A stretch of DNA of 35,686 bases, taken from contig NGBS01000925.1 in NCBI GenBank assembly GCA_002245135.1, positions 1-35,686 on the forward strand, written 5' to 3'. Numbering within the stretch: position 1 is the stretch's first letter; each line of letters starts with the position of its first letter. The notes under the pieces were generated by a model. It did not search any database. It was not told the DNA's origin and saw only the letters and a list, made by a program, of their open reading frames with translations. Positions 1 to 35,686 of this stretch are shown piece after piece. The position numbers and the translations under genes were made by a program. This DNA is from Proteromonas lacertae (lineage: Eukaryota).

Positions 1-11976: not shown

Positions 11977-12501
11977 TTTAGTAACAAATGAATGAGCTTT
12001 TTATTTATTATAAAATCTTCATCATAGAATCCTACTCATTTCACTTTAATCAAAGAAAAGTTATATAGAATACATGGATTAATTTATGTTTGTAGCTTTC
12101 AAGGAGTTATTATTTTATTATTGCAATAAAAGGATATAAAGAATAATTCAACTCGAAAAATAGAAATGACATAATTGGTATAATTATTATTGACTGCTAT
12201 TATAATTTGACAAAATTTACATCTACTATTTATAAATATTACATTACTAACAACTATTCGTTTGATTATATAATAAAAACAGTTGGTGGGTTTGTCATAT
12301 ATTAATGTTAGTATTAATGCTTTTTAGCATTTTGATATTATGAGATTTTATATTGTTCTTTTATAAATTTCAAATATTAGATGAGTTATTACAGTATTAA
12401 ATAGTATATTTGTTATATTTTCTATTTACTTCTAATAGCTTCTGATATAAAGGTGTAAAATAATAGAATAATTATTTACACATTAATATTATCTATTGCA
12501 T

Positions 12502-13446
12502 TTATAATATAGTTGATTTAATATTATTCAACAAAAATATTTCTATTGGATATAAACCATGTATAAACATGTAATTATTGATATTATGTTTAACAAAATT
12601 AAGATTGTTAGGAATATCTCTTATTATATATTTTGATATATCAATTAATGTAACATTATTATGTTTCATCAAATACCCTACAAAAACATCTTCAATCCAT
12701 ATTTTAGGTTTTATATCAACAATCGATGTGATTAAAAGTTTCACAATATTATAAGGTATTATATAACCAACACCCTGTAAATATGGAGGAAATATGTTTT
12801 CCTTTATAACGCTATATGGTACATAATGGCTGAATTTTTTATTTCGCAAAACGTATGTTTTAGATATTTTTCCTAATGCATAATAAACATTAGCAGTTTC
12901 AAAAGACCTAATCCATTTCTTTATTAATGGTATATTAACATATACATCAATATCCGATTTAATCAAATATTTATATGAATAACCACTAGACCATATCAGC
13001 ATATGGGATGTTTGAATACTTAAATTAAAATATGATGATATTTCATTAAATTGTAAAATGTCATTATATAAATTTGATTCATATATTAATTTCTTATTAA
13101 TTTTATTATTTTTACTTCTTGATGTTATATATATTACTTTTAAATCATTAGTGCTACGAACATACTTTCTAGAAATAAGTCTTTCGTAAAACTCTTCAGG
13201 TCTGCAATGAATGAAAAATAGAATATAAATAAATGACTTTTCAACTTTAGGACTCAACAATATTTTATTGTCTAATGGATAGGAAAAACAATAATTGATT
13301 GGATGACCTCCATAACCTTTTCTTCTGTATAATGATTTCTTTCTTATATCATATAATTCAGTAATATTATATAAGTATGAGAAATTAATATATAATAGTT
13401 TTTCCTTAGTTAATAGTTGAATTTCATTATTAAATATAACTTTCAC
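12502..13446 (-). CDS. GT31 glycosyltransferase, paralog of 17038-18063; 5' end uncertain
   Basis: Motifs ESNLYNDILQF, SSYFNLS, KSDIDVYVN, FPPYLQGVGY and WIEDVFVG. No clear ATG or anchor is in frame. Confidence 0.8.
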   Translation of the reverse strand: MKVIFNNEIQLLTKEKLLYINFSYLYNITELYDIRKKSLYRRKGYGGHPINYCFSYPLDNKILLSPKVEKSFIYILFFIHCRPEEFYERLISRKYVRSTNDLKVIYITSRSKNNKINKKLIYESNLYNDILQFNEISSYFNLSIQTSHMLIWSSGYSYKYLIKSDIDVYVNIPLIKKWIRSFETANVYYALGKISKTYVLRNKKFSHYVPYSVIKENIFPPYLQGVGYIIPYNIVKLLITSIVDIKPKIWIEDVFVGYLMKHNNVTLIDISKYIIRDIPNNLNFVKHNINNYMFIHGLYPIEIFLLNNIKSTIL

Positions 13447-14038
13447 ATTAGAATATATATTAACTTCCGAATTAAAAAAATTATAACTAATAGAAGATGT
13501 AAATAAAACTAAAAGAAAAAATATTAAATATAAGATTATTATAATTTTTATAAATTATAATTAAATAGACTTTTATTAAAATAGAAAATGCTAGAGTTGC
13601 CTTGATAGACTCTAAGGAAGTATTTATTTATTCCAGATAATACACTACCATAGCCAGTGGCGATGTTGTTATGATTATTTTGTTATGCAACGTGGTATAT
13701 CTATTTTGCAACAAATGTCGTTACGTATAAGTATTATGAAATATTGTATAAGTAAGTTGCAAAACGCTGTAATATGAGTAATTGTAATATTTATTGCAAA
13801 TATAGATTTCATAATAAGAATTAATATTTTTATATATTATAACAATACTTCTTTTTGAAGTTAAAATCCATCCCTGGACATACATACACTATACTCATTT
13901 ATATAATTGGAAGATTTATAATGAACTAAATTATATACATATAAATAGAAAGTATAACAAATGTCAGCTTATAATTACTACAGTCAGTTGTTGATAACTT
14001 GACCTATGACAGATAGGATTTCAGAGAGGTTTATAATA

Positions 14039-15055
14039 TTAGTACGATTCTGTATTACGTTTAATATATGTCAAATATAATCTTGATATAGAGTAATTTT
14101 TATAATTAGCCTTTATTGCCCTATCATACTGATGTATTACATGAGGTATGGAATAATCTTGATTATATATCACATTATTAATAGGTAGACAACAATAAGG
14201 AGAATCAAACAACCACAAAGCTAATGTTCTTACAGGTGAATGTGATGAATTAAATATAAATATAGGATAATGAAAATTAGTTTTACATCTTATAAATGTA
14301 TTTATACCTCCCTGATCGTTAGCATTACAATTAAAAGAGCATATATAATTAAGTAAATCGTCTAGAAAATATATTATATCAGGATATGTGGCAAATACTA
14401 CTCCTCCGTTTATAACTTTGCTATTGTATAAATATTTGTTAGGTTTATACTTTTTAACAAACATTATATTAGATTTATCTCCTCCTATTTTTCTTTTTGG
14501 ATGTTCTTCTACAAAATATATTCCTCTATTTATATTCCAATTAAATGGATTTAGTTGAAATAAAACATCTCTTACATCGGTTAAAAGAATGCTATTGTAT
14601 CTATATCCATAATATGTAAGAAATAACTTGTATAAATTGTATCTGTAAGTAACAAATGATTTACCTTGATAATAATTTAATTTTTTTAATATGTTTGATT
14701 TAGAAATAGGATAGTGTGTATGATTAAAAGGATAAAAAGGAAAATGATAATTTAGTTGAATAAATTCAATATTTTTATTTGATAAGTATTGTTTTAATGT
14801 TGTTGGTATTATAAATGTAAAGAAAATAGTATCTCCACAATAATTTGTTCTATTTAATGATTCTGCAAAATTTCTTATATGAGTTAAATTATAATTCAAA
14901 GCAACAGCTAAAATTAATTGTTTTTTGTTGTGTTTATAATTAAATTCATTTTTATAATTAAAATATACTAAATTATAACAATAATTACATAAAAGGTAAT
15001 CTATAATAAAAATAGAAAACAATAAGTATAATGCATATCTAAAAATATATTTCAT
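14039..15055 (-). CDS. Putative GT-A fold glycosyltransferase, family unassigned
   Basis: TM anchor; motifs LLTDVRDVLFQLNPF, INGGVVFA, NDQGGIN and VIHQYDR. Confidence 0.65.
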   Translation of the reverse strand: MKYIFRYALYLLFSIFIIDYLLCNYCYNLVYFNYKNEFNYKHNKKQLILAVALNYNLTHIRNFAESLNRTNYCGDTIFFTFIIPTTLKQYLSNKNIEFIQLNYHFPFYPFNHTHYPISKSNILKKLNYYQGKSFVTYRYNLYKLFLTYYGYRYNSILLTDVRDVLFQLNPFNWNINRGIYFVEEHPKRKIGGDKSNIMFVKKYKPNKYLYNSKVINGGVVFATYPDIIYFLDDLLNYICSFNCNANDQGGINTFIRCKTNFHYPIFIFNSSHSPVRTLALWLFDSPYCCLPINNVIYNQDYSIPHVIHQYDRAIKANYKNYSISRLYLTYIKRNTESY

Positions 15056-16108
15056 TTTAATGATTTACATTTACTTAGTTGATTTTTTATTTGGTTGTAA
15101 AGAGGATCGTATATATTTTTTGTTCCATCAATTTTTATAAATGACTTATTTATATTGTAATTATTGTATAGAATAATTAAAGAAAAAGTGCTATATGATG
15201 ATAATATTAAAAAATCACTATTTGATAATAAAGTAATGTCACCTAATAATTTGTCATACATTAATAGAGAGTAATTATAATTATTGTCAATTTGATTGAT
15301 ATGCATTATTTGATAATCTTCTTTGTAATTAATAACATATTTAATATACTTTTTCACTCTAGAAACAAAGATTTGACTGTCACTACTTAATAACAATTTG
15401 CATTTTCTGTTATTGCATAATTTATAATATAATTTAACTAAATTGATTAATGTTTTATTATCAGGATTGCATGTCTTATTCAGATTCATGCAATTATCTC
15501 CCATTCTTATGTGACTACCTATATAATAAATGTTCTTTTCTAGATGCATATTATTAATTCGTTTTATTTTTATATATTTCTTGAATATAAGTGAATTTAT
15601 ATATACAATTTCTTCACTTATTACTTTTATTTTACTGTCCAGCAAATTTAAATTAATCATTTTCTTTTTAATATAAGGTATATTTAATAATTGAGGTATT
15701 AAATCATAATGACTTGTTATTTCTGTATATAGACTTGTTGAGTATATTATTTTTTTAATTATATCAGCAAATGATATACAATATGGATATCCTGAAAATC
15801 TATAACTAGTGATACTAATATTTATCAATTTTCTGTCTTTTATTATAATGTGTTTATTAAATATTACAATTCTATTTAATGATTTTAAGTTATATACTAT
15901 TATATGTTAGTAAAAATATACATATTAATTTTCTTTCACTTAGAAATGATAGAATTAATGAGGAGCTTATTCCTAATAATTTGTTTCCCAAACCACCTGA
16001 GTTTGGTCTAGTATAAATATATTTATGTACTATATTGAATAATATAATAGAGTGAAAATTAATAGATATTATTATAATGAATATAATATAGTATATAAAG
16101 AATAACAT
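15052..16108 (-). CDS. Alpha-fucosyltransferase (NodZ/GT23/GT37-like), two exons (intron 15897-15921)
   Basis: Motifs SGGLGNKL, HIRMGD, LLSSDS and LLSNSDFLILSSYSTFS. A 25-nt GT-AG intron joins track ORFs 15890-16108 and 15052-15828 in frame. Confidence 0.75.
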
Positions 16109-16148
16109 TAAATAAAGATATATAAATTATCACCTATATAGCATTTAT

Positions 16149-17006
16149 TTAAAATTTAAGGGGATGAAAGAATTTATTCTTTTTTTCCTTATTTAAGGTA
16201 ATATTATTCCACATTTCTTTTGTTAATGAAATTCCAGCACATAAAGGAGATCCAATATATTTGTGAGGTATTTCTTCATATGTTAGATTATAGTAATATA
16301 CTAATTCTATTGTGCTAGTTTCAGTTTGAGAATGATAATTATTTTGTAAATCAACTATCATTTTTGATATATATCGTTTTGACCATCTTTGAACATACTC
16401 TCTATTATTATATCCTTTACTAGAAGTGAAAGTGATAGATCTTCTTTTTATATATTTATCTGTTGCACAATAAAACCATACCCAATTTGTATTTATTGTT
16501 CCTACATTTATTGTAATAAGATCCTTCTGATTATTTCTATAATGTTTTATAAAATTATATAAGTTTCCTGTATAACCAACATCTTGCTCTATTACCCACA
16601 TAAAATCATATTCTTTCTTTAGTTTTTTATAAAATATAATTAATGATTCAGAATGAGAAATCCATGAAAGTAATCTTGAACTTTTAAAACTACTACAATT
16701 ACCTTTTAATTCTGAAATATTTGGATAGGTTAATAATATTTCCTTAAAGGAAACAACTATATTTAGTATATTTGATTTGTTCAATAGAGAAGAATTAATG
16801 TTTTTCATAGATAATAAAAAGAATTTATACTGATCAGGAAAATCCATGATCCAAGTAATATATCTTGATATCTGATTAGTTGTAACTTTGTTTATCCTAA
16901 CCACTATACATATGGTATTGTATTTAATTCTGTACAAATGATAAAATGTAAGCAAAAATATAGTAGTATTAGCAAATATGTAAATTAAATAAATAATACA
17001 TTTCAT
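16149..17006 (-). CDS. Putative glycosyltransferase, DUF3405-like
   Basis: TM anchor; motifs YDFMWVIEQDVGYTGN, NWVW and C-terminal FFHPLK. Confidence 0.55.
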   Translation of the reverse strand: MKCIIYLIYIFANTTIFLLTFYHLYRIKYNTICIVVRINKVTTNQISRYITWIMDFPDQYKFFLLSMKNINSSLLNKSNILNIVVSFKEILLTYPNISELKGNCSSFKSSRLLSWISHSESLIIFYKKLKKEYDFMWVIEQDVGYTGNLYNFIKHYRNNQKDLITINVGTINTNWVWFYCATDKYIKRRSITFTSSKGYNNREYVQRWSKRYISKMIVDLQNNYHSQTETSTIELVYYYNLTYEEIPHKYIGSPLCAGISLTKEMWNNITLNKEKKNKFFHPLKF

Positions 17007-17037
17007 AAAATATTATATTTGTATCATCCATAAATAC

Positions 17038-18063
17038 ATGCTTATTTTTTATTTGTATTTAATTTATTTTCTAACAATATGTGTAATATTATTGTTAGAT
17101 TATAATATGAAAATACATGGTAATAGAGAGATATTATTTATGAAAGAATTGTTGTTATATAACAGAGATGTATATATATATCGCCATTTTTTTAATTGTA
17201 AAACAATTGAAGATATAAATTACATAAGAAATAAGTCTTTGTATAGGAAAATTGGATATGGTGGGCATCCTGTGAAACATTTGTTTAAGTTACCATTAGA
17301 TAATACAGTTCTTGCTTATCCTATTATACATTGTCTAAATGTTGATATAATTTTGTTTATTCATTGTAGACCAGAAGAATTTTATGAAAGATTCTTAAGT
17401 AGAAAGAATTTTCATAAAACAAATAACGCATTAGTTATTTATATTACATCAAGAAGTTTAAATTCAAGCGTTAATCATAAAATAAAACGTGAATCTTTCC
17501 TATATGGTGATATATTACAATTTAATGAATATTCTTCATATTTTAATTTAAGCCTTCAAACACTTCACATGTTGCAATGGTCTTTACGTGTTAAATATAA
17601 ATATCTAATAAAATCTGACGTGGATGTTTATATTAATCTAAAGTTGATATTATCCTATTTGAAGAATATTAACTTAAGTATTAAATATTTTGCAATTGGT
17701 AGAGTATCTAAAACATATGTAATTAGAAACAAAAAATATAGTCATTATATACCTATTGATATTGTAAAAGAAAATATGTACCCATCTTATTTGCAAGGAG
17801 TAGGATATATTATACCTTATAATACAGTGAAATTAATGAATGATTCATTTGAATATGTAAACCCAAAAATATGGATTGAAGATGTATTTTTGGGATATAT
17901 TTATAAGTTTTTAAATGCATCATTAATAGATATTTCACAGTATATTGTTAGAGATGTTAAACTCAACATTTCGGTTGTAATAAGTAATATAATACAAAAT
18001 ATGTTTGTACATGGATTCTATCCAATTGAAATACATTTATTGAGTAAAACTAAAAATTTATGA
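17038..18063 (+). CDS. GT31 glycosyltransferase
   Basis: TM anchor; motifs ESFLYGDILQF, KSDVDVYIN, YPSYLQGVGY and WIEDVFLG. Confidence 0.85.
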   Translation: MLIFYLYLIYFLTICVILLLDYNMKIHGNREILFMKELLLYNRDVYIYRHFFNCKTIEDINYIRNKSLYRKIGYGGHPVKHLFKLPLDNTVLAYPIIHCLNVDIILFIHCRPEEFYERFLSRKNFHKTNNALVIYITSRSLNSSVNHKIKRESFLYGDILQFNEYSSYFNLSLQTLHMLQWSLRVKYKYLIKSDVDVYINLKLILSYLKNINLSIKYFAIGRVSKTYVIRNKKYSHYIPIDIVKENMYPSYLQGVGYIIPYNTVKLMNDSFEYVNPKIWIEDVFLGYIYKFLNASLIDISQYIVRDVKLNISVVISNIIQNMFVHGFYPIEIHLLSKTKNL

Positions 18064-18866
18064 AAAATTGGTTTTTATTTATAGTAAAAATAATTATAAT
18101 TATTGAGTTATTTAATTATTATATTTATATATATAAATATGATAATTTCTATAACTGTATATCATTAGTTATACCTTCAACTTACTTTACATGGAGTAAA
18201 TGCAAAAAACAAATTGAAAATATGATATGTAGAAGTATAGATTATCCTAATGAAATAATAATTGTTATATCTGATAGTCAGTACGATAGAAATGTATTAT
18301 TTTATACATACTGTAAATATAATGTATCTCTTTATTATCGAAAAAATCATAAAAATTCAGCATCAAATAAGAACTTTGGATCGAGATTTACAAAATGCTC
18401 ATACATAAGCTATTTTGATGCAGATGATATAATGACAAAAAATAGAATTAAAATATTAAGATATATAATAGAAATGTATAATAGTTATGACATAATTATG
18501 CACATGTACACAAGGAATTACACATTGTTAAAAGAAAACAATGAACTGCCAACTGAATTAAGTAAATATTTCTATTTAAATTCTTCATATATTACACAAT
18601 TGTATAGAAGTAAAATAAAAGCACATAAAGTACAATTATGGGGTTGTTGTCATTTTCTTCCTATTCACTACCATATTAGTAACGGATGGATCACTATAAA
18701 AAGAAGTCTTTTTGATAAAGAAAAATTTAATGAAGATATATCAATTCAAAGAGCAGAAGATAGTGAATATAATGGAAGAGTTATATCAAAAGGATACAAA
18801 ACTCTTATACTTGCTATGGTATTAGGATATTATTCAAAACAAAATGAATGTGATATTTTAATATAA
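18060..18866 (+). CDS. GT2 family glycosyltransferase
   Basis: Motifs ISLVIPS, EIIIV, ASNKNFG, YISYFDADD and AEDSEY. Confidence 0.8.
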   Translation: MKNWFLFIVKIIIIIELFNYYIYIYKYDNFYNCISLVIPSTYFTWSKCKKQIENMICRSIDYPNEIIIVISDSQYDRNVLFYTYCKYNVSLYYRKNHKNSASNKNFGSRFTKCSYISYFDADDIMTKNRIKILRYIIEMYNSYDIIMHMYTRNYTLLKENNELPTELSKYFYLNSSYITQLYRSKIKAHKVQLWGCCHFLPIHYHISNGWITIKRSLFDKEKFNEDISIQRAEDSEYNGRVISKGYKTLILAMVLGYYSKQNECDILI

Positions 18867-19538
18867 TATTCCATAATAGCATATGTCATTAGTTATAATG
18901 TGATTAGTTATTCTCTTTTCCTTTCTATGATAATACTTATTTAACTTTTGAAATGTCAAATTTAATTTTCTATATATAATTGCCATATGCATATCTTCTC
19001 TATAAATAATTCTTTTCTCTTTCAAAAGTTCTATATAAATTGTAGTAATTAATGTGCTAGGAGTTATAACAAATCCTCCAGCTACAAAATGAGGAAATAT
19101 ATTATATGGATAAATTGATTTAGGTAAAAATACAGAAGAATTTTCATATCTTCTAACTTTCATTTGTGGATAGTAAAATCCACTAATCATGTGTTCATTT
19201 AAATATATATTTATATATATTATAATTAAAGGGATGTTTGGTATAATATCATCATCATTTTTTATTATATAATCTGAGCATATATTCTTTTTAGTATAGA
19301 ATCTGTAAATACTGCATGTCATAATAGTTAGATTATAGTAACTATCAACAATATCAATACCAACAATATCATTTTTGCTTTCTTTTTTGATAGTATATAA
19401 ATTTTCTTTTGTAGCAATAACAAAATTATAATTACATGATTGTTTTAAACATATCCTGCCCCATGTAGATTTTATTCTTTTTCTGTGTGCAAAATGATTA
19501 ATAGCTGACTCTATAAAGAATATTAGTTTAAAGAACAT
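18858..19538 (-). CDS. GT31 glycosyltransferase; frame stays open upstream through a TM segment to about 19690
   Basis: Motifs RKRIKSTWG, DSYYNLTIM, IKNDDD, FPHFVAGG and EDMHM. Confidence 0.8.
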   Translation of the reverse strand: MFFKLIFFIESAINHFAHRKRIKSTWGRICLKQSCNYNFVIATKENLYTIKKESKNDIVGIDIVDSYYNLTIMTCSIYRFYTKKNICSDYIIKNDDDIIPNIPLIIIYINIYLNEHMISGFYYPQMKVRRYENSSVFLPKSIYPYNIFPHFVAGGFVITPSTLITTIYIELLKEKRIIYREDMHMAIIYRKLNLTFQKLNKYYHRKEKRITNHIITNDICYYGILY

Positions 19539-19765
19539 TTGATTAGTAGGTTGTATTGAAAAATTATAATAGAATGGATTGTTAGTATAAATATCCTTCT
19601 TTATAGAATGAGAGATGTTTGTGTTTTTCTTAGAAAATATAAAAAGTATAAAACATACAAAAATAAAAATTACACTAGATATTCTAAATATATATAAATA
19701 TATATATATAAGACTGAAATATTAATGAATATGTTATTACTTTAGTTTTTTTATTAATTATTGTT

Positions 19766-20686
19766 GTGACATTATACTATTTTCTATTTTCATTATTAAT
19801 AACACTAATATTTTTGTTAATTAAAAGCAATAATATTGATAGAATATATCCTCAAAATGATTATGAGCAAATAATACAATTTGATAAACTACACATGAAT
19901 GTTCTAAACAAATTGAATTGTGTATATCCCTTAAAGGAAGTAAATCTAAAATATCTATTAATTTTTCTTTTATCTAGAGATAGATACTATGCTGTGTATT
20001 ATTCTCTAAAGTATTGGTTAAAGTTAGATAAAAAAATGCAAATTAAAATAATTATATTAGATCATTACACAACATATATACCTTTACTTAAATATTACAA
20101 TGTTATTGAAAAAATTCATAATATTAAAATATACAAATTAAAAGAATTAAACTGGAGAAATGCAATTGATAAAGAGATACCTGATGTAATAAGCTACTAT
20201 TTAAAGAAGTTTAAACAATATAAATATTATGTCTTGTCAGACGTTGATATTATATTAATCAATATTCCTAATAATATGTTTGATTTATATAGTACAATTC
20301 TATCTAGTTGTATGGTTAATGTAGTTGGGCCATCTTTAATGATAAATGATATATCAATGCTATTTCCAGACTATATAAAAGTCTATGATTTTGAAACTAA
20401 ATATCTTAAAAGCAATCATTATGATGTTCTATATAGAAATTATTATGTATCATTTATTGAAGCTGATATCGATACAATATTTGGAATGAGAAAAAGTACT
20501 ACAAGATTTAAAAGACATAGTAAATTATCATTTAGATCTTTATCTCCTTATATATCACATCATATTGATTGGTATATCACATCTAAATCTATTCCTAAAT
20601 CTTTTATATACTACGTAAATCATTCAAAATCCATAAACCATTCTGGTTCTGCATTTAAAATTACCAATTCACTAAAGCAGCCTTAG
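19766..20686 (+). CDS. GT2-like glycosyltransferase
   Basis: TM anchor; motifs SRDR, IIILDHYTTYIPLL, YYVLSDVDI (DxD), ADIDTIF and HIDWY. The annotated start is a GTG and is uncertain. Confidence 0.6.
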   Translation: MTLYYFLFSLLITLIFLLIKSNNIDRIYPQNDYEQIIQFDKLHMNVLNKLNCVYPLKEVNLKYLLIFLLSRDRYYAVYYSLKYWLKLDKKMQIKIIILDHYTTYIPLLKYYNVIEKIHNIKIYKLKELNWRNAIDKEIPDVISYYLKKFKQYKYYVLSDVDIILINIPNNMFDLYSTILSSCMVNVVGPSLMINDISMLFPDYIKVYDFETKYLKSNHYDVLYRNYYVSFIEADIDTIFGMRKSTTRFKRHSKLSFRSLSPYISHHIDWYITSKSIPKSFIYYVNHSKSINHSGSAFKITNSLKQP

Positions 20687-20695
20687 AATTGTATA

Positions 20696-21652
20696 ATGAT
20701 AATTACATTTATAATATATATTTTTTTAATGGTTATTTGTTTTAGATATTATAGTTATATTTTTAGTTATTATGTCTTTACAAAAATTACATTCAATAGA
20801 AATGATAATTTATCAGAATTGTTTATTAATTCTGTTATCATATACAATCAAAGAATAGATTATATAAATCGTATATACAAAATGAATCAGATATGTAAGG
20901 GATGGAAGAAAGCAATAATTGTACTATTAAAATTTGATGAAATTAAAAAGTTTATAAATAGAAACTACTTATTTCTTATACAAAAATATCATGATGAATT
21001 AATATTCTTTGTTACTGAAAGAATATCTAAAACAACTTTATATAAAGATATAAAATATATAGTAGTGGATATATCTGAAATATTTTTCTCATTTCCTTAT
21101 AAATTTAATCAATCAGCACATAAACCAAACTATATGAAGAGAGGAAAATGGAATTATCAACATATGTGTAGATTCTTTTTTAAAAATATATTTTTTCATC
21201 CCATATTGTGTGATGTTGATATTTATATGAGGCTTGATTCAGAATCAATACTAAATACTACTCAAAATTTATTTAATTTAATGGGGGAAGGAATTGTCTA
21301 TATGCATAATAAAATAATGAATGATTGTGGTAGATTAGTAGAAGGATTAAAACAATATATTTATTCTTTTGTAAAAGCATTGAATATAGATATAAAAGAT
21401 AAAGAAAAGTATTATTTAGCATTTAATAAAACTGCCCTATTATATTACAATAATTTTGAAATATGTCGAATGAAATTTTTTAGAAGTAAAGAAATGATTC
21501 TATTATCCAATTTAATTGATTACAGTTATGGACAGTTTATCTATAGATGGGGAGATGCTCCTTTAAGATATATTAGTTTATCTATGTTTGCTGATAACGC
21601 TTCAATAATTGCATTACCTCATTCAGTAAAATATTGCCATCAAAATTGTTAA
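20696..21652 (+). CDS. GT15 alpha-1,2-mannosyltransferase (Kre2/Ktr-like)
   Basis: Motifs YQHMCRFF, YMRLDSE, YYNNFEI and YRWGDAPLR. Confidence 0.9.
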   Translation: MIITFIIYIFLMVICFRYYSYIFSYYVFTKITFNRNDNLSELFINSVIIYNQRIDYINRIYKMNQICKGWKKAIIVLLKFDEIKKFINRNYLFLIQKYHDELIFFVTERISKTTLYKDIKYIVVDISEIFFSFPYKFNQSAHKPNYMKRGKWNYQHMCRFFFKNIFFHPILCDVDIYMRLDSESILNTTQNLFNLMGEGIVYMHNKIMNDCGRLVEGLKQYIYSFVKALNIDIKDKEKYYLAFNKTALLYYNNFEICRMKFFRSKEMILLSNLIDYSYGQFIYRWGDAPLRYISLSMFADNASIIALPHSVKYCHQNC

Positions 21653-22125
21653 CTTAAAGTGATATATATATATATATATATATGTTTTATATAAAACCAA
21701 CAAATTGTTAAAATTACTGTAATATATTTTTTAATCTTTCAATTGGTGATATTTTGCTTATTTTTAGAATATAATTAAATCAGAGTAAATTAAAGATTAT
21801 TAACAAGATGGTGATGACCTATTGATAATGAACTAGAGGATAGATACTGTGTCTTCTTAATCACCAAGTAAACTTTCAACTAAGACTTTAAACGTTACAG
21901 TTAAAGTTATTGTTAAATACAATCTTTTTATTGTTTTATTTTTTGTTATTGACTTTATGCATAATATTTGCATTAAATATTGCTGTCCAATATATTAATT
22001 AGCAATTTAATATTTACATGTAATGCCCATAAATTTAAACATGTTAGTTAATGAACAATGAGAATATATTATTACAATCCTTATAAAAAGAGTGAAAAAT
22101 TCTTTTAAGAACCATATTTTAAAAT

Positions 22126-23121
22126 CTAGAATTTGTGATAATTTTTAATATATTTGCAAAATTTGCATGGCGTAAATATGTAATGTTTCATATTTTTATA
22201 CCAATCTTTTGAATAATTGTAAGGCCAATTTATATATTCACCTAATATCTTTCTATCATTTCTAATTGAATAAACATAATTTATTAATTCGCTATAATTT
22301 TTAAAATCTTTTGCATTAATAATTGAAAAATTAGTTGGATAAAATTTCTCAACATTTCTTGCTCCAAAATATATGGGAATTGATCCTCCTCTCATGCAAT
22401 CCCATAATTTTTCTGTTACATAATCATCATCAATAGTATCAGAATGCATTTGTCCCCATTTAACTTGATTAACAGTATTTTCAATTGCTAAACAGAATTT
22501 ATAATTTTTAATAAGTAAATATTTTTGATTAGGTAAGTTATCAGGCCATTTAAGATGATTCTTAAACGCTTGACCAAAAATATCTACTTTCATTTTTCTG
22601 TTAAACATTTGGCATATTAAATTTCTATTTTTGTATGGTTGTCTATAAATAAAGACAATATCTTTTCTTTTCATAAATTCATCAATTGATCTTAGAGATT
22701 CTTTTCCTTCATTGATTATGTTAACAATATTATGATAATATGGATATGAGAAATGATGTTTTGATATGAAAAGTTTATAACTTATCAAAACATCAAATGA
22801 AGTATCTCTTCCACTGCTAATATATAGCATATTTTTCCATCTACTTAATGCTTCTACATTTATTTTTATATTTAAAATGCGATTGTTTTTTCTTTGAGAT
22901 AATGATTTTATGTAGCGATTATACATAACAACATTATAGTTATACGTATTGTTTTTACTAATAATACATTTTACATTTCCACAATTATATTTAGTATTAT
23001 TTAGTCCAAACCATTCATCCATATATCTACTATTTATGTATATATTATATAATTTGTTTCTTTTCCAAACTGCAATACAACCAACTATTAAAACAATAAA
23101 TATATTTTGCGCTATTGTCAT
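22126..23121 (-). CDS. GT10 alpha-1,3-fucosyltransferase
   Basis: Signature YKFCLAIEN...DYVTEKLWD...GSIPIYFG. Confidence 0.92.
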   Translation of the reverse strand: MTIAQNIFIVLIVGCIAVWKRNKLYNIYINSRYMDEWFGLNNTKYNCGNVKCIISKNNTYNYNVVMYNRYIKSLSQRKNNRILNIKINVEALSRWKNMLYISSGRDTSFDVLISYKLFISKHHFSYPYYHNIVNIINEGKESLRSIDEFMKRKDIVFIYRQPYKNRNLICQMFNRKMKVDIFGQAFKNHLKWPDNLPNQKYLLIKNYKFCLAIENTVNQVKWGQMHSDTIDDDYVTEKLWDCMRGGSIPIYFGARNVEKFYPTNFSIINAKDFKNYSELINYVYSIRNDRKILGEYINWPYNYSKDWYKNMKHYIFTPCKFCKYIKNYHKF

Positions 23122-23547
23122 TTACCAATTAAAAAGAATACAATATATATTGTATTAATAAATATTTTTTAATTACATTTTTATTTTTTCTCGTCATTAT
23201 GATGAGTTTATCTCTTATGATGATGATTTTTATTTTATAGTAAGCAACATCACCTTTATAATAGATCCAATCAAGGAAATTTCTACTACTCATGAATAAC
23301 CTAGTTATTCATGAGAATTCACCTCCGATTAAAGCAGCATATTAGCTAAATTTGCAAGGGAATAAGTTCAGTGATGTACTAGTTGCTTAACATGTTTTAA
23401 CATATTCGTTTTCCTACTTTGTCATATAAACTACAATTTTGTATATTTCGAATCATATGTAATTTAGATGGTTTATTAGTTTATAATATCAAAATTAAAG
23501 AAAAAAAATTCCTTATATGAAACTAAAAGAAAGAGATTTTCATAGAT

Positions 23548-23652
23548 TATCTCGACCTGGTTTAGTTGGTCAAGAAAGAAACTCTGTTAAAATGAGAGTA
23601 ATAATTCCAGATTCATAATATATATTCCAATAGATATTCCGCTTTTATAACA
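23548..23652 (+). pseudogene. Decayed second copy of the Hydin-like fragment
   Basis: Aligns with deletions to the reverse complement of about 5780-5940, for example CTCTGTTAA(A/G)ATGAGAGTA..AATTCCAGATTCA and CCTGGTTTAG(T/C)TGGT. Confidence 0.7.
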
Positions 23653-23716
23653 TTTATTTAGATTAATATTTTGTGAAGGTCATAATATGTACTAGTTGAC
23701 AAAAATAATATATTAG

Positions 23717-24712
23717 TTGATGATAATTGTAATTATATTAATTTGTATAATATTGTATGTATATATTCAATATTTAAATTTTGATAATAGTAATTTGTTT
23801 TTAAATTATTTATTATATAGAGTATTAGATAAATCATTCTCAAAAATCATTAAAAATGAGGCAAAATACTATACTACCTTTAACGATACAGATTTAAACC
23901 TTCCACATATTATTGATTTTTCTGTATTAAAAAATATAACATGTTTTTACAAACCAGAAATTATCATTGCTGTTTTATCATCTCCTCATAATTTTAAGAA
24001 GAGATTTTCATTTAGATATATCAGCAAAGATTATTGTAATGCTAAAACAAAATGCAAATTCATTTTCTTTATGGGATCGTCATATTATGAAGATAAAGTA
24101 TTAATAAACAAAGAAACTTCTACTTTTAATGATTTAGTACAGTTTTCATTTCAAAATAGTTATTTAAATTTGACAATTTTGTCTATCATGGCTATAAAGT
24201 ATTGCTATAGAATCTTTAAATATCTAAATTATTACATTAAGACAGATGACGATGTTTTAATCAATTATTCTTTGTTATTCAATATCTTAACCAGAATAAA
24301 TATAAGTAATAACCATGTATTTGGACATTATGATGGTAAATTTACTGTAAACAGAAATAAAAACAGTAAAAGCTACATACCTTATTTTCAATATCCATAT
24401 AAAGTTAGTCCAGCATATGTATATGGTGGATTAATAATTGTAACCAAATCATCATTAAGTAAAATATATAAGGAAATAAGCAAAAATCATTCATATGTTT
24501 GGAAAGAAGATGTAAATTTCGGAATTATATGCAAATGGTGTAATGTGACTGTTTTGCAATATCCTTGTTGTGTAGATGCAAAAAATAAAATAAAAGAATG
24601 TGTAATTAATAATAATACTATTGCAATTGAATTATACAATAAAATAGATTCTTTCTATTGTATTAAAATATTTACAGTAAAATTTCATCAATTATTAGTA
24701 AAAGAAATCTAA
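23717..24712 (+). CDS. GT31 glycosyltransferase
   Basis: Motifs AVLSSPHNFKKR, FIFFMG, NSYLNLT, IKTDDDV, PAYVYGG and EDVNFG. Confidence 0.88.
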   Translation: MMIIVIILICIILYVYIQYLNFDNSNLFLNYLLYRVLDKSFSKIIKNEAKYYTTFNDTDLNLPHIIDFSVLKNITCFYKPEIIIAVLSSPHNFKKRFSFRYISKDYCNAKTKCKFIFFMGSSYYEDKVLINKETSTFNDLVQFSFQNSYLNLTILSIMAIKYCYRIFKYLNYYIKTDDDVLINYSLLFNILTRINISNNHVFGHYDGKFTVNRNKNSKSYIPYFQYPYKVSPAYVYGGLIIVTKSSLSKIYKEISKNHSYVWKEDVNFGIICKWCNVTVLQYPCCVDAKNKIKECVINNNTIAIELYNKIDSFYCIKIFTVKFHQLLVKEI

Positions 24713-24913
24713 ATTACTTCTTGTTGTTTAAAATATATAGTGATTATATAAAATATAGTGATTTAATTGATTATATATACTGTATTACAAATAATAATAA
24801 TTAACTGAGCGTGTATATAAAACTATAAAAGTTGGTAATAGTGAATAGAAAATCATGGTTATAAATAGAATTAAAAATATAGCAACATTACTCCTCTCTA
24901 TTATTTTTATAAA

Positions 24914-25660
24914 TTGTTAATGATTCTAATAATCATTTATATATTTCATTTATTTTTACTTATTAACATATGTTTCTTTGTTTTATTTGTAAATGATAAT
25001 CAAATGTGCATGTGGTATAATATAAATACAGCCACTAATTTTGATACTAATAAAACACATATAATAAATAAATACATTAAAGTATTAAACATGTTACAAG
25101 TAAAATACTTTCTAGGATTTGGCTCTGAATTGGGTAGTTTTAGAAACAAAGGGATAATAAAAAATGATCATGATGTGGATATTCTTATACCAATATGGAT
25201 GAATTATCACATATTTAAATGTAATTACTATTTGCACTACTATCCTCAGAAATGTAATATATTTACTAATCCTAATTATAAAATATGTAATAAAACAAGA
25301 ATAGAATATTTGTTTATGTTCAAGGAGTATATTGAAAATATAAGTAAATCAAAAAGCGATTATTCATGTAAATATTGGGGAAAATTTGGTTATACTAGTT
25401 GTTGGATGTTTAAATCAGAATATTTATTTTTAGATATTTGGGTGTTAATAGGGAATGAATATGTTTACAATGATATTGATATTTGCAGATGTTTATTTTC
25501 TGATAATATTGTCTATTGTAATAAAAATGCATTGAAATCAATTATTAGATTATATGGAAAAAATTATATGATTCCAAACAAAAAAGGGAGTGGAGATGTA
25601 TTATGCAAAATAATAATCAACCCAAATAGAAATAATTCAATTTTACTTACAACTAGCTAA
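24914..25660 (+). CDS. LicD/fukutin-family phosphotransferase
   Basis: Signature YFLGFGSELGSFRNKGIIKNDHDVDI, LDIW, and a TM anchor. Confidence 0.85.
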   Translation: MLMILIIIYIFHLFLLINICFFVLFVNDNQMCMWYNINTATNFDTNKTHIINKYIKVLNMLQVKYFLGFGSELGSFRNKGIIKNDHDVDILIPIWMNYHIFKCNYYLHYYPQKCNIFTNPNYKICNKTRIEYLFMFKEYIENISKSKSDYSCKYWGKFGYTSCWMFKSEYLFLDIWVLIGNEYVYNDIDICRCLFSDNIVYCNKNALKSIIRLYGKNYMIPNKKGSGDVLCKIIINPNRNNSILLTTS

Positions 25661-25721
25661 ATTATCTAAATAAGTATTACTAAAAGTCATATGGCTCCAG
25701 AAGGACGTCCTTTTAGGTAAC

Positions 25722-25896
25722 TCGATGCAATCGATGAAGCTCCCGTAAAGGTCAACTCTGAATCTAGAAGGGGACGGACTCCTAGAACACTCGTTAGAAC
25801 TCTGTGACAATGTCCCATGGTCCCATTTACGTAAGGTTCCTACGGGATTCCTCCCAACAGGGTCTATTGCCTACGGAGTCTACTTCCCTACGGGGA
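25722..25896 (+). repeat. Left terminal inverted repeat
   Basis: Reverse complement of about 34865-35023. It is near-identical except around 25805-25820 and for one extra 16-bp unit. Confidence 0.95.
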
Positions 25897-26210
25897 CTCT
25901 TGGAAGCTATTTCTATACCTATCTATGAGACGATCTCCTACGGGTACTCCTGGAAGCTATCTAGAAGTGTTGATTACCTCGAGGTGATGATTCTAATCAC
26001 GCTCTTGACTCTCCTTGCTACGCTGGTGACCTTGTAAGGGCTTTTAATAGAATCGTGGAAACCAATCGTGGAACCGGGAGTTTACAATTGTTAACAAGTT
26101 ACCAAATGGTAACTCCGGGAGGTTCTGGCTAGTTGTGGATTTCTCAAGGCCCTTGAAGATAATGATAAGCAATCTCGGAGGCATTACTTCTTTTCCTAGA
26201 GATATTATTA

Positions 26211-26564
26211 ACGTGCAAGAGAAGACTCCGACGAGGAGGAAGCTTCTGGGGAAAGTTAAAGGACTTCGGTAAAAAGGTTGTTACCACAGGTAAGAAGGCT
26301 GTAGACTACCTACAAGACAAAAAGATCATCTCCAAGGTTGCTGATGCCTTAGGACAACAACAAGTAGCTGACGTTGCTCGTAAGATAGGATTTGGAAAAC
26401 ACCGTGGAGGAGCACGTCTAGGATTTAATGGAGGTGCCCGTCTTGGTTTCAATGGAGGAACACGTCTCGGATTCAATGGAGGAAGGTACCGAAGAATAGC
26501 CAGAGGTGGAGCCATCAATCAACAGGCAATGTTGCAATCATACTTAAGCTCTGTAGGAGCATAA
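26211..26564 (+). CDS. Unannotated 117-aa basic core/membrane-lytic protein, adenovirus pVI-like, with GG cleavage-type repeats; apparent ACG start
   Basis: Translation TCKRRLRRGG-SFWGKLKDFGKKVVTTGKKAVDYLQDKKIISKVADALG...HRGG(A/T RLGFNGG)x3 RYRRIARGG. The 24-nt repeats at 26406-26477 differ mainly at synonymous positions in this frame. Confidence 0.75.
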   Translation, partial: TCKRRLRRGGSFWGKLKDFGKKVVTTGKKAVDYLQDKKIISKVADALGQQQVADVARKIGFGKHRGGARLGFNGGARLGFNGGTRLGFNGGRYRRIARGGAINQQAMLQSYLSSVGA

Positions 26565-26574
26565 GCAATTCCCA

Positions 26575-27036
26575 ATGAGTCTTTTCCTTAAGCAAATTAC
26601 CATGACCATCTATAAGCTAAGAGATTACATCTCCAATCCACGACAACCAGCAAATGACTTACAACTAGAAGACTTATCTAAGGAGTGGTATGATGAAGTT
26701 GATGACTTAGCTGATAACCAGAACATCGTAGGGATCAAGACTTATATTCGATACGTGCCAGCTACAGAGGAAGATAAAGCCCACACTCCCCATGGATCTA
26801 TCATCTATAAGACTACTCAGAAGCTTTACCTTATCAATGTCCATGCTCCTGACAAAGTCGAGAAGCTCATTGTCTTTTACGGAAGATGTACTGACTCCAG
26901 GATCTTGATCAAGAGTATGGAAGGAGTCAGTCTGTGGATTTGTAACATCGTGATTCCATCTGAAGATCTTGATCACATCTACCTAGTCACTTCCGACAAT
27001 GACAATCAGATTCCTTGTGTGGTCAGGCATAAGTAA
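26575..27036 (+). CDS. Hypothetical element protein, 153 aa
   Basis: ATG-initiated ORF with element-type composition and the shared upstream motif; no family recognised. Confidence 0.7.
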   Translation: MSLFLKQITMTIYKLRDYISNPRQPANDLQLEDLSKEWYDEVDDLADNQNIVGIKTYIRYVPATEEDKAHTPHGSIIYKTTQKLYLINVHAPDKVEKLIVFYGRCTDSRILIKSMEGVSLWICNIVIPSEDLDHIYLVTSDNDNQIPCVVRHK

Positions 27037-27069
27037 AAAAGCAATCAACGAATTCCAAAGGGTATTACA

Positions 27070-27609
27070 ATGCCTCGTAAGTACACACACTCATTAGTTG
27101 AAAGAGACAACACTGGACTTAGAAGGCCAACAGATATTGATGAGTCGGACATAGCACCTTATCGTAGGTCAACAAAGCAAGAGACTTCAAAGGACAATGA
27201 TCTTGATGATGGTGAACTATTGAGTATCCTCAAGAAGTTATCCGACGATGATAAGCAATCACCAGTAAAGTCAACTCCGAGAAGAGTATCTCTGAAGAAG
27301 TCAAGTATCGGAGAAGAAGGAGGAATAAGTAAAAGACTGATTGCCCTCAAGAACAAGAGCAAGAAGAAGAAGAGCCGTAAGAACAAGTGCAAGTTGATGT
27401 ACCTAGACGATATTGACTCTGCCGATGATGAGATCACCGTAAGAAGTAGCAGTATCATGGATCCTGAGAACTTAGATGATATGATTAACAGCATGGGAAT
27501 GACTCCATACTCATCACCTTCAAAGTCAACAACTAAGAACACAGTCAAAGGAGTTGGAGGTGCTAGTTATAAGACTTCACAGGAGCCGATAGTCCCGATC
27601 TATAATTAG
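27070..27609 (+). CDS. Hypothetical charged low-complexity element protein, 179 aa
   Basis: Lys-rich tract KNKSKKKKSRKNK (NLS or DNA-binding-like), acidic blocks and a VGG|A site. Confidence 0.7.
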   Translation: MPRKYTHSLVERDNTGLRRPTDIDESDIAPYRRSTKQETSKDNDLDDGELLSILKKLSDDDKQSPVKSTPRRVSLKKSSIGEEGGISKRLIALKNKSKKKKSRKNKCKLMYLDDIDSADDEITVRSSSIMDPENLDDMINSMGMTPYSSPSKSTTKNTVKGVGGASYKTSQEPIVPIYN

Positions 27610-27656
27610 CTTAGTTGTTCTTTTCAAATTGATTATCTAAGTAAAGTTCCCCCATA

Positions 27657-30653
27657 ATGAAACGGACATTATCTAGCAAAGATAATCCTTCAACTAATAA
27701 GAGAAGAGCAGTGACTTGTTTACAAAGGAAGCTTCAGCAAGAGTTCAAGAACCAACTAGCAACAATCAACAACGAGGAAGACATCTTGAAGCTCTTTGAC
27801 TCTTATCTCGGAGAAGAAGAAGTAGTAGTCAAGGACAGAGAAGTCATTAGCAAGGAAGATAATTAACCAGAAGAAGATCTATCCAACTCTTACTACTTGA
27901 AGAACAACGCATTACTCAAGGACTACCTCCAGGAAGTGAGATCCCGAGATCCTAACAACCCCTACAACATCCCTTATCAGCAGATAGATGATTACAATAA
28001 GTACGTGAACTACTATCGATCTATTGTAGACCCCAACAACTTACCTTATCAGACTCCGGCAGTAGTTAGAGTTGCTTACAAAGCACCCCATCAAGACAAG
28101 GACAACAATAATGATGATGATGATAAGCAAGAGGATCACTTACAGATGAATAAGCAAGAGTCAGAGTCAAAGGAGGAAGCCAAGGAAGGTGTTGAATCAA
28201 AGGAAGACGATGATGATGGTAAAGCAAGACCACCTGGGGATGGTAACAACACTGGCAGTAGAGTTGTGAACCTAAGTCTTCAACAAGAACCACTAGCATC
28301 TATCATCGGTGATAATCCCGAGCTTCAACTTCAACAGCAAGGAACAGTGAACTTAGCAACACCGGAGAGGAGATTGGAGCAACAACAAGAGGTCGTTGGA
28401 GTAAATCATCCAGGAAAGACTCATCAATTAATAGTCAACGATGAAGTAAGTAAGATCCTTAACACTCTTGAGAATGGTAACCCTGAAGAGAAGTTCCAGC
28501 TGGATGCTGACTATGCAACGATAATGAATGATCTGGATAATATAGTCGGAGACTTAACGGGGATTCAAGAACAAGGAAGACCATATGTAGCTGATCATCT
28601 CAAGGAGGTTCCAATTACGGAGGACTTGCAAGATATAGTTGAAGAGGTTAAGGAAGTACTTCCAAAGGTGATCCAGCTGGATAAAGACGCCGACATCTCA
28701 GGCATAAGGAAGAAGGTGGAAGAGCTTAAACAAGTGAACTACGGAGCTTACAATCAATACGTATACAAGGAAGTAGAAGCACCTGTCTATGTCGGCGTTG
28801 GCGATAGCTTTATATCAGAATTAACCTCGGCATTGTCAGGAGTCACTTACTCCATACTCACTAGAGATACTGGAAGGCTCCTAGTAAGTAAAGTCAATGG
28901 AATAGTAGGTAAAGCAGTCAGAACCATCATGATACAGCTACAAAAGATACCTTACAAGATAGGTAGAGTGCTCCATATAGTCTTCCATCCAGTACTTGTT
29001 GGGATGATGATCAACCTCCTGATTTATCTGATTGTTAAAAGCAATGAAGGAGATGTCCAAGACAAGAACTATGGTTCTCAGATCTACGATCCCTTGGAGT
29101 ACTTACAACTAGCTAATCAGAACAACTTGCTTAAGAACTACTTGGACTTTATCAATCAGAGTCAGGAAGGAGAACTTACAAAAGCCCAGCAATGCTTCAT
29201 AGCTATATTGCCAGCGATCAATAAGCAGGTGTTGAAGGCAAGTAACATCAACGAAGGATGGATCGCTGATGCTATCGAAGGAGTAGTGATGATGACTTAC
29301 AGGACGTGTATGGTGTTATCAAGAGAAGTGTACCCATCTGAGAATCAACTAGTTCTATTCCGATCAGCCCCAGGAAGTGCTCAAGATGATTACAAGAGGA
29401 TTGCAAGAATAATGGTTCAACAACTAAGAGTCGAGATACACCTTCTTCCCGTGGATCAAAGCCTACCTGTGATGGTAATCCCTTACAATGAGATGGAGAT
29501 GAAGCGAGGTCTATTAGCTATGATCGGAGAAGTCACCACCGATAGTATCAACTTAGGAGGAGTTAACTATTCCAGCAGCTACTTAAGGAACGAGATGGTG
29601 AATCAACTATCAGTCCAGGAGCTCAAGGAGAAGTATCAAGAGGTTGTCAACTACGTGATAGAAGCATCAGGCAACAAGAACTTAACCCAGATGAATAACT
29701 CCATGGTAGATAGCATAAGCTTAGAGATCGGAGGGCAGAACAACTTAGACCTCGTAGCTGGTAATGGAGTTCATGGAAATGCAATTCAAGACAATCAGAG
29801 ATCCACGTGGTCAACGATAAGATCAGCAATCAGTCGATACGCAGTTCCCGTACTTAGAGCAGCTGAAGTTCTTGAAGCAGTGTACCTTGCATCTCAAGGT
29901 TCATCATCTCCAGCAAGCAGAACACTACCGATAGACACAGAGCAAAGTAATCATGTACCACAATACGAGTACAGCTACACAGCAGACTCAGCTCCTAGTA
30001 AAGTCAGGATAGGTAAAGGAATCATGTATTCCAAAGAGACTGACAATGATGACAATGATGATGATGATGATGAAGAGTTCATAGAAGAGTGTCCCGAGGA
30101 AGTAAGAAGCCAAATGAAAGATGAACTCAATCTATTGATCTCCCGAGAATATCAGAACTTCAATAGACAGTACTTGGGAGTCTTTAATTATCAGAACCTC
30201 GATGAACTTTACCAGACAGTTCATAATCAACATGATCAGAAGGATAAGTGGTGCTGCTTACTTTACATTCCAAGGACTAACAAGATCTCAACGTTGTTCC
30301 CAGCAAGGATGGTGACTCTTATTATTGATCATTACCGTCATCACTTCTACTACTACGATCCTCTCGGGCATGTGCCTCCTGAGGAAGACTGGTTAATAGA
30401 ACAACTACAACAGCTCAAGAGATTTACTGCAAGTGGAAGAGTCCCGTACTTACTTAAGATCAACAGGATAGCACATCACCTGGACTTGTCACAGGCAACT
30501 TACAAGAAGCTGATTATCACCGGGTTCTTATCAGTCTACTTTCTATACAACATACTCAGTCAAGAGAAGTCCTTTAAGGAATCCTGTGGGTATGCTCGAT
30601 TAAGTAAGAGACAACAGAATGAACTCAACAAGAAGCCTTATCGTAAAGTGTAA
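27657..30653 (+). pseudogene. ~998-codon protein with C-terminal adenain/Ulp1-like protease-fold domain; one in-frame TAA at 27864-27866
   Basis: Track ORFs 27657 and 27897 are in the same frame, separated by a single stop. C-terminal motifs MVTLIID..FYYYDPLG.PP and TGFLSVYFL. Confidence 0.6.
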
Positions 30654-30705
30654 GTAAGCTATTGTGTTATTTCCCAAAGTGATTTATTACCTCCTGAATA
30701 TCACA

Positions 30706-31960
30706 ATGAGCAAGATCCATACTGGTCCATCCTCCATCATCTCCCAGGAACATGACTTCATCGATGAAGTGCAACCCTTAGTAGCTCTCGATCAACTCAT
30801 CCCTTTAGTTGCAAGTCAAGGACAACGAGTAGAGATTCCTAAGGCTGGTCTTAGCGATGAAGTCACCTTTGAGATTGCCGGGGATAGCTTTATAAACTTC
30901 TCTAAGTCCCACTTACAATATCGACTACATGTAGAAGCAGCCTGTCTCAAGGAAATTACTTTAGCTGATACCTTCGGCCTTGGAAGTATCCATGTCTACA
31001 ATCAATCGGGAGTATCCTTGCTAAAGGTTCAAGAGCATTACGAGATCTTCCGAGGTATTATGACTAAGATTATGCGTAAGGCAAGTAAGATGGCTCATCA
31101 CGGGATGTACTACGATGGAGTCTGGATTGATAAGAAAGGTAAGGTTCTTGAAAAAGGAATGCTTTTCACTAATGTGAGCAATGACAATTACGATTACCAA
31201 CAAACGATAAAAGACAATGCCTTCGACTTGCTTATCAAGATCCCTTGCAAGGAGTTGTTTAACACCATCCTCAGTCTTTCTACTGATGTCTACTTCGGGG
31301 AGAAGGTTTACATCTCTATACGATGGCAAGACAAAGGTAAGACGGTGGACATCGTTGATAATGATGGAGATGCTACTCTAAAGGATGAGACTAAGGTAAG
31401 TCTCGAGGATATCTACTTCAAGGCTAACTACAACAAGGACATTGCCTGCAACGAGAACACCAAGAAGTACTGCCTTACAAATCCTGTGGACTTCAACGAT
31501 GTCCATGTTGTTAGAACTCAAGTAAGTAACAGTTCCAGCTACTTCAACTACTCCTTCAATATCAATAGTTCCATCGGACCTTACGTAAAGTTCATCCTTT
31601 ACAGATGCTATGACCTCTAAGTTCAAGTGGTGGATCAATGACTTCAACTACAACCCTGACTTCCAAAACATGGTGACTAACAATAGTTACGAGGATATGA
31701 AGAGCTTCATCAAGTATAGCTACTACGACCAGGCAATTGACCTACCCTTCAATGAGAAGTTCCTTGAGATCCTTAACTTTACCACCTCTGACTTTACCAA
31801 CATCAAGAACCACAGTGGCCGTCCTCTCGATAATGATATCAAGGTCTCCTTTGAGATGTACAACGATGAACTCAATAGTAAGAATGTTACCCATTACTTC
31901 TTCATCGTGACAGGTAGGTTGTTAAAGATCAGTGAGAACAGGATCATCGAGATAGTATAA
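30706..31960 (+). pseudogene. Putative double-jelly-roll major capsid protein (~417 aa), split by a +1 frameshift at about 31590-31620
   Basis: N-terminal VTFEIAGDSFINFSKSHLQYRL and SIHVYNQSGVSL..VQEHY, and C-terminal SGRPL..YFFIVTGRLLKI..IEIV, match the general PLV/virophage MCP pattern. Beta-strand-rich composition. ATG at 30706. Confidence 0.65.
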
Positions 31961-32012
31961 GTAACTGAACCCCCAGATACAGATACAGATCATAGTAGAA
32001 GAAGACAAGTAA

Positions 32013-34814
32013 TTAAAAGACCTTAACATCGTTAAGAGATATTACCTTGCTATCAAGTGTTTGTTGAAGGAACACTTGAGTTGAATAACCTTCACAATCA
32101 CTGCTTCGTATGCATAGGTCGTACTTACCAGTGTCCTTCAAGTAAAAGGAAGTGCTTATTCTCTCGAGATTGGAGCTAGTATAGCTATACAGGGACAAGG
32201 GAAATTCAACATCATTGGATCCACCATCATAGGAAGGATAAGCTTCAAGAAGTGCCTGGTAGTAACGATGGAGCATCTCTGGGTTATTGCTAGATTGAAT
32301 GAGATGGTCATTGTCTAGGCTAAGTTCAATGGACCTTACATCGGAGTATCCACATCTATTGAACTGCTCCATAGAGCACATCTTGATACGAAGGAAACGT
32401 TTAAAGAAAGTCACCTTGATAGGAACATGACCGACAACCACCTTGAGTGAATCACCACTAAAGCTACTGTAAGGGTAGGGTATGTTCAAGATAACATCCC
32501 AGGTTGTGTACTCAACATGAAGGATGGGATTGCCAGAGTTATCATCTTGAGTAAGTATTCTATGGATCTCATTAATCTTCGTAAGCTGGTTGGGGGAGGT
32601 AAAGTCATTGATCTGTGATAAGTGTAAGTCCTTCAAATGATGGACATCGTTAATGTTACTTTCAAGGCCTGGGAACTTCTCTTGAATGGTATTGATCCAA
32701 TTGTAAGTCTTTGTGGTATAGGCAAAGAGATCATTGAACCAGAAGAAGACGGAGAACTTATTCTCGGCATCGCCTTCCACCAGTCTCTTGACTTTACCTT
32801 GAATGCTAAGCTAGTACTGATAGAAGTAAGATCGGAAGAGAATTCATTGGAGTTGTTACCATTACTACTACCGCCTAAAGATGATAGAGTTGCCTTGATA
32901 GACTCTAAGGAAGTATTTACTTTGAACAGCTCCTGGAAAACTAATTGTTGTTGTCCTTGAACTAGTGGCTCACCAAGATGAGATAAGAGTAGTGACTGGT
33001 TCTCAAAGAGTGTAGTGTTGACCTTAGGCTTTGGAGATCTAAAAAAGTAAGTTCTTGAAGATCAGTGTTGTAATTGCTACTACTGCTGGAGCTGCTTCCT
33101 AGAAGATCAGTGATTGAAGAGAGATCTACAATGGATGGAATGGAGCATCCTCCTGAGGAACCTTCAGAGGATCCTTCAGAGGAACCTCCCGAAGATGCAT
33201 TACCATTGCCAGTAGCTATCCACTTACCGATCATCTTTACATCCTCGTAGATGTCCATCAAGTAGGTGAACATGCTTAGCTGTTCCTTGTACTTCTCGGG
33301 ACATGTTCCTATAACTCCATTCAAGGCAACGTGGGCTGTCATCAGATTAATAATGTGGCTGCTATCGATAGCTTCCTGGGACTTCAGCTCAATCTCCTTC
33401 TTAGCATTCTCGGTCGGTACATTGGGGATGAGGTAGTTAGTGATCAGGTCAGCTTTATCATTGAGAGTAGGAGAGAACGCTACAGGTCGCGCAGTGCTAG
33501 AGTCTAGGTGATTGATTCTAATCCATTGGAAGAGTTGCTTCTGGTTGATATTCAGGACCTGGGTAAGATCCTTTACTGAGATGACTTCATCGTAGAGAGT
33601 ATTGGTACTGTTTTTATCGTCAGGGTTGATATTGATCCCTTGCTTCTCAAATTCTTTAACGATGGCCTGGAAGTAGCTATTGAGACTTTGAAGATCTCCA
33701 TTGAGTTGAACTAAAGCAGCGTTGATATTGTTCTGACTGTAAGTGGTAAGTGAATTCACTTGAGATTGAAGACCGATAGTGAGCTGGTAAAGCTTATCGA
33801 TGTATTCAAAGAGATTGTTAGCTACTGGTACTGACGGAGTTGAAGAAGAAGGAGAGTCATCATCGGGAGTGTTGATACTATTTGGGATCAAGGAGGAGCT
33901 TAGTTTTTCAAGGAGATCGTAAATGGAGGAAGGTCTATTGAGATCAGTAACTTCCATGGAGGATGGATTATATCGGTACTTACCAAGGAAGTCCATTGCA
34001 GAGTAGTGATTCTCGGTCATAGCAATCATCGTCTTAGTAAGGGTATCCTCATTATTCTCAAGGACTGCACTTACCTCTCCGATGATACCGATGACTTCAT
34101 TGACTTTGTTGAGGAGTTGTTGGATATTTACTTTCACATCAGGAGTTGGATTATCAGAGCTGTCAGTCTCGGAGTTGTCACTCCCTGAGCTGACAACTCC
34201 GAGACTCTTACAGATTGAGTTGAGATCATCTGTGATCTGTTGAATGCTAGGAGAGTAGTCTTGGTGCTTATCAAGTAGTTGCTTCACGTTCTCACTCATC
34301 GGCTTTATCAGATCATCCATGGCCGACGCGGTAGCTGATGTCTCCTCCAACACCTTGTTGTTATAGGAGGTCTCTTGTTTAGTGGTATTGGTAAAGGACT
34401 CAATAGTCTTCTCCAGCTCCTTGATAGTGTTGTTGATCACGATCGTGTTGGAATTGCTATCACTGTTGGTATTATGAAGTTGTCTTTCAAGGTCTTGGAT
34501 CTTCTCAAGGAGCTCTTCATGCTGCTCATCGTTCAAGGACACAGGAATGCTTTGTAAAGCTAACTTTATCCTGCTAGAGATCTCCTCATAGTTGGTATTG
34601 CAAATGAAGGAAGAGTTGCTTAACATCCTTTGGAACGTATCGTTGATCACTCGATATCGACATTAACAAAGAGTTGCCTTTGAAGGACATCTCGTAGCTC
34701 CACAAGAGTGTGGTTGATGTGATCGAATTGATGATTCATCAGCTCCTTGACAGTTGTGGTCGGTTCAAAGAAGGAGGAGCTGCAGTTCTCATGAAGAGTG
34801 TTGTCTTGATCCAT
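32013..34814 (-). pseudogene. ~934-aa coiled-coil (fibre/spike-like) protein with C-terminal globular domain, broken by three single-base frameshifts
   Basis: ATG 34814 (MDQDNTLHEN...VNVDIE) joins the 562-aa ORF at about 34650. It then continues via the T6 run at 33041-33046 (KVNTTLFENQSLLL...) and joins the 255-aa ORF at about 32810. Confidence 0.6.
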
Positions 34815-34864
34815 CGATAAATGATACTAGGAAAAGTGCTTATAAGATCATCCCGAAGGAAGAA

Positions 34865-35118
34865 GACCCCGTTGAGAAGTAGACCCTGTTGGGAGGAATC
34901 CCGTAGGAACCTTACGTAAATGGGACTATGGTACAAGTGTCAGAGTTCTAACGAGTGTTCTAGGAGTCCGTCCCCTTCTAGATTCAGAGTTGACCTTTAC
35001 GGGAGCTTCATCGATTGCATCGATGAAGGCCCCGTAAAAGTCAACTCTGAATCTAGAAAGGGACGGACCCCTAGAAAACTCGTTAGGACTCTGTGACAAT
35101 GTCCCAGGGTCCCATTTA
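34865..35118 (-). repeat. Right terminal inverted repeat with 200-nt imperfect palindrome (34917-35118)
   Basis: Apex CTTCATCGAT-TGC-ATCGATGAAG centred on 35017; ~100-nt arms with scattered mismatches. Confidence 0.95.
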
Positions 35119-35600
35119 TATACTATATATATGATAATCAGCTTCAGCATATTCAAGTGAAGATTCAACATATTTCATTGATTTTTCAATCTCATCCTAT
35201 TTTAATAACAAATTACATATGTTTATATATTGTAATAATAACATGCGCTAATATTGTAATAACATTGATATTTTTCTGTTTTTGTTGATGCGTTTTCTAT
35301 AGCATATTTTAAATATTCTAATGCTTTTTTAAAGTCATCCTATTCATTAAATAGTAATATACTTAATACAATTTCTATAGTAACAATTACTTTTTTGAGC
35401 ATCTCCACCAGAAATTTCTATAGCTTTTTCGTAATACTCTATTGTCTTTTCATAGTTTTCTATAGTGTAACTACCTAATTTATACTATGTTGGAATAACA
35501 TAATGTAGTATAAAGTTTCATTTGTTAATGATATTTGTGTTACTATGTTGGAACTACCTAATGCACATTTATAATATTCCATTGTTTTATTTTTTTTTTT
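35119..35600 (-). pseudogene. Host TPR-repeat gene remnant running into the element end
   Basis: Translated pieces NYEKTIEYYEKAIEI, DDFKKALEYLKYAIE and DEIEKSMKYVESSLEY, separated by short intron-like segments. Confidence 0.6.
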
Positions 35601-35686
35601 GACCACTTGATCATTGTGTTACATTTGAAATAGCATGTGTTAATATATTATACAAGTTTCAAAAGTGAATAATAACACAGAAATTG

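What the first reader, a model, noticed from the sequence alone, without database searches (positions are those of the whole stretch)
25722..35118. 9.4-kb hairpin-ended endogenous capsid-encoding element in a protist subtelomere
Seen: a sharply GC-richer, intronless block bounded by TIRs, with five rightward genes and one leftward gene converging at about 31990. Inferred from motifs: DJR major capsid, pVI-like core protein, protease-fold protein and fibre-like protein, which is a Preplasmiviricota-type (Polinton/PLV/adenovirus) morphogenesis module. Known Polintons and PLVs are larger and normally carry replication genes, and Polintons use protein-primed ends. A small element with fold-back ends fits no family I recognise.
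Basis: partly seen in the sequence, partly recalled or inferred. Interest (0 to 1): 0.92.

Follow-up and report, generated by a model that had tools for sequence, protein, structure and literature searches.

The report
Minimal capsid-only virus with hairpin ends
A broken 9.4-kb virus-like genome sits near a chromosome end of a single-celled eukaryote; its capsid gene belongs to an unnamed family predicted to have the double jelly-roll fold, one end folds back into a long mismatched hairpin, and no replication or packaging gene was detected, so it is likely an unusually small virus that borrows those enzymes from elsewhere.

Summary
The feature is real. Window 25722-35118 is 42% GC against 22% for the host, 89% coding, with 167-nt terminal inverted repeats, five rightward genes and one leftward gene. 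The capsid gene (two pieces) belongs to a distinct, unnamed clade known only from Logan contigs (longest 10,216 bp among 28 proteins looked up); an intact homologue folds as a double jelly roll (Z 23.6 to PBCV-1, 5-13% identity to known capsids). The right end folds back (about 100-bp stem, 3-nt loop, z -17); the left end carries only the tip and matches the inner arm for 75 nt, then the outer arm, as flip/flop ends would. The protease-like domain lacks its catalytic His and Cys. No polymerase, helicase, integrase or packaging ATPase was detected, but three proteins remain unassigned. There is no target-site duplication, a host gene is cut, and six lesions show decay. Best reading: a captured copy of a minimal satellite-like virus replicated in trans. 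Main rival: a deleted remnant of a larger polinton-like virus; I could not see any relative's genome. Terminal palindromes and replicase-less PLVs each have precedent; I found no paper with this combination.

The parts
25722..35118 (.). Whole inserted element, 9,397 nt, GC 0.42
25722..25887 (+). Left terminal inverted repeat; begins 5 nt outside the palindrome loop GCA (25727-25729)
25694..25721 (.). GC-rich 28-nt filler of unknown origin between host DNA and the left tip; start coordinate read by eye
   Evidence: no match elsewhere in window or element
26211..26564 (+). g1: small basic Gly-rich protein, candidate core protein (pVI/pX-like, inferred); ACG where an ATG is expected; amphipathic helix after RRLRRGG; six GG sites
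   Evidence: no database support
26602..27036 (+). g2: 144-aa protein, unassigned
   Evidence: no hit
27070..27609 (+). g3: 179-aa charged low-complexity protein, unassigned
   Evidence: no hit
27657..30653 (+). g4: about 1,000-aa protein with an in-frame stop at 27864-27866; N-terminal 800 aa unassigned
30084..30653 (+). Ulp1/adenain-like domain at the end of g4; Arg, Met and Thr stand where His, Trp and Cys are expected (inferred pseudo-protease)
   Evidence: Atlas features 0.91-0.94 to Peptidase_C48/C5 clusters; codons; Pfam, PHROGs and PDB sequence searches blank
30706..31960 (+). g5: major capsid protein in two frames (30706-31620, 31589-31960); 10-13 profile positions missing at the break
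   Evidence: fold from homologue P0009
32013..34814 (-). g6: about 930 codons in four pieces; coiled-coil N-terminal part, C-terminal 265-aa domain weakly jelly-roll-like (candidate vertex/penton or fibre protein)
   Evidence: no match to the capsid profile
34858..35023 (-). Right terminal inverted repeat (inner arm and loop TGC at 35016-35018)
35019..35118 (+). Outer arm of the right fold-back; 7 substitutions against the inner arm in the first 75 nt, left-end type sequence from 76 to 100
35119..35582 (-). Host TPR-like gene with 15-23-nt introns whose frame runs into the element and stops at the junction
   Evidence: TPR_1 E 4.5e-4 for 1 of 4 pieces, below the curated cut-off
13585..13629 (+). 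45-nt scrap matching g6 at 32878-32922 (93%), lying in the host gene array

Best explanation
This is a decayed, chromosome-inserted copy of what is likely a minimal (about 9.4 kb) DNA virus: it carries a capsid gene of an unnamed family predicted to be a double jelly roll, probably encodes only virion proteins, and its mismatched terminal hairpins would be replicated and resolved by enzymes supplied in trans, most likely by a co-infecting larger DNA virus. Shown: boundaries, TIRs, right-end fold-back, gene layout, capsid family and its predicted fold, decay, absence of a target-site duplication. Inferred: the roughly 150-nt imperfect palindrome is the native end and flips between two orientations; the right end is a right-left concatemer junction captured by non-homologous break repair, with loss of host DNA; g1 is a core protein cut at GG sites by an outside protease because its own is dead; the capsid assembles around the genome without a packaging ATPase. 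The helper is not identified.
For: Capsid: 12 of 91 HMMER hits have E<=1e-30 and 17 have E<=1e-10; full-length family members score 204-408 bits, the best full-length outsider 55 bits; the family with the window's N-terminal piece is one side of a branch with SH-like support 100 in a 74-row FastTree; homologue P0009 (34% and 39% identical to the two pieces) models at pLDDT 80.6 and matches Sputnik, SGIV, PBCV-1 and other double jelly-roll capsids. Small size: 89% coding with gaps of 34-53 nt between genes and no enzyme remnant; longest contig 10,216 bp among 28 family proteins looked up, while 3 of 11 distant proteins with contig lengths lie on 11.6-18.2-kb contigs. Ends: left tip equals the inner arm at 75 of 75 positions with the loop inverted, then follows the outer arm (runs test p 0.028); 7 differences in 75 nt exceed what decay allows given 0 of 121 between the TIRs (P<=0.0025); mismatches recur every 9.6 nt (scan-corrected p 0.0085, post hoc). 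Precedent for the mechanism: poxvirus-infected cells replicate any plasmid, resolve heterologous junctions into linear minichromosomes and make randomly oriented concatemers (PMC8956199 Introduction); several PLVs depend on giant viruses; most adomaviruses lack a packaging ATPase (PMC11071296). Protease: His and Cys positions differ by 2-3 bases per codon, so loss is old, not recent decay (motif positions recalled).
Against: No relative's DNA could be fetched, so the gene content of the family is unseen; Logan contigs are short and near-identical proteins are not independent, so the 10.2-kb ceiling is weak. g2, g3 and 800 residues of g4 are unassigned and could hide a divergent nuclease, replication protein or ATPase; g4 holds one Walker-A-like pattern at 28398 that no profile supports. 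A 324-nt non-coding gap after the left TIR could mark a deletion, and this copy has already lost residues in g5. The flip/flop pattern is equally produced if the outer arm is the left end of a second, 8% diverged variant. No large-virus promoter or terminator motif was found (0 of 6 upstream regions for AAAATTGA, TATATA, TAAATG; no T7), and the shared upstream motif resembles the splice acceptors before adomavirus late genes, which would point to the host nucleus rather than a helper's factory. The fold was predicted for a homologue, not for the window's own broken protein.
Confidence: 0.5

Rival explanations
1. A deleted, non-autonomous remnant of a larger polinton-like virus that kept its TIRs and structural genes and lost its replication, packaging and integration genes in one block.
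For: Fragmented PLVs and virophages that keep TIRs are described in Halocafeteria; this copy is decayed and has a deletion in g5; 324-nt gap after the left TIR; distant capsid relatives lie on contigs up to 18.2 kb.
Against: No enzyme remnant in any of the element's frames; each of 6 genes keeps the shared upstream motif; 0 of 28 family proteins on a contig over 10,216 bp; old loss of protease residues suggests long-standing reduction.
Confidence: 0.28
2. The same minimal virus, but replicating alone in the host nucleus: hairpins prime host polymerases and host junction-resolving nucleases regenerate the ends, with genes expressed by host splicing or short promoters, parvovirus- or adomavirus-like but without a Rep protein.
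For: Motif WTTYCM lies 19-37 nt before 6 of 6 starts (7% of random windows; post hoc p 1.6e-7), in 5 of 6 followed within 3 nt by AG; no large-virus promoter motifs; adomavirus late genes have splice acceptors just before ATG; CpG is depleted, o/e 0.52; the copy reached the nucleus.
Against: Three of those five AG ends are AAG, an uncommon acceptor (read; frequency recalled); no nickase or origin-binding protein detected; I know no capsid-bearing DNA virus replicated by host enzymes alone without an initiator (recalled).
Confidence: 0.15
3. The fold-back is a by-product: the outer arm is the left end of a second diverged variant, or a template switch, joined to the right end through the 13-nt palindrome at the tip; the native end is then only a short palindrome. 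This can hold together with any reading of the gene content.
For: Outer arm differs from the left end at 7 of 75 and 1 of 25 positions, compatible with uniform divergence; a scrap of another copy lies at 13585; family members exist as 97-100% variants; an earlier AI note on another genome read a similar hairpin as fold-back copying (e1-9371185, unchecked).
Against: A recent template switch would give perfect arms; the join sits exactly at a loop that the left end also carries; mismatch spacing is regular; differences show no drift to A/T as decay in a 22% GC host would (4 to G/C, 3 to A/T, 1 neutral; read, small numbers).
Confidence: 0.25
4. Assembly artefact: a free viral contig or a fold-back read was joined to host sequence.
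For: No reads or second assembly were available to test the junctions.
Against: Host DNA on both sides, a cut host gene, a separate scrap at 13585, a deletion-type break in g5, and an outer arm with substitutions but no indels against the left end over 100 nt.
Confidence: 0.05

Closest known systems
Polinton-like viruses (Polisuviricotina; Bellas and Sommaruga 2026, 10.64898/2026.06.19.733378), including replicase-less VC40
   Same: Double jelly-roll capsid, TIRs, integrated in a protist genome with a GC shift; VC40 has no detectable replication genes.
   Different: [quoted passage not shown] Here 9.4 kb, no ATPase detected. That study's genome analyses used contigs over 10 kb, which would exclude this element.
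Halocafeteria seosinensis virophages and PLV subtype 4 with terminal palindromes (10.64898/2026.07.28.741278)
   Same: Palindromes at TIR tips proposed to prime replication.
   Different: Theirs (52 nt in virophage subtype 5) sit beside target-site duplications in elements with replication and integrase genes; here a stem of about 100 bp with mismatches, no duplication, no such genes.
Polintons/Mavericks (Polintoviricetes) and the Blastocystis MELD virus (PMC8502044)
   Same: Capsid, Ulp1-like protease domain, candidate core protein, TIRs.
   Different: They encode pPolB, RVE integrase and ATPase; none detected here and the protease lacks catalytic residues. The nearest MELD model in BFVD aligns at 11% identity.
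Adomaviruses
   Same: Small genomes (size recalled), double jelly-roll hexon, core protein with L(LR)GG sites, coiled-coil protein, mostly no packaging ATPase, acceptor-like sites before late genes.
   Different: Circular genomes with their own helicase, active adenain, animal hosts; capsid identity 9%.
Poxvirus and asfarvirus flip/flop hairpin telomeres
   Same: Imperfect palindrome in two inverted-complement forms; concatemer junctions.
   Different: Large genomes with their own polymerase and resolvase; AT-rich hairpins. Here a works-like comparison only.
Transpovirons
   Same: About 7 kb, linear with TIRs, dependent on a giant virus.
   Different: They keep a helicase and lack capsid genes; this element is the mirror image.

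Membership tests
Preplasmiviricota-type double jelly-roll viruses (broad) | [quoted passage not shown] | tested here: met
   Model of homologue P0009: Foldseek E 2.3e-13 to Sputnik; VIA Z 23.6, rmsd 3.8, 349 aligned to PBCV-1; top 16 rows are capsid or scaffold proteins of this fold; both window pieces match the family profile at E 1e-65 and 4e-39
Polinton-like viruses | [quoted passage not shown] | tested here: inconclusive
   g6 C-terminal domain: Atlas score 0.92-0.93 to clusters with 13-16% capsid Pfam share, recognition 1424 below the 2300 guide; no hit
Polinton-like viruses | A32-like packaging ATPase | tested here: not met
   No Pfam, PHROGs, NCBIfam or PDB hit in the element's frames; one unsupported Walker-A-like pattern at 28398. 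Sequence-level test only; the g4 body was not folded
Polinton-like viruses | Genome of 15-45 kb | tested here: not met
   9,397 nt between the tips; range
Polinton-like viruses | Capsid assigned to one of the published PLV capsid profiles | not testable with these tools
Polintons (Polintoviricetes) | Protein-primed polymerase B | tested here: not met
   No Pfam hit, no polB motif in six frames
Polintons (Polintoviricetes) | RVE integrase and target-site duplication | tested here: not met
   No integrase hit; longest shared word between flanks is 5 nt and none sits at both junctions
Polintons (Polintoviricetes) | Active Ulp1-like maturation protease | tested here: not met
   Fold likely but Arg and Thr at the His and Cys positions (positions assigned from recalled motifs, model unusable)
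Virophages | Orthologous MCP, mCP, ATPase and protease | tested here: not met
   No virophage capsid Pfam or PDB sequence hit for family members or their profile; 8-11% identity to Sputnik and mavirus capsids; no ATPase
Adomaviridae | Circular genome with own helicase/replicase | tested here: not met
   TIR-bounded, no helicase hit
Flip/flop hairpin-ended genomes (works-like) | Two inverted-complement end isomers on free genomes | tested here: inconclusive
   Pattern in the single integrated copy fits; no free genomes or reads seen
Satellite of a helper virus (works-like) | Replication only with a helper | not testable with these tools
   No genome or runs held

The most novel reading that the evidence does not exclude
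An undescribed family of 9-10-kb eukaryotic double jelly-roll viruses, with at least eight capsid lineages at 25-45% identity, that encode only virion proteins: no polymerase, helicase, integrase or packaging ATPase, a dead protease kept as a structural domain, and poxvirus-like mismatched flip/flop hairpin ends replicated entirely in trans. They would be among the smallest protist viruses of this lineage and the mirror image of transpovirons.
Probability: 0.4. Interest if true: 0.88.

Novelty: new variant of a known kind. Interest (0 to 1): 0.72.

Why it matters
If relatives share this layout, it shows that a double jelly-roll virus can shed replication, packaging and integration genes and persist on capsid genes plus hairpin ends. 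That extends the lower size limit of polinton-like viruses below the 10-kb filter used in a recent survey, gives a natural test of whether terminal palindromes in these viruses act as origins (left open), and supplies a new capsid profile for finding the family and its hosts in public reads. Even under the remnant reading, the capsid clade is unnamed in the databases searched.

Tried and rejected
No whole genome was held, so other copies could not be sought. No sequencing run was listed for the element; that is no evidence either way. No related locus in IMG/VR, JGI metagenomes, GTDB genomes or phage records. Word-based homologue searches found nothing for the g4 protease-like region (0 of 161 candidates) or for longer proteins holding the g6 C-terminal domain (0 of 918); the whole-g4 search timed out. 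Single-sequence fold of the protease-like domain failed (pLDDT 36) and was not used. g6 C-terminal domain as a paralogue of the capsid: no support from profile comparison. Pfam, PHROGs, NCBIfam and PDB sequence searches gave only coiled-coil or chance hits for element proteins. No Rfam family in 25000-35686. No second capsid remnant among 387 open pieces of the window. The IQ-TREE run did not finish; FastTree was used, without named reference capsids, leaving out distant hits under 410 or over 520 residues and the C-terminal window piece. Search of the PMC8502044 supplement for three family motifs gave 0 hits, but so did the word 'blastocystis', so the held file probably lacks the sequences. 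No complex was predicted: no binding claim depends on it. Earlier scan notes by sequence, genome and relatives were empty.
Full report
Observation. The block is real. GC is 0.421 over 25722-35118 against 0.223 to the left and 0.234 to the right, and third-codon GC is 0.35-0.64 in 8 element frames against 0.12-0.20 in 6 host frames. The window starts with a CCCTAA array, followed by a dense run of intronless glycosyl-, acyl- and methyltransferase genes, so the element lies about 25 kb from a chromosome end of an AT-rich eukaryote. To its right is a TPR-like host gene with candidate 15-23-nt introns whose frame runs into the element and stops at the junction (TPR_1 E 4.5e-4 for 1 of 4 pieces). 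The rest of that gene is not at the left junction and no target-site duplication exists, so insertion probably came with loss or rearrangement of host DNA. 'Protist' is an inference from these traits.

Ends. The TIRs align over 167 columns at 92.8%. The right end continues through a 3-nt loop into an outer arm of 100 nt and folds at z -17.1, with 0 of 200 shuffles as stable. The left end keeps the same loop in the opposite orientation plus 5 nt, not a full hairpin. Counting from the loop, the left end equals the inner arm at 75 of 75 positions and differs from the outer arm at 7; from 76 to 100 it differs from the inner arm at 6 positions (one a gap) and from the outer arm at 1 (runs test p 0.028). 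The TIRs show 0 differences in 121 positions outside two variable blocks, which bounds decay at 2.45% and makes 7 of 75 unlikely as decay (P 0.0025). The mismatches fall at 11-12, 21, 41, 51, 59 and 69, a period of 9.6 nt (scan-corrected p 0.0085, noticed after the fact). The simplest single reading is a native imperfect palindrome of about 150 nt that occurs in two orientations, with the right end being a right-left concatemer junction. The alternative is that the outer arm is the left end of a second variant about 8% diverged; one copy cannot separate these.

Genes. Six genes cover 89% of the element, with gaps of 34-53 nt between them, 44 nt at the right TIR and 324 nt at the left TIR; codon scores follow these frames. 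A motif WTTYCM lies 19-37 nt before 6 of 6 starts and in 7% of random 50-nt windows (post hoc p 1.6e-7); it could be an initiator or a splice acceptor. The copy is broken at six places: ACG at the expected start of g1, a stop in g4, a frame change with 10-13 missing profile positions in g5, and three frame changes in g6.

Capsid. A word-based search found 1 homologue among 788 candidates. HMMER over 1.84 billion representatives gave 91 hits at E<=0.001, 17 at <=1e-10 and 12 at <=1e-30; full-length family members score 204-408 bits and the best full-length outsider 55. Eight family representatives share 25-45% identity. In a FastTree of 74 rows (10 family proteins, the window's N-terminal piece, 63 distant hits) the 11 family rows form one side of a branch with SH-like support 100; no named references were in the tree. 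I looked up 9 of the 17 strong hits and the cluster of P0001: 28 of 28 listed proteins come from Logan only, 0 carry a name, and the longest contig is 10,216 bp. Of the 74 weaker hits I looked up 11; one comes from a Lithocolla globosa transcriptome and 3 of 11 listed proteins with contig lengths lie on 11.6-18.2-kb contigs. The intact homologue P0009, 34% and 39% identical to the two window pieces, models at pLDDT 80.6. Foldseek ranks Sputnik, SGIV and PBCV-1 capsids first (E 2e-13 to 3e-12, 7-11% identity), BFVD gives large-virus, virophage, adintovirus, MELD and adomavirus capsids at 6-13%, and VIA-align gives Z 23.6 to PBCV-1 and 22.6 to faustovirus. So the family is double jelly roll and close to none of these. 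None of 31 proteins tested reached a Pfam capsid family.

Other proteins. g1 is 21% Lys+Arg and 19% Gly, with an amphipathic helix (96th percentile of other element windows) after RRLRRGG and six GG sites; adomavirus core proteins carry L(LR)GG cleavage motifs (passages of 10.1101/341131). The pVI-like label is otherwise recalled and no search supports it. The last 190 residues of g4 match Ulp1/adenain-family clusters by Atlas features (0.91-0.94; Pfam share 14-95%), but Arg (AGG), Met and Thr (ACC) stand where His, Trp and Cys are expected from recalled motifs, changes of 2-3 bases each; I infer an old pseudo-protease. g6 has a coiled-coil N-terminal part and a C-terminal domain whose Atlas neighbours include clusters with 13-16% capsid Pfam share, at low recognition, a weak lead to a vertex protein. 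g2, g3 and the g4 body are unassigned. No polymerase, helicase, integrase or ATPase was detected; one Walker-A-like pattern in g4 at 28398 is unsupported.

Mechanism. I commit, at 0.5, to a minimal virus that supplies its own particle and borrows the rest. Hairpin ends would be copied into concatemers and resolved by a helper's enzymes: poxvirus-infected cells replicate any plasmid, resolve heterologous junctions and link genomes in random orientation (Introduction of PMC8956199; abstract), and several cultured PLVs need a giant virus (10.64898/2026.06.19.733378). GG sites in g1 would be cut by an outside Ulp1-like protease. Packaging without an ATPase has precedent in most adomaviruses (passage of PMC11071296). 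A piece of concatemer, slightly more than one unit long, was then captured at a chromosome break and decayed. Against a cytoplasmic helper: none of the tested large-virus promoter motifs precedes a gene, and the shared motif resembles acceptors used by a nuclear virus. Against minimality: relatives' genomes are unseen and a deletion next to the left TIR cannot be excluded.

Comparison with print. Polintons and virophages are described with MCP, mCP, ATPase and protease (passages of PMC11161782); PLVs with MCP, mCP and ATPase at 15-45 kb (parts 1-4 of 5 of the 2026 framework preprint). VC40 lacks detectable replication genes but keeps the ATPase at 15-20 kb. Terminal palindromes are reported in Halocafeteria virophages and one PLV subtype, beside target-site duplications and with replication genes (passages and section 7). 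The Blastocystis MELD virus has PolB and integrase (passages and section 3.4 of PMC8502044). Transpovirons keep a helicase and no capsid (passages of PMC11788076). Integration without a detectable integrase is known for an entomopoxvirus-associated PLV (passages of PMC11296320). I also saw passages of PMC10120064 and of the egovirus preprint; neither described such an element in what I read. Ten full-text searches returned no description of a sub-10-kb, ATPase-less, hairpin-ended double jelly-roll element; subscription journals are largely missing, and the closed bioRxiv supplements (the 51 capsid profiles above all) could already contain this clade.

Verdict. Real, viral and unusual. The capsid clade is unnamed in the sources searched; each oddity has a separate precedent, the combination has none that I found. 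It is not filed as a Polinton, virophage or PLV in the strict sense because ATPase, size, polymerase and integrase tests were not met, though it works like a helper-dependent member of that supergroup. Novelty: new variant of a known kind; interest 0.72; a new minimal family has probability 0.4.

Noticed in passing
window 13585-13629: A 45-nt scrap 93% identical to g6 (32878-32922), E about 1e-12, sits just past a host gene end; probably a trace of another copy. No further match nearby.
   Followed up: partly
window 25694-25721: GC-rich 28-nt filler with a 12-nt perfect palindrome just outside the left tip; matches nothing else in the window.
   Followed up: partly
window 1149-25660: Subtelomeric array of about 20 intronless frames; those tested hit acyltransferase-3/SGNH, GT31, GT10, GT15, methyltransferase and weakly LicD families. 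The element sits between this array and an intron-bearing gene.
   Followed up: partly
window 35119-35582 (-): Host gene with very short candidate introns (15, 16, 20, 23 nt), a possible clue to the host's splicing system.
   Followed up: partly
window 5974-7124: Direct repeats of 102 nt (5974-6075, 6722-6823) and inverted repeats of 117 nt (6127-6243, 7008-7124) sharing an 11-nt motif; possibly a small non-coding transposon.
   Followed up: no
window 4789-5862 (-) and 23567-23615: A 357-codon Pro/Glu-rich frame with no Pfam hit in a slightly GC-richer patch; its 5' part (5838-5886) has an 88% inverted match at 23567-23615.
   Followed up: partly
window 25830-25835 and 34910-34915 (-): A splice-donor-like GTAAG lies in both TIRs about 101 nt from the loop, where the outer arm also ends; could serve a shared leader if the upstream motifs are acceptors (read).
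   Followed up: no
proteins P0025-P0098: A large sister set of 430-500-residue capsid-like proteins with no Pfam capsid hit in the 23 tested, one from a Lithocolla globosa transcriptome; their PLV group was not determined.
   Followed up: partly
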